Shown here one piece after another: positions 1-64,000 of a stretch of 64,000 nt of DNA. Origin of the DNA: a bacterium (lineage in GTDB: Bacteria > Electryoneota > JAOADG01); contig OY820579.1 in the NCBI GenBank assembly GCA_963681965.1, forward strand, positions 704,001 through 768,000. Reading direction: 5' to 3'. Numbering within the stretch: position 1 is the first letter of the stretch; each line of letters starts with the position of its first letter. A program made the position numbers and the translations under genes. Below the pieces are notes generated by a model. It worked only from the letters and a program-made list of their open reading frames with translations. It made no database searches and had not been told where the DNA came from.

Positions 1-2
1 AA

Positions 3-188
3 GTGCTGAAAGGATTGAAACTGAATCCGGTAAAGACGATCGATCAAGTTTGGAAACTCGCACTACGTCGGCTTCCGACCTCAAAAAAATCGACCACCGA
101 GCAATCGAATTATACTTCGATTATACCAACGCTCGATCACCCCTCGCCCCACATCGATCTAGACGATCTTGAGATTGGCGAGATGTAA
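3..188 (+). CDS. lon: Lon protease, C-terminal end (partial, runs off window start)
   Basis: LKGLKLNPVKTIDQVWKLAL resembles the Lon C-terminus; lies directly upstream of engB (common lon-engB order). Confidence 0.75.
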   Translation: MLKGLKLNPVKTIDQVWKLALRRLPTSKKSTTEQSNYTSIIPTLDHPSPHIDLDDLEIGEM

Positions 189-234
189 TCGATGGCGATG
201 ACTGGATTCAAAATGTGCTTTATGAGGATGATTT

Positions 235-837
235 ATGGGTTTTAAGGCTGAAACCGAGCCCCCCTTCAGTGCAAAATTCTTACTGTCGGTGGTTGAGCTG
301 TCGCAACGACCGGTACCACGGTGGCGGGAAGTTGCTATTGGCGGTCGCTCGAATGTCGGAAAATCTTCCTTAATCAACGCGTTGTGTGCTCAAGGCGGGT
401 TGGCACGAGTCTCGAAAACACCCGGAAGAACTCGCGCACTGAACTATTTCTCGGTGCCGAAAGAGCAATTTTATCTGGTCGATTTACCAGGGTACGGTTA
501 CGCCAAAGCGGCGAAATCGGAGCAAACCGCATGGCGTGCAGTTGTCGATCGATACTTTTTCGATAGTCGCGAACTGGTTGCCGTATTTGCTTTAGTAGAC
601 GCACAGGTGGGACCCACGGCTCTCGATCGTGAATTCATCGAGTGGCTCGTTGATCGGCAAACCCCGTTTCGAATTGTGTTAACCAAATCCGATAAAGCGA
701 AACAATCCGAACTAGCTTCGACAATTCGCGCGCTCACTGAGCTAATCCCGACTGACCTTCAAATTGTTAAAACTTCTGCCGATAAGCTTATCGGTATCGA
801 AACACTCCGGCGGGAAATTCGCGAAACAATTTCGTAA
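235..837 (+). CDS. engB: Ribosome biogenesis GTPase EngB/YihA/YsxC
   Basis: GRSNVGKSSLIN, SKTPGRT, DLPGYGY and TKSDK motifs. Confidence 0.95.
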   Translation: MGFKAETEPPFSAKFLLSVVELSQRPVPRWREVAIGGRSNVGKSSLINALCAQGGLARVSKTPGRTRALNYFSVPKEQFYLVDLPGYGYAKAAKSEQTAWRAVVDRYFFDSRELVAVFALVDAQVGPTALDREFIEWLVDRQTPFRIVLTKSDKAKQSELASTIRALTELIPTDLQIVKTSADKLIGIETLRREIRETIS

Positions 838-933
838 TTTGCATGAAATGTGGCTTCAACCACTAGTTCTATAGTGTATATTACTTTCAAATAAATCGGA
901 TTTCCTCAACTTTCGTCCGGGAATAACGCGACA

Positions 934-1530
934 ATGCCACACACGATGCCTGATGTCCGAAAATCGATTCTAGAATCTGCGCGCAGCCGATTCTTAACCG
1001 ACGGTCTCAAAAAAACTACGATGGAGCAAATTGCCCGGGACCGACGGATCTCGAAAAAAACGCTCTACGAACATTTCCGCTCGAAAGATGAAATCTGGCG
1101 CGAATTGATCGTGATCGAATCCCGCAAATCCTGCGAATACTTAAAAACTCATCTTCCAACCGATTTATCACCCCTATACCGCTTAGAGCGCTTGATTGGA
1201 TACTATGTCCGCCGGCGTGTACTTAATCAATCCAATGTTCCGGCAACAGTAAGACTATCAGCACCGCTTCCGGCAATTGTACCGGATTCCGCCGATGACA
1301 CTTCCAAGCAGTTACGCGAGGAAGCGCTTCAACAAGCTTTTCCAACGTTGGTGGCGGAATTGATAACAGTAGCGCAAGCCACCGACGAGGTGGTTCCCGG
1401 AGAGGCAGGATTGCTGGCGGAGATGGTGGTCGGAGCGGTGATTGCTACGGCAACATCACCAAAATACAGTAACGATTGCATCAATTTGCTTACAACTCGT
1501 ATTCGCACTATGCTCAGCAACGTCACCTAA
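934..1530 (+). CDS. TetR/AcrR family transcriptional regulator
   Basis: N-terminal HTH: TTMEQIA...ISKKTLYEHFRSKDE. Confidence 0.9.
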   Translation: MPHTMPDVRKSILESARSRFLTDGLKKTTMEQIARDRRISKKTLYEHFRSKDEIWRELIVIESRKSCEYLKTHLPTDLSPLYRLERLIGYYVRRRVLNQSNVPATVRLSAPLPAIVPDSADDTSKQLREEALQQAFPTLVAELITVAQATDEVVPGEAGLLAEMVVGAVIATATSPKYSNDCINLLTTRIRTMLSNVT

Positions 1531-1533
1531 TAC

Positions 1534-1947
1534 TCATATTTTCCGTCTTTTTCCCATACTAACCAACGGGTCAATCGTGTATCCCAACTTCTGATAGAAT
1601 CGAATGACCCCTTTGTTCGTCTCACGAACCTGCAAATTGATTTTCGGGCAACCCAGATCCGCCAACCGCGCCTCGGCAGCTTCAACCAGCAGCTTTCCAG
1701 CTCCTAACCGACCGCTTGCCAAATAATTCAACCATCCGCGATGTCCATCATAACCCGCCATCACGGTACCTACCACCACCTCATTTTGCACTGCAACCAG
1801 AAATAATTCCGGCTGCCAAGCGACCTTCATTGCGATATCTTGCACCGGATCGTTCCATGGAACGACAAGATTGCTTTGTTTCCAAAGATTTACGACTTGA
1901 TCCTCATCATCTGGGTGGTACGGTCGAACAGTCATTTCGGTTCGCAT
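1534..1947 (-). CDS. GNAT acetyltransferase (YpeA-like)
   Basis: PWNDP, VGTVMAGYDGHRGW, GCPKINLQVR, FYQKLGY. Confidence 0.9.
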   Translation of the reverse strand: MRTEMTVRPYHPDDEDQVVNLWKQSNLVVPWNDPVQDIAMKVAWQPELFLVAVQNEVVVGTVMAGYDGHRGWLNYLASGRLGAGKLLVEAAEARLADLGCPKINLQVRETNKGVIRFYQKLGYTIDPLVSMGKRRKI

Positions 1948-2061
1948 AGTTGACCCTTTTCTATGTACATTTGCGGTGTTAGATGCAATTCGATGTTAAA
2001 GGTCATAATTTAACACCAAGTATCTTCGCTTTTCATCACTTAAATAATCGGAGTAAATCTC

Positions 2062-3075
2062 ATGAGTCCGACCAATATTTCATCGACCAATAACTGGACA
2101 CCTACTTCGATTCGGGAACTTGCGTATGCTTTCCAAAAAAGCCGCACTTTTTTAACCGCTTATGATCTGGCAATTTTTACTGCCATCGGTAACGATGCAA
2201 AAAATGCGACCGATGTCGCAACCACGCTTAATGCCGATATCCGCGCGACTGAGCGGCTGCTGAATGCGCTGGTCGGTTTTGGTCTCTTGACCAAGCGCGA
2301 GGATCTGTTTTCCAATACCGATTTCAGTAAAATTTATCTGGTGAAAAGTTCCCCGGAATACCTTGGCGGCATTGCCCATGCTGAGAATTTGTGGCGTAAC
2401 TGGAGCACACTAACTGCGTCTGTAATCGCTGGAACGTGTTTGGTTGAGCGACGATTTTCTCACCCCGGCAGCGATCCCACCCGTGGTTTCATTGCTGCCA
2501 TGCATGATCGCGCACGTCCTGTTGCACCGGTTATTGCCAATCAGATCGATTGGACCGGGATCTCGCGAGTCATTGATATCGGTGGTGGTTCGGGTGTCTA
2601 TTCCATCGCCTTCGTATACGCGAATCCAGCGCTCACTGCCACCGTTTTCGACCTGCCGGCAATTATTCCCCTCACGAAAGAATACATCGCTACCGAGAAT
2701 TTAGTCGATCGCATCGACACACGCGAAGGCGACTATTTGCTTGACGAGTTGGGAACCGGATACGATCTGGCGTTTCTTTCGGCGGTTATCCATAGCAATT
2801 CAGCCGAAGAGAACAAACACCTGATGAAGCAGTGTGCTGCTGCGCTCAACCCGGGCGGCAAAATTGTCATCCAGGATTTTGTGATGGATGAAGATCGTAC
2901 AACGCCAGAGCAAGGCGCACTATTTGCCCTCAACATGTTGGTCGCAACGCCTTCCGGCGACACCTATACCGAAACGGAAATTACCGAGTGGCTGCAGGAA
3001 GCGGGATTTCATTCGATTTACCGGCATGAAACCGGTTTCGGAACCACCCAGATGATCGGTACATTAGAATCTTAA
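2062..3075 (+). CDS. SAM-dependent O-methyltransferase with dimerisation domain
   Basis: DIGGGSG SAM motif, VFDLP, ALNPGGKIVIQD. Confidence 0.9.
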   Translation: MSPTNISSTNNWTPTSIRELAYAFQKSRTFLTAYDLAIFTAIGNDAKNATDVATTLNADIRATERLLNALVGFGLLTKREDLFSNTDFSKIYLVKSSPEYLGGIAHAENLWRNWSTLTASVIAGTCLVERRFSHPGSDPTRGFIAAMHDRARPVAPVIANQIDWTGISRVIDIGGGSGVYSIAFVYANPALTATVFDLPAIIPLTKEYIATENLVDRIDTREGDYLLDELGTGYDLAFLSAVIHSNSAEENKHLMKQCAAALNPGGKIVIQDFVMDEDRTTPEQGALFALNMLVATPSGDTYTETEITEWLQEAGFHSIYRHETGFGTTQMIGTLES

Positions 3076-3128
3076 TCTGAAATAAAACGATCTATTTCGC
3101 GGACAACGAAGAAGTATCCGGAGCTTAC

Positions 3129-4106
3129 ATGGTTACGTCGAAATTGCGTTCTTTTCTTTCGATCTCGATCCTCATCTTTTTCCTTGTTTCCTGTGTTGGT
3201 GCAAGCGATTCGACGAAATCGGCAACACTGGTTCCTTTTGGCATATCCGATCGATCGGTTTCCTTTTTGGTGATCGGCGATTGGGGGCGTCGAGGGAAAG
3301 AAAATCAACAAGAGGTTGCCAATCAGATGGGAATCTATGGTGCACAGATCAATTCGAGTTTTACGATTTCGGTCGGCGACAATTTTTACGAGACTGGCGT
3401 TACCTCTACTTCCGATTCCCATTGGAAAGAGACGTTTGAAAATGTATTTACCGCTCCAGTACTTCAAAAAAGGTGGTATGTAACCCTGGGTAATCACGAT
3501 TATGCCGGGAGTGTACAAGCGCAAGTCGATTACACCAAACTGTCCAAGCGATGGTATATGCCTAACACCTATTTTTCCGAGACTATCGCTGTTGACGATA
3601 CCACCAAAGCATTATTTGTTTTTCTGGATACCAATCCGTTCGTGAATAAGTATTACTCAAAAGCCGTTTGGAATCGAAATTACAATGAAATCGTCAAGCA
3701 AGATACCTTGGCGCAATTTCGCTGGTGTGACAGCGTTCTGGCACACAGCAATGCACAGTGGAAAATTCTGGTTGGACACCATCCGGTATATTCCGGTAGC
3801 ACTTACCATGGCGACACTCCGGAAATGATTGAAAAGATTTTACCATTAATCAAGAAATATCACGTACAGGTTTTTCTTTGCGGTCACGATCACGATCTTC
3901 AACATCTCAAGCCGAATAACGAATCGACCGATTATTTCATTTCCGGCGGTGGTTCATCGGTACGACCGACAAAAATGAAACCGTTTTCCCGGTTCGGTGA
4001 AGGCATATCGGGTTTTCTTGCCGCGACCTTGTCTAATAAAACGATGTCGGTAAACTTTATCGATTATAATGGCAATATTCTATATCGCACTGAAGTAAAC
4101 CGTTAG
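3129..4106 (+). CDS. Purple acid phosphatase (TRAP type 5-like), exported
   Basis: GDWG, GDNFY, GNHDY, VGHHP, GHDH motifs; N-terminal hydrophobic signal with Cys. Confidence 0.9.
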   Translation: MVTSKLRSFLSISILIFFLVSCVGASDSTKSATLVPFGISDRSVSFLVIGDWGRRGKENQQEVANQMGIYGAQINSSFTISVGDNFYETGVTSTSDSHWKETFENVFTAPVLQKRWYVTLGNHDYAGSVQAQVDYTKLSKRWYMPNTYFSETIAVDDTTKALFVFLDTNPFVNKYYSKAVWNRNYNEIVKQDTLAQFRWCDSVLAHSNAQWKILVGHHPVYSGSTYHGDTPEMIEKILPLIKKYHVQVFLCGHDHDLQHLKPNNESTDYFISGGGSSVRPTKMKPFSRFGEGISGFLAATLSNKTMSVNFIDYNGNILYRTEVNR

Positions 4107-4120
4107 CGTGGCAAACTAGA

Positions 4121-5779
4121 TTGCGATCTTCTACGACACCGATACTACCAACGACGACCGGCAATGAAACCGGTTCTTCTTCAATTCATCACATTTCGGA
4201 CTCGACACCACCCCCCAGTGAAATACTAAAACGATGGCTCGTACCTTACTTAATCGGTACCGTTCTCGCCGGTGCTGTCGGTGCACCGTTGGTGTGGTTC
4301 GGTGTCGATCTTCCAATCGATCAACGCAATGCTTGGCAGGCGGTACTTATTGGAACAGTCATTTCCTACGCTGTGATGATTTTGCTCGATTTTTTCGCCA
4401 CTGCGATTTATCTATTGCGAAATCTTGATAAAGAAACCCACACAATCGTTTATCGTAAATTGCGTCGTTTCCCTTTTTTTTGTGCTGTTCGATCGCTTAC
4501 GATTCACTGGCTGGGCTTCGCTGTTCCGCTCGTGGTTTGTTGGATATGGTTGTTCGAAGAACTTAAAATTTCGATTGTCCCGATTCAAGTCATTTTCTTT
4601 TTGGTCGTTTCGCTGCTGATGTCGTTTATGCATGGGATCGTCGAATACTACCTGGTGTCGCGCCGGTTACACCCGTTTCTCAGAGTCACTCAACCTGCCA
4701 CTCATTCACTACTTCCAATTTGGCTGAAAATCGGAGGAATTACCTTATTTGTTAGTGTCATTCCGATTGCACTGCTCGCCGAAACGATCTACCTCAAACT
4801 CGCCCATGCTAACACTACAACCATTGTTTCGGGATCAGGAATTTCACCAATCATTATGTGGACTGTCGTTTACACGCTCGTTTCGATCGTAGTCAGTTTG
4901 GTGATTACATGGTTGGTTGCATCGGACATTTCTACGGCTTCGAAGCAGTTGGTAGAAGGATTCCAACGACTCGCGCAAGGCGATAAACAACATCGTCTCA
5001 CAATCGCATCGGCAGATGAATTTGAAGAATTAGCTGCCGGTTTTAATTCGATGGCAACGGAGCTACAACGCAATGAAATGATCTATGAGGAGTTCGGAAA
5101 ATTAGTCGATCCGACCATTCGTGATGAAATGCTGTCCGGACGCGTGAATCGTGAAGGTGAATTACGGTATGCTGTGATTTTATTCACCGATTTAATGAAT
5201 TTTACCCCATTGGCAGAATCGCTCAAACCGGCTGAACTAATTTCATATCTCAACGAATTGTTCGATCATCTAGTAAAAACAATCTCCGCTCATGGTGGAA
5301 CGGTAAATAAATTCGTCGGCGATGCGATTCTTGCGTTTTGGAATCTCCCAATTTCAATGGAAAATCCCGAAATCGCTGCCGTAAAATGTGCATTGCAGAT
5401 GCAGGAAGTCGTAGAACAATTCAATCGCAATCGATCAACTTGGCGCAAAAATCTATCGGTATCCATTGCGCCTGCGCAAATCGGGATCGGGATTCATGCC
5501 GGAAACGTGATTGCCGGTACAGTCGGTGCTGAACATCGTCGCGAATACACCGTTCTAGGTAATCACGTCAATCTCGCCGCCAGATTTCAACAACATACTC
5601 GAAACTCGAGTTGTAACATCATCGTAAGCAATACAATCGCCGAGAAAATTCGTCCTTTTACGCGATCTTCCGCTTTTTCACTCATCCCCATGGGAACAGT
5701 CGAATTAAAAGGGGTCGCTGAACCTCAAGCGGCATTTGGTGTTTTAAGACCAACCCCATCCAATCCCCTTCATCACTAA
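4121..5779 (+). CDS. Membrane class III adenylate/guanylate cyclase with HAMP domain
   Basis: Several TM helices, HAMP (DEFEELAAGFNSM), LFTDLMNFT, NKFVGDAI, YTVLGNHVNLAARFQ. Confidence 0.9.
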   Translation: MRSSTTPILPTTTGNETGSSSIHHISDSTPPPSEILKRWLVPYLIGTVLAGAVGAPLVWFGVDLPIDQRNAWQAVLIGTVISYAVMILLDFFATAIYLLRNLDKETHTIVYRKLRRFPFFCAVRSLTIHWLGFAVPLVVCWIWLFEELKISIVPIQVIFFLVVSLLMSFMHGIVEYYLVSRRLHPFLRVTQPATHSLLPIWLKIGGITLFVSVIPIALLAETIYLKLAHANTTTIVSGSGISPIIMWTVVYTLVSIVVSLVITWLVASDISTASKQLVEGFQRLAQGDKQHRLTIASADEFEELAAGFNSMATELQRNEMIYEEFGKLVDPTIRDEMLSGRVNREGELRYAVILFTDLMNFTPLAESLKPAELISYLNELFDHLVKTISAHGGTVNKFVGDAILAFWNLPISMENPEIAAVKCALQMQEVVEQFNRNRSTWRKNLSVSIAPAQIGIGIHAGNVIAGTVGAEHRREYTVLGNHVNLAARFQQHTRNSSCNIIVSNTIAEKIRPFTRSSAFSLIPMGTVELKGVAEPQAAFGVLRPTPSNPLHH

Positions 5780-5859
5780 TTCTTGTTTTTACGCACTAAG
5801 CCGTCACCAACAGAATTTGTTTAAGTTCGTACTATTTAATGTTTAACGAGGGACGTGTT

Positions 5860-6309
5860 ATGCCATCGGTGTATCAAGGTCAACCAGAAGAAGTCTTGGC
5901 ACTTAATTTATATATTAAGTTATCAAGAGCTTATGAAGCAGTAAACAACCGTCTGATGAAGCAGGGTACTCTACAGGGGTTAACAATCAGCCAATTCGGG
6001 GTCTTGGAAGCACTCTTCCACCGTGGATCGATGTGCCAACACGACCTCAGCATTAAAATATTGCGGAGTCCAGCGAATCTTACCACGGTTATTGACAATT
6101 TGGAAAAACTAAGTCTCGTCCAACGAACAGCTTGTGAGACTGATCGTCGCCGCTTGATCATAAAATTGACGGAAGCTGGAGAACAGCTTATTAAAACGGT
6201 TCTTCCACTGCATGTTGCGGCGATTGTGAAAGAATTTTCGGTGCTAACTCCCACCGAACAAGAGCAGTTTGCACAACTGGCTAAAAAGCTTGGTCTTGCG
6301 AATTCTTAA
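5860..6309 (+). CDS. MarR family transcriptional regulator
   Basis: LTISQFGVLEAL, NLTTVIDNLEK, DRR...LTEAG; ATG at 5860 follows a GAGGG RBS. Confidence 0.9.
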   Translation: MPSVYQGQPEEVLALNLYIKLSRAYEAVNNRLMKQGTLQGLTISQFGVLEALFHRGSMCQHDLSIKILRSPANLTTVIDNLEKLSLVQRTACETDRRRLIIKLTEAGEQLIKTVLPLHVAAIVKEFSVLTPTEQEQFAQLAKKLGLANS

Positions 6310-6350
6310 CAAGATGTCAATGATTTCAAATACTTAACAAGGAGTTTTAG

Positions 6351-6920
6351 GTGTCAATTAATCAAAAGCCTATTCAGATATTAGCTGTCGCTGGCAGTTT
6401 ACGTAAAGGATCGTTCAACCGCGCGTTGATTCGAGCTGCAAAAGAGTTACTGCCAGACAACGTAACTCTCGTAGAATTCGATATATCCAATATTCCATTG
6501 TACAATGGTGATGTCGAAGCCATTGGTTTTCCTGAATCAGTGCAAGAATTCCGTCAGCAGATCGCGACTGCTGATGCCTTACTCATTGCCACTCCGGAAT
6601 ATAACTACTCAATACCGGGTGTTTTGAAAAATGCTATTGATTGGGCATCACGAGGACCGAACCAGCCTTTTTTCGGAAAGCCACTGGGATTGATGGGAGT
6701 AGGTGGAACGCTGGGAACGGGGCGTTCACAATACCATCTTCGACAAGTATCAGTCGTATTGAACATGTATCCTATTAATAAACCGGAAGTTCTGATTCAG
6801 TATTCAAAAGAGAAATTCGATGACGCTGGTAATTTGATCGATCCTACTGCGAAGAAATTCATTCGCGAACACTTGAAAGCGCTTGCAGAATTTACAAGAA
6901 CGCTTTCAAGCAATGATTAA
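6351..6920 (+). CDS. NAD(P)H-dependent FMN reductase (ChrR/SsuE-like)
   Basis: GSLRKGSFN and ATPEYNYSIPGVLKNAIDW motifs. Confidence 0.92.
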   Translation: MSINQKPIQILAVAGSLRKGSFNRALIRAAKELLPDNVTLVEFDISNIPLYNGDVEAIGFPESVQEFRQQIATADALLIATPEYNYSIPGVLKNAIDWASRGPNQPFFGKPLGLMGVGGTLGTGRSQYHLRQVSVVLNMYPINKPEVLIQYSKEKFDDAGNLIDPTAKKFIREHLKALAEFTRTLSSND

Positions 6921-7040
6921 TCTCAGATTATTCAATTAATTACAATTAACATCGAATACCTTCTAGATTGATTTTGTGGTTTTCAATCCCTTCGAATCAC
7001 GATTACCTATTTTATGTTGTCCTTTATTAATGAATTACGA

Positions 7041-7070
7041 GAGTGGATATCTTTATCCACTCCAGTTTTT
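7041..7070 (+). terminator. Putative intrinsic terminator after the MarR/FMN reductase pair
   Basis: GAGTGGATA-TCTT-TATCCACTC hairpin followed by CAGTTTTTT. Confidence 0.55.
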
Positions 7071-7400
7071 TCAACGAGCTGTCTGTGTTAGTATTTAGAT
7101 TAAACGGTAAATTCTATATAAACAGCAACAACACAAAATTCCTCACATCCGATGCAGATAGATTGACGTATTGACTTCACCAAGAAACATACCCGAAAGA
7201 GGAACGTATCCTCTTCACTGATACATCCAAAAAAATATTAAATTACTTAACCACTACTTGCTTTTGATTCCATAGTGACTATATATTTAGCTAGCAATAA
7301 ACGATATTGTAATTAACTTACGAATCGTTTGAATTATTATAAATACGGCATTCCATAAATTCAAACGCAAATCGATCCCAACAGGAGTTCAGATCGACAC

Positions 7401-7790
7401 ATGGTCGAACCGCAACAGCCTCATCAACGCAATTCCGGCAACTTATCGTCTTCTGGCTTGACCATGGCGTGGGTGACGATCGGAAATAAGTGGAAAATGG
7501 AAATTCTTTGGGCGTTGCGAAACGGTCGTTGCCGTTTTAGCGCGCTACGAAAGCGTATTCCGCAGATCTCCGACCGCATGTTATCGCAATCGCTACGCGA
7601 ACTAGAACAAAATGAGTTGGTGATCAGAGAGATTTTTGCTGAGATTCCGCCACGGGTCGAATATCAATTAACGACCAACGGTGAAACGGTGATTCCCATA
7701 CTACAACGGATCAATGCCTGGGGAATAAAACGGATGGTAACAAAGCTGGATTCAGAAACACCAAAGCTCGACGAACCAGAATGGATTTAG
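7401..7790 (+). CDS. HxlR (DUF24) family winged-helix regulator
   Basis: IGNKWKMEIL, ISDRMLSQSLRELE, EIPPRVEYQLT. Confidence 0.92.
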   Translation: MVEPQQPHQRNSGNLSSSGLTMAWVTIGNKWKMEILWALRNGRCRFSALRKRIPQISDRMLSQSLRELEQNELVIREIFAEIPPRVEYQLTTNGETVIPILQRINAWGIKRMVTKLDSETPKLDEPEWI

Positions 7791-7911
7791 TTATTAACAA
7801 CACAAGTGTCTGTTATCATTGAGCACAAACATACAATTTCGAGGAAATCAGGAATATTAGACGACGAGTTATCCACTTGAATCTGCATTTGAAAATAAGT
7901 TGAATTCGGAT

Positions 7912-10900
7912 TTATCCAATCAGAGCGGTGCGAACAGCTTTTAATAAATCTGCCGCTTTAAACGGCTTCTGTAAAAACGGAAGTCCTTTTTCTTGAATTA
8001 GATGTACGACAGATTCTGTAGTATAACCGGACATAAACAATACTTTAATCGATGGGTATTGAGCTTGAATGAGGTCATAAAGCGCTGGACCACTAGTTCC
8101 GGGCATCACCACATCAGTGAGTACCAGTCGAATTTGTTCGTGTTGTTCCGCAATGATTAACGCTGCTTCCGTTCCATTATTAGCCTTAAGTATCTTATAT
8201 CCATATTGTTTCAACAGACGAGCAGTCAAATCCAAAATAACTTTTTCGTCTTCGACAATTAAAATCGTTTCAACACCACCCGTATTTTCTGTTTTGGGTA
8301 TTTGAACTGGCGCTTCTACATGCTGATCGATCGCGGGATAGTGAATATGTATCGAAGTCCCAACCCGCTCTTCACTGTCAATTTCAATAAAACCACCAGA
8401 TTGCGTTACGATCCCGTGCACGGTCGCCAACCCCAACCCTGTTCCTTGTCCCATCGGTTTCGTGGTAAAGAACGGCTCGAGTGCGTGCTCCTTCACCTCG
8501 GTTGACATTCCAATACCGGTATCGGAAATGGTCAATCGGCAATAGGTTATTGTCCGAGGCGATTCGACTTCCGGTAGTTCGCTGGTTTCGATAACTGTCT
8601 TCAAATCTGTTTTCAGGGTAATTTTGCCTCCTTGTGGAAGTGCATCTCTTGCATTTACAATAAGATTCATTACTACTTGTTCAGTTTGTCCTTCGTCGGC
8701 GATGATATTGGGTAACTCTTCAAACAGATTGTATGTAATTTCAATGTCTTCGCTAATTAACCGCGTTAACATCTTCGACATGCCTTTTAGGATGTCATTT
8801 AAATTTATGATTTTAGGTATTTGCGGTTGTCGGCGGCTAAATGCCAACAGTTGTCGGGTAAGCGATGTGCCACGATCTACCATCTGCCGAATTAATGATA
8901 GCCCCTCCTGCATCGAATCGTCTTTTTTCAATTTGCTTGCCATAATCTCAGTATTGGCACTGACGATCGTCAGCAAATTATTGAAATCATGTGCAACACC
9001 ACCAGCCAGCCGTCCAATTGCTTCGAGTTTTTGCGACTGATGGAGTTGGTCTTCCAGTAAACGCTCGCGCGATAAATCGTGCTTTACTGCGATAAAATTC
9101 GTAATAGTACCATTTGAATCGCGTACCGGAGAAATCGTCGCTTCTTCTTCGAACAGCGAACCATCTTTTCGCTTGTTGACAAACCGACCCCGCCAAATTT
9201 CACCATGAACGATCAAATTCCACAAGTTGGCATAGAAATTCGCATCATGCTTTCCACTGCGGAGAATATTGGGTTTCCGACCAATAACCTCATCGCGTGA
9301 ATATCCCGTAGATTTTGTAAATGCCGGGTTTACATATTGAATAACCGAATCGGGACCGACGATCATTAACGATTCAGATGTCTGCTCGATTGCGGATTTC
9401 AATCGATTTAAATCTTCTTCCGCACTTTTCCGTTCGGTAATGTCGCGAATTATTGCCTGAACGAGTTTCTCGCTATCCACATCCAATTGATTCACGTTAA
9501 CTTCGGCGAGAAACTCCGATTGATCGTTGCGCTTAAATCGCCATTCAAAGTTAAGTTTCTCGCCTTTTGCCGATTTTTCCAAAAATGTCTGAATTAATTG
9601 ACTGGTGAGAATTCCGTGCGGTTGGAAATCCGGTGATAAATCTTGGATCGATTTTCCAGTCAGCGCGGGCTTGGGCAAACCATACATCGTGGCGGCACAT
9701 TGGTTGCATTCGATAATAACTTCCGACTTTAAAATCAGGATCGCGTCGTTAGCTGTTTCAAAGAGTGTTCGAAACCGTTTTTCGCTTTCCGATAACGATT
9801 GCTCCATCTGCTTGTGCTCGGTTATATCGCGCAACATAACCAGAATCGCTTTAATATTACCGGCTTTATCAGTGATCGGAGTGGTAAATACGACACCCCA
9901 GAAATTGGTGCCTTCGTGATCTACGAATTTATATTCACCCGATTCTTTTGTCAGCGCTCCGTTTCTTAAATCAACCAAGCGATTCCGAATTAAGTGATGA
10001 TATTCCGGAGCGACTAAGCTGAAGGCATTAAAGGTAGGAACATTTGCGTCTCGGGGAATTTTGAATAGTTTTTTCGTCATTTCCGACGCAAAAATTACCT
10101 TCCCTTCGATGTCAAGTATTACAATGCCTTCCGGTGAGGTGGAGATCAACTTCCGGTAATATTCCTCGGTTTCACTTGCCCGATCATCCGCTTCAACGCG
10201 CTCGGTAATATCGATTATAATTCCCGAGATCCGCTTCGGTCTTCCTTCTTCGTCTTGTTCAACGATTTTACCGCGATCCAATACCCAAATCCACTCGCCA
10301 TCCTTTTTCCGCATACGATGTTCGTTTTCATAAAATGGCGTGGCACCGGAAAGATAGAGTTGTAGCTTTCGATCTATTTCGGCAATGTCATCGGGATGGA
10401 CCAAGCGCCGCCAAAGTTGTGGCTGAACCAAAATTTCCGGGGAGTCGTACCCCAACAATTTGGCGTATTCGTCGCTGTAATAAACCGTGCCGGAAATTAA
10501 ATTCCAATCCCAAATTGCGGCGTTAATCCCTTCCATCGCTATCGATAGGCGTTCCCGGTATTCAAACAAAGAACGCTCGATTCGCATTTTTTCGCGTTTA
10601 ATCCGGGCATGATTGAGAACCGATCGAACCGATTGCGGAAACCGGGTAATCCGGTCTTTCAGTACATAGTCATCGGCACCGGCTTTCATACATTCGACTG
10701 CGGTTTCTTCGTTGATCGATCCAGTAAGGACGATAAATGGTGTGTCTGGGGAGAATTCTTGAACGATTTTGAGCGCCGATAGTCCATCAAACGACGGCAT
10801 CGCATAATCGGATACAACAAGATCGGGGTGAAAATCGGTAAGTTCTGCAATCAATCGATCGGCATTATCGACACGGCAGTGCTCGATCGTGAGTTCGTTA

Positions 10901-10995
10901 TGCTGCAAAGCACGGACAGCTAATTCCACGTCGGATGGAATATCTTCAACGAATAGAATGCGAATCGGTTGGTTCATCCTTATTTCTATCGTCAC
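7912..10995 (-). CDS. Hybrid sensor histidine kinase (REC, multiple PAS, HisKA, HATPase, REC)
   Basis: N-terminal REC (VEDIPSD, VSDYAMP), GGVAHDFNNLL H-box, FFTTKPMGQGTGLGL, C-terminal REC. Confidence 0.93.
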   Translation of the reverse strand: MTIEIRMNQPIRILFVEDIPSDVELAVRALQHNELTIEHCRVDNADRLIAELTDFHPDLVVSDYAMPSFDGLSALKIVQEFSPDTPFIVLTGSINEETAVECMKAGADDYVLKDRITRFPQSVRSVLNHARIKREKMRIERSLFEYRERLSIAMEGINAAIWDWNLISGTVYYSDEYAKLLGYDSPEILVQPQLWRRLVHPDDIAEIDRKLQLYLSGATPFYENEHRMRKKDGEWIWVLDRGKIVEQDEEGRPKRISGIIIDITERVEADDRASETEEYYRKLISTSPEGIVILDIEGKVIFASEMTKKLFKIPRDANVPTFNAFSLVAPEYHHLIRNRLVDLRNGALTKESGEYKFVDHEGTNFWGVVFTTPITDKAGNIKAILVMLRDITEHKQMEQSLSESEKRFRTLFETANDAILILKSEVIIECNQCAATMYGLPKPALTGKSIQDLSPDFQPHGILTSQLIQTFLEKSAKGEKLNFEWRFKRNDQSEFLAEVNVNQLDVDSEKLVQAIIRDITERKSAEEDLNRLKSAIEQTSESLMIVGPDSVIQYVNPAFTKSTGYSRDEVIGRKPNILRSGKHDANFYANLWNLIVHGEIWRGRFVNKRKDGSLFEEEATISPVRDSNGTITNFIAVKHDLSRERLLEDQLHQSQKLEAIGRLAGGVAHDFNNLLTIVSANTEIMASKLKKDDSMQEGLSLIRQMVDRGTSLTRQLLAFSRRQPQIPKIINLNDILKGMSKMLTRLISEDIEITYNLFEELPNIIADEGQTEQVVMNLIVNARDALPQGGKITLKTDLKTVIETSELPEVESPRTITYCRLTISDTGIGMSTEVKEHALEPFFTTKPMGQGTGLGLATVHGIVTQSGGFIEIDSEERVGTSIHIHYPAIDQHVEAPVQIPKTENTGGVETILIVEDEKVILDLTARLLKQYGYKILKANNGTEAALIIAEQHEQIRLVLTDVVMPGTSGPALYDLIQAQYPSIKVLFMSGYTTESVVHLIQEKGLPFLQKPFKAADLLKAVRTALIG

Positions 10996-11024
10996 TTTTC
11001 ATCCGTTTGGAAATGATTTTACGA

Positions 11025-11465
11025 TTAGTGAGGTGCTTCATTCAAAAGCAACCAATACATTCCCAGCGACCCCACCGCATCGACAAATTTATCAAAATCG
11101 ACCGGCTTAACGATGTAACTGTTTACTCCGAGTCGGTAACACTTCTCAATATCGGGTGTTTCGCGTGAAGAAGTCAACATAACGACAGGAATATTCGAAA
11201 GTTGCTCGGAACTTTTGATCTGTCTGAGAACCTCAATACCATCGACTTTGGGAAGCTTAATATCCAGTAAAATCAATCGCGGACGACCGGAAATGTCGTT
11301 TTGAGCGAACGCCCCTTCACCCCGAAGAAAATTTAGTGCCTCTTCGCCATCGGTTACAACGAAAAGATTGTTGGCAAGATTTTTTTTCTTCAATGAGCGG
11401 ATCGTCAATTCGATATCATCTCGATTATCCTCAACCAGTAGAATATCGATTGCAGTTTCAATCAT
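11025..11465 (-). CDS. Single-domain response regulator (Rcp1-like)
   Basis: [31 protein letters not shown]; ATG at 11465 overlaps the upstream kinase stop (ATGATTGA). Confidence 0.92.
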
Positions 11466-14400
11466 TTTCCGCCCTCGTTTCGCAATGTAATGTAAAATAG
11501 AATGTTGCACCTTGATTAACGGCAGCTTCTGCCCAAACCCGACCATGGTGTCGATGAACGATCCGTTGAACGATTGCCAACCCAACGCCGGTACCTTCGA
11601 ATTGGTCCATGCTGTGCAATCGTTGAAATACGCCAAACAATTTATCCCGATACTTCATATCGAAGCCGACTCCGTTGTCTTTTATGTAGTACACGATTTC
11701 ACCGTCGATGACGGTCGAACCCACTTCTATCGAAGAGCGCCCTTTAATTGACGAATACTTAATCGCATTCCCCAATAGATTCGTCCAAACCTGTCGGATT
11801 AGGCTTGGGTCGCCCAATGTGTCCGGCATTTCTTTTACTGTAAAATCGATGCGCTGACGCTGCGCTTCCGAAGTCAATTCCAAAAATTCATTTTGAACCA
11901 AAGAGGAAAGCGAAATTGGCCAAGGAATTAACTCCGAGCGTCCTACCCGGGAAAACGACAGTAAGTCGTCGATCAGTTTTCCCATCCGATTGGTGTTATT
12001 ACAAACAATATTCAACAACCGAATTCCCTCGGCATCTAAACCCGGTCCGTACTCATCCAACACTATTTTAGCAAAGCTGTCGATCGCACGTAACGGTGCG
12101 CGCAGGTCGTGCGACACGGAATACGAGAACGCTTCCAGCTCATGGTTAGCGGCTTCAAGTGCCGCGGTACGCTGTTTTACGCGCTCTTCCAATTCGGTGT
12201 TCAATTGTTGAATTTGTTCCGCCGAGGATACCGATTCCGTGACGTCACGCATATTGGCAACCGCTAAGCCGACATTGGGATCGGAATATAAATTTCGAAA
12301 CGTGTGATCCATCCAACGAATGCTGCCATCCCGATGCCGTGCTCGAAAGAGCGAGTGTACGGATTGTACGGTTCCGAGGAAGATTTGTTCTTGAGTGTCC
12401 AGAAAAGTTTTTCTGTCGTCGGGGTGAATGATCTCATCGCGAAACATCGTTAAATATTCTTGAGCGGAGTACCCTAAAACCGATTCGATCGATGGAGTAA
12501 CAAAAATTAATTTACGATCTCGATTATATAACGAAATTGCGTCGCCACTATTTTCAAATAGCGCCCTCGCCCGCAATTCACTGACTCGCAACGCTTGTTC
12601 TGAGTGTTTTCGTTCGGTTATTTCAAGTACCGCTCCGACCAATCCGACGATTTCACCTTGCTCATTTTTAAGTGGAAAATAATTTCCCAACAAGTATGCT
12701 TCTTCGTTTTTCGATCGATTTCGTCCATAGGTTTCCACATTTCCAGCGGAAACGCCTTTCTGAAAAATCGGCTGGAACAGATTTATATAATAGTCGCGCA
12801 TGTGCGGGAACATTTCCAGCAACGACTTACCAATGTGCTGTTCCACGGGTATACCATTAATCTCTGCCAGCCGCGCGTTGATCCGCTGAAAGCGAAAATC
12901 GCGATCCAACACGAACAGACCGACCGGAGAACAAGCGAATATCTGGTCGATTTCCTCAAGTTGACGTTGAATTTGCTTCGCACTCTCCTGCAACGCCAAT
13001 TCGAATTGAACCCGATCGTGAATATCCATCAATGATCCAACAAACCGGACCGGAGTTCCATTTCTATTCCAATAAGCCTGCCCACGACTATTTACCCAGC
13101 GGTACTCACCCGATTTCGTCCGCATTCGGTAGTCAATATCGTACGGTTCATGGTTTTGCAGGTGTTGCGTGATTGCTTGTGCAATTCGATCCTCATCTTC
13201 GGGATGAATAAAATCGCGCCAAGTCTTGGGAAGATTGGGAATATCGCTGTCGGAATAACCCAATATCTCCTTGTATCGCGTGGAATAGTAAGCTTCGTTC
13301 GTTTGAAAGTTGCGATCCCAAATTCCTACCGAAGCACCTTTTACAGCCAACTCAAACCGTTCTTCGCTTGATCGCAAAGCATTTTCGTTCAATTTTCGAT
13401 CGGTTATGTCGCGAATCATGAATACAACGGAGTCGTTTTGCACTTTGAAAACGGAAATCTCCAAAAACTTGCTCGTTTCGCGAAGATACTGTTCGAACCG
13501 AATTCCCTCGCTATCTCTTACAACTTTATCCAATCGATCGCGACAAATCGACAACAAATGCGGTAAAATATCGGACAACTTGTGACCAATAATACGCTGA
13601 TTCTTTTCATTGACGATTAATTCCAGAGGACGATTCGCCGCAACGATTTCCGCATCGTCGTACACGTTCATATGATTCAAAAGCGGTTTTACAATCAGGC
13701 AGGCTGTCATCATGTTGTCGAACAGTAAGCGGAAGCGGCGTTCATTATCAAGTGCCGTCTCCTCGGCGTGCTTACGTTCGGTGATCTCTTTTGCCATAAC
13801 CGCCACTCCGGTCGTTTCGCCGGAATGATTTAGGATTGGACTCATTGTCGTCAAATAATAATGCCGTTCTTCACCGGTCGGTATGCATATTTCAACCGAT
13901 CTTGCCCCGCCAATCATCGCTGTAGTGATATCTCGTTGGGCGCCTTCGGCTTCCACCAAATCGGTAATCACGTCCAACAGATTTTTCCCGATTTCTGCGG
14001 TTCCTTGGAAGATTTCGCGCGCCCAGTTATCAAATGCCCGATTGTAACTCAACAGATTGAAGTCCCGATCAACGGCAAAGATCGGATCGAGGCTGCTTTC
14101 CAGAATACCGTGCATTGTGGAATACTGTTCTTGAAACGCTCGCTCGATTTTCTTTTGTTCCGAAACATCGATCAAAATGCAGTGGGTCCGGAGAAAATTT
14201 CCATTGTCGTCTTTACCGGCTCGTCCGATTAAAGAGACAATAATCGTCGACCCGTCTTTACGGATCATCCCGAACTCTTCTGTAATATTATTCTCTTGCG
14301 CCGATATCCGCTGAAAATAATCGCGCGCACTCAAGCGGGCGGATTCTGCAAAGAAGTCGATGATCGTATGACCGACAACGTCATCGCGATTGTATCGCAT

Positions 14401-16449
14401 CGTATCCAACCACGTCTGATTGACGGTTATAATTTTATTTTCCTGATTTACCGAAAAGTAGCTCAATGGAGCATAAACAAAGAGGCTTCGAAATCGCTCT
14501 TCACTGTCGGCAAGCGCTCGCTCGAACATCGATCGTTCGGCTTTCTGTTTGAGCATATCGAGCGCATTCGACAAGTCGGTGGTAATTTCCTCGAGTAACT
14601 GCTTCTCGCGGCTGGAAAAGAAAAATGGCTGTTCGGAGTATAGCGCCAAAATTGCACATAATTCTGAATCACAAAATACCGGCAATGCGGCAATCGATTC
14701 GTATCCCCGCTTTAAAGCCGCATTCAACCATGGCAACATCCGGGCTTCGTTGCGAATATCGTTGCAGATATCGACTCGTCGTTCCCGCACCGCTGTTCCA
14801 ACCGGACCGTAACCGACCGGTTCCTGATTTGCCGAAATCCTTATCTCCGAGAAATATCCTTCTTCGAAACCTTCGATCGCAACCGGAACAATTTCTTTCG
14901 TCTCGGGATCGACTTCGCCGATCCACGCCATCCTCAAACCACCCTGTTCTACCGCAATTCGACAGACCTCTTTCAATAACGTGTCGCGACTGAAGCTGTT
15001 CACAATTACTTTGTCTATTCCACTCAGGAAACTAAACAGGCGATTCACACGCAATAACTGAAGTTCGGATTGTTTTCGCTCGGAAATATCGCGTACGATC
15101 GATTGGTAAAACATTTTTCCACCGAGTTCGATCGTATTAGTGCCCACTTCAACGTAGATTTCCAGCCCATCGCTGCGTCGATGAATCGCTTCATGTAGTT
15201 GTTGATTGTGTGAGCGCGCCTCCTGCATCACCGTTTCGAAACTGGTAGGAGAATTTTCCGAACGCAATCGCCACGCTTCCAAACCTACCAGTTCATTCTT
15301 CGAATAGCCATACAAGACTTCGGCACGTTTGTTAACCCGCGAGATGATATAATCGGAATCGAAAATCAGAATTGCATCGTTTGCATTCTGAAAGAGTATC
15401 TCTACCTGTTGCAACAACTCTTGTTTGCGCTCCTCGGCACTCAGCGCTTCGCGAATAAATCGCGCTTCGCGACGATACCACCACAACCCCGTAACACCGC
15501 CAATCGCAACAATCGCAAGTAAAATGACCAACAACACATATCCGCCAAAAACACGCGATGGCGTCGCTATTTCTTCTACATCCACTTTGGTGAGGAGATA
15601 CCACGGGGAATCGGGAATGCGGTGTAAGGTCGCATATACTTCAACACCGCGGTAATCGGTTGTCGAAAAGAAGTTGCGTTTGTCCAGCACGCTTTTTGTA
15701 ATCGCACTTTGCCAGGAAGATCGCATTGAATGAAAGCGAGGTGATGTGTTCGTTTGAAACCGGAAATCATTTAGAAATTCTACGCTATCGCCATTGATAC
15801 GTAACAGTAAGCATTCGGTGGTCCGACTCGGCATCGGAAATTGTTGGATCAACGGGTAGAGGTCGCGATGTGGGTCGATTTGTAACAGCAGGGTTGCAAC
15901 CACCTTTTTCGAATCGTTGTCAAAATATGGAGCAACCACATCGATACAGGTTTTTCCATTTTTTAATAAATGAAAGTCATGAAGCTTTACGATATTCTCG
16001 GGAATTGTCTGAACGACTTTTGCGGTTACAACGTCATCGGGAAATTTAACACAATTCGTGTCGGGATCTACGAATAATACATTATTGTTGGGGTCGACCA
16101 ACCAAACACGCTGGTAATTTCGATTAGTAACGAATATTTTATTGCTTTCGTGGAGCGTCTTTCTTGCTTGGGTGTCTTGACGGTTATTGGAAATCTTTTT
16201 TATTGCTTCAATCACCCCGGGGTGACTGATTGCGGCGAGACCGTCCTGAATCCGCTCGCTACGCCAATTCAGGATTTGATCGATTTTTATCTTAGTGACC
16301 GCGATCATGCCGTCTTGTTCTTGACGGCGAAAAAAAGCGGAACGTTCATGATTGAAATAAAATCCGCCCACGATTAGCAAAGCAGATAACACGACAAAGA
16401 TGATCATCGGAAGAACGGATAGATGTAATCTTCTTACTTCTTTCCCCAC
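11458..16449 (-). CDS. Large membrane sensor histidine kinase (periplasmic sensor, GAF, multiple PAS)
   Basis: Two TM helices, GAF, PAS repeats, [27 protein letters not shown]. Confidence 0.93.
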
Positions 16450-16936
16450 AACGACCTCATTGCAATCGCTCGTTCGTAAAGTTGAATGAAACGAATAATA
16501 GGTGTCAGTTCAATCGATTTCGAAATCAGCTACTATTATAACCGTACTAATTTTTTTTTACGCTTGCAAGCGATTTTTGATCGATAACATTAATATTTGG
16601 AATTACTTGTGTAATCTCGCCAGTAGTTTTCTTCACTCCGTTTTCACGTTTCAGCACACCGCTGCGATGTAACTACAAATTCTTTTTGTAAGTTTCGGAT
16701 TTTTCGTATCTCTCGAAACCCTCTGATCTTATTCTTTTTTCCAAATCAAAAGCAACGCCTCTAAAAGGCGTCAAACAATAATGTTTTCACTCCGATGATC
16801 GAATTTCCCGGTACTCGATCACACAAAAATTCCGGTAGAGTTCGTTTTCGGTTGGAAGCGGTTCATTCTTCAAGTAACTTTTCTCAGATTTTTTCCCTAT
16901 TCGAGCAAAATCCTTCCACTAATCATTGAGGTATCA

Positions 16937-19666
16937 ATGAAACAACTTATTATTGTTATTATACTTATCGTAATTCTCGCCACAAATCTTTGGGCATCCG
17001 TAACCGGAACCGTAAACAATGCGACGACACAATTGGCTGTTGCAGGGGCAAAAGTGAAATTCGGAACCGTCGATTCTACAACAACAGACTCGCTCGGTCA
17101 GTTTTCACTTCCCAATATTGCTGCTGGACGATATGTGGTCCGTATTCAAAAATATGGCTATCAAGTCTGGCGCGACACGGTTACGCTCGTCACCGGCACA
17201 AATGCGTACAACGCACAACTGACAGTATTAACAGTCGATCCCGCTCCGGTAGGGCTGTGGACTTTCGACAATACCGCCAATCACGTTGCTGCCACAACCG
17301 GCAACGATTTAATACTTAGTGGAACCGATTCGCTGATTTCCGGACCAACTACTGGCGATGGCGCGATAAACATCGGTGTTGGCAGCTATTTTCGGTGCAA
17401 TCACGACATTCCCGCCAACGGCGGTGGTACCGAAGTAAATGTCTACACCGTGGTAATTGATTTTCGCGTCCCGTCGATCGGTCAATGGTACTGTTTCTGG
17501 CAAACCAACCCCACCAACACGAATGATGGCGACTGTTTCGTCAATCCGAACGGTACGATCGGCGTCGCCGCTACCACCTACTCGCAATATGCGATCCAAG
17601 CGAACGAGTGGTACCGGTTGGTCGTTTCCATTTCAATGGGAACCCACTACACCTACTATCTCGACGGTCAATTGCTGAATGAGGCGACGAACCAGACGAC
17701 AGACGGGCGCTTTAGTCTGTATCCTTCCAGTGCCAACAACCAGATTCTGTTTTTCGCCGATGAAGATGGCGAAGACAATATGATTTCGGTGGCAAAAGTG
17801 GCACTCTACGACCGCGACCTAACAGCCGCTCAGGTTGGTGCACTCGGCGGGTTTGGTCATAACCTGTCGAGCCAGCCGAATGCGATGAAACCGTACCTGC
17901 AGTCTCCGACGACGAATTCGATCTGGGTAAGTTGGCATGCTGCACCCTCGCTATTGTCGACGGTACAATACGGCACTTCGGCTAGCACCCTGACCCAATC
18001 AGCCACCGGGACAGCACAGACACTCGGCACCAACGTGATCTGGCATAGTGTTCAATTAACCAACCTACAATCCAATACCGAATACTTCTATCGTTGTGTC
18101 ACCGATACAATGCAATCGCTGGTCTATAGCTTCCGTACTCCACCGGCAAATAACGATCATTCGCGACCGCTTCGGTTTGTTATGTTCGGCGACTCGCAGT
18201 CCGATGTCACTCGCTCCACCGCAACGGCGATGGCAATCCGGCAGAAAACCTTGGAGTTGTATGGTGATTCGCTACACAACACTGTGAATTGTCTTCTTCA
18301 TGCCGGCGATATTGGGGGCAACGGTGCTGCTTTGGCGGGGTATGTCACTGAATATTTCAATCCGTTCCAAACGATTAGCCGGGAAATTCCGATGATGATT
18401 TCGGTTGGAAATCACGAAGGGGAGTCCAATTTTTTCTACAACTACATGAAGTATGAAGCGTTCGGCGGTTCGGAAGGGGAGCGCTATTATTCATTCCGGA
18501 TCGGCGATACCCGGATCATTATGTTAAATGGTAATGTTGCAGGGACAACACAATTAACCTGGCTTACATCGGAACTTCAAGCCGCACAAGCCGACACTTC
18601 GATCGATTGGATTATTACGGTTTCACACCAACCGGGGCATAGCGAAATATGGCCTGACGGTAACTGGTCGTGGATGCAGACTAGTGTCTTACCGATGCTC
18701 GATACCTGTTCGAAAGCAACACTCGTGGTTGATGGTCATTCCCATTGTTACGAGCACGGCGTACGCACCAACGGCAATGAACACTTTATGATCGTCGGTG
18801 GTGGTGGCGGTGCACTGGATCGCTGGCGGATGTACCCAAATCAGACCGATTATCCCGATGTGTTCCGGTCACTCGACGAATATTGTTATCTCATTGTCGA
18901 AATCGATCCCTCAGCACAGACGTTTACTTGTACGACCTACGGTCTCGGCAACACCGACCGACCGCGCAACAATCAAGTAATCGATCGCTGGAGTCGCAGT
19001 CTGCGCGCAATTGCACCTTATCAGCCGGCAAACTTAACATCGGGTGCGGTTTATCCGAATGATACGCTCTGGGTAAGTACTTGCCCGCCGAACGATTCAC
19101 TGCTCAGTACTCAGGTACAAATTACCAGTACACTCGGAAACTACACCAGTCCGCTACTGGATACATTGCGAAATTTCGAGAATTTTTACCTAGACAGTGG
19201 TACCCCGAACTATACTCCGATCGACCGAAATGCCGGAATCATGCTTAAAGCATTTCCACTGCCAGCGAGTCGGTTGCGGGATAGTACGACATATGGTTGG
19301 AGATTCCGGTATCGCACAAAGAATCTGAATTGGTCGAGTTGGTCTCAGGAAGCAGCGTTTACCTATCGCCGAACCGATGTTGCGGAAACAGCGACAACAC
19401 CGTTTACTTATTCGTTGTTACCGAATTATCCAAACCCATTCAATCCGAAGACGACGCTGCGATTCTCGTTGGCTGCGCCGGGACGAGCACGAATAACGGT
19501 ATTCGATGCAACCGGACGATTGGTGGCGACGGTGACAGATCAACACTATCCGGCGGGACAATACGAGATTCCATTTGATGGTACTCGCTTGCCTTCAGGC
19601 ACGTACTTTTGTCGATTTGAAACGAACCGCGCCTCGATCACTCATTCTATTGTGTTAATGAAGTAG
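16937..19666 (+). CDS. Secreted metallophosphoesterase with LamG-like and FN3 domains and C-terminal sorting-like domain
   Basis: Signal peptide; FGDSQ, HAGD, VGNHE, GHSH motifs; NYPNPFN tail. Confidence 0.85.
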   Translation: MKQLIIVIILIVILATNLWASVTGTVNNATTQLAVAGAKVKFGTVDSTTTDSLGQFSLPNIAAGRYVVRIQKYGYQVWRDTVTLVTGTNAYNAQLTVLTVDPAPVGLWTFDNTANHVAATTGNDLILSGTDSLISGPTTGDGAINIGVGSYFRCNHDIPANGGGTEVNVYTVVIDFRVPSIGQWYCFWQTNPTNTNDGDCFVNPNGTIGVAATTYSQYAIQANEWYRLVVSISMGTHYTYYLDGQLLNEATNQTTDGRFSLYPSSANNQILFFADEDGEDNMISVAKVALYDRDLTAAQVGALGGFGHNLSSQPNAMKPYLQSPTTNSIWVSWHAAPSLLSTVQYGTSASTLTQSATGTAQTLGTNVIWHSVQLTNLQSNTEYFYRCVTDTMQSLVYSFRTPPANNDHSRPLRFVMFGDSQSDVTRSTATAMAIRQKTLELYGDSLHNTVNCLLHAGDIGGNGAALAGYVTEYFNPFQTISREIPMMISVGNHEGESNFFYNYMKYEAFGGSEGERYYSFRIGDTRIIMLNGNVAGTTQLTWLTSELQAAQADTSIDWIITVSHQPGHSEIWPDGNWSWMQTSVLPMLDTCSKATLVVDGHSHCYEHGVRTNGNEHFMIVGGGGGALDRWRMYPNQTDYPDVFRSLDEYCYLIVEIDPSAQTFTCTTYGLGNTDRPRNNQVIDRWSRSLRAIAPYQPANLTSGAVYPNDTLWVSTCPPNDSLLSTQVQITSTLGNYTSPLLDTLRNFENFYLDSGTPNYTPIDRNAGIMLKAFPLPASRLRDSTTYGWRFRYRTKNLNWSSWSQEAAFTYRRTDVAETATTPFTYSLLPNYPNPFNPKTTLRFSLAAPGRARITVFDATGRLVATVTDQHYPAGQYEIPFDGTRLPSGTYFCRFETNRASITHSIVLMK

Positions 19667-19711
19667 CCTGTTCAAAGTCACTGTTATTCGCTTGCGAAAA
19701 TTATTTATACA

Positions 19712-19743
19712 GAAGGGGCGTAAAAAATTACGCCCCTTTTTTT
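19712..19743. terminator. Intrinsic terminator between convergent genes
   Basis: AAGGGGCGTAA-AAAA-TTACGCCCCTT hairpin followed by a T run. Confidence 0.75.
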
Positions 19744-19784
19744 AGTGGAACACTTACCCATCAAATCGTATAATAGCCGCTTTC

Positions 19785-21206
19785 TTACATAATCACCGGT
19801 TCTGTTGGTGAATCGTCTTTTAAGCGATGAAGTTTTTTCTTCACAAAAAAGTATACACCCATACGATGTGCCCAAGAATAGGAGAGTAAATCCAACCAAC
19901 GGTGATTCTTGTAATAGAGTTTCGCAATCGCTTTCATCTGGAGGCGTTCGAGTTCTTCGTAGGGTAACCCTTCGATCTTGAGTGCTCTACCCCCGTATTT
20001 ATCGTATTCTTCCCAGCGCTCGCTCAATAAAGAATATCCCATTTTATTGTTTTTCGCCAAATTGTAGATTTCTGTTCCGGGAAAAGGCACCATCAAACCA
20101 ATAGCGATGTTGTCTGTGTTTAATTCTGCAGCCAACTCGACAGTTTTATTCGCCGTCGCTCTGGTCTCTCCCGGGTGTCCTAGGATATAGTAAGTGTTTA
20201 AGCTTATGCCGGCATTTTTTACGATTGCTACCGCCCGTTTAATTTGCTGGATGTTCACTTTCTTTCTGACTGTAACGAGAATTTCATCGTCCCCGGCTTC
20301 GACGCCCATTGCCAGACAGATACAACCCGAACGTCGAGCAAGATCGATCAAGTCTGCATTGACAATATTCGCCCGCGTAAGTCCAGTCCAGCGAATCTTT
20401 TTCGACAAACCGCTGTCGATAAAATATTGAAGCAGTTTTCGCGTTACCGGACGATCCATCAGAAATATTTCATCGAGAAAATCGAAAGTATGCGCACCAA
20501 ATTTCCGGATCGCCATTTCAATTTCGGCAATAATATTTTCCGTACTTCGTTGACGAACCTTTCGTCCTAACAGTTGCATACAAAATAGGCAATCGTAGGG
20601 GCATCCTCGCGACGTAAAGATCGCATACACATCATTTTTTCGACTTAGTGCGCGGGTGTTATCACCATAATAATCGCTAAAATCGGGGAACGGGAGCGCA
20701 TCGAGTTCGGCATTTGTCAAAAATGGACGGGCATCATTTATTCTGATCGAATCGCCGTTACGGTAGATAATGCCGGGAATATGTTCTTGCTCATACAGGT
20801 TTGGCTGTTCGAGATACTTCACCAACTCCACAATGGTTTTTTCTCCCTCGCCAATCACACCATAATCGAAAACCGGGTAATCCGACAGCGTTCGTTCCGG
20901 AAGCGCTGTTAAATGACATCCGCCGATAACAGTAGTGCAGGCGTGTTTGCTGCGAATTTGCGAGGCAACGAACGAAGCTTGAGTGATTTCTTGTGTCATT
21001 GCCGTAAAGCCGATTGCGTCCGGCGAATATGCCACAATTTCTTGAACCAGGCGATCGACAGACCAGTTGTTAAAAAAGCCATCGAAGATTTTTGCTTCGT
21101 AACCGTTTTGTTTAAGGACACCAGCCAAATAAGCGAGTCCAACGATTGGTCGTTGATGCCAATTTGCATACGTGGAAGGTAGTTTGACGAGTGCAACCTT
21201 AAACAT
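19785..21206 (-). CDS. Cobalamin-binding radical SAM protein (class B methyltransferase-like)
   Basis: N-terminal B12-binding domain (GLAYLAG, IGGCHLT, GEGE) and SRGCPYDCLFC CxxxCxxC motif. Confidence 0.9.
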   Translation of the reverse strand: MFKVALVKLPSTYANWHQRPIVGLAYLAGVLKQNGYEAKIFDGFFNNWSVDRLVQEIVAYSPDAIGFTAMTQEITQASFVASQIRSKHACTTVIGGCHLTALPERTLSDYPVFDYGVIGEGEKTIVELVKYLEQPNLYEQEHIPGIIYRNGDSIRINDARPFLTNAELDALPFPDFSDYYGDNTRALSRKNDVYAIFTSRGCPYDCLFCMQLLGRKVRQRSTENIIAEIEMAIRKFGAHTFDFLDEIFLMDRPVTRKLLQYFIDSGLSKKIRWTGLTRANIVNADLIDLARRSGCICLAMGVEAGDDEILVTVRKKVNIQQIKRAVAIVKNAGISLNTYYILGHPGETRATANKTVELAAELNTDNIAIGLMVPFPGTEIYNLAKNNKMGYSLLSERWEEYDKYGGRALKIEGLPYEELERLQMKAIAKLYYKNHRWLDLLSYSWAHRMGVYFFVKKKLHRLKDDSPTEPVIM

Positions 21207-21525
21207 TCCTGTCTCCCAATCAAATGCATCTGATCTACCGAATTATCGACATGTTCGTCGAAATGCAATCGGTGTGTAGTGATAATGTAATACCTATCCA
21301 CAGACAAACAATTCAACTTTTCCAGTGATACAAATATTCGACCAACTCTTATAAATTCAAACTCATCTAAAAATTCGCAATAATGGACAAATATGCTTGA
21401 ACATATGTCCAAAAATAATACAACTATTTGTGATTACAAATAATTATTGTTAACTTTAAGTTCCGATATTTGCTTTGTGTGACGATGTCCAATCTTATGG
21501 CAATGGCTCTTTATTGAGGTGTAGT

Positions 21526-22938
21526 ATGCGAATTTCATTTCGATTTTTCCTCATTACCCTGCTCGGTCTGGCAACAATCGCGTTTGCCGACCCGTGGGAA
21601 TTTAGACTCGACGGAGTCGAAAGTGCTGCCCGCAATATCAATTTTACCAGTGATGGTGGCTATATCATTGCCGGAACCGGTGCGATGTTTAAACTATCAC
21701 CGACCGGATCGTTACTTTGGTCAAGCCCGATCTCCGGCGCCGAAGCCAAACAGACGTGGGACGGCGGATATGTGCTGGTTGGCAATAACAGTTTCATGTC
21801 GGCAATGATTGCCCGGACCGATTCGACCGGCGACACGCTCTGGACCCGGTTGTATGGTCGTTCCCGCACTCGCGCCGATTTTTACAATGTCTTTCCAGCT
21901 CCCGATAGTTGTATTTTGGCGACCGGCTATCACAACGGATCCGCGTATTCACCCTCCGGTGGCAATGGCTGCCTGGTAAAATTCGATCAAAACGGCGACA
22001 CGCTGTGGAACCGCAGTTACGCTTACGGTCAGGAAACCCGTTTTTTTGCTGCTGTGAAAGTGAGCGACGGCTTTCTTATGGCTGGTCGAACGAAAGCGGT
22101 CGGCACTGAAAGCGATTTTAATTTTGTTGCAGTTCGCACAAACGATAATGGCGACACGATCTGGACCGGTATCTACGGTCGCACCGGCAATCAAATCTGT
22201 AACGGTGTTACCGTTTGTTCCGATGGTGGTTTTTTACTTACCGGTAGCACTGATATCACTACTGGCGGTGGAACCACCAAAGATCTCTATTTAGTTAAAA
22301 TAAGTTCTACCGGTGCGTTTCAGTGGGAACAACATTACGGATCCGAAATGTTGGATGAAGTCGGCGAAGCCGTTGCTGCAGATCCGAATGGTGGTTATAT
22401 CGTTACCGGATATGCCGAATTGTCGGGTGTTGCGCCGATGGTTGTGTCACTAATGAAAGTTGATTCGGCGGGCGCTGCTGTTTGGACTTCTGGCTTCGGA
22501 ACAAACTTGTACAATGCCGGTCTCGCGGTGCGGACGCTTAGCGATGGTTCGATTTTGTGCGCTGGATTGCGCGAAGCAAATTTCGTTTTCTACGGCGATG
22601 GCGAGGCGTGGGTGGCTTGTACCAATTCCGACGGTTCGCTTTCGACGCTAGATCCTGCTCACCGCGCATTACCAGTATCTGTCGCGCTGCAACCAGCTTA
22701 TCCGAATCCATTTAATTCGACAACGGTAGTCCGCTATTCACTGCCGCGACAGACGCATGCGCGGATCGAATTATTCAATCTTTATGGTCAACGGGTAGCG
22801 ACATTGCTCGATCGCGATCACGCTGCCGGAAACTATTCGTTATCACTCGACGGCGAGGGATTGGCGGCGGGTACTTATTTTGTGAGGCTTCATACGCCTA
22901 ACCAGAGCGCGACTCAAAAGGTGGTTTTGCTCAAGTAA
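21526..22938 (+). CDS. Secreted beta-propeller-like repeat protein with C-terminal sorting-like domain
   Basis: ATG at 21526 after GAGGT RBS; signal peptide; DGGY and GDTLW repeats; AYPNPFN...KVVLLK. Confidence 0.85.
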   Translation: MRISFRFFLITLLGLATIAFADPWEFRLDGVESAARNINFTSDGGYIIAGTGAMFKLSPTGSLLWSSPISGAEAKQTWDGGYVLVGNNSFMSAMIARTDSTGDTLWTRLYGRSRTRADFYNVFPAPDSCILATGYHNGSAYSPSGGNGCLVKFDQNGDTLWNRSYAYGQETRFFAAVKVSDGFLMAGRTKAVGTESDFNFVAVRTNDNGDTIWTGIYGRTGNQICNGVTVCSDGGFLLTGSTDITTGGGTTKDLYLVKISSTGAFQWEQHYGSEMLDEVGEAVAADPNGGYIVTGYAELSGVAPMVVSLMKVDSAGAAVWTSGFGTNLYNAGLAVRTLSDGSILCAGLREANFVFYGDGEAWVACTNSDGSLSTLDPAHRALPVSVALQPAYPNPFNSTTVVRYSLPRQTHARIELFNLYGQRVATLLDRDHAAGNYSLSLDGEGLAAGTYFVRLHTPNQSATQKVVLLK

Positions 22939-22995
22939 CGAGAGAATTCGGTTAACGCCGTGTATAGTGTCTCTTTAAATTAGTTGTTATCGTTA

Positions 22996-23160
22996 GTATG
23001 GGTGGACCCTCGTGTCCGCCCATTTTGTATCTAGACCCGCTTTGCGAATACATCGTTCGGCTGGTGGCGCAGGCCTCCGAGCCTGCGATTTTTTTGTAGT
23101 ACTGCCGATCTCCGAATCGGCGATTCGCTTCGTTCCCGTAGGTCAGAACTTGTTCTGACC
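22996..23160. repeat. Intergenic cluster of four different REP-like palindromes
   Basis: GTATGGGTGGACCCTCGTGTCCGCCC (22996), GGTGGCGCAGGCCTCCGAGCCTGCG (23063), GTAGTACTGCCGATCTCCGAATCGGC (23096), GTAGGTCAGAACTTGTTCTGACC (23138). Confidence 0.75.
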
Positions 23161-23300
23161 ACCTCCTGTGTCTCAAATAGAAAACAATTAACGCAGTCTT
23201 AATCCTGCGGCTACAAATTCTCCTTTCACTCATCAATTTGTTTGTAAATACTCTCCATCCACATTATTATTGATATACCACCTGTCCGACCGGAGGCGCC

Positions 23301-26090
23301 ATGAATCTCCATCATCGTTTTCTAAATATATCTCTGCTTGCATTCGCGACGACGCTTATTGTCATCCTCACGCTTCTTCTTCCGCAATCGTCTCATGGCG
23401 TATCGGTGCAATCGACCCGATTGCCGCATCCGTTCCAATTCACCGAGAACAAGGGGCAATGGGATTCTGCGGTCGTGTATAAATGCGAGGTGCAGCGCGA
23501 TGGCTTCACCTGGTTCCTTGAGCGCGATGGTGTCACCCTCGTCACGAGCTTAATTGATTCCTCAAAAATGATAGACGCCAGTAGGGGCGGGCTCCCATGC
23601 CCGCCCATCGATCCTTTTTCCAGTAGGGGCGGACCCCCGTGTCCGCCCCCAAGCGGCAACGATGTTGCCGCCGCAGGGGCGTATGGCATACGCCCTGATC
23701 ATGAATCCTTTCCATTAAAATCTCACGCCCTCAAATTCAAATTTGTCGCATCTGGAGGTGGCGCAGGCCTCCGAGCCTGCGAACGTAGGGGCGAACCACA
23801 AAGTGCTCGCCGAAGGCAATCGCATTCGCCCCTATCCGCTCAAGATGCACCAACCAATCTGGGCGCGTCCGCGCCCACAGGGCGAATGCGATTCGCCCCT
23901 ACAGAAAAATATTCGACACAAGAGGATGTCGGAATAAATTCCGACCTTCGAAAATACACTTGCGCGAAATGGATTGATGCACAGGGGGAATTATCGTGGC
24001 ACAACAATTATTTCCTCGGGAATGACTCATCGAAGTGGGCACCGGATTGCCGGAACTTTACGCGCGTAGTGTATCATGATGTCTGGGATAGCATCGATGT
24101 CGAGTGGTATGAGAGCAAAGGTCATCTCGAATTCGATTTCGTGTTTCATCCCGGTGCCGATCCGAAACAAATCAAAATGGTATGTGAGGGATTGGATGCG
24201 CCAGTAGTAGGCGGAGGACGGACACTCTTGTCCGTAGACTCAATTATTTCTGTCACAAACAGGAGTCGGACAGGAGTGTCCGACCTCCTCTTGTCGAATG
24301 AACTGTCACTCATGACCTCCCTCGGTGAACTCCAGATGTCGATTCCGGGAGCCTACCAATCCACTGCGAATGGAACTCGCGGAAACGCTGTCACGGCACA
24401 ATTCAGACTCGTGTCAGAAAATGTCTTCGCCATCGATTTGCCGAATGGGTATGATGCATCGCAAACGCTTCGAATCGATCCGCTGGTGTATTCAACGTAT
24501 TTGGGGGGATCAGGAAACGACAACGTTTCTGGAATTTGCGAGGGTGGAGTCGATGAAGTGATCGTTACCGGTCAGACTAGTAGTAACAACTATCCTACAA
24601 CAGTTGGAGCAATCCAGGGTGGCTTGATGAGTACCTATTGGGATTGCATTATCACAAAATTGAATTATAACACATCTACACTGATTTATAGTACCTATTT
24701 ATCGATGGGCGTTTGGACTCAGGGAATTGGAATCACTAGCGATGGCAGCAATGGCGCGATTATCTGCGGTGCCTGTTACAACACTATTACTCACGTCGAT
24801 GTGATGTATGCAAGAATCAACTCAACCGGTAATCACTTGATATATAGTGGAACATTAATCGGTGGTTCCGACGATTACGGTTATGCCGTTTGTGGCGATG
24901 GGAATGGGGGGGCGACACTCACCGGTCAGGCTACCAATGGATTTCCCCATACATCAGGTGCATATGATACACTGTTTGGTGGTAGTAACGCATTCGTGAC
25001 AAGAATCAATAACGATGGAGTTATCGTATATAGCACTGCTCTTACAATGTCGACTTGCTACGGAATCGCGAGTGACAATAATGGTGGTGTATTTGTCACA
25101 GGTGGTGCTGGCCGCAATTTTCCGACAACACATGATGCTTTTGATACCACCTATAATGGTGGTTGGGATGCTTTCGTCACGCATTTGAATAGTACTGGTT
25201 CTGCTTTATTGTATAGTACTTTTCTAGGTGGATCAGGTAATGAAAAAGCTTCTGGAGCCGATTGTGATGCATCTGGAAATGTATTCGTAACTGGCTATAC
25301 TTCAAGTGGTAATTTTCCAACAACAATAGGGTGTTTTGACTCATCATATAATGGCGGGCAAAATGATTGTTTTATCACAAAAATCAATCTTATGGGTTCG
25401 CAGTTAGAGTATAGTACTTATTTCGGTAGCTCTGGTGGTGACTGGGGTCAAGCAATTTGTTTGGATGATTCTGGTGGATGTACGGTTACAGGTTATACCG
25501 ACAGTACAGATTTTCCAACTTCAACTGGTGCTTTCGACCGTACGTACCATGGTCGTGGCGATTGTTTTATTACTCATCTGAACAGAAATGGGTCGATGAT
25601 TTCTTATAGTACATATTTGGGAGGCTCTATCAATGATATGGGGTACGGAATAATGAAGAGTGGTTCTGATAGAGTCATAGTAGCTGGAATAACCAATAGT
25701 CCTGAATTTCCACGCACAACGGGAGCTTTTGATACAGTTTATCATGATAGTTATGACTGTTTCATTACTCAACTTAGATTGACTCCAGATTCAAATGAGG
25801 CTGTAATAGAGAATCATTTGATACCAACAGGTGTTTCTCTCTCACATAACTACCCGAATCCATTCAATTCCTCCACCACGCTCTCTTATTCGCTTCCGCA
25901 CGCTTCGATGGTTGAGCTGAAGTTGTTCGATCTCACCGGTCGCGAAATCTTGACGCTCGTAAATCAAAGACAGAATGCGGGTAGTTATCGCATTCATTTC
26001 GATGGTTCTCATTTAACATCAGGTACCTATTTTCTCCGCATGAAAGCTGGTCAATTTTCTCAAACTCGAAAGATTGTCCTGCTCAAATAA
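23301..26090 (+). CDS. Secreted SBBP (beta-propeller) repeat protein with C-terminal sorting-like domain; contains in-frame REP-like insertions
   Basis: FTENKGQW, NYFLGND..KW, RIDPLVYSTYLGGSG, repeated YSTxLGG and FPTTxGAFD, NYPNPFN...KIVLLK. Confidence 0.88.
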   Translation: MNLHHRFLNISLLAFATTLIVILTLLLPQSSHGVSVQSTRLPHPFQFTENKGQWDSAVVYKCEVQRDGFTWFLERDGVTLVTSLIDSSKMIDASRGGLPCPPIDPFSSRGGPPCPPPSGNDVAAAGAYGIRPDHESFPLKSHALKFKFVASGGGAGLRACERRGEPQSARRRQSHSPLSAQDAPTNLGASAPTGRMRFAPTEKYSTQEDVGINSDLRKYTCAKWIDAQGELSWHNNYFLGNDSSKWAPDCRNFTRVVYHDVWDSIDVEWYESKGHLEFDFVFHPGADPKQIKMVCEGLDAPVVGGGRTLLSVDSIISVTNRSRTGVSDLLLSNELSLMTSLGELQMSIPGAYQSTANGTRGNAVTAQFRLVSENVFAIDLPNGYDASQTLRIDPLVYSTYLGGSGNDNVSGICEGGVDEVIVTGQTSSNNYPTTVGAIQGGLMSTYWDCIITKLNYNTSTLIYSTYLSMGVWTQGIGITSDGSNGAIICGACYNTITHVDVMYARINSTGNHLIYSGTLIGGSDDYGYAVCGDGNGGATLTGQATNGFPHTSGAYDTLFGGSNAFVTRINNDGVIVYSTALTMSTCYGIASDNNGGVFVTGGAGRNFPTTHDAFDTTYNGGWDAFVTHLNSTGSALLYSTFLGGSGNEKASGADCDASGNVFVTGYTSSGNFPTTIGCFDSSYNGGQNDCFITKINLMGSQLEYSTYFGSSGGDWGQAICLDDSGGCTVTGYTDSTDFPTSTGAFDRTYHGRGDCFITHLNRNGSMISYSTYLGGSINDMGYGIMKSGSDRVIVAGITNSPEFPRTTGAFDTVYHDSYDCFITQLRLTPDSNEAVIENHLIPTGVSLSHNYPNPFNSSTTLSYSLPHASMVELKLFDLTGREILTLVNQRQNAGSYRIHFDGSHLTSGTYFLRMKAGQFSQTRKIVLLK
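23581..24288. repeat. About 12 REP-like palindromes in three clusters inside the coding sequence
   Basis: Clusters 23581-23695, 23754-23947 and 24213-24288; GC-rich hairpins mostly led by GTAG/GGAG/GCAG; 23757-23782 is identical to intergenic 23063-23088. Confidence 0.8.
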
Positions 26091-26303
26091 TCAGTCCCAA
26101 CAGTTCACTCTCGACGATGTTTCAAGGTTAAACAACCATGAGTAGCAGGAGGATATTTTTGCATTGCCGGTACCGTGAACTGCGGTCTTTCGATACCTGC
26201 GTGAGGCGCGCTAAAAAAATGAAAACGGTACGAGATAGCTCCGTTACGAGTTCTCATACCGTTCTCAATATGTATTTGGAGGTGTTATCACCTCATTCGA
26301 AAA

Positions 26304-26380
26304 TGGTCGGGGAGACTGGATTTGAACCAGCGACCCTCTGCTCCCAAAGCAGATGCGCTACCGGGCTGCGCTACTCCCCG
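26304..26380 (-). tRNA. tRNA-Pro (TGG), CCA encoded
   Basis: Reverse complement CGGGGAGTAGCGCAGCCCGGTAGCGCATCTGCTTTGGGAGCAGAGGGTCGCTGGTTCAAATCCAGTCTCCCCGACCA forms a cloverleaf. Confidence 0.97.
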
Positions 26381-26411
26381 AAAAAGGGTATTCAACAAAA
26401 TATCAAGCTGG

Positions 26412-26665
26412 GAACCAGCGACCAAAGAAACTCCCGAAAGCAGATGCGCTACCGGGCTGCGCTATTCCCCTGAAAAACAGGTGTTGGGTGATAGGGCTTG
26501 GGGGCTGGGAAAGAACTAAAAGATCGAACCAGCGTCCCTCAGAAAACCCCGAATGCTGATGCGCTACCGAGCTACGCTATTCCCCTGAAAAACAGGTGTT
26601 GGGTGATAGGGTTTGGGGACTGGGAAAGAACAAAAGATCGAACTAGCGTCCCTCAGAAAACCCTG
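26412..26665 (-). repeat. Tandem 114-bp repeats (about 2.2 copies) containing degenerate 5' fragments of tRNA-Pro
   Basis: GAAC(C/T)AGCG anchors at 26412, 26526 and 26640; GATGCGCTACCG.GCT.CGCTA.TCCCC shared with the tRNA. Confidence 0.88.
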
Positions 26666-26710
26666 ACAGCAGTTGTTTGATTACACCGCTTCACCAATTA
26701 TCAGCGAGTG

Positions 26711-26739
26711 AAGATAACAAAGATCGCCAGCATCTGCAA
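26711..26739 (-). promoter_or_regulatory. Putative sigma70 promoter for the repeat leader and tRNA-Pro
   Basis: TTGCAG-17 nt-TATCTT on the minus strand. Confidence 0.55.
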
Positions 26740-26904
26740 GAATTCGATTATTATTGGTATTCAAACCCCAATTTTACTTTATAAGTGATCCTTGATGTTT
26801 GAGAAAAAAATAACTTGATCGCTTTCTATTGATATATCGCACACCATTTGCTATTATCCGATAAATAATTTAACCCGCAACTTCACTTAAAAATTGGGAA
26901 GATT

Positions 26905-27279
26905 ATGCCGTGGCAAGCGTCTTTTAACCAATCGTTACAGTGTGTAGAGTTAGTCTACAGTCAAATTGTCACTCCCAAAGAATTGAACGACGCTTTTCTC
27001 GAAGCCGTTCAGATCTTAAGTGATCACAATTCGCGCAATGTCCTCGCCGATTGTTCCGAAATGGTCGGTGGGCATTCAATGGTGGATCTCTATTATTTGA
27101 TTGATCTATATCAATCGGTAGGGCTGCGACACGACATGCGAGAGGCGATCGTGTTACCATCGCTGCAGGCAACGGCAAGTGAAGTGAAATTCTACGAAGT
27201 GGCTTGTTTGAATCGCGGATACCACGTCAAACTCTTTAAGTCCAGAGAGCTTGCAACACAGTGGTTATCGAAAGTATAA
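26905..27279 (+). CDS. Hypothetical protein (STAS/SpoIIAA-like fold possible)
   Basis: 124-aa ORF; VLADCS and VKLFKSRELATQWL resemble SpoIIAA-like small proteins. Confidence 0.6.
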   Translation: MPWQASFNQSLQCVELVYSQIVTPKELNDAFLEAVQILSDHNSRNVLADCSEMVGGHSMVDLYYLIDLYQSVGLRHDMREAIVLPSLQATASEVKFYEVACLNRGYHVKLFKSRELATQWLSKV

Positions 27280-27398
27280 CTTTACAGATCCGACGGTTCA
27301 ATCCCAATAAATTCAACGTACAGATCTTCGATTTATTCAACTTTCCCGGCTTTATTTGTCGATAATTTAAGTACTTGTTCAAAAAACAGCCGACCCAA

Positions 27399-27701
27399 TT
27401 ATACAAAGAAGATTTTTGATATCTTTCCCGGAGCATAGTCATTCACCAATTTTAGCAGTTGCGAGCGTTTTTCCTCGGCAACGTGGCGCCAGGCATCACT
27501 GTCGAACTGAAGTGTAAGTCGTCCGTTTAAATATTCGATTCCCTTAATATGAGGGGAAAAATGTCCAAAAATCTGATCTTTTTCTGCTTTTAACCGCGAA
27601 GCAAATACTCCATCGAATAACCCGTATTTTTCCAAAGTTTGATCGATTACCGAACTTAAATTAACGGTTCGATTTGCTCGACTCTTTCGGGAATATGCCA
27701 T
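27399..27701 (-). CDS. DUF721/DciA-like protein (helicase loader)
   Basis: 100 aa; LSSVIDQTL, GRLTLQFDSDAWR, ISKIFF pattern; adjacent to oriC and dnaN. Confidence 0.65.
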   Translation of the reverse strand: MAYSRKSRANRTVNLSSVIDQTLEKYGLFDGVFASRLKAEKDQIFGHFSPHIKGIEYLNGRLTLQFDSDAWRHVAEEKRSQLLKLVNDYAPGKISKIFFV

Positions 27702-27779
27702 CTTTCACCACTTTTTTCATTTCTTCGAGAGTAACTTGTTCGAATAGTAATTGCAAATTTACTGATGTATCTTGAAGAC

Positions 27780-28100
27780 TTGATAGAGTATGTGGAAACG
27801 ACTATCTTTCAAGCCAATGCATGGTTTTCCACATGTTTTCCACAATTAGCGGATAAATGAGTGGATAAGCGTGTATAAAACCCATTTTTTCCACAACTCT
27901 AAGAGTCTGAGGGGATAAACCAACGAGTAATTCAACTCTATCCACAATGGTATCCACATTGAGGATAACTTATTATTACTCGTAACCAAAGAAAAAATGT
28001 GGCACTAGTGATAACTTATAATAGTTATCCCCGCAATTCACCGATATACTCTTCCTCCTCTTTTTTATATCTTTAGAGAGAAGAGTAAGAAAAGAAACTA
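27780..28100. other. Probable chromosomal replication origin (oriC)
   Basis: About 12 DnaA-box-like 9-mers, e.g. TTTTCCACA at 27825, 27836, 27887; AGTGGATAA 27860; CGTGTATAA 27870; CTATCCACA 27938; GTATCCACA 27950; TGAGGATAA 27960; TTATCCCCG 28025; then a trio-like/AT-rich tract upstream of dnaN. Confidence 0.8.
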
Positions 28101-28138
28101 GCAAAATAACTGATCCGATTTTCCGGAGGATAAACCCA

Positions 28139-29260
28139 ATGCGATTTTCCGTTCCTCAAGACCGTTTTTTGACAGCATTGGAGCGAGCAGCTTCAGTCGT
28201 ACCATCGAAAACTACGATGCCGATTCTACGAACGGTACATGTTGCCGTTGCAAATAATGAACTGGCAATCTCGGCGACCGATCTTGAGTTGATCGTTACC
28301 AGTCGTGTTACAGCCGACACTGCGGAAGATGGATTGGCAGTTATTCCGGCAAAACGACTGGTTGATTTAGCACGCGCATTGCAATCGGATCTTCCGGTTC
28401 GCGTCGAAGACGAAGCTGGTCACTATATGGTGATTCATGCCGGTCAAGGACGTTTTCGCATCGCCGGTGAAGAACCATCGTTGTTCCCGCAACTACCGAC
28501 GTTGCCACCGGAACCGGTCCTCAAAGTTCCTGCAAATAAATTAAAACGGATTATCGAAAAAACATTGTTTGCAGTTGCCACCGATGAATTGCGTCCAGTA
28601 TTGAATGGTGTTTTATTTCAGTTAAAATCCGGCAAATTGCGAATCGTCGCAACCGATGGACACCGGCTTGTTCGCTGGGTCGATGCATCGACGCAATATC
28701 AGGCTCCCGATTTCGATTGGATCGTTCCGAAGCGTGCACTGGAAGTTCTCAACAAGATGGTCGACGGCAAAGAAAATCTGATGGTAGAAGTTTTCCATGC
28801 CCAGAATCAACTTCACTTCAAACAGGATTCAATTGTCTTATCGACCCGATTGATCGAAGGTAAATTCCCGATGTTCGATTCGGTAATTCCATCGAATAAT
28901 CCAAATCACATGATGGCAGATGTAAAGCAGTTTGCTGCTGCCGTAAGACGAGTGTCGGTGTTCTCGGGTTCGTTGACGAAACACATCCGGATGGATCTCA
29001 AACCGGGTGAAATTATCTTGCAAGCGGAAGACCCGGAAGGGGTTGGACGCGGTATGGAACCGCTCGCTGTCGAGTACAGCGGTGAAGCTTTCACGATCGG
29101 ATACAACTCGGCATTCCTCGAGAAGATTTTGTCACAGGTCGATAGCTCACATGTGAAATTTGAGTTATCGGGACCGAGTGGCGCCGGGGTTGTTCGACCG
29201 ACGGAACAATTGGATGGCGAAGATTTATTGATGTTGTTAATGCCTGTTCGATTGAGCTAA
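28139..29260 (+). CDS. dnaN: DNA polymerase III beta sliding clamp
   Basis: SATDLE, RPVLNGV, VATDGHRL, RLIEGKFP, LLMPVRL. Confidence 0.97.
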   Translation: MRFSVPQDRFLTALERAASVVPSKTTMPILRTVHVAVANNELAISATDLELIVTSRVTADTAEDGLAVIPAKRLVDLARALQSDLPVRVEDEAGHYMVIHAGQGRFRIAGEEPSLFPQLPTLPPEPVLKVPANKLKRIIEKTLFAVATDELRPVLNGVLFQLKSGKLRIVATDGHRLVRWVDASTQYQAPDFDWIVPKRALEVLNKMVDGKENLMVEVFHAQNQLHFKQDSIVLSTRLIEGKFPMFDSVIPSNNPNHMMADVKQFAAAVRRVSVFSGSLTKHIRMDLKPGEIILQAEDPEGVGRGMEPLAVEYSGEAFTIGYNSAFLEKILSQVDSSHVKFELSGPSGAGVVRPTEQLDGEDLLMLLMPVRLS

Positions 29261-29261
29261 T

Positions 29262-29432
29262 ATGTTGAATATTTCCGTGAAGAACCAGAAAGCAGTCGAA
29301 ACGGGAGTTGGGTTTGGTACTGCTTTGGCGATTTGTATTTCGTGGTCGCTGAACCACTCCGTGATCTGGGCGATTATTCACGGCATACTTACTTGGTTTT
29401 ATGTACTTTACTATATTTTCTTTCTAAGGTAG
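29262..29432 (+). CDS. Small hydrophobic membrane protein (56 aa, below ORF-track cutoff)
   Basis: MLNISVKNQKAVETGVGFGTALAICISWSLNHSVIWAIIHGILTWFYVLYYIFFLR; fills the gap between dnaN stop and the next ATG (1 and 3 nt spacing). Confidence 0.75.
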   Translation: MLNISVKNQKAVETGVGFGTALAICISWSLNHSVIWAIIHGILTWFYVLYYIFFLR

Positions 29433-29435
29433 ATT

Positions 29436-29933
29436 ATGCGCAATCAGATTCTCTGTATCGTTATCGGATTGTTGGCTGTCGGTGTGGTTTTTTCACAACC
29501 GGCACCAATCGAAATTACCAGCGACAAATTACCCGATTCGATTAAAACAATTTCCGGACCCGACGGCAGAATCCTAGCCGATAATTGCCCGGTACTTGCG
29601 ATCAGGATGAAAAACGAAAAACCAGGAATTCCGGTAGCTGGAAAAGGAATCGCTAAAGATGAAATGGTCATTACAAAATCGGCGATCAACCAGTACAAAA
29701 CCTCACCGGGCGGAATTTATTTTACCATGACGGCGGCTGATTACGATGAGTATTTTGTTCCGACTCAAGCGATGAAAAAAGAGAAGATTATCTTTCGAGT
29801 GTTCGATCGACCGGATACCACATTTCCTGCCGGGATGATGTATGCCGATAGTCCGATTTACGAAGTTCCATCGGGACCGGCATCGATCGATCAACTGCAT
29901 TTTGGCGACTGGAAAAAAATACCTGCGAAATAA
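29436..29933 (+). CDS. Exported hypothetical protein
   Basis: Signal peptide; 165-aa ORF in the dnaN gene run. Confidence 0.7.
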   Translation: MRNQILCIVIGLLAVGVVFSQPAPIEITSDKLPDSIKTISGPDGRILADNCPVLAIRMKNEKPGIPVAGKGIAKDEMVITKSAINQYKTSPGGIYFTMTAADYDEYFVPTQAMKKEKIIFRVFDRPDTTFPAGMMYADSPIYEVPSGPASIDQLHFGDWKKIPAK

Positions 29934-30040
29934 GCAGTCGTTTCTTTTTACGAGTATATTTTATTAAACATATTGTTTATAAGAGTTTTAGAAAATTGAC
30001 GACTGCTGGGTCGTCTTTTTTTTCATCTGAAGAGACTGCA

Positions 30041-31417
30041 ATGAAGTTACCGGAATTGAACGATACGATTTGTGCGTTGGCAACGCCGTTAGGTCATTCG
30101 GCGCTTGCAGTAATCCGCTTGAGTGGTCCTCAATCGTTTGCGATTACCGACGCCATTTGCAATCGCCCGGTTTCCCATACAAAAGGTAATCGTCAATTTT
30201 TTCGGAAACTTCTTGACCGCGACGGTACTATTCTCGATCAGGCAGTTATCTTAACATTTCATGCGCCACACAGTTTTACCGGACAGGATGCGGTCGAATT
30301 CTCGCTTCATGGATCTCCGTTACTTATTGAAAAAACAATAAATAGGCTATTAGAGTGTGGCGCAAGAAGCGCCGCTCCTGGTGAATTTTCGCTCCGGGCG
30401 TTCTGGAATGGAAAAATTAGCCTTGATCAAGCTGAAGGGATCGCAGCGCTGATATCTGCTCAAGATGATGTTTCGCGAGTCAGTGCGTTGCGGCTATTGG
30501 AAGGTGAGGTAGGTCAGCATACACAGTCAGTTTACAATGATTTGACTGCTTTGATTGCCAAGCTTGAACTCGAACTCGATTTCAGTGAAGAGGATGTGCC
30601 GCTCTATCCAACAATAGTAATTATTTCGCAAATTGAAGCCATCATTCAATTTATCAATAAGTTAACTGCGACATCGCAACGTACGAAGAATGCTGCCGAT
30701 GGAATACGCATTGCGATCGCCGGACCACCGAATGTCGGTAAATCGTCGCTGTTAAACCGGTTGTTGGCGCGTGACCGGGCAATCGTTTCGCATATCCCGG
30801 GAACAACGCGCGATGTGGTTGAAGGTGAAATTCACCTTGCAGGTCGGCAAGTAAAGCTTTATGATACCGCAGGTATTCGACATACTGAAGATGAAGTCGA
30901 GCGGGAAGGGGTTAAACGGAGTCGGCATGTTCACAAAAATGCCGATTTGGTGCTATGGCTTCAGCAAGCTGATCGCGTCGGTGATCTGGAAAATCTTGAG
31001 ACCGAAACCGCCAAAACGCGCTGGATTATTCTGAATAAAATCGATTTAATTGATTCTGAACAACGTAAACAACTTCGGAAACAATTAAAAAAGGTCGTAT
31101 ACCCAAAGATTTACTTGTCAGCGAAAACTGGAATTGGGATTTCAGTATTATTACAGCAGTTAGAGCTGTGGATAACTCAGAATTATTCATCTTCATCTGA
31201 TTCGATTGTTCCGCTCAATAGTCGGCACGAGAAGCTATACTTCAGCGCGAAGAAATCTCTACAGTCAGCAAAATCAAACAGTTCCAAAAATGCTGCGATA
31301 GAAATCGTGGTGGAAGACCTTCGAGCGGGACTTTCGTATTTATCAGAGATTACCGGCGAAAACGTAAATGAATCGGTGTTAAGTAAAATATTTTCAGGGT
31401 TTTGTATTGGTAAATAA
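30041..31417 (+). CDS. mnmE: tRNA modification GTPase MnmE (TrmE)
   Basis: DTICALATP, GPPNVGKSSLLN, PGTTRD, DTAG, terminal FCIGK. Confidence 0.97.
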   Translation: MKLPELNDTICALATPLGHSALAVIRLSGPQSFAITDAICNRPVSHTKGNRQFFRKLLDRDGTILDQAVILTFHAPHSFTGQDAVEFSLHGSPLLIEKTINRLLECGARSAAPGEFSLRAFWNGKISLDQAEGIAALISAQDDVSRVSALRLLEGEVGQHTQSVYNDLTALIAKLELELDFSEEDVPLYPTIVIISQIEAIIQFINKLTATSQRTKNAADGIRIAIAGPPNVGKSSLLNRLLARDRAIVSHIPGTTRDVVEGEIHLAGRQVKLYDTAGIRHTEDEVEREGVKRSRHVHKNADLVLWLQQADRVGDLENLETETAKTRWIILNKIDLIDSEQRKQLRKQLKKVVYPKIYLSAKTGIGISVLLQQLELWITQNYSSSSDSIVPLNSRHEKLYFSAKKSLQSAKSNSSKNAAIEIVVEDLRAGLSYLSEITGENVNESVLSKIFSGFCIGK

Positions 31418-31421
31418 TTGT

Positions 31422-31437
31422 TGTTTCACGTGAAACG
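31422..31437. promoter_or_regulatory. parS site
   Basis: TGTTTCACGTGAAACG, 15/16 to consensus TGTTTCACGTGAAACA. Confidence 0.9.
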
Positions 31438-31459
31438 GGATTTGTAGGGGTGTTAATAA

Positions 31460-31475
31460 CGTTCCACGTGAAACA
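31460..31475. promoter_or_regulatory. parS site
   Basis: CGTTCCACGTGAAACA. Confidence 0.88.
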
Positions 31476-31486
31476 GGGAGATTGGT

Positions 31487-33322
31487 TTGGTTGATTTGGT
31501 AGTAGTGGGTGGTGGTCACGCTGGGGTCGAGGCGGCAAGTGCGGCTGCCCGGATGGGGCTGTCGACGGTTTTGGTAACTCAGCAACAGGGTGCGATTGGG
31601 CGGATGTCCTGTAATCCGGCAATCGGCGGATTAGCTAAGGGGCATTTGGTGGTAGAACTCGATCCACTGGGTGGATTGATGCCACAAATCGCCGATAAGA
31701 CCGGCATCCAATTTCGGTTACTGAATCGATCGAAGGGTCCTGCGGTATGGGGACCGCGCTGCCAATCGGATAAAGACGCCTATTCCAAACTAGCCCAACA
31801 AATGTTGTTGTCTACTTCGAATTTGAGTATTTGGGAAGATGAAGTCGAGCAGTTGATTACCGAAAACAGCTCCCACTCAGAACCGAATATTATTGGTGTC
31901 CGCCTCAAGCAGCGTGGTGAAATATCCTGTCGTGGTGTCGTGATTGCCAGTGGTACATTTTTAGGCGGGCGCATTCATTGCGGTGAATGGAGTCAGCCAG
32001 CCGGAAGAATTGGTGAAGTCGGTGTATATCCATTATCGGAGAATTTAAAACAACTCGGATTTCGATTGATCCGACTCAAAACCGGAACACCACCTCGCAT
32101 TAAAAAAGAAACTGTCGATTTTGATCGCTGTCAGCCACAACCCGGTGACGATACTCCGGTCTTTTTTCATATCCTTTCGAAAACGCCCACACTCCCACAA
32201 GTTGGGTGTTGGATTACCCGAACCAACCTTGAAACGCATAAAGAACTTGCCAAGGGATTTGATCGATCCCCCATGTTTACCGGGCGAATCAAAGGAATTG
32301 GTCCCCGCTATTGTCCTAGTATCGAAGACAAAGTGAACCGTTTTTCCGATCGAGACAGCCATCAACTGTTTATCGAACCTGAGGGGTTAACACACCCTTG
32401 GATATATCTAAACGGATTTTCAACCTCATTGCCGGAAGAAGTGCAGTTGGCTGCACTGCATACAATTCCCGGAATGGAGGTTGCCGAGATCGCTCGTCCG
32501 GGGTATGCGGTTGAATACGATGCGATCCCTGCCGATTGTCTGCGATCGACATTTGAAACACGGGTGGTGTCAGGATTGTATTTTGCCGGTCAGATCAACG
32601 GTACATCGGGTTATGAAGAGGCTGCTGCGCAAGGTTTTTGGGCAGGTGTAAATGCTGCGCTGAAGATTCGCGGCGACGCTCCGTTTTTTTTGCGACGGGA
32701 TGAAGCGTACCTTGGGGTACTGTGTGATGACTTACGACTACGCGTTCCGGAAGAACCGTATCGCATGTTTACTTCGCGTGCGGAATATCGGCTGCTGTTA
32801 AGGATCGATACTGTCGGCGAACGGTTGTTGTCGCACGGCGAACGCCTCGGTTTAATCTCATCTGAGGTGCGCGATGCATACCGCGAGCGGGTTGCTATGA
32901 TCGCGTCGGGTGTTTCCGATTGTGCCACCAGAAAATATCTGCTTCCGGGTGCGGAGCGTCCAATTACTTGGAAAAGTGCATTGAAGCGTGAGGGGATTAC
33001 GCTTCCGATGTTATTGGCAGAATCGCCGATACCGCTACCCTATACTGAATATCCCGAGCTGGTCACTGCAGTTGAAACTCGGGTACGGTATGAAGGGTAT
33101 TTGTTGCGTGAGCAGAAGCAGGCAGAACGACTTCGAACCGAAGAATCGCGAAAGCTACCGGACGAATTGGACTACTCAACGATCCTTGCACTTTCGGCAG
33201 AAGCGCGAGATCAATTGGGTCGCACTAGACCGAATTCAATCGGTGAAGCAAGTCGCCTCTCGGGAGTGACTCCGGCAGACATATTGGTTTTGCTGACGTA
33301 CATTCGAGCACTTTCGAGGTAG
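31487..33322 (+). CDS. mnmG: tRNA uridine-5-carboxymethylaminomethyl modification enzyme MnmG (GidA)
   Basis: [55 protein letters not shown]. Confidence 0.97.
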
Positions 33323-33389
33323 CGAATCCGTGTACAAATATTCAACACCGAGTGTGAATGAAATGTGGATAAGTCGGGGATAACTAGGA

Positions 33390-33998
33390 ATGGCTTATAG
33401 TTATGAAGATTTAGCGACACTCCTCCGAGAGACGCATTCACTGAATAATGCATCACTTACGAAGCTGCTCAGCTTACAGAATTGCGTGTTTGAACAGCAG
33501 CGTCGGATGAATTTACTTTCTTCCAAAGATGTGAACAATCTGTGGATAACTTTAGCGAATGAATCCTGCTTTGCACTGCCCTTTTTACCCGATTCGGGAT
33601 CAGTACTTGATGTCGGAAGTGGTAATGGAATTCCAGGATTGGTGTTGGCTGTTGTCCGACCGGACCTGCAATTTTCACTTTCGGAGAGTGTGAATAAGAA
33701 AGCAGTTGCATTAGAGCGAATCCGCAGTCAACTCAATCTTCAAAACGTAACTGTACTTTCAGGACCAGTTCAAACCATTAAAAATCAACAATTCAACGTA
33801 ATAACTGCCCGAGCGGTAGCACCATTTCCAACACTTTGGCTGTGGACAACGCAGGTTCGAATGTTGAATACACGATACTTACTCTTCCGAGGATCGACCG
33901 AACTACAAACGACCGAAGCCTATCCGGATGAAATCCAAGAATTCCAAACTGTACCTGCAGGAAATGTCCAACTGTGGATTGGCGATGTCGTTCGGTAA
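33390..33998 (+). CDS. rsmG: 16S rRNA m7G527 methyltransferase RsmG (GidB), divergent
   Basis: VLDVGSGNGIPG, ESVNKK, TARAVA; follows mnmG. Confidence 0.85.
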   Translation: MAYSYEDLATLLRETHSLNNASLTKLLSLQNCVFEQQRRMNLLSSKDVNNLWITLANESCFALPFLPDSGSVLDVGSGNGIPGLVLAVVRPDLQFSLSESVNKKAVALERIRSQLNLQNVTVLSGPVQTIKNQQFNVITARAVAPFPTLWLWTTQVRMLNTRYLLFRGSTELQTTEAYPDEIQEFQTVPAGNVQLWIGDVVR

Positions 33999-34094
33999 AA
34001 TGCGTGGATTATTGTTAGAGAATTTGAGTTAAGATTGAGGTTTGAACTTGCCGAATGGTGTCGTAAAAAGAATCAGGTTTCTAAAACGAGAAAC

Positions 34095-34115
34095 GCCATC
34101 TCAAAATGAGATGGC
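34095..34115 (-). terminator. Hairpin terminator downstream of tRNA-Ser
   Basis: GCCATCTCA-AAA-TGAGATGGC followed on the minus strand by GTTTCTCGTTTT. Confidence 0.6.
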
Positions 34116-34121
34116 ATTCTG

Positions 34122-34207
34122 CGGAGAGTGAGGGATTCGAACCCCCGGAAGGCGTAGCCTTCAACGGTTTTCGAGACCGCCCCGTTCGACCGCTCCGGCA
34201 ACTCTCC
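34122..34207 (-). tRNA. tRNA-Ser (CGA), long variable arm, CCA not encoded
   Basis: Reverse complement GGAGAGTTGCCGGAGCGGTCGAACGGGGCGGTCTCGAAAACCGTTGAAGGCTACGCCTTCCGGGGGTTCGAATCCCTCACTCTCCG. Confidence 0.96.
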
Positions 34208-34218
34208 GAAAGCGACAT

Positions 34219-34247
34219 ATTATAAGACAATTTCTCGGTCATCGCAA
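34219..34247 (-). promoter_or_regulatory. Sigma70 promoter of tRNA-Ser
   Basis: TTGCGA-17 nt-TATAAT on the minus strand, 11 nt upstream of the tRNA. Confidence 0.7.
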
Positions 34248-34292
34248 CCGTATCGAAGCTTGCGCCTCTATGGCGCAAAGAAAGTTATTTCT

Positions 34293-35729
34293 GTGACAAC
34301 GATTGTATGGGTTCGGAACGATTTTCGATTTCACGACAACCCGGCACTACTGTATGCAACGCAAGCGGGTGTAGCGCTTCCAGTCTATATCTGGTCGCCG
34401 GAAGAGGCGGGTGACTGGCAACCGGGCGAGGCGTCGCGCTGGTGGCTGAACCACACGCTTGGTCGATTTTCGGAAGCACTCCAGCAACGTGGATCAGCAC
34501 TCTGTTTACGCTGTGGCGATACACTAACTCAATTATTATCGGTTGCGACAGCGATCGGAGCAACAACCGTTGCATGGAACAGACGATACGATCCGATCGG
34601 TCGACAATGCGATGAATGGGTCGAAGCGGGATTGCGGGCATCGGGAATAGACGTCCAGACATTTCCCGGAAATGTGTTAATTGAACCCGATACAATTTCA
34701 ACGAAAGACAGTAAACCGTTTCAGAAATTCACGCCGTTCTGGAACAAATTATCTCAATCGCTCCTCCCCACTCCAGTGGATTCAGTTCCCGATCGAATGC
34801 AATTGCCGCAGCGTCTGCCGGCATCGGTACCACTGGCTGAAATGACGATTCAAATAAATCGGCTATCGTCAGCACACTTGATAAACTTCTGGCGTCCGGG
34901 TGAAGTGGTGGCACTGGAGCGTGTCGAAGAATTTATCGGTTCATCGATCCGGGAGTATGCAGATCAGCGCGATTATCCAGCTCTTGCCGGAACATCGCGC
35001 TTGTCTCCTCACCTTACTTTCGGCGAATTATCGGTGCGGGATTTGTGGCAACGGTTGCTGAATGAAAAAAACGCGATCATAGAAATCGAGCCGATGACGA
35101 ATGTTACCGGTATCGATACTTTTATTAAAGAACTGGCTTGGCGGGAGTTTGCATATCATGTGCTATGGCATTTTCCCCAAACAGTAGACGAGCCGATGAA
35201 TACGAAATTCCGAAATTTTCCATGGCGGACGTCGAAAGAGTTTCTGGAAAAATGGGAGTGTGGTGAGACGGGATATCCGATTGTCGATGCCGGGATGCGC
35301 GAATTATTTCAAACTGGCTGGATGCATAATCGTGTGCGAATGATTGTTGCTTCTTTTTTAACAAAAGATTTGTTGTGTAATTGGGTTGATGGTGCGCGAT
35401 GGTTTTGGGACAAACTAGTTGATGCCGATTTTGCGAACAACTCTTTGGGATGGCAATGGTGTGCCGGATGTGGCGCGGATGCTGCCCCTTACTTCCGGAT
35501 CTTTAATCCGACGGTTCAGAGTCGAAAATTCGACGCCACAGGATCCTATTTAAGACGATTTCTTCCAGAAATCGATACGTTACCTGTAAACGTTATTCAT
35601 GATCCGTGGCAGGCGTCTGGGGCAAATAGAACGATAGGTAACAAAATCCCGGGGATAAAATACCCGACCCCGATCGTAAATCATAGTGATATGCGGAATA
35701 TTGTATTATCTATATATTCAAATACGTAA
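34293..35729 (+). CDS. phrB: Deoxyribodipyrimidine photolyase (class I/III CPD photolyase family)
   Basis: WVRNDFRFHDNPAL, TSRLSPHLTFGELS, TGWMHNRVRMIVASFL, DAAPYFRIFNP; GTG start inferred. Confidence 0.92.
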   Translation: MTTIVWVRNDFRFHDNPALLYATQAGVALPVYIWSPEEAGDWQPGEASRWWLNHTLGRFSEALQQRGSALCLRCGDTLTQLLSVATAIGATTVAWNRRYDPIGRQCDEWVEAGLRASGIDVQTFPGNVLIEPDTISTKDSKPFQKFTPFWNKLSQSLLPTPVDSVPDRMQLPQRLPASVPLAEMTIQINRLSSAHLINFWRPGEVVALERVEEFIGSSIREYADQRDYPALAGTSRLSPHLTFGELSVRDLWQRLLNEKNAIIEIEPMTNVTGIDTFIKELAWREFAYHVLWHFPQTVDEPMNTKFRNFPWRTSKEFLEKWECGETGYPIVDAGMRELFQTGWMHNRVRMIVASFLTKDLLCNWVDGARWFWDKLVDADFANNSLGWQWCAGCGADAAPYFRIFNPTVQSRKFDATGSYLRRFLPEIDTLPVNVIHDPWQASGANRTIGNKIPGIKYPTPIVNHSDMRNIVLSIYSNT

Positions 35730-35765
35730 GATAAACAAAAAAATCAAATCTCTCTGACAGAAAAT

Positions 35766-36743
35766 CTATTTTTGATTCACTTCTGTGTTTTTTGAGTGAT
35801 CCAGTTCCCACTGCAACTCTTGCTCTTTTTTCTCGGGCAAAATGGAGTAGCCGCGAGTAAAACCGAGAAACAGCATTACGATTGCGAACATCGACATTAA
35901 CCAGACGATTTCCGAATAACTGCGATGTACACTGAGAATGTAGTTCGGAGAGCGTCGCATAAACGTTGGCAAAACGAGATGGAAGACAAGGTTGTCGTCG
36001 CCAAGAAACCCGGCACGTTCGTATTCGACATAGCGATCGACTTTAATCGGTCCTCGGCGATATAGGGTTTTATTTTTGTAGCTGATCCACACAGTAGTAC
36101 GTTCGATGTTGGGAAGATCTTTCACGGTACCCGGTTCGTTAACGCCCACCACCCAGCGCATTGGCGGCAATGCCAACACCGAATCGTAAAGTGGTTTTAG
36201 CGATCGATTCAATTCCGGTCGATAGATTGCCAGACAGCGAAAGAAAACAGTATCGGATCGCGAGAGCGTTTTTAGATTTAGTTGCCAGAGTGAATCATTA
36301 AAGACATCGAAGGAGGATGGTTGCTTGGATGAAAGAATATCGATCGATTTTTTGAGGAACGATTTTGGCGGCAGCGAATCGATAATGGATGTCTCGTCGA
36401 TCGAAAGCTGGTCGCGATATTTGCGACCGGCAACGAAGTGCGAATACCGATTGTAGGGTGCAGGAAGATTCGGAACAACGCGTTTGAAATCGAGAAAACA
36501 TGAATCCGCGAAATACGCTTCGATAGTTGGTTCGGTCGTCGGAGAATGAAGCGGAGTTGCTACCGCAGAAAGATATCGCGACACGAAGTCGATAAAATAT
36601 CGATTCGGTTCGCGATAGGTTTGAGTGGTGTAGAGTTCGGCTTGATCGGTTGAATAAACAATCAACAACGCAACACCACTCAACAGGCAGATTTGTAGAA
36701 CTACCAGTAGGGAAATCCGAATTTTTCGGTGCGGGTGCATCAT
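35766..36743 (-). CDS. Hypothetical membrane protein (two TM helices flanking an extracytoplasmic domain)
   Basis: 325-aa ORF with hydrophobic segments at both ends. Confidence 0.7.
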   Translation of the reverse strand: MMHPHRKIRISLLVVLQICLLSGVALLIVYSTDQAELYTTQTYREPNRYFIDFVSRYLSAVATPLHSPTTEPTIEAYFADSCFLDFKRVVPNLPAPYNRYSHFVAGRKYRDQLSIDETSIIDSLPPKSFLKKSIDILSSKQPSSFDVFNDSLWQLNLKTLSRSDTVFFRCLAIYRPELNRSLKPLYDSVLALPPMRWVVGVNEPGTVKDLPNIERTTVWISYKNKTLYRRGPIKVDRYVEYERAGFLGDDNLVFHLVLPTFMRRSPNYILSVHRSYSEIVWLMSMFAIVMLFLGFTRGYSILPEKKEQELQWELDHSKNTEVNQK

Positions 36744-36835
36744 GTTGTGGTCGTACTAGTTAACCCTGCTAAGTAATAGCGATTCGCATCAAACCGAAAG
36801 CAAAAAAACTACCTACCCGGAAATCCTAAAAAGAG

Positions 36836-37369
36836 TTATTCGCCAGCGGCATGTTCCAATGTAATTTCACTGATACCAAACCAAAAACCGCTGCCGGTAA
36901 TCGAATCCAATTCTGCTTGAATAATTTCAACATGCGCTTCTTCCATTTCAATCATTCGGGCAAAAATGCTGCGTGCCGCGGCATCGTTGGTGTTGGCGTA
37001 AAAATCCTGATAGAAGCGAACAGCTTTCGACTCGTGGTGTAGTGCGGTTTTCAGGGCGTCGACAGCAGACAAACCGGTTTCGTCGGTGATATGATGTTTC
37101 TTTTCGGCAAATTTGGGACGAATCCGCTCAAGTAGGGTTTTCGGGAGATCTTTCGGGCGAAAGTTGCCGGTTTCCTCCAAGTGGGCATACTGCTCTTCCA
37201 GCAGTTTCATGTGATCGACTTCGTCGAGTGCCAATTGAAGAAACATGTTTTTGCCGCTAACCCCCTCGGTTTTAATCGCATAGCGTAAGTAGCTTTCCAG
37301 CCCCTCTTTTTCGGCAGCGATTGCAAGTCGAAGTGCGCCTAGTGCGTCGGCAGATGGTTCGAAGATCAT
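36836..37369 (-). CDS. Ferritin-like/rubrerythrin family protein
   Basis: AIAAEKEG, LDEVDH, HESKAVRFY, MEEAH di-iron motifs; ATG at 37369 after a GGGGGG RBS. Confidence 0.88.
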   Translation of the reverse strand: MIFEPSADALGALRLAIAAEKEGLESYLRYAIKTEGVSGKNMFLQLALDEVDHMKLLEEQYAHLEETGNFRPKDLPKTLLERIRPKFAEKKHHITDETGLSAVDALKTALHHESKAVRFYQDFYANTNDAAARSIFARMIEMEEAHVEIIQAELDSITGSGFWFGISEITLEHAAGE

Positions 37370-37634
37370 GTATACCCCCCTATTCGTTTGCGGCAAGATA
37401 GCGTTTTAATGCTTAAAAGTGCAACACTCTACGGTTGCTGTACAAAAATTGATACAGTTCGGTTAAAAAAGGTTGTTTGGTGCCGGTAACCGATGTATTT
37501 TTTCGTTGTGAAAGCAGCGCATATCGTTTTCGACCGAATCGGTTTTACGATCATGCCTGTTTCTTGAATATACTGATGGAAATTCCTCAATAGATATACG
37601 TATCGACCTTGTCCACTCGAGAAAGGACAATCAG

Positions 37635-40034
37635 ATGTACCGATTGATATTCGTTTTATTGTTATTAGCTCTTGCTGCACTAGTTTTTGCAGCCGAATTT
37701 GAAACGGTTCCGATGCAACGCAGCATGCCGGTTTCAAGTATCGATAGCCGACTTCCGGGCAACGAGTTGCCGCCAACAACTGTTCCCCTCCCCCACATTC
37801 TCGACGACACCCTGCAATCGTGGGATTTTACGTCGCCCCAAGGCTGGACCTTTACCGACGCATCGGACATTGGTACGATGTGGCACCGCGACACCGTTCG
37901 TGGTATTGCCGGCGACAGCGCATGGTGGTGTGGCGATCCGGGTTTGTTCAGTCGCGGTTATGGCGACTATTGGTTCCAGGTTGTTCAAACCCCGATGATC
38001 GATTTAACATCGGCAACCAATCCCACAGTTGGATGTAAATTGTGGTGGGCGCTTGAGAGTGCCGGGTCGTCGATGGGTTATGATGGAGTTACCCTGTGGG
38101 TTTCCACCGATGGTGGTGCCACCTTCCAAGTACTTAACGGTGTCACACCGGCTTACACCTCGTCCCGGCTAAACGCCGCAACTTCGATCTGCTGGAATCT
38201 CGGAGAGAACGTTCCCGGTTATTGCGGCATGTCGAATGGTTATCGAACGGTATCCGCCAGTCTTGCAAGTTATTGTCAAGATTCGGTCGTCGTGCGCTGG
38301 ACATTATTGTCAGATCGCGCGATTTCCGGTGCGTTTCGCGATACACTGATTGGCGCGTATCTCGACTCCGTTCGGATTACCGGTGGCACGCAAACTTACT
38401 TTAGCGACAACGGCAACGCCAGTGCCAATGGTTTACGAGCCGTTCACACACGCGGTTTTGGACACCACTGGGAGTGGTCGAATTCATCATACGTATCGGC
38501 ACCAACTTCGGCGCATTGCTTCGACAATTACGCGAACCAGTTGGGCTGTCTTGTCAGCCCCCCCATCTCGATTCCGATGCGATCGGTGTATTTTACGTTC
38601 TCGGTGAACTGCGACATGCTCGATAGTACTCATGCGGACGATCCCAATGGCAGGCTTCGCCACTACTATCAGGTAGAAGTGCTGGGTCCGGATTCGATCT
38701 GGCATTGGATTACCTCGGACTATATGCGTGGCGGTCACGGTGGGTCGGGATGGTACGATTACGTCCCAGGTAGTGCATATGGCGGAAATACTTCGCTCAA
38801 TTTATCGTTGTGGGCTGGTCAAACCATCAAACTTCGATTTAAAGTGATTACCGATTACGATATTACACCTGCCGGAACCGGTCTTTGGATCGACAATGTT
38901 CGCATTATGGGCGATTCGCGCGAGTTGTATGATCTAGAACCGGTCCACATGTACATTCCGTTCCCGACTACGGTTGGCGTGACTCCGTCGAGTCAGGATT
39001 CATTGCGAATACACAACTTTAGTCGCGGAGTATTGACGAATGTTGCATGGGATATGCGACTGGATACCGCTTGGGTGACGCAAGACACGATCCCGGTAGC
39101 ATTGCCGGATAGCGAATTTATTTACACATTCAGTATTCCACTCACTACTCCGGGCGTGATTCACCCGGCAGTTCGCATACCGATGCCGACCGATCCGGTG
39201 ACTTACAAGTCGCTCTATATGGAAGATGTAATTATCCAACCGGAACATTTCCTCGAAATCGGGTACGATAATCGGTTGTGGACGAAACGCGATACGCTTC
39301 CCGCAAATATGCATTATGCGGAAATGATTGTGCCAAGTTCGGTAGGGGTTTCCGGAACATATCATGTAGCACAAATCCGGTTTGCCACGTTCGGTGGACC
39401 TGCAACCGCAGTCCACGCGAAATTGATGACATCGACTTCGAGTCGACCCGGTGTTACGTTGGTGGACACCCTTGTGACCATTCCCCAGTCGCCGGATTCC
39501 GTGATTACTTGGCATACGGTCGATATTAGTGGTCGCGCCGAATCGCGCAATCGAACCGGTACTTCGTTTGTGGTTCTCACCCCACCCGATGCGCCGTTGG
39601 TAATGCCATATTTGGCAGTAACCGATACACTCGCTTACGGGGGCTCGCGCGCTTATCGCTGGGCAGGCGGAACGGCACGACCGGTATTGAATTCACACGA
39701 TCAGGCAATTCGCGTCGTCGTCGAATGGCCGGTAACCTCGTCGGCACCGGAACATGTAGATGCACCGCTACCAACAACACTAGCACTGTCGGCATACCCC
39801 AATCCATTTAACTCGACAACGCATCTTTCCGTGTCGATTCCGAAGAGTGGAATGGTCGAACTGGCAGTATTCGATGTAACTGGCAGACAAGTCGCATCGC
39901 TTTATCGCGGCAATTTATCGGCAGGAACTTATCGCTATGAATGGCGCGCCGATCGGTATGCTAGCGGCGTCTATTTTGTTCGGATTAATGCCGACAACAC
40001 CGTTAAGATGCAAAAGGTCTCGCTTCTTAAGTAG
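37635..40034 (+). CDS. Secreted protein with two MAM/immune-inhibitor-like beta-sandwich domains and C-terminal sorting-like domain
   Basis: Signal peptide; TPMIDLT, LSLWAGQTIKLRF, GLWIDNV; AYPNPFN...KVSLLK. Confidence 0.78.
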   Translation: MYRLIFVLLLLALAALVFAAEFETVPMQRSMPVSSIDSRLPGNELPPTTVPLPHILDDTLQSWDFTSPQGWTFTDASDIGTMWHRDTVRGIAGDSAWWCGDPGLFSRGYGDYWFQVVQTPMIDLTSATNPTVGCKLWWALESAGSSMGYDGVTLWVSTDGGATFQVLNGVTPAYTSSRLNAATSICWNLGENVPGYCGMSNGYRTVSASLASYCQDSVVVRWTLLSDRAISGAFRDTLIGAYLDSVRITGGTQTYFSDNGNASANGLRAVHTRGFGHHWEWSNSSYVSAPTSAHCFDNYANQLGCLVSPPISIPMRSVYFTFSVNCDMLDSTHADDPNGRLRHYYQVEVLGPDSIWHWITSDYMRGGHGGSGWYDYVPGSAYGGNTSLNLSLWAGQTIKLRFKVITDYDITPAGTGLWIDNVRIMGDSRELYDLEPVHMYIPFPTTVGVTPSSQDSLRIHNFSRGVLTNVAWDMRLDTAWVTQDTIPVALPDSEFIYTFSIPLTTPGVIHPAVRIPMPTDPVTYKSLYMEDVIIQPEHFLEIGYDNRLWTKRDTLPANMHYAEMIVPSSVGVSGTYHVAQIRFATFGGPATAVHAKLMTSTSSRPGVTLVDTLVTIPQSPDSVITWHTVDISGRAESRNRTGTSFVVLTPPDAPLVMPYLAVTDTLAYGGSRAYRWAGGTARPVLNSHDQAIRVVVEWPVTSSAPEHVDAPLPTTLALSAYPNPFNSTTHLSVSIPKSGMVELAVFDVTGRQVASLYRGNLSAGTYRYEWRADRYASGVYFVRINADNTVKMQKVSLLK

Positions 40035-40242
40035 AACGTTTTTTAGGCGTTAAATTTCTTTATGTGATGTAGAACACTCATTTATTCGCATAAGCTGGTT
40101 GAAAACGCGAAAAAGTGACCGATATTATAGTGAGGACGTTTTGGGGTAGGTGCTCCCTACCCCAAAGCGGACAAGGTATTGAAAAACGATTGGTAATCGA
40201 TGGCGATGACCGGATGAAATTTCTTTTATATCGAGGTCGATA

Positions 40243-43197
40243 GTGACTCTACGTCGACGCGTTTTCTTCCTGCTAGTTGTAACCCTTGTGTTAATCGCAT
40301 CGTTCGAGTATTTCTTCAACATTTTTCTTTCCAATAAAAATTTCCGAGTATATGAAACCCGCCAAGTTCAACGAAGTATCGATCGCGCTCAAAACGCGCT
40401 CAACCAAGAATTAGAGCACCTTCAGATTTTTGCAACCGATTGGTCGAGTTGGGATGAAACGTACAAATTTGCACAGTCGAGAGATAAAAAATTTGTTGAA
40501 CAAGAGCTGATTACCCAATTTTACATTACTTCGCGGATCAATTATTGTGCGATTATCGATAACAACAACGAGTTTGCCTACGCTCGTGGATACGATTTTT
40601 TAAACAGCACCGACCAAGAGTTTCCCGAACTGACGGCGGAATTTTTCCGCAATTCGGGACTGGTTTTTCCAATTTCCGATAAATTATTATGCAACAAAGG
40701 CATCTTACGGCTTTCAAATTCCGATATGCTTGTCGCTGCACTGCCGATTTTAACCAGTGAAAATAATGGTCCTAGCACCGGAACGCTTATTATGGGTCGG
40801 TTACTGGACAAGACGATGAACGACCGACTGGCGAAGAATATTGAGTTGCAATTTTCATTGGCGCTACAGTCGTCGACGAATGACAGTATTCTACAGCACC
40901 TCCGTACCGAAAAGAAATGGATCGACGATTCGCACACTAACAGCCTGTATAAATCCGGATCGATCGGATATTCGCTTGTCAACGACATTCGCGGAAAACC
41001 GGAATATGTCATTATCGTGGTTGTTCCGAACGAGCTGAAACCGTTACTCGATGCGCAAAATTTTGGCTCGTTTGCCAGCATACTGGTGTTGTTAAGTTTG
41101 TATGGCGCGCTTTGGTTGTTGTTGTCTCAAACAGTACTGAAGCGAGTTGAATCGTTAACCAATCAAGTCTCGCGCATTGGTGAGCAGGCAGAGTCGTCGC
41201 TTCGTACGTCGATTACCGGAAACGACGAGTTATCGATCTTGTCGGGTCGCATTAATTCGATGTTGGAAAATCTGTATCGAGCCGGCGAAACGCTTAACGA
41301 AGCAAATCGCCGATTTCGGGATATTTTATCCAACGTTCGATTGCTGGGTTTTATCCTCAATGCCGAAGGAAAAGTCGAGTTTGTCAATAAATGTGTACAG
41401 GAAATTACCGGTTGGAGCGAAGCGGAATTAATCGGTCAAAGTTGGTTCGAAAAAACGGTTCCCGAGAAATATCGGGATAAGCGATATCGCGATTTTATCG
41501 AATCGATCGCGAGTTCGCGATTTGATTTGCAGCCACTCAGTGAGATTGAAACGCGTAGCGGTGAACGGCGAACGATTTTATTCAATCAAATACCACTTCA
41601 CGACCAAACGGGTCAGATTGTCGGTGTTGCGGTTATTGGCGAGGATATCACCGATCGAATTCTGGCTGAAGCAGAAATCCGTCGTCTGGCAACACTGGTC
41701 GAAGCGTCCACCGAAGCGATTATTATTACCGATCTAGAGACCAACCTGATTTATATCAATCCAGCGTTTACTCGCACATTCGGTTATAGTGCTCAAGAAG
41801 TACTGGGTAGACCATTTGCGCTTTTGCAAAGCGATCGTCACGGTGGAGAATTTTACCACGAAATTTGGCAGACGGTCTCACGCGGCATCGTCTGGAATGG
41901 CGAGTTGTTTGGAAATCGCCGGGGTGGTGGGTCGATCGAATTGGCGATCGCGTTTTTGCCACTGCGCGATCCATCCGGGGAATTGACGCATTATGGAATT
42001 TTTGCCCGCGACGTAACGCAACAAAATGAAATGCAAACCCAATTGAATCGTGCGCAACGATTTGTCGCAATCGGTGAATTGACAGGCGGTATCGCGCACA
42101 ATTTCAACAACGTTTTAACCGTGATCATGGGCAATATCGGATTGGCAAAATTTGCCGAACGCGATCAAGCAAAAACGTGTTTGAGTGAAGCGGAAAACGC
42201 TTGTTTCCGTGCCTCCGACTTGATCAAACAGTTGATGGTATTTAGCCGACGCACGCAAATCGAACGCCTGCCCGTCTCGGTCAACGAATTAATCCGCGAG
42301 GTTACGACGTTGGTGCGCAGCACCTTCGATCGGCGTTTCGAAATTGTTCAGGAATCCCCCAAACCGTTGCGAAAAGTCGATGGCGACGCGTCGCAATTGC
42401 ATCAAGTATTATTGAATATGTGTTTCAATGCAAAGGACGCGCTTTATGCCGTTGCAACCGATTCCAATCGCCAGTTGCGCATCACGCTAAGCGCTCGCGA
42501 AGAAGAGATTGAAAACAAAATTGTCGATGCGGAAGAGCGAAGCGGTAAATTTGTATGCATTACCGTAAGCGATACCGGCTGCGGTATGACATCTGAAGTG
42601 TTGAAGCATATATTTGAACCATTTTATACAACCAAAGAGGTCGGTCAAGGAACCGGTCTGGGGTTATCGACCGCGTTCGGAATTGTAAAACAACACAACG
42701 GTTGGATATCGGCTTCAAGTACGATCAATGTTGGTACAACTTTCCAAATTTATTTACCGACAATGGAAGGCGATACCGCTATCGAAGACGAAGATAAACC
42801 CCCATCGGCGTCGCTCCGCGGAACCGAATCGATATTGCTGATCGAAGACGAAGAAATGGTTCGCAAATACGCACTTCTGTTGTTGCAAGGTCTTGGTTAT
42901 CGAATTACGATTGCGCAGAACGGGTTGGAAGGGTTGAAAATCATCGAACAGCGGAAAGGTGAATTTTCATTAATTATTTTGGATATATCAATGCCGGTGA
43001 TGACCGGGATCGAATTCTTAACACGTGCCGCTACTGTCGATCCAACGATTCGGGTGATATTGGCCAGCGGATTGCCGAAGATCGAGTTAGCGCCAGAGTT
43101 GGAACAGATGGTAATAGGAAGCGTTCCCAAGCCATATCGTCCGGATGAACTTGTGCGGGCGATACGAAAAGCATTGGAAACGAAAAGCGAAACATAA
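40243..43197 (+). CDS. CHASE4-HAMP-PAS hybrid histidine kinase (copy 1)
   Basis: DWSSWDETY and GTLIMGR (CHASE4), GGIAHNFNN, FYTTKEVGQGTGLGL, C-terminal REC. Confidence 0.92.
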   Translation: MTLRRRVFFLLVVTLVLIASFEYFFNIFLSNKNFRVYETRQVQRSIDRAQNALNQELEHLQIFATDWSSWDETYKFAQSRDKKFVEQELITQFYITSRINYCAIIDNNNEFAYARGYDFLNSTDQEFPELTAEFFRNSGLVFPISDKLLCNKGILRLSNSDMLVAALPILTSENNGPSTGTLIMGRLLDKTMNDRLAKNIELQFSLALQSSTNDSILQHLRTEKKWIDDSHTNSLYKSGSIGYSLVNDIRGKPEYVIIVVVPNELKPLLDAQNFGSFASILVLLSLYGALWLLLSQTVLKRVESLTNQVSRIGEQAESSLRTSITGNDELSILSGRINSMLENLYRAGETLNEANRRFRDILSNVRLLGFILNAEGKVEFVNKCVQEITGWSEAELIGQSWFEKTVPEKYRDKRYRDFIESIASSRFDLQPLSEIETRSGERRTILFNQIPLHDQTGQIVGVAVIGEDITDRILAEAEIRRLATLVEASTEAIIITDLETNLIYINPAFTRTFGYSAQEVLGRPFALLQSDRHGGEFYHEIWQTVSRGIVWNGELFGNRRGGGSIELAIAFLPLRDPSGELTHYGIFARDVTQQNEMQTQLNRAQRFVAIGELTGGIAHNFNNVLTVIMGNIGLAKFAERDQAKTCLSEAENACFRASDLIKQLMVFSRRTQIERLPVSVNELIREVTTLVRSTFDRRFEIVQESPKPLRKVDGDASQLHQVLLNMCFNAKDALYAVATDSNRQLRITLSAREEEIENKIVDAEERSGKFVCITVSDTGCGMTSEVLKHIFEPFYTTKEVGQGTGLGLSTAFGIVKQHNGWISASSTINVGTTFQIYLPTMEGDTAIEDEDKPPSASLRGTESILLIEDEEMVRKYALLLLQGLGYRITIAQNGLEGLKIIEQRKGEFSLIILDISMPVMTGIEFLTRAATVDPTIRVILASGLPKIELAPELEQMVIGSVPKPYRPDELVRAIRKALETKSET

Positions 43198-43325
43198 TGT
43201 CAATTCAGCGAACAAGAATTAGTTCTAATTCAACGATTTAACGTCATATTCGGTCCATCGAGATATTGTATTTTTACTACTAATATTGAGATCGATTTTC
43301 CGAAGAAAAATTTCGAAAGGATGCT

Positions 43326-46271
43326 GTGACTCTTCGCCGGAAAACACTATTGTGGCTAAGCGCCACCTTGATTATCGTTGCAGCAACTCAAGCGGTTTAC
43401 AACTACTACCTCGAGCGCTCCGGGAATTCTAAATTCGAACAAAAAATAATCTCAATCAACACACATCGCGTATCCAACGCGATCCAAGATGAGTTGAACT
43501 TCCTGCATCAACTTCACTACAATTATTCTGCCTGGGACGACGCGTATCGGTTTATCGAAAAACCGGATTCAAATTTCTTAAACTCCGCAATGCCACCATC
43601 GACGATGATTGCGACAAAATTAAGTTACATCGCTTTTCTGAATACTAATCGAGAAATTGTATTGTCATACGGAATAAACTATCACACCGGACAACGACAA
43701 AACTATCGAAAACTATCTGCCGAATACTTCACCAATTATCCTCAACTCACCACTTTCCGCGACGAACACGATGCCAATACCGGTTTGCTGGAAGTCGATG
43801 GAAAACTGTTTATGATGGTTTTCGGTCCAATTGTGAAAAGCGATGGAACAGGTCCGATCCGCGGCACACTAGTATTTGGTCGCGAGATCGATGAAAATTA
43901 CGACGATTCCCTTACTAGAAAAATGCAAATTTCGGTTACTCTTTTTAATCTTTCCGACCGAAAAGCACGTTCGATTTTTTCCGGATCGATTGGGGCGAAT
44001 CTGTCTCAATCCGATATTCACATCGATGCGACCCACCGCGATTCACTCGTCGGTTACCGTGTGTTGAAGGACTTGTTCGGGAATCCGGTCGGATTGTTAA
44101 AATTGCGAACGCCAACCGAGCAGCAGCATCTGAATGGAAAAGGTTTTCTAGTATCGATCACCAACACATTGTTCATTATGACACTGCTGGCATTATTTAT
44201 TTGGTTTTTTTCTCGAACGATTTTGCGTCGAATCGAAATGCTGAATGATGGCGTGAAATTAATCGGTAAAAAAGCAAACCCGCAAATGCGTGTGCGTATC
44301 GATGGAACCGACGAGTTAGGCGAATTGGGACAAAATATCAACGAAATGCTGGAAAACGTTCATCGTGCTCAGGAATATTTACAAGAGACCGAACGGCGGT
44401 TTCGCGGAGCACTCGCGAATATCCGGATGATCGGTGTCATCCTCGATCGTGAAGGTAAGATTATTTATAGCAATCGTTATTTGCAAGAGAGTACCGGCTG
44501 GACTGAAACAGAACTGCTTGGACGCGACTGGTTCGAAACGATTGTACCGGAAGAAACCCGTTCGTCGCGACGATCGGATTATACGACGCGTGTTCAGAAC
44601 GATTCATTTGAAGCGCTATTGGTGCGCGAGATTCAAACGCGACGCGGCGATCGCCGAACGATTGTATTCAACATGTCGGCATTACACGATCGACTGGGGA
44701 GCATTGAAAGCGTATCGCTGATCGGTGAAGATATTACCGACCGACTGATGGCAGAAGCGGAGATTCGTCGACTGGCGATGTTGGTGGAATCGGCGACGGA
44801 AGCCATTGAAATCGCCGATGTCAATGGCGATTACATTTACGTAAATCCTGCTTTCACCAAAATCAGCGGTTATTATCCCGAAGAAGTGCTGGGCGGTAAA
44901 ATGCGCTTGGCGTGGAGTGCTACCGATCAAAACGAAACCAATGAGAAAATTTGGAATACGATCTCATCCGGTGCGGTTTGGAATGGACACCTCAGTGATC
45001 GACGGAAAGAAGGTGGTCCACTCGAATTGGATGCCACGATTGTTCCGTTGCGGAATCCGGTAGGTAAAGTAACGCATTACGGAAAATTTGCACGCGATGT
45101 CACGAAACAAGCCGAATTGCAGCGACAATTGGAACGCGCGCAACGATTCGTTACCGTCGGAGAACTGACTGGAGGAATTGCACACAATTTCAACAACGCA
45201 CTTACAGTGATTATGGGAAACATCGGACTGGCACGGATTGCCGATCGTGACCAAACGATGGCATTCTTGGCTGATGCGGAAAGCGCTTGCATCCGCGCAT
45301 CCGATTTGATCAAGCAGTTGATGATGTTTAGTCGCAGAACGCAAATTGAAAAACGACCGGTTTCAATCGGACAATTATTGGAAGAAGTCGTCAAATTGGT
45401 TCGTTCCACGTTCGATCGCCGAATCGAGATCGAATTGTGCGAAATGCCGGAAATGAAACATATCGGCGGCGACCCCTCGCAGTTGCAACAAGTCTTGTTG
45501 AATATGTGCTTCAACGCCAAAGATGCTCTTCAAGAAGTATCAAGCGACCTGGAACGAGTGTTAAAGATTTCGATTTCCGCATCTGAAATGCAGATATCCG
45601 ACTTATTAATCGATGCCGAGATTCGCAATGGCGATTTTGTCAAAATTACGGTGGAAGATACCGGTTGTGGCATGTCGCAAGAAACGTTGAAACGCGTCTT
45701 CGAACCGTTTTTCACGACTAAGGATGTTGGCAAGGGGACAGGTCTAGGGCTTTCGACGGCATTCGGAATCATCAAACAACACGATGGTTGGATTAACGTT
45801 TCCAGTGCACCGAATGTCGGAACTCGATTCACGATTTTTATACCGGTATTAAAAGAAACACTGGATTCAGCAAAAGCCAGTATTCCGAAACTTGAAATTC
45901 CGCGCGGTACCGAACGATTGCTTTTGGTGGAAGACGAAGAGCTAGTGCGAAAAGTCGGCTGTTCGCTCTTGGAACGAATGGGTTATACCGTGGAAACGGC
46001 TTCGAATGGATTGGAAGCGCTGGAATTATTGGAACCCAATCCTCATCGCTTTGCGTTGATCTTGTTGGATATCTCGATGCCGGTAATGTCCGGCGTCGAA
46101 TTTATGGATCGCGCAATTGTACAATATCCGCATCTGCGCATCGTTGTGTCGAGTGGCGTGCCGCTGGTGAATGTCGATCCGAAGATTGCAACGTTGGTCG
46201 TTGGCACCGTCTCGAAGCCATATCAACCCGTCGAGTTGGCGCAGACGATTCGGCAAATACTCGATCAATAG
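43326..46271 (+). CDS. CHASE4-HAMP-PAS hybrid histidine kinase (copy 2, tandem paralogue)
   Basis: YSAWDDAY, GTLVFGR, GGIAHNFNN, FFTTKDVGKGTGLGL, C-terminal REC. Confidence 0.92.
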   Translation: MTLRRKTLLWLSATLIIVAATQAVYNYYLERSGNSKFEQKIISINTHRVSNAIQDELNFLHQLHYNYSAWDDAYRFIEKPDSNFLNSAMPPSTMIATKLSYIAFLNTNREIVLSYGINYHTGQRQNYRKLSAEYFTNYPQLTTFRDEHDANTGLLEVDGKLFMMVFGPIVKSDGTGPIRGTLVFGREIDENYDDSLTRKMQISVTLFNLSDRKARSIFSGSIGANLSQSDIHIDATHRDSLVGYRVLKDLFGNPVGLLKLRTPTEQQHLNGKGFLVSITNTLFIMTLLALFIWFFSRTILRRIEMLNDGVKLIGKKANPQMRVRIDGTDELGELGQNINEMLENVHRAQEYLQETERRFRGALANIRMIGVILDREGKIIYSNRYLQESTGWTETELLGRDWFETIVPEETRSSRRSDYTTRVQNDSFEALLVREIQTRRGDRRTIVFNMSALHDRLGSIESVSLIGEDITDRLMAEAEIRRLAMLVESATEAIEIADVNGDYIYVNPAFTKISGYYPEEVLGGKMRLAWSATDQNETNEKIWNTISSGAVWNGHLSDRRKEGGPLELDATIVPLRNPVGKVTHYGKFARDVTKQAELQRQLERAQRFVTVGELTGGIAHNFNNALTVIMGNIGLARIADRDQTMAFLADAESACIRASDLIKQLMMFSRRTQIEKRPVSIGQLLEEVVKLVRSTFDRRIEIELCEMPEMKHIGGDPSQLQQVLLNMCFNAKDALQEVSSDLERVLKISISASEMQISDLLIDAEIRNGDFVKITVEDTGCGMSQETLKRVFEPFFTTKDVGKGTGLGLSTAFGIIKQHDGWINVSSAPNVGTRFTIFIPVLKETLDSAKASIPKLEIPRGTERLLLVEDEELVRKVGCSLLERMGYTVETASNGLEALELLEPNPHRFALILLDISMPVMSGVEFMDRAIVQYPHLRIVVSSGVPLVNVDPKIATLVVGTVSKPYQPVELAQTIRQILDQ

Positions 46272-46449
46272 TGCGCGAAGAATAATTCTTCAGGCGAGAT
46301 TTTTCTTTAACTCAATGCGTGTAAACGAGCGCTTTGATATTGATGTTCACCGCTCTTCTCGAATCACAATCTAACAACGACGAAATTTGTCTTGTGAAAT
46401 ATTGTTGATGGTATTAAATTGCTGTGTAACAAGACAGCCTGAGGACAAC

Positions 46450-48042
46450 GTGCAATCCAATCGGACGAATCGATATTACTCTATTCTGGGAATTGAAAAA
46501 GGTGCGTCGAAGTCCGAGGTTCGAGAAGCCTATCTGAAGCGCACCAAAGTCGTTCACCCCGATCGTTTCGATCAAACAACACAACCCGATGAGTGGCGCC
46601 AAGCCAACGATATGCTGTCGGAACTAAATGTCGCCTACCAAACAATCTTAGCCGAATTAGAAACCGATCCTACCAATCCCAACCGATGGAACATAAAATT
46701 CGACGGCAGCGACGAGCCATCGGAAGAAACAAATAATCGCCAATCCAATCATCGCCCATCTCCAACTATTCCATCGGGTATTATCAAGGTCGGCGATCTT
46801 CCCGATTCGGTTTTGAATCAACTACGGAATCGGCAAAAAGGTTTGATCGAAAATCAACTCGCGATCAAATCGAAACGACATCGCGGATATGTACTGAAAA
46901 CCGTTTTAATCGTGTTCTGGACACTAGCACTTGGCTGGGCAACCGATCGTTTTGAGTGGACATCGATATTTCAAATACCATTTCTCATCTGTTCCGTTAT
47001 AATCGGTATGATCTCGGTATATAACGGTATGAAGTTGTGGTTTTGGTTTCACCAAAAACTTAAACCGGGTATTATTGTTACCCCACTTCATTTGGTGGTT
47101 ATCGATGAAGCGGGCTTGATACGCTATAAGTCGCTTGAATTGTTCAACAATATCACGACCAAAAAATATAAATCGTTCAGTGTCAATAGCGGATTGGTTG
47201 CGGCAATCGATTTTGTGAATGAGACTATTTTACTGAATTTGAATTCACGAAAACAGGCGCACAAATTACTGGAAGTGTTGACAATTTTCGCGGCGAATTT
47301 GCGCGATGCAAAATCGCCGGAATTGCACGATTACATAACTTCGAATAACGATTTTGTAAAAGTATCCGGTTTTGCACGATTCGATGAAAATGCGCGTCGG
47401 CATGGGCAACCCTCGGTGGCAATGAGTATTTTGATTGGCGCGATACTCGGTGGCTCGATTTTCGCGACCTGTCTTCATTTAAACAGTATTTATCGACCAA
47501 TCGATGTCTCCGGAACCGGTGATCAAGATTCGGTTGTGTATGTTAAACGCAGCCCTTTAATTCCTCCCAAACCGATTCAACCCGAGAAGACACCCCAACC
47601 GGTTATCCCTAAAAGTCACCCGGACGCAAATTACGCCGCACCCACGACCGGCTATCTGGAGCACAATGGCGCGACCGGAAAGATTCCGTTTAAGTTCCAT
47701 GCGGATGGTGGCGGCATTGACTTTTACATTCGAATCGAAGATGATGCGACTTCAAGTCTCGTTTACAGCCTGTTTGTGCGATCTGGCGAAACATTGCGGG
47801 TCTTATTGCCCGATGGTATGTATCGGCTGAAATATGCTGCAGGCGCGGACTGGTCAAGCGCTTCACAATCGTTTCGTACAGGTGAAATCCAAATGAACGA
47901 TCCCACTCGCTACGCAATGAAAATTCTACCGGGTAGTCCCGCATTCGGAAAGAGTATCGAGATAAAAATTGTCAGCGACCCCAAAAGTAACTCGCGACGA
48001 ATTGCAATTACCGCCTTCGATTTGGTCACAAACGGTCAATAG
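46450..48042 (+). CDS. Membrane-anchored J-domain (DnaJ-like) protein
   Basis: YYSILG...VHPDRF HPD motif; three TM segments; GTG at 46450 after GAGGA. Confidence 0.85.
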   Translation: MQSNRTNRYYSILGIEKGASKSEVREAYLKRTKVVHPDRFDQTTQPDEWRQANDMLSELNVAYQTILAELETDPTNPNRWNIKFDGSDEPSEETNNRQSNHRPSPTIPSGIIKVGDLPDSVLNQLRNRQKGLIENQLAIKSKRHRGYVLKTVLIVFWTLALGWATDRFEWTSIFQIPFLICSVIIGMISVYNGMKLWFWFHQKLKPGIIVTPLHLVVIDEAGLIRYKSLELFNNITTKKYKSFSVNSGLVAAIDFVNETILLNLNSRKQAHKLLEVLTIFAANLRDAKSPELHDYITSNNDFVKVSGFARFDENARRHGQPSVAMSILIGAILGGSIFATCLHLNSIYRPIDVSGTGDQDSVVYVKRSPLIPPKPIQPEKTPQPVIPKSHPDANYAAPTTGYLEHNGATGKIPFKFHADGGGIDFYIRIEDDATSSLVYSLFVRSGETLRVLLPDGMYRLKYAAGADWSSASQSFRTGEIQMNDPTRYAMKILPGSPAFGKSIEIKIVSDPKSNSRRIAITAFDLVTNGQ

Positions 48043-48556
48043 CGCCACTTTCACACCTATTAATCCGTGACGCCCAAAGGGTGCTTAGACGCCGACCGGG
48101 TCGCATTTTTCTCTCCGCCATTTCTTTGCGCAAGGTTTTATTCAGTATGTCGTCTAATAAGTAACGTGCAGCCCTTCGGTCTTGCAGCGGTCATGGTAAC
48201 AAGATCGGAGCAATCATTCGCACGTTGATCAGTATGCGGGTTTGGTAATATGTCCGAAGAGTTTTTTTTCCTCGCCCGGGAGGCTCTTTGGTGCATTGCC
48301 CAAATCCGCATTTTGACTGTCGGAGTGGATATAACCAGATAAATCCACAACCTGTCGGTAAAAAAATCACCGATAGCATCTAGTCCTGTCGCACTGGGGA
48401 ATAGTTGGTGTTGGGAGAACGGTCTCATAATCTTTCACAATGTGTTCGTGAAGGAAGATATTAATGATTGAAAACGACGAGTGACTTCTAAATGAGAACC
48501 AGTACGAAAGAAATTTCAAAAATAGGGTACATTAAAAAGCGACGAAAGAGGGAATA

Positions 48557-49348
48557 TTAAACTGTAGAGTGTTTTTTGTATTCATTCAAATCGGCATCGG
48601 AAATTTGATCGGCAGGAACAAGTTTATAATGTTTTTCCGAAACGACTTTAACGATTTCGTTTTCAAGCGTTAATTCAAACATAGCAATTAGCTCATTTGA
48701 CATAAATTGAGCGGATACGGGACGATAAGTTAATTTCCCGTATTTTTCAAGACAGAAACCGATATCTTGTTTTGTTTGAATAACGGAAAGTTGATCTTTT
48801 CCACCTTTGGCTTGGACAGGTATGATAAAGTGATTTCCGCTTTTATCGATTCCAATATATAATTCGTCGATTTCGATTTGACCGATTCCTTTTACGGTCG
48901 TACGAAGATGATTTTGTAGAGAATAAGTCGTTATACCTAAAAAAATATCGATCAACCTGTTATATCGAACTTTTGCCAAGAGCGCCTGCTCATCCTCTTT
49001 AGCATAACATACAATTAGTTCCGGAGTCGCGTTTGGAATTTTAATAGTGACTAAATTCGGATTAGGTACGATTCTATTTATACTAACAAGCGAGAATCTG
49101 TACTTGGACCTTCCCGATGACTCAATAATCCACTCTCTTCCCTTCGATGCTTTCTTCCGAATATACTCGGGTAGTTGATTTCGATATCGAAAACTATAGA
49201 TTAAATCTCCGATGTTTTTTGGTAAATTGATTTTTAGTCTTTTTGAGACGGCTTCGATTTCTTCGCGTTCAAACTCGAAATCAGTCAAACCTTTTTGGTA
49301 ATGCGATTTGAAAATTTCTTCGATGATCATTTCATATATATTTAGCAT
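48557..49348 (-). CDS. Putative type II restriction endonuclease (PD-(D/E)xK-like)
   Basis: EIDELY...PVQAK nuclease-like motif; 5 nt downstream of the m5C methyltransferase. Confidence 0.7.
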   Translation of the reverse strand: MLNIYEMIIEEIFKSHYQKGLTDFEFEREEIEAVSKRLKINLPKNIGDLIYSFRYRNQLPEYIRKKASKGREWIIESSGRSKYRFSLVSINRIVPNPNLVTIKIPNATPELIVCYAKEDEQALLAKVRYNRLIDIFLGITTYSLQNHLRTTVKGIGQIEIDELYIGIDKSGNHFIIPVQAKGGKDQLSVIQTKQDIGFCLEKYGKLTYRPVSAQFMSNELIAMFELTLENEIVKVVSEKHYKLVPADQISDADLNEYKKHSTV

Positions 49349-49353
49349 TGAGT

Positions 49354-50643
49354 CTATCCTTTTGTCTCACGCGTTCGTTTGGCAATTACATCTGTGGAAA
49401 CGCCAAAATATTTAGCCGCCGAACTCATCGTTGATTTAAGAAAATGCTCTTCAGCAAGGTCTAAAACAATAGTCGGCTGTTTCGGCTTTCGACCAAGAGC
49501 ATTTATAATAGATCGTGCAACTGCCCTTCCAAGAAGCGGAGGAACCGAGTTGCCAATTTGCCTGAATCCGTGCCATTTGGTTACATGAAATCGAAACCAA
49601 TCTGGATAAGAGTGTAATCTTGCAGCCTCTCGAACGGTTATTACTCGAGGTAGATAGGGATGAATCGGGCGAGGAGAAGTATATGCCCCATGATCGCTTC
49701 CCGTGCCGGCACGAAGCGTATTGCTTACTCCGTTTGGGTCAAGTTTTAAAAAACGACTAATGGGTTCGGTTTTACCGAAAGGAGTTGCACTGAATCGCTC
49801 TTGAGAGATCGTAGTATGTACAGTTCTCATGCTGGATGTCAATATAGAATTATTGAAATGCCTAAGATAACCAAAATTATCACTCTCTTTCAACAACCCA
49901 CGAAGTTTTTTCGAATAAATTGAATTTGAATTGAAATTGCATTCTACATAATCGCGATCTATTAACTCCGGATACATATCGGCGTCGGGAAGATCGCCGA
50001 TTGCCTCCCAAACAGTCGCTTTTCCACCTTGAAGTGGGTAAGATGGTAATTGACAGCCTTTCTTTGCTCCCATCAAAAACAATCTTTTTCGATCTTGAGG
50101 AACACCGTAATCTTTTGCATTTAAAACACGATAGTCTTTCACAACATTGTAACCAAGATCAGCCAAAGATTCGATTACTTCTTCCAGAAAACGTCTATGA
50201 GTACCCAAAGTCAACCCACGAACATTTTCGAATACAAAGTATTTCGGCGACAACTCGCCAATCAATCTCACAAAATGATAAACAAGTTGATTTCTGGGAT
50301 CATCGAGAGCTCGCTTTCCGATCATTGAAAACCCTTGACAAGGAGCACCACCGAAAACGACATCAATTTCGCGCTTTTCTATACCCGCTAGCTTGCGAAC
50401 TTCAGAGCCGTCGATTAATCGAACGTCGCGACAAATTGTGGTAGTCGTTGGAAAATTGAAATGATGAATTGCGCAATGAATCGGGTCGATTTCAACGGCA
50501 GCACAAACGTCGAAGCCTGCCTGTTCGAATCCAAGCGATAACCCTCCGGCTCCGGCAAAAAGGTCTATGCCAATTGGGCGGTCGAATCGATCCAATGTGA
50601 TCGCTGAATTATTCGCAGAGAAAATCGATAATTCTTCTTTCAA
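49354..50643 (-). CDS. DNA (cytosine-5) methyltransferase, probably CGATCG-specific (M.XorII/M.Ssp6803I-like)
   Basis: DLFAGAGG, GGAPCQGFS, FENV, QDRKR, QIGNSVPP; PIHCAIHHFNFP and PRPIHP segments recalled from the CGATCG family (specificity is inference). Confidence 0.9.
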   Translation of the reverse strand: MKEELSIFSANNSAITLDRFDRPIGIDLFAGAGGLSLGFEQAGFDVCAAVEIDPIHCAIHHFNFPTTTTICRDVRLIDGSEVRKLAGIEKREIDVVFGGAPCQGFSMIGKRALDDPRNQLVYHFVRLIGELSPKYFVFENVRGLTLGTHRRFLEEVIESLADLGYNVVKDYRVLNAKDYGVPQDRKRLFLMGAKKGCQLPSYPLQGGKATVWEAIGDLPDADMYPELIDRDYVECNFNSNSIYSKKLRGLLKESDNFGYLRHFNNSILTSSMRTVHTTISQERFSATPFGKTEPISRFLKLDPNGVSNTLRAGTGSDHGAYTSPRPIHPYLPRVITVREAARLHSYPDWFRFHVTKWHGFRQIGNSVPPLLGRAVARSIINALGRKPKQPTIVLDLAEEHFLKSTMSSAAKYFGVSTDVIAKRTRETKG

Positions 50644-51016
50644 GTTTATCCCTTTTCTTCAATTCACATTGCCACACCGTAAGGATTTTCCATCCCAAAC
50701 TACGCAATTCAATTCGATTGGATTTGTCGCGTCGGATATTTTTTTCGAATTTTTCTAACCAGAATATTTTGTTCGATTTTGGAGTTGTTGAATACTTACA
50801 GCCCTTGTGGCGATGCCAGAAACAGCCGTTGATGAAGATTATTTTTCGTTTTGAAACAAAAACCAAATCGGGTTTTCCGGGAAGATCGACACGATGGAGG
50901 CGGTATCGAAAACCAAGAGAAAAGATCATTCCCCGAACGGCAAGTTCCGTTGTTGTGTCCTTTGATCGAACATTGGACATAAGTGCGCTTCTTTGCAATT
51001 TTGTCAAAGCGTCCAT
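50609..51016 (-). CDS. vsr: Very short patch repair endonuclease Vsr
   Basis: MSNVRSKDT, LPGKPD, FINGCFWHRH, FWLEKFEKNIRRD, VWQCE. Confidence 0.95.
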   Translation of the reverse strand: MDALTKLQRSALMSNVRSKDTTTELAVRGMIFSLGFRYRLHRVDLPGKPDLVFVSKRKIIFINGCFWHRHKGCKYSTTPKSNKIFWLEKFEKNIRRDKSNRIELRSLGWKILTVWQCELKKRDKLERRIIDFLCE

Positions 51017-51162
51017 TTAAAAGTACTCGGTTTTGATATTTATGTATTTCGAATTTTACTAAAATACCGATCAAAACCCTCGACAGCAAGACTAAAGAGT
51101 GTTGACTAAAATTGAGAGATAACTTTGAGCCATCAAACCAACTCGACACGCTAAGTCTAATA

Positions 51163-51393
51163 TTTCAAATATCCTCCACGGAATTTGGTTATTCGATTGC
51201 GAAAACCAGCAAAGTCGAATTGCGGCTGTACGATGTTACCGGACGGGAATTGGCGAAACTGGTGGATTTCAATCAAAATCCGGGTGAATACTCTTACCAT
51301 CTTGATGGCAAATCACTCGCCAGCGGCACCTACTTCGTTCGACTGTCCGCAGGCAATTTCTTACAAACTCAGAAGATGGTGTTGTTGAAATAG
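51163..51393 (+). pseudogene. Orphan 3' fragment of a C-terminal sorting-like domain gene
   Basis: SSTEFGYSIAK..VELRLYDVTGREL..SGTYFVRL..QKMVLLK without the YPNPFN lead-in, signal peptide or passenger domain. Confidence 0.7.
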
Positions 51394-51658
51394 TGGGTGT
51401 TTTCAATTAAAACCGGATCGGATGGATAATTTGAGAAAAATTTTGTAGATCGTCGCATTTATGGTTGCATCTGTGAAAAAGCATGTATATGTTATTAATA
51501 AGATCCGAATATATCAGAGAAGTTGCTCTGGAAAACGGATGTGAAATCGGTTAATCCGGTTCTTTGGTCTGGTCGTTCTTTGAATCTGTTTGTCTTAACG
51601 TGATTTGAGTAACAGTTATCTACCCCAGCGCGCACTGAAACATTGATTGGAGGAAGCT

Positions 51659-52924
51659 ATGTACTGCAAATTCCGTGTGTACTTCGTTTTCACCCTCATT
51701 TTTGTCGCCACAATTAGTTCTGCCCAAGACAGTTCCGGAATGCATATGATTGCCAGGATTTCTTCAACGGGCTTACCGACGGATGTCTATACCAATAGTG
51801 AAATCGGATATTTGTGCGCGCGGCAATCGACCTTGAAGATCATGAATCTATCCAATCCCTACAACCCTCAATTGATTTCGAACTTTCCATTGGGTACGAG
51901 CTGGGCCAATCACTGCGATGTCGGCGAGACCACCTGTATGGTTGCAAACGGTAATGACGGAATTCGCGCAATCGATATGAGTGAATTTACCCGACCAACT
52001 CAAACGACACTGTTTAGCCTGAATGCGTTTGTTTCCGATGTTGCTTGTATCTTGCCGTGTGTGTTTGCCGCGACTTATCAACGTGGAATCGTCATTGTCA
52101 GCTATGAACACCCGAACAACCCGACCGAAATTGGACGGCTGGCAATCAACGGTGAAGCTTTTAGCGCCCGGTGGCGCGATGGATTGTTGTATGTTGCCTG
52201 CGGTGATGGCGGACTGACGATTGCCGATGTCAACAATCCAGCGGCACCCACACAGTTAAGCCGGTTGCAGACTCCCGGACACGCATATGTTTTGGCGCTG
52301 TACGACAATTACTGTTATATCGCAAACGGCAGCTCAGGGGTTCAGATCATCAATGTCACTAATCCCGTCGCTCCAAGAATCGTAGGAGTGGTTCCTAATC
52401 GCGGCTTGGCAAATCATATCGTAGTATTCGAACAACATCTTTACGTGACCTATTATGGTGGCGGTGTAGCAGTGTATGACCTTTCCGATCCACTTCACCC
52501 CCATATTACCGGGTGGTACAATTACGGTGGATCTACGGTAACGATTACGGCGTGGCGTAACTTTGCACTATCGTCGAATACGAGCGGTTATTACGATATC
52601 TTCAATTGCAGTGACGCGATTGTACCAGTCGAAGAAAAAAAGAATATCGCCCTGCCCCAAGACGCGAGTTTAAATTTTTATCCGAATCCCTTTAACTCCT
52701 CGACGACTGTCCGGTTCGACTTACCGCACCGCGAGCAGGTTTCAGTCTTTGTCACCGATGCGCTAGGGCGGCGGGTAACAACCCTCTGTAATGAAGTATT
52801 GCAACCGGGGTCGCACCAATTGCATTTGAGCGGCAATCAATCGCTCAGCGCAAGCGGTGAGTATTACATCACAATGAAAGCCAAAGATTATTCGATTTCG
52901 AAGAAAGCGGTCTACGTAAAATAG
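51659..52924 (+). CDS. Secreted LVIVD-repeat protein with C-terminal sorting-like domain
   Basis: YVACGDGGLTIADVNNP and YIANGSSGVQIINVTNP repeats; FYPNPFN; ATG after GGAGG. Confidence 0.85.
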   Translation: MYCKFRVYFVFTLIFVATISSAQDSSGMHMIARISSTGLPTDVYTNSEIGYLCARQSTLKIMNLSNPYNPQLISNFPLGTSWANHCDVGETTCMVANGNDGIRAIDMSEFTRPTQTTLFSLNAFVSDVACILPCVFAATYQRGIVIVSYEHPNNPTEIGRLAINGEAFSARWRDGLLYVACGDGGLTIADVNNPAAPTQLSRLQTPGHAYVLALYDNYCYIANGSSGVQIINVTNPVAPRIVGVVPNRGLANHIVVFEQHLYVTYYGGGVAVYDLSDPLHPHITGWYNYGGSTVTITAWRNFALSSNTSGYYDIFNCSDAIVPVEEKKNIALPQDASLNFYPNPFNSSTTVRFDLPHREQVSVFVTDALGRRVTTLCNEVLQPGSHQLHLSGNQSLSASGEYYITMKAKDYSISKKAVYVK

Positions 52925-53117
52925 CGAAGAAGATAGGTATTGCCGATTTCGATCGCCACTGTACAAAATCGGAGATTTCGGATGACTAGCTTCTGGACAC
53001 TTTTTTCGAATTTCAAGGTTTTATTGTTGATTAAACCTCTTATCGCATGTAAATTGTCTAAGAACACAATGAACTGTTTTTAACAATCACTTTCAATACA
53101 TTTCGGCGGAGTAACCG

Positions 53118-56100
53118 ATGATCTTGCACGATATCAGCCGATCCAATAGGATGTTTTGGGTGAAACCAGCGATTGCATTAATTATCAGCTTATGCTTGTT
53201 TTTCACCTCATGTGTCAAAACCCCCGAAGACTCGCAACCCACAACTGGCTCAATTTCCGGTCGCATAACCAACGTGACGTCCAGTCAGTCTATCGCCGAT
53301 GCACAGGTTACCACTATTCCCAGCAGTGTTAGTGTGCTTAGCAATAGTACCGGCAACTTCACGATTGGAAACCTTGAGCCGCGACAGTACACGGTTTATG
53401 CCTCAAAAACCGGTTACGTAACGGCATCGGTCGTCGTTAACGTTATCGCTGGTCAAGTGGCAACTGGAGATATCGCACTCACCGAGGTTTCCCCGGAATT
53501 GGTGGTTAGTACTTCCACACTCGATTTTGGCTCGACCGAAACGTTGATGACGCTTAATCTTCGTAATTCAACCGGGATTGGAACGATTTCCTGGACGGCA
53601 AACAGAACCCGGAATTGGATCCAATTATCGGAGCTACAGGGTTCGATTACCAATCAGGCTCAAACGATAACGGTTCGAGTTTTGCGCGATAGTTTGACTT
53701 CTGGCAACTATAACGGACTGATCAATTTTTCATCGAACGCTGGAAACCCAACCGTTCAAGTGCTGGTCACAATCCCTAATCCGGAATTAACGGTTTCTCC
53801 CTCTCCGCTCGACTTCGGTACAACGCAATCGGCGCTTTCTTTGACCGTACGCAATCAAACGGGTATCGGGAGTATTTCCTGGACGGCAAGCGCAACCCGG
53901 AGTTGGATCCAATTATCGTCTTTGCAGGGTACGGTTACTAATCAAAGCGAAAACGTAACTGTTACGATTTCTCGCACCGGTCTTGCACCGGGTAATTATA
54001 GTGGAGCTATTAATTTCGTATCGAATGCCGGAAATCCGACGGTACAGGTGTTGATCACTATTCCCAATCCGACAAGTCCGCAGCTTTCACTCGATGTTAC
54101 TGCGCTAGATTTCGATTCACTCACGAGTTCGAAACAGATTCGAATTTCCAATACCGGTGTCAGTCAGTTGAATTGGACGATTATCTCCAACCAAACCTGG
54201 TTGACGATACAGCCGAGTTTTGGTTCTACTGCGCCGTCGGGGTATAACACGGTTACAGTAGGGGTTAATCGTGCCGGTCTTACCACCGGTATTTACAATA
54301 GTGGTTCACTGTCAATCACTTCGAACGGCGGCGATATCAATGTAACCATTCAAATGCTGGTTCGACCTCCGATTCTCGCACTGGATGCAACTGTACTGGG
54401 TTTCGATTCGCTTACCACCGCAAAACAGGTTCGGATCTACAATCGAGGTTCGAGTAGTTTGAATTGGTCGATTGTTTCCAACCAACCCTGGTTAACCGTT
54501 CAACCATCTTCTGGATCGACCGCTGTCGCGGGCTACAGTGTAGTGTCTGCCAACGTCGACCGCACCGGTTTGGCTGCGGGAGTATACAATAACGGTACTC
54601 TGACCTTCTCGTCTAACGGTGGCGAAATTGTTGCAAACATTCAAATGACGGTATTACCCGATCGACCTGTGGCACCGTCTAACTTAGCCGCAATATTCAC
54701 TACTGCTAGAACAATCACATTGTCTTGGACAGACAACTCGAGCAATGAGGAAGGCTTTCAGATCGAGCGTCGTATTTCGACACAACCGGCATTCGTTTCG
54801 ATTGCGACCGTTACTGCAAATTCGGTCTCCTATGCCGACACTGGACTGACACCACACACAACTTATTATTATCGGGTTTGTGCATTCAACCAGACAGTAA
54901 CATCGACATATACCAATTCTGCTTATGCGACGATCGGGAACATCGTCCCCGATCAACCATTTGGACCGTCTCCCAACGATGCAACTAATCTAGCGTGTAA
55001 TGGCACATTGCGGTGGTCAGGTACCGACCCCGACCTTGACACGCTGAGATACGATGTGTATCTGGGAAATAGTTCGCCAATTCCATTGTTCGTGTCCAAC
55101 ACGACTTCAACATCTGCTGCCTTTTCCGGTTTATACGCCAATACGAACTATACATGGCGGATTGTTGCCAAAGACAATTACAGTGGAATAACCAATGGAC
55201 CAGTGTGGAACTTTACAACTGGAGCGCCCATCGGAACAACTTTTTCGATCGGAATTAGTCCTAACACAAATCAAGAAGGACGTTCCGTTGTTCAATCCGC
55301 CGATGGTGGATACGCCTGTACGGGATTTACCGGAACGCCGCCCTACGATTACGATATGTGGGCGGCAAAATATAGCGAAACAGGAACGCAAGTGTGGTCC
55401 AGAACCTTCGGTCGAAGCGGATACGATCGCGGAAATGCGATTCTTGCCACCCCCGATGGCGGCTTTTTAATTGTCGGTGAAACCTCGTCGTACGGGCACG
55501 GAAATTCCGATGTGTGGCTTGTAAAGCTAACATCGACAGGCGATACTTCATGGACTCGGGCACTTGGAGGTTCCGATCAAGATGTCGGATGGTCGGTGAT
55601 TTTATCGCGGACGAACGAATTTGTAATTGCTGGATTTACTTACTCATATGGTAATGATGCGCAATTATATTTACTTAAAACGAATCAAGCCGGTCAGGAA
55701 ATTTGGCATCAAACGTTTGGTGGAGTCAACTTTGATGCTGGATGTTCTGTTATTGAAGCTTCAGATGGTGGGTATGTAGTATCAGGTGTAAGTCGAAATA
55801 CACAAGGCAATGCTTCGTGGTGGATGATTAAAACGAATAGCAGTGGCACTTATCAATGGGGAAACACCTACGGATCGACGAATTCCGGATACAGCTATTC
55901 GGTGAAGCAAACATTCAACGGTGATTTCGTGTTGACCGGTGAAGGTTATTCTACGTCTGGAGATCGCGGATTGTGGGTTATTCGAACGGATAATTCGGGA
56001 AATCAACTTTGGCTGCGGCAATTCGGCGGAACTGGCAATGATTTTGGCAACGGCATCGCCACAACAGCCGACGGTGGAATGATTGTCGCCGGATCGACGG

Positions 56101-56330
56101 AATCGTCCGGTGCCGGTGGATCCGATCTCTTTTTAGTCAAATTGAACGCGGGCGGCGATTCACTTTGGTCACGGGTATACGGTGGTACCGGTACCGATCG
56201 AGGGGTAACAGTTCAACAGACTCGAGACAACGGTTATATCGTGATTGGAAGTCAAACCGGAACTGGCTCTAACACGAATATTTGGCTATTGAAGACCGAT
56301 CCAAATGGCAACGTTGCCGGAATGCGATAA
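53118..56330 (+). CDS. Lipoprotein with carboxypeptidase-regulatory-like, four BACON-like, FN3 and beta-propeller domains
   Basis: FTSC lipobox; LDFG...W...WIQ/WLT repeats; LSWTDNSSNEEGFQIER; DGG repeats. Confidence 0.82.
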   Translation: MILHDISRSNRMFWVKPAIALIISLCLFFTSCVKTPEDSQPTTGSISGRITNVTSSQSIADAQVTTIPSSVSVLSNSTGNFTIGNLEPRQYTVYASKTGYVTASVVVNVIAGQVATGDIALTEVSPELVVSTSTLDFGSTETLMTLNLRNSTGIGTISWTANRTRNWIQLSELQGSITNQAQTITVRVLRDSLTSGNYNGLINFSSNAGNPTVQVLVTIPNPELTVSPSPLDFGTTQSALSLTVRNQTGIGSISWTASATRSWIQLSSLQGTVTNQSENVTVTISRTGLAPGNYSGAINFVSNAGNPTVQVLITIPNPTSPQLSLDVTALDFDSLTSSKQIRISNTGVSQLNWTIISNQTWLTIQPSFGSTAPSGYNTVTVGVNRAGLTTGIYNSGSLSITSNGGDINVTIQMLVRPPILALDATVLGFDSLTTAKQVRIYNRGSSSLNWSIVSNQPWLTVQPSSGSTAVAGYSVVSANVDRTGLAAGVYNNGTLTFSSNGGEIVANIQMTVLPDRPVAPSNLAAIFTTARTITLSWTDNSSNEEGFQIERRISTQPAFVSIATVTANSVSYADTGLTPHTTYYYRVCAFNQTVTSTYTNSAYATIGNIVPDQPFGPSPNDATNLACNGTLRWSGTDPDLDTLRYDVYLGNSSPIPLFVSNTTSTSAAFSGLYANTNYTWRIVAKDNYSGITNGPVWNFTTGAPIGTTFSIGISPNTNQEGRSVVQSADGGYACTGFTGTPPYDYDMWAAKYSETGTQVWSRTFGRSGYDRGNAILATPDGGFLIVGETSSYGHGNSDVWLVKLTSTGDTSWTRALGGSDQDVGWSVILSRTNEFVIAGFTYSYGNDAQLYLLKTNQAGQEIWHQTFGGVNFDAGCSVIEASDGGYVVSGVSRNTQGNASWWMIKTNSSGTYQWGNTYGSTNSGYSYSVKQTFNGDFVLTGEGYSTSGDRGLWVIRTDNSGNQLWLRQFGGTGNDFGNGIATTADGGMIVAGSTESSGAGGSDLFLVKLNAGGDSLWSRVYGGTGTDRGVTVQQTRDNGYIVIGSQTGTGSNTNIWLLKTDPNGNVAGMR

Positions 56331-56364
56331 CAATCACTAGACGTTCGCGATAGTATCATTCGAT

Positions 56365-57216
56365 TTGTCGATTAGAATGGAGATAATCTTGTTCCAAGGA
56401 GTGATCTGGATACAGCGATGGTTTTGCGCTTCGACACTGCTCCTGTTGGTTGCATTCGGGCTAGTTAGTGCTGCACCGCGATGGACAACGGTGAAACCGT
56501 TGGGTAAAAGCCATGTTTATGCGGTTGGATTGGGCGAAAGCCGAGCGTCACTTGTTGATGCCCGTAAGGCGGCAATTACTAGCGCTATCGGCGCATTCAA
56601 CACTACCCAAGGCGTGACCTTAACGAATCGAATCCAATTGACGAAAATTGAGGATTCAACGTCCTATCGGGAAGCGGTCGTTGATGAATTGGAAGTGAAA
56701 GGCATTTCCAGCACATTAACGGGAGTGCAGATTGTTGAAACTTATATCGATTGTAATTCCTCACCGTTCCGCGTTTGGGCACTGATTTCGATGCCGGGAC
56801 AAAATCAAATTTCCCATTTGGCACCGGTTTGGCGAAGCGCAATTGTACCCGGATGGGGACAATATTACCAAGGTTATAAAATGCGTGGTGTCGGGCTTCT
56901 ACTTGCCGAAACCGCATCGATTGGCGGCGCTTTTTTCTCATCGAACGAATACTCTAGTCGGAAATCGAAAGCCAATAAATCGGTTGTGAAATCGACCCGC
57001 GACGAATACAATAAGCAAGCCGATATGTACTATCAAATGAATGTCGTGTGTGTATGCGTTGCAGTTGCGAGCTATGCCTTGAATATGGCGGATGTGCTCC
57101 TGCAATCGCCGAATCGATCGGATTTATATTATGCCGTTACTGCAACACCCGGGAGCCGTGACGTTTCACCGAAAGTTGCAATATCGCTTTCCATACCCTT
57201 TCAACTGAATAACTAA
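56365..57216 (+). CDS. Membrane protein with LPP20-like and DUF5683-like regions
   Basis: YAVGLGES...ARKAA; RSAIVPGWGQYY; start codon uncertain. Confidence 0.65.
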   Translation: MSIRMEIILFQGVIWIQRWFCASTLLLLVAFGLVSAAPRWTTVKPLGKSHVYAVGLGESRASLVDARKAAITSAIGAFNTTQGVTLTNRIQLTKIEDSTSYREAVVDELEVKGISSTLTGVQIVETYIDCNSSPFRVWALISMPGQNQISHLAPVWRSAIVPGWGQYYQGYKMRGVGLLLAETASIGGAFFSSNEYSSRKSKANKSVVKSTRDEYNKQADMYYQMNVVCVCVAVASYALNMADVLLQSPNRSDLYYAVTATPGSRDVSPKVAISLSIPFQLNN

Positions 57217-57244
57217 TTTTTCTACTAACACGCCGGAGGAGATC

Positions 57245-57799
57245 ATGTCTAGATTTACTACTGTTATTATTGCAACAATCGCGTTTGCTTTGTTGGCTGG
57301 GTGCGGTCCGAAGGGGCTCCAAAAAACCTCAATTTCGGGCGAACCGGAATGGTATCGAAAACCTCCGGTAAACAAAGACTTCATGTATGGAGCTTATTCG
57401 GCAACATCGCAGGATATGCAGCTAGCATGCGATAAAGCCGCTGCGGGAGCACGCGCCGATATCGGTAAGCAAGTGGAAGTAAAAATCCAAGGAATGGAAA
57501 AACGCTTCAACGAAGAAACCGGAATTGGTAATGACGCGCAATTGTTGCAACAATTTACGCAAGCTACCAAAGTAATCGTCAATGCGACTCTGCAAAACAC
57601 GATTATCAAAGAGAAAATTACGCGTCGTGATGGCGACAACTGGCGCGCATACGTGTTGATCGAATATCCGGTAGCCGACGCCAATGCTTCGATGCTAAAG
57701 GAATTGAAGAAGAATGAGGTTTTGTTAACCCGTCTACGTTCATCCGAAGCATTCAAAGAATTAGAGAACGACGTCGCTAAAGATCAACCCAAAAAATAA
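57245..57799 (+). CDS. LPP20-family lipoprotein
   Basis: LAGC lipobox; PEWY; DKAAAGARADI; GGAGG RBS. Confidence 0.75.
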   Translation: MSRFTTVIIATIAFALLAGCGPKGLQKTSISGEPEWYRKPPVNKDFMYGAYSATSQDMQLACDKAAAGARADIGKQVEVKIQGMEKRFNEETGIGNDAQLLQQFTQATKVIVNATLQNTIIKEKITRRDGDNWRAYVLIEYPVADANASMLKELKKNEVLLTRLRSSEAFKELENDVAKDQPKK

Positions 57800-57816
57800 A
57801 ATTGTCTTGATTTCAC

Positions 57817-57852
57817 TGTGGGAAGCGATTAAACTCGCTTCCCATAGTTTTT
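57817..57852 (+). terminator. Intrinsic terminator
   Basis: CTGTGGGAAGCGA-TTAAAC-TCGCTTCCCATAG followed by TTTTT. Confidence 0.8.
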
Positions 57853-58044
57853 TGGTTCCGGTATACCGGAATTCACGAATACTGTAACCACTTCACGAGT
57901 ATAGTATAACTGTCGCTCACACCGAGTGTATCCGATACAATTCTGCCGGCGAAGTCAAAGAAGTACTCGACCTCTCCTTGCACAATGCAACCATCCCAAA
58001 CCTGTCTTCGAAAGCAATTTCGAACAAATGAAGTGTGTAATTAC

Positions 58045-58162
58045 TATAGTGGTTCTTGAAAATAAGTTGTCATAATTCGCTGTCAGGCTTCGCCTGACCT
58101 GCGGGCGGATGCGGGGATCCGCCCCTACTACCGATAACAACTTATTTTCAAGAGATACTATA
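58045..58162. mobile_element. Putative 118-bp MITE with IS630-like ends carrying two REP-like hairpins
   Basis: TATAGT-nnn-TCTTGAAAATAAGTTGT (58045-58070) inverted at 58137-58162, with a perfect 17-bp core. Confidence 0.65.
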
Positions 58163-59252
58163 CCGTTTCTCATAAATAGTGTCGCATTGTTTCTTATCTT
58201 TATTTCATGCGACCTTTATCTCCTAATCCTGCGAATGGTACTTTGGACGAGATCGAAGAAGCCCTTCGTTGTTCGGTTGACCATGACGAGCACTGTCGCT
58301 TTCAAGGGATTAAAATGCTCTTGTTAGGGTTACCGGACAATCAAGTTTGTCAAGTGTTGTCGGTTGTACCGCGATCTTTACAGCGGTGGGTTCAGCATTG
58401 GAACGCCGGTGGCATTGACCGTTTGAAACGGATACCGCGACCGGGACGACCGCGCAAAGCTAACAAAGAACAACGGTTTCTGGTTGTCGATTGGCTTACC
58501 CATCCCGAGCAGCACGGACAGACACACTGGACACTACGCAAGTTGCATGGCGTATTGCGTAGCGAACTACGCATCGAATTGGGCTATTCCACGCTCGCCC
58601 GTCTTGTTCGCGATGAACGATTTGCCTTGAATATGCCGCGATCCTGGCCGGCAAAACAGGATGCCGAGGCCCGGTTGGCTTTCACAGAACTGCTGTCGTC
58701 GCTGCTTGCCAGCGATCCCAATCGGATTTGGTTCTACGACGAAAGCGGCATTACCGGCGATCCACGCCCGCGCCGACGCTGGATGCGGAAAGGAGAACGA
58801 CAAACGGTTCCCTTTACCGGCACCCATTTGCGGGAAAACATTTTGGGCGCGGTACAACCCTTATCCGGTCGGTTGTTTTCGCTGCAAATGCCGGAAGTGG
58901 ATCGGGAACTGTTCCAGATTTTCCTTGACCACTTCGCCGAATATACCAAGGGCGAAAGGGTAACAATGGTGCTGGACAATGCCAGTTGGCACAAGGTTAA
59001 ATCGTTAAACTGGCATCATATTCAACCAATATTCTTGCCACCCTATTCACCCGATCTCAACCCGATAGAACGATTGTGGTTGTATATCAAAGAGCATTAC
59101 TTCAACCATTGGTACAGCAAGTCCAGAGAAGAACTAAGAGATCGGGTAACATGGGCAATACAACAGCTACTCAATCAACCAGAAATTGTAAAATCTGTAA
59201 CACGAGTGTGAGAGTAAATCACAATGCGACACGATTTTCAAGAAATGGTATA
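58159..59252 (+). mobile_element. IS630-family insertion sequence
   Basis: 32-bp terminal inverted repeats TATACCGTTTCTCATAAATAGTGTCGCATTGT / TATACCATTTCTTGAAAATCGTGTCGCATTGT (27/32 match), TA at both ends. Confidence 0.93.
58207..59211 (+). CDS. IS630 family transposase (single ORF)
   Basis: HTH with RPGRP; FYDESG, LDNASWH, PPYSPDLNPIE DDE triad. Confidence 0.95.
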   Translation: MRPLSPNPANGTLDEIEEALRCSVDHDEHCRFQGIKMLLLGLPDNQVCQVLSVVPRSLQRWVQHWNAGGIDRLKRIPRPGRPRKANKEQRFLVVDWLTHPEQHGQTHWTLRKLHGVLRSELRIELGYSTLARLVRDERFALNMPRSWPAKQDAEARLAFTELLSSLLASDPNRIWFYDESGITGDPRPRRRWMRKGERQTVPFTGTHLRENILGAVQPLSGRLFSLQMPEVDRELFQIFLDHFAEYTKGERVTMVLDNASWHKVKSLNWHHIQPIFLPPYSPDLNPIERLWLYIKEHYFNHWYSKSREELRDRVTWAIQQLLNQPEIVKSVTRV

Positions 59253-59259
59253 TAACGCG

Positions 59260-60147
59260 TCAAATAACTCTAACCCCTTTTAATTGTCGTTTGATGCCGC
59301 GATGGAATTTGTATTTCGGATAACCTACGATCATCGCTAGGACAACCTCATTGTCTTCGGGAAGAGACCAGCGTTGTTTGAGTGGTTTCGAACGATTCAC
59401 AATCGGTCCGACAATTTCCAGAAGTGTCGTTCCAAGCCCTAGTGCGTGTGCCGCGAGCATCGCGTAGGTGGCAGCGATAACGGCATTGGCGCGGAACGCT
59501 ACTTCCCATTTGTTGGCATGGAATAACATGACCACCGGGGCATGATAGGTATAACAGTCGGATTTATCTTGTTTGTACCGTCGATTGGCGTCGGCAACAA
59601 CCTCGAGAATATGCGTTTGAATTGAATGATAATCGATCGCTCCGGCACTCAATCGGACAAATTGACGTGCAATCGGATTCTTCATCGAATTTACCAACCA
59701 ATCATAATCTTTGCGCAGAGTATCGAACAAGATGTCCCGTTCGGCAGCGTTTTCAATTACCAAAACTTCAGTGGTGTGGGGCGGAAAACCCATGGGCGCG
59801 GTCGCAGTCGCTTCGAGAATTTGATCGATCTTCGATCGTTCGACTGAACGGTCTTTGAAAAGCCGGATCGATCTTCGACTCATGAGTAAGTTTTGGAACT
59901 GTCCGAATTGTAGCGATGGGTCGCTTAGTGCAGGAAAATCCGCTTTGTTAAAACTGGAGTGCGTTAGTGCGTCGTTGGGGCATACGGCGACGCATAGTCC
60001 ACAAAAGATACAATGCCCGGAACGTTCCGGGATGGTTGTTGCGTGCCCATTCGTAACAGCGATTACGAATTTGCCGCAGGACTCGACACAGGCGCCGCAC
60101 CCTTTACAGGCGTCGGTAGTAGTATGCATTTCGGGTTGGTTGTGCAT
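59260..60147 (-). CDS. Nitroreductase with N-terminal 4Fe-4S dicluster domain
   Basis: CKGCGACVESC, CIFCGLCVAVCP, RRSIRLF, AAHALGLGT, VGYP. Confidence 0.92.
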   Translation of the reverse strand: MHNQPEMHTTTDACKGCGACVESCGKFVIAVTNGHATTIPERSGHCIFCGLCVAVCPNDALTHSSFNKADFPALSDPSLQFGQFQNLLMSRRSIRLFKDRSVERSKIDQILEATATAPMGFPPHTTEVLVIENAAERDILFDTLRKDYDWLVNSMKNPIARQFVRLSAGAIDYHSIQTHILEVVADANRRYKQDKSDCYTYHAPVVMLFHANKWEVAFRANAVIAATYAMLAAHALGLGTTLLEIVGPIVNRSKPLKQRWSLPEDNEVVLAMIVGYPKYKFHRGIKRQLKGVRVI

Positions 60148-60172
60148 AAAAAGTCGTCCGATTAGTCTTAGT

Positions 60173-60395
60173 TCACTTTAGTAGAACAATTTTGCGGGAC
60201 TGCGAGAACTTGCCGGCGTGTATTTGCACGAAGTAGGTTCCCGACGATAAAGATGCGCCGTCAAAGGCAATGCGATGCGCTCCCGGCTAGATTTGCGGTA
60301 GTACCGCTGTTTTGATTCGTCCATCAGACTGCCAGAGCGGAAATCGGAAACACCAAAAGGACTAAGAGGTAGTATTGAGAGTGAAGTGTTTTCAT
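60173..60395 (-). pseudogene. Internally deleted remnant of a YCF48-like secreted protein gene
   Basis: MKTLHSQYYLLVLLVFPISALAV*WTNQNSGTTANL, then a frameshift to HRIAFDGASLSSGTYFVQIHAGKFSQSRKIVLLK*. Confidence 0.8.
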
Positions 60396-60475
60396 AAACT
60401 CAATTCCTTTGGCGAGTTATGTCAAAAGTAATCAAGTTCAAATTCGCGAACAAGATAAACAGAGATGTTTTAGAA

Positions 60476-60510
60476 AATGCCTCGACCGAAAATAATTCGC
60501 TCGAGGCATT
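60476..60510 (-). terminator. Putative terminator of the YCF48-like gene
   Basis: AATGCCTCGA...TCGAGGCATT hairpin, ending in TTTT on the minus strand. Confidence 0.5.
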
Positions 60511-60566
60511 GGTGCTTGACTTAATTGGTGGCGGTAAAAAAAGTTATTCGAGTTTTTAAGCTTGTA

Positions 60567-62747
60567 CTACTTCAGCAACACCATTTTCCTCGTTTGCATG
60601 AAATCGCCTGATCGCATCTGTACAAAGTAGGTTCCCGAAGGCAACGACGTGCCATCGAAAGTAATGGTGTAATTTCCCGGTTGGCGATAGCCGTGGTACA
60701 ACGTCTGAACTTGGCGACCCGAGATGTCGAACACTCGCAACTCGACGACTCCCGGCTTAGGAAGATTATAGGAGATCGAGGTCGTGGGGTTGAAGGGATT
60801 GGGATAGTTAGGTAAAAGTGTAAATTGATGTGGTGTGTTGTTACCGTTGTGTTCGGGTACACTACTAACATTCCCGCCGACTGATTTAAGAATCGTGCCG
60901 TTTGCACCAACCACCCACCCCGTCGTTTCGTTACAAAACCCGATATCGTATAACGGTTGATGTGTATTACTGGCGACAATTTCCCATAGTACCCCACCAT
61001 CAGTCGTTTTGAGAATAGTGCCATTTTGACCAGTGATCCAACCAGTATTGGCATCGAGAAATCGAATTTTCCTTAGCGTGTTGGTAGTAGGACTCTGTAC
61101 TCCAGTCCAAGTCGATCCGCCATTGGTCGTATGGAATATGATACCGCTGTCGCTAACGCACAAACCGTTAAAACTATCGATGAAACAGATATCGTACAAC
61201 ATTGGCAACGTTTCGAGCGATTGAGGCTGCCAACTAGCACCCCCGTTGGTTGTGTGAAGAATGATACCCAGTGATGTATCATCGAAACCGACAACCCACC
61301 CGATATTGGAATCGATAAAATAAACACCGGAATAGTATAGCCAGCGGTTGTAAAATTGCATGGTCCACGAAGTACCACTATTCGTCGTGTGAAGAATCGC
61401 ACCGCGAGCGCCAACCGCCCAGCCATTGCAGGTGTCGACGAAGGTGACACTTTTCATAAACACATCGAATCCACAATAAATACGCTCCCAGATATTTCCA
61501 CCGTCGGTCGTTCGAAATACATAACCGGAATCGCCAACAATCCATCCGTGATTTTGATCGATCCAATCGATCGAATTGAGCTTTTGATTGGAGTCGAGCG
61601 TTTGCGATTGCCAATCGGTGCCGCCATTGCTAGTCGAGAAGAGCTTGCCGGAATCGCCAACCGCGAATGCAGAATTGCTATCAATCACGGCAACGCTATA
61701 AATGTTACCGATGGGAGCGGGGTTGAACCAAGACCGCCCCGAATTTGTCGTCTTGATTATCGTTCCGCCACTTCCTACACACCAACCGGCGTTGTTGTCG
61801 AAAAACGTAAGGTCATTCAGGTCGTCAACTGGAGGATACGGCGTACATTGCTGCCAATTTGTGCCACTATTGGTCGTATGGAGGAATATATCGCCGGCTG
61901 GAGAATAATCTGAACAGATAATCCAACCATTATTCATATCGGTAAATCGAATGCGTTGACTCCAAAGATTGGTGCCACTGATTTGATGCGACCACGTAAC
62001 GCCACCATCGGTCGTATGAATAATCGTACCGAAAGCGCCGACAACCCAACCGTTACTCGAATCGGTAAATGCAACATCTGTAAACCATAGTTGAGAATCA
62101 CGGAGTTGTCGAGACCAAGTCGTCCCTCCGTCCGTCGTGCGATGAATAACTCCGAATCCATTAGCATCAGCCCAACTATCACCACCCACCACCCAGCCGT
62201 GAAGTGAATCGGTAAAGGTGACTCTTAACAAAAAATCGGAGTTGTTTTGTAATTGAGGATTCCAAGTGACGCCGCCATTGGATGTGTGGAGTAGGTAGCT
62301 GTGGAAACCGTTGTGAAGGGAGCCGCAAACGATCCAGCCATTCTGGTTATCGATGAATGCAACGTGATAATACACACTCGATGCTTCAAGTTGTGGTATC
62401 CATGAGTTGCCACCATCAGTGGTACTAAGGACGACACCGGTTGAGGAATCGCTATTGATCGTGCCGCCGACGATCCATCCGGTCAACGAATCGACAAATA
62501 CGATATTCGATAATTGCAAATTGGGCCAGCTCGTTTGTTGAATCCACGAGACACCGCCATTGGATGTGTGCATAATATTGCCGGTACTGGTTACCGACCA
62601 TCCAGAATTTGGAGTTATGAATTTTACCGCAGTAAAATTGGTAAAATGTGATGGCGGGTTTTGCCATTCCCAGCCGTCTGCCAATGCTGCGACTGGAGCG
62701 ATGAAACAAATTAAGAGTATTAATAATCTCGGTGAGAATTTTATCAT
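60567..62747 (-). CDS. Secreted YCF48/BNR-repeat beta-propeller protein with C-terminal sorting-like domain
   Basis: Many GWxVG...HTTxGGxxW repeats; NYPNPFN...KMVLLK. Confidence 0.9.
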   Translation of the reverse strand: MIKFSPRLLILLICFIAPVAALADGWEWQNPPSHFTNFTAVKFITPNSGWSVTSTGNIMHTSNGGVSWIQQTSWPNLQLSNIVFVDSLTGWIVGGTINSDSSTGVVLSTTDGGNSWIPQLEASSVYYHVAFIDNQNGWIVCGSLHNGFHSYLLHTSNGGVTWNPQLQNNSDFLLRVTFTDSLHGWVVGGDSWADANGFGVIHRTTDGGTTWSRQLRDSQLWFTDVAFTDSSNGWVVGAFGTIIHTTDGGVTWSHQISGTNLWSQRIRFTDMNNGWIICSDYSPAGDIFLHTTNSGTNWQQCTPYPPVDDLNDLTFFDNNAGWCVGSGGTIIKTTNSGRSWFNPAPIGNIYSVAVIDSNSAFAVGDSGKLFSTSNGGTDWQSQTLDSNQKLNSIDWIDQNHGWIVGDSGYVFRTTDGGNIWERIYCGFDVFMKSVTFVDTCNGWAVGARGAILHTTNSGTSWTMQFYNRWLYYSGVYFIDSNIGWVVGFDDTSLGIILHTTNGGASWQPQSLETLPMLYDICFIDSFNGLCVSDSGIIFHTTNGGSTWTGVQSPTTNTLRKIRFLDANTGWITGQNGTILKTTDGGVLWEIVASNTHQPLYDIGFCNETTGWVVGANGTILKSVGGNVSSVPEHNGNNTPHQFTLLPNYPNPFNPTTSISYNLPKPGVVELRVFDISGRQVQTLYHGYRQPGNYTITFDGTSLPSGTYFVQMRSGDFMQTRKMVLLK

Positions 62748-63103
62748 AGAACCTCCGGTCGGTACGTTATTTCTAGTCTGAGAGAAGCTGAGGCAGGTAC
62801 AATATATCTTAATTCAAAATTCGAAGATACTTGAAGAAAAATTAACTGAACATAATTTGTACAGTTGTCTTTGTTTTCGACAGTAGCGACTTTTGGAGTG
62901 TCGCGTTTTGAAACGAACGGACAGCTCGCCTCCATCGTATCAAAAGGGGTATACAAGCGATTTGCGGAGATTGAATGAAACTAATTCTTAAACCGATACT
63001 AACTATAATTCATGTTGTCTGCTTGCAAAAATAAAGTATCGAGTGAAGTGGTCGATAAAAGAAGTGATGAATTTCTAAATATAAATTTCGGGGTCATATT
63101 TAA

Positions 63104-63349
63104 ATGAGTTTGGGTATTACCTCTCTTTCGGGTGGAATGGCGGCAGCGACACGGGCGGTAGATGTCGTAGCTGCACAATTGGAAGATAGTATTCGAGCAA
63201 TTGCCGGTAATACTATCGATAGTTCCGGTTCACAAGGCGATTCAGTGGCGATCTCCGAACCGGCGATGGCGATGTACAAAGCATCAATGGAAAGTCAACA
63301 GATGGTTGGCGATTTCGTTCAGCAATCGCTGGAGAGTATTCAGAAGTAA
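63104..63349 (+). CDS. Small hypothetical protein
   Basis: 81-aa ORF with ATG, followed by a terminator. Confidence 0.55.
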   Translation: MSLGITSLSGGMAAATRAVDVVAAQLEDSIRAIAGNTIDSSGSQGDSVAISEPAMAMYKASMESQQMVGDFVQQSLESIQK

Positions 63350-63370
63350 GCGCGGATGCGTGAATCGAAG

Positions 63371-63403
63371 CAAAAAGGTTCCACGAAAGTGGAACCTCTT
63401 TTG
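63371..63403. terminator. Bidirectional intrinsic terminator
   Basis: AAAAAGGTTCCAC-GAAA-GTGGAACCTCTTTT. Confidence 0.8.
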
Positions 63404-63469
63404 TATTTATCGAAAGGCGTACTTGTACAGAGTAGTATTTGCATCAATCGAGTAATGACCTCCCGATGA

Positions 63470-64000
63470 TCATTTCGGTTGCGATGTGGCGGCGACTTTA
63501 CCTTCTTTGAGAACATATTTCGAGGTATAGACGTAATCGCCTTGGTTGGTATTATCGTTCGATGCTGCGTTACAAGCAACGTAAAAATATACTTCCCCAT
63601 TCCCCGACGACGGTGCAATCCACTTGAATACCCATTGCGCTCTCCCCTTGACCATTCCTGCGAATGTACCTGCCCGTTTATGCTTGATGTACTGGGGGGC
63701 ATCCTTGCCTGAGGTTGAAACTTGTGTCAGATCGTTCTCCAGCACCACGATCTCACCGGCGCGCTTATTCGGGTTGTTGTTCAAGTACGCGGTCGCCTCA
63801 AATCCGAACCGGCTTTGATTGATTTGGTTCAATTCAATTTCGATAATGTAGGCTTTGCCGGGTTCGTAAAACTCCGTCGGCAGTCCATCTACCATCAACG
63901 CTCCTGCTCCGGAATTGAGCGCAAATGAATTGTGGCACTGATTGCAGGTTGTCGGGTTGCCGACGACACTATCCGGCGGACCCGCCGAAAAAGCAAAGGC
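63470..64000 (-). CDS. Reeler-like (choice-of-anchor V-like) domain protein, 5' end outside window
   Basis: Frame open to the window end: AFSAGPP...TTCNQCHN...RFGFEAT...FKWIAP...NQGDYVY. Confidence 0.75.
   Translation of the reverse strand, partial: AFAFSAGPPDSVVGNPTTCNQCHNSFALNSGAGALMVDGLPTEFYEPGKAYIIEIELNQINQSRFGFEATAYLNNNPNKRAGEIVVLENDLTQVSTSGKDAPQYIKHKRAGTFAGMVKGRAQWVFKWIAPSSGNGEVYFYVACNAASNDNTNQGDYVYTSKYVLKEGKVAATSQPK

What the first reader, a model, noticed from the sequence alone, without database searches (positions are those of the whole stretch)
23581..24288. About a dozen REP-like palindromes of several families inserted in frame into three loops of one intact protein gene
Seen: the N-terminal domain of the SBBP protein (23301-26090) is interrupted three times by runs of GC-rich hairpins. 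Cluster 1: GTAGGGGCGGGCTCCCATGCCCGCCC (23581), GTAGGGGCGGACCCCCGTGTCCGCCCC (23623), GCGGCAAC-GAT-GTTGCCGC (23653), GCAGGGGCGTATGGCATACGCCC (23673). Cluster 2: GGAGGTGGCGCAGGCCTCCGAGCCTGCG (23754), GTAGGGGCGAACC..TCGCC (23785), a degenerate ATTCGCCCCTA unit (about 23815), TGGGCGCG-TC-CGCGCCCA (23860), GGGCGAATGCGATTCGCCCCTAC (23880), GTCGGAATAAATTCCGACCT (23928). Cluster 3: an inverted pair GGAGGACGGACACTCTTGTCCGT (24213) and GTCGGACAGGAGTGTCCGACCTCC (24265). They translate to odd peptides (RGGLPCPP, RGGPPCPP, GAYGIRP, GAGLRAC, GRMRFAPT, VGINSDL, GRTLLSV, RTGVSDL) with no stop or frameshift. A 26-bp unit is identical to an intergenic copy at 23063-23088. Established: GTAG-led REPs are associated with RAYT (TnpA-REP) transposases and are usually extragenic; Rickettsia palindromic elements are the known coding exception. 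Inference: these loops act as repeat-capture hotspots, collecting REPs from different RAYT lineages like an array and generating hypervariable loops in a secreted protein.
Basis: partly seen in the sequence, partly recalled or inferred. Interest (0 to 1): 0.85.

Follow-up and report, generated by a model that had tools for sequence, protein, structure and literature searches.

The report
REP hairpins translated inside protein loops
Small selfish DNA hairpins that normally sit between genes fill three floppy loops of an intact secreted-protein gene, and of about 25 sister genes, and are read through as junk peptide, an extreme case of a phenomenon already in print.

Summary
ORF 23301-26090 (929 aa: signal peptide, DUF7948, SBBP repeats, T9SS sorting domain) is intact.

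Seven of the 11 units belong to REP families with 42-127 genome copies, mostly outside this gene family. At least four RAYT-like genes are flanked by such families.

The case is larger than one gene. Nineteen intact paralogues, several broken ones, and homologues in two related genera carry different REP, REPIN-like and MITE-like loads at the same three sites. Homologues in three more distant genomes of the phylum are uninterrupted and lack the tested REP family.

The domain core is under purifying selection (pN/pS 0.07-0.30, pS 0.4-0.6). The inserts show no codon periodicity, are read in several frames, and model as disordered loops.

Best reading: tolerated selfish insertions in permissive loops, inherited through duplication and turned over, with selection only for an open frame. 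Adaptive hypervariability is untested.

One oddity: the arms of the site-3 doublet are frozen at nucleotide level across 14 paralogues.

Intragenic GTAG REPs are already published (PMC3733652), and this scan has noted in-frame REPs in other genomes. This is a new variant by scale and site recurrence.

The parts
23301..26090 (+). Intact gene, 929 aa: N-terminal signal-like hydrophobic stretch, split DUF7948 domain, SBBP beta-propeller repeats, T9SS type A C-terminal sorting domain (aa 851-926)
   Evidence: ORF. (PF25778 E 8.2e-39 in 2 stretches; PF18962 E 6.3e-11; PF06739 E 7.5e-7). (TIGR04183 E 1.2e-11). The signal peptide is read by eye only.
23565..23714 (+). Insert site 1 (aa 89-138, 50 aa). 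REP units at 23581-23606, 23623-23649, 23653-23671 and 23673-23695.
   Evidence: Model residues 57-108 have low pLDDT and no strands. A 117-nt block is 90.6% identical to an intergenic array at genome 915258-915374.
23715..23747 (+). Conserved beta-strand of the domain (11 codons) lying between inserts 1 and 2
   Evidence: pN/pS 0.07 and pS 0.47 among 19 paralogues. Strand E109-119 at pLDDT about 94. This shows the frame is read through insert 1.
23748..23951 (+). Insert site 2 (aa 150-217, 68 aa). Units at 23757-23781, 23785-23834 (50-nt composite), 23860-23877, 23880-23902 and 23928-23947.
   Evidence: Model residues 120-188 have low pLDDT. A 94-nt block is 91.5% identical to intergenic genome 3821112-3821205.
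24210..24296 (+). Insert site 3 (aa 304-332, 29 aa). REPIN-like inverted doublet 24213-24288 ('type A').
   Evidence: I1, I16, I23. (the same site holds four other states in paralogues). (arms nearly invariant in 14 paralogues). Model residues 273-300 have low pLDDT.
23001..23162 (.). Intergenic REPs just upstream of the gene: 23001-23022, 23063-23088 (identical to 23757-23782) and 23139-23162
   Evidence: 39 and 59 exact genome copies for the last two.

Best explanation
The gene encodes a working T9SS-secreted beta-propeller protein. Its N-terminal DUF7948 beta-sandwich has three permissive surface loops.

GTAG-type REP hairpins and REPIN-like doublets, of the same families that crowd this genome's intergenic space and flank its RAYT-like transposase genes, lie in those loops. 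In sister genes a MITE-like element of about 200 nt lies there too. All are translated as disordered filler.

The load was seeded early in this bacterial family and copied along as the gene family expanded by duplication. It has since turned over: units were added, lost or swapped next to resident units, and whole blocks were exchanged with other REP arrays.

Selection acts on the domain core and on keeping the frame open. It does not act on the insert peptides.

Shown here: the insertions, their recurrence at the same sites, their kinship with extragenic REPs, selection on the core, and the lack of peptide constraint.

Inferred: RAYT-driven mobility, the preference for inserting beside existing REPs, and neutrality.
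For: (1) Insert status. Distant homologues (8 full-length in G018, 1 in G008) and own-genome L001 match DUF7948 positions 1-214 contiguously in 660-750 nt. The window gene and most paralogues match in 2-3 pieces.

(2) Same sites, different loads.
- The variable segments measure 20-77 aa at site 1, 16-123 aa at site 2 and 5-67 aa at site 3 in the 19 paralogues.
- Site 3 has five states. Type A is in 15 paralogues by the alignment (14 by the motif label). Two other doublets are in 2 and 1, an array in 1, and 1 is empty.

(3) Kinship with extragenic REPs.
- 7 of the 11 window units have 42-127 copies at up to 2 mismatches, mostly outside the family.
- Multi-unit blocks recur intergenically.
- Only 185 of 630 repeated hairpins lie in open frames of 200 aa or more, against 83% of random points.
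- 110 of the 630 lie in the DUF7948 loci, which are 2.3% of the genome.

(4) RAYT-like genes. Two of the four were scored: NF047646, 68.8 and 78.9 bits. Each of the four is flanked by a different REP family (GGGAGGGC/GGGCGGGC, GTCGGAAT, GGTCAGAAC, GGGCGTATGGCAAT).

(5) Translation through the inserts. The core blocks show pN/pS 0.07-0.30 with pS 0.39-0.61. This includes the 11-codon strand between inserts 1 and 2.

(6) No peptide constraint.
- Diversity by codon position is 0.11/0.08/0.35 in the core and 0.35/0.32/0.41 in non-stem insert columns.
- One REP family is read as two different peptides at sites 1 and 2.
- One cassette is read in two frames through +1/-1 indels.

(7) Structure. The core has pLDDT 80-96. 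The three inserts fall below about 55 with almost no secondary structure.

(8) Lineage link. The same three sites are loaded in G001 and G003, which hold 7 and 39 copies of the GTAG-GGGCGG REP pattern. G018, G008 and G014 hold none. G018 and G008 also match DUF7948 uninterrupted; one G014 copy matches in two pieces.

(9) A cost is visible. One broken paralogue (L014) is frameshifted inside its site-2 cassette.
Against: - The arms of the site-3 doublet are almost invariant in 14 paralogues. Only 1 of 60 columns has a minor allele in 2 or more rows, against 25 of 71 in the flanking codons (Fisher p 3.6e-7). Plain neutrality does not predict this.
- Nearly every loop in every paralogue is occupied. 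Outside this family only one gene, a RAYT, has REPs deep in a real ORF. Tolerance alone may not explain the focus on one family.
- No expression or protein data exist. No run on record as RNA was listed.
- RAYT activity is inferred. Both scored RAYT-like proteins fall just under the curated cut-off of 80 bits.
- The paralogue tree is poorly resolved: 2 of 16 inner branches are starred. Independent insertion and recombination therefore cannot be told apart.
Confidence: 0.7

Rival explanations
1. Host-useful hypervariable loops. REP turnover is exploited to diversify exposed loops of a secreted or surface protein family, for example for ligand range or for escape from phages or predators.
For: - The loops differ greatly among 19 paralogues while the core is nearly identical in protein sequence.
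- The proteins carry a T9SS sorting domain.
- The pattern persists in two genera.
Against: - Insert columns show no codon-position signal.
- The same DNA is read in different frames.
- The inserts are predicted to be disordered.
- No switching machinery or strain-level variation was seen. The contig data were uninformative.
Confidence: 0.1
2. Cis-acting nucleic-acid role. Some intragenic hairpins, above all the site-3 doublet, are kept because they act as DNA or RNA elements: as mRNA structure, as a RAYT binding site, or as recombination joints between paralogues.
For: - The arms of the doublet are frozen, third codon positions included, while the spacer and flanks vary.
- This doublet type is almost confined to the family: 19 of 21 BLAST HSPs lie inside it.
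- Cassette combinations at the three sites are mosaic on the domain tree.
Against: - Two other doublets, an array or nothing occupy the same site in 5 of the 19 paralogues, apparently without harm.
- Relatives G001 and G003 have other content there.
- Recent homogenisation could give the same pattern.
- Domain tree and C-terminal similarity look broadly congruent by eye, so shuffling is not rampant.
Confidence: 0.15
3. The inserts are not translated. Either the genes are decaying pseudogenes, or ribosomes bypass the hairpins, or the segments are removed from the RNA.
For: - About 7 of 28 family loci are fragmentary.
- No RNA or protein evidence exists.
Against: - 19 paralogues keep 850-1040-aa frames through inserts of up to 123 aa.
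- Extragenic REP arrays are open in only 15 of 72 frames over 141-nt windows, and each indel has a 1 in 3 chance of keeping the frame.
- The core, including the strand between two inserts, is under purifying selection.
- Bypassing would remove any need for open, in-frame inserts.
Confidence: 0.03

Closest known systems
Intragenic GTAG/CGTC-tagged REPs (Di Nocera, De Gregorio and Rocco 2013, PMC3733652; passages and section 15 read)
   Same: - GTAG-tagged short palindromes that are mostly extragenic, with some lying in frame inside genes for known proteins.
- Singles, dimers and clusters all occur.
- The authors suggest the insertions are neutral and lie in flexible linkers or loops.
- Different REPs at about the same site are reported for the recB genes of two Xanthomonas species.
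   Different: - There, one or two insertions per gene are scattered over unrelated genes, many of them for DNA repair. The largest clusters encode 43-82 aa.
- Here, 11 units from several families (147 aa of variable segment in all) lie in three fixed loops of one gene.
- The same three loops are loaded in about 25 paralogues and in two genera, up to roughly 230 aa at one site (my estimate).
Rickettsia palindromic elements (RPEs), as summarised in PMC10969869 (passages read)
   Same: Palindromic mobile repeats inserted in frame into genes, judged compatible with the protein fold.
   Different: - RPEs are about 150 bp, and each family encodes a conserved peptide.
- They hit unrelated genes.
- Here the units are 18-50 nt REPs read in several frames and concentrated in one gene family.
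REPtrons, REPINs and RAYTs (PMC3733652; Quentin et al. 2018, PMC6006769, one passage read)
   Same: - RAYT-like genes are flanked by their own REP family.
- Inverted REP doublets occur.
- One RAYT-like gene here carries REPs in frame between its HuH and Tyr motifs, as described for subclass 2.4.
   Different: - The two scored RAYT-like proteins fall just under the NCBIfam cut-off.
- The site-3 doublet type does not occur as a dispersed doublet outside the gene family.
E. coli BIME-type REP clusters (recalled, and named in earlier scan notes)
   Same: Several REPs are packed side by side in mixed orientation, and multi-unit blocks are repeated elsewhere.
   Different: BIMEs are extragenic. These clusters are read as protein.

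Membership tests
GTAG-tagged REP superfamily | Short (about 20-40 bp) GC-rich imperfect palindrome | tested here: met
   Stems of 7-10 bp and loops of 1-6 nt at all listed places.
GTAG-tagged REP superfamily | GTAG (or CTAC on the other strand) tag at one foot | tested here: met
   GTAG at 23581, 23623 and 23785; CTAC at 23899-23902. Variant tags: GCAG at 23673 and GGAGG/CCTCC on the site-3 doublet. GTAG also stands next to the RAYT-flanking copies.
GTAG-tagged REP superfamily | Many dispersed, mainly extragenic copies | tested here: met
   630 hairpins fall in 45 families of at least 3 identical copies. 29% lie in open frames of 200 aa or more, against 83% of random points. 7 of the 11 window units have 42-127 copies. 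The other 4 units do not meet this: they are family-specific.
GTAG-tagged REP superfamily | A RAYT gene flanked by the same REPs (REPtron) | tested here: inconclusive
   Four HuH/Tyr ORFs are each flanked on both sides by one REP family. Two were scored: NF047646 gives 68.8 and 78.9 bits against a cut-off of 80. PF01797 gives 30.3 and 26.8 bits against a cut-off of 23 for two of them.
GTAG-tagged REP superfamily | Mobilisation by the RAYT | not testable with these tools
   This needs cleavage or transposition assays, or strain series.
REPIN | Two REPs in inverted orientation forming one longer hairpin | tested here: met
   24213-24234 and 24267-24288: 22-nt arms, 91% complementary, 32 nt apart.
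REPIN | The doublet itself is the dispersed, replicating unit | tested here: not met
   For the window's doublet, 19 of 21 BLAST HSPs lie in the gene family. Outside it there is only a 55-nt 87% match and a 26-nt match.
Rickettsia palindromic elements | Element of about 100-150 bp encoding a family-specific conserved peptide | tested here: not met
   Units are 18-50 nt. The same family is read in different frames.
MITE (site-2 cassette of paralogues, not in the window gene) | Terminal inverted repeats and many copies | tested here: met
   15-nt inverted ends are visible in the alignment. 205 HSPs lie outside the family. Target-site duplication was not examined.
DUF7948 / SBBP / T9SS type A cargo | Profile matches over the curated cut-offs | tested here: met
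   PF25778 134.3 bits (cut-off 27), PF18962 42.9 (27), PF06739 29.4 (20.5). TIGR04183 44.4 (23).

The most novel reading that the evidence does not exclude
The three loops may not be mere dumping grounds. They could be maintained REP landing pads of a secreted-protein family. The site-3 doublet, with its nucleotide-frozen arms, would be a domesticated cis element: an mRNA structure, a RAYT site or a recombination joint. REP turnover would then supply loop and module diversity to about 25 T9SS cargo proteins.
Probability: 0.15. Interest if true: 0.8.

Novelty: new variant of a known kind. Interest (0 to 1): 0.58.

Why it matters
This is a natural experiment on how much random, hairpin-encoded peptide a folded domain can carry. 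Up to about 200 extra residues sit in three loops, across about 25 paralogues and more than one genus, while the core stays under strong selection.

It shows REPs, REP doublets and a MITE-like element sharing one coding niche. It also shows one doublet whose arms are conserved at nucleotide level inside a gene, which could make REP function (selfish or cis-acting) testable.

For annotation, it warns that split DUF7948 hits and low-complexity stretches in these genes are real coding sequence, not assembly or frameshift errors.

Tried and rejected
- **Ortholog comparison with the same-genus genome G001.** No close ortholog exists (best 79% identity over about 210 nt), so recent gains and losses could not be dated.
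- **Public runs.** Five holders were listed, none on record as RNA: no RNA holder listed.
- **Laying contigs of 4 runs.** The contigs break at the repeats, and the joints mostly reflect paralogues. Only the unique 3' part (about 24560-26200) is covered without differences by long pieces. No strain-level indel could be read.
- **Foldseek against the PDB.** No match at E <= 0.001. The VIA-align wide search gave middling matches (Z 8-9.2) to galactose-mutarotase-like beta-sandwich modules of glycosidases and lyases and to the YidC periplasmic domain. This is a lead on the fold only.
- **Broken paralogues as evidence of REP damage.** Two were examined. L009 is broken by a point nonsense change in the core, not by a REP. 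Only L014 is frameshifted inside an insert. By BLAST ranges the breaks in L025 and L027 fall in insert regions, but I did not inspect them.
- **Paralogue tree.** It is too star-like (2 of 16 inner branches starred) to separate independent insertion from recombination.
- **Codon-position diversity in the inserts.** It mixes non-homologous cassettes forced into the same columns, so only the lack of periodicity is used.
- **Pfam Y1_Tnp search of the genome.** It found 2 of the 4 RAYT-like genes. The others came from inspecting an ORF and from tblastn.
- **Other long ORFs with repeated hairpins.** I inspected 19 of the 75 open frames and 3 of the 10 frames with hairpins deep inside. The hairpins lie upstream of the likely start, or the frames are spurious, except in the RAYT.
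Full report
**What is there.**
The window lies at 704001-768000 of a single-contig 4.24-Mb genome with 47% GC. The nearest titled relatives are Caldithrix MAGs at about 32% protein identity, so the phylum is probably Calditrichota (a lead, not tested).

ORF 23301-26090 (+) is open for 929 codons. It carries a split DUF7948 domain (E 8.2e-39, two stretches), an SBBP repeat and a T9SS type A sorting domain. The N-terminus looks like a signal peptide by eye.

The 26-nt unit at 23757-23782 equals 23063-23088. By the paralogue alignment the variable segments are 23565-23714 (50 aa), 23748-23951 (68 aa) and 24210-24296 (29 aa).

**The hairpins are this genome's REPs.**
A census of perfect stems of at least 8 bp found 1974 hairpins. 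Of these, 630 fall into 45 families with at least 3 identical copies.

They are mostly extragenic. 185 of 630 (29%) lie in open frames of 200 aa or more, against 83% of 3000 random points. In the 19 other long frames that I inspected, out of 75, they sit upstream of the likely start.

At up to 2 mismatches, 7 of the 11 window units have 42-127 copies, mostly outside the gene family. The other 4 are family-specific: 23653, the 50-nt composite, 23860 and the site-3 doublet.

Multi-unit blocks of inserts 1 and 2 recur between genes: 117 nt at 90.6% and 94 nt at 91.5%.

Four HuH/Tyr ORFs are each flanked by a different REP family, three of which are families seen in the loops. The two that were scored match the REP-associated tyrosine transposase model at 68.8 and 78.9 bits, against a cut-off of 80.

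Earlier notes of this scan had already called this genome REP-saturated.

**It is a gene-family phenomenon.**
The genome has 28 DUF7948 loci. Nineteen are intact 853-1036-aa paralogues with a near-identical N-terminal domain.

All three variable sites coincide in the alignment, and the load differs between paralogues: 20-77, 16-123 and 5-67 aa at sites 1, 2 and 3.

Site 3 has five states:
- the window's doublet, in 15 paralogues by the alignment (14 by the motif label);
- a GGAGG-TGGGAC doublet, in 2;
- a GTAGG-TCAGG doublet, in 1;
- an array, in 1;
- empty, in 1.

Each occupant has extragenic relatives.

Six paralogues carry a cassette of about 200 nt with 15-nt inverted ends at site 2. It has more than 200 HSPs elsewhere in the genome.

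110 of the 630 repeated hairpins lie in these loci, which make up 2.3% of the genome. In the window itself, 6 of 8 such hairpins lie in this gene.

Apart from this family, only one RAYT-like gene has REPs deep in a real ORF.

**The inserts are insertions, in loops, and are read.**
Distant homologues (G018, G008) and own-genome L001 match DUF7948 without a break. At the three sites they have short loops.

An AlphaFold model of residues 31-420 (31-row alignment, mean pLDDT 69, pTM 0.67) gives a beta-sandwich core at pLDDT 80-96. The three inserts fall below about 55 with almost no secondary structure.

Core blocks among the 19 paralogues are 77-88% identical in DNA, with pS 0.39-0.61 and pN/pS 0.07-0.30. 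This includes the 11-codon strand between inserts 1 and 2, so the frame is used through insert 1.

Insert peptides are not constrained:
- Diversity by codon position is 0.11/0.08/0.35 in the core and 0.35/0.32/0.41 in non-stem insert columns.
- One REP family is read as two peptides at two sites.
- One cassette is read in two frames through compensating +1/-1 indels.

Extragenic REP arrays are not stop-poor. 681 of 1212 frames are open over 75 nt and 15 of 72 over 141 nt. Nineteen open genes therefore imply selection for the frame.

**Relatives.**
The same three sites carry in-frame REPs and other repeats in G001 (same genus) and G003 (another genus of the family). By my estimate from the translations, G003 carries up to roughly 230 aa at site 3.

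A GTAG-GGGCGG REP pattern occurs 7 and 39 times in those two genomes. It occurs 0 times in G018, G008 and G014, and the reversed-pattern controls gave 0. That is five genomes, and they are not independent.

**What does not fit simple neutrality.**
In 14 paralogues with the window's site-3 doublet, only 1 of 60 arm columns has a minor allele in 2 or more rows. The figures are 7 of 19 in the spacer and 25 of 71 in the flanking codons (Fisher p 3.6e-7).

This means either nucleic-acid-level constraint or recent homogenisation.

Cassette combinations are mosaic on a poorly resolved domain tree.

**Comparison with print.**
In-frame GTAG/CGTC REPs in several species, clusters encoding 43-82 aa, and the idea of neutral placement in loops are in Di Nocera et al. 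2013 (PMC3733652; passages and section 15 read; its Additional file 3 was not opened).

RPEs are summarised in PMC10969869 (passages read).

REPs lying in frame inside RAYT genes of subclass 2.4 are in PMC6006769 (one passage read).

My three paper searches listed no paper whose title or abstract start describes a paralogous family with fixed multi-REP loops. That is a limited search.

This scan has noted in-frame REPs in other genomes.

**Verdict.**
The mechanism is most likely tolerated selfish insertion with turnover. It is a new variant by scale and site recurrence, with one unexplained nucleotide-level conservation.

Noticed in passing
Outside the window: genome 345516-346359 (+): A RAYT-like gene flanked by GTAG REPs carries four tandem 84-nt units between its HuH and Tyr motifs. 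Each unit holds a REP hairpin and is read in frame. This matches what PMC6006769 reports for subclass 2.4 tnpAREP genes.
   Followed up: partly
window 26304-26680: A tRNA-Pro (TGG) lies at 26304-26380 (-). In one search, ORF translations downstream repeat a tRNA-like peptide motif about three times. This suggests degenerate copies of the tRNA 3' half, or a repeat derived from it.
   Followed up: partly
window 21475-22938 (+): The neighbouring 487-aa gene also ends in a T9SS sorting domain (E 5.3e-10). It holds no repeated hairpins.
   Followed up: no
Outside the window: paralogue site 2, e.g. genome about 3838500-3838900: A MITE-like element of about 200 nt with 15-nt inverted ends is read in frame in six paralogues. 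It has more than 200 BLAST HSPs elsewhere in the genome.
   Followed up: partly
Outside the window: genome-wide: One search lists eleven identical-length 307-aa open frames that each hold one repeated hairpin. I guess that the hairpin is the 23-nt one with 13 copies, 11 in one orientation, and that these are an insertion sequence; neither was checked. A 30-nt perfect palindrome also has 10 copies.
   Followed up: no
L036 (genome G008), site 1 of its otherwise uninterrupted DUF7948: A short Gly/Arg-rich stretch in the alignment resembles a REP-encoded peptide. This hints at a single insertion in a more distant lineage. Own-genome L002 likewise has one repeated hairpin in its frame and a REP-like peptide at site 1.
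   Followed up: no
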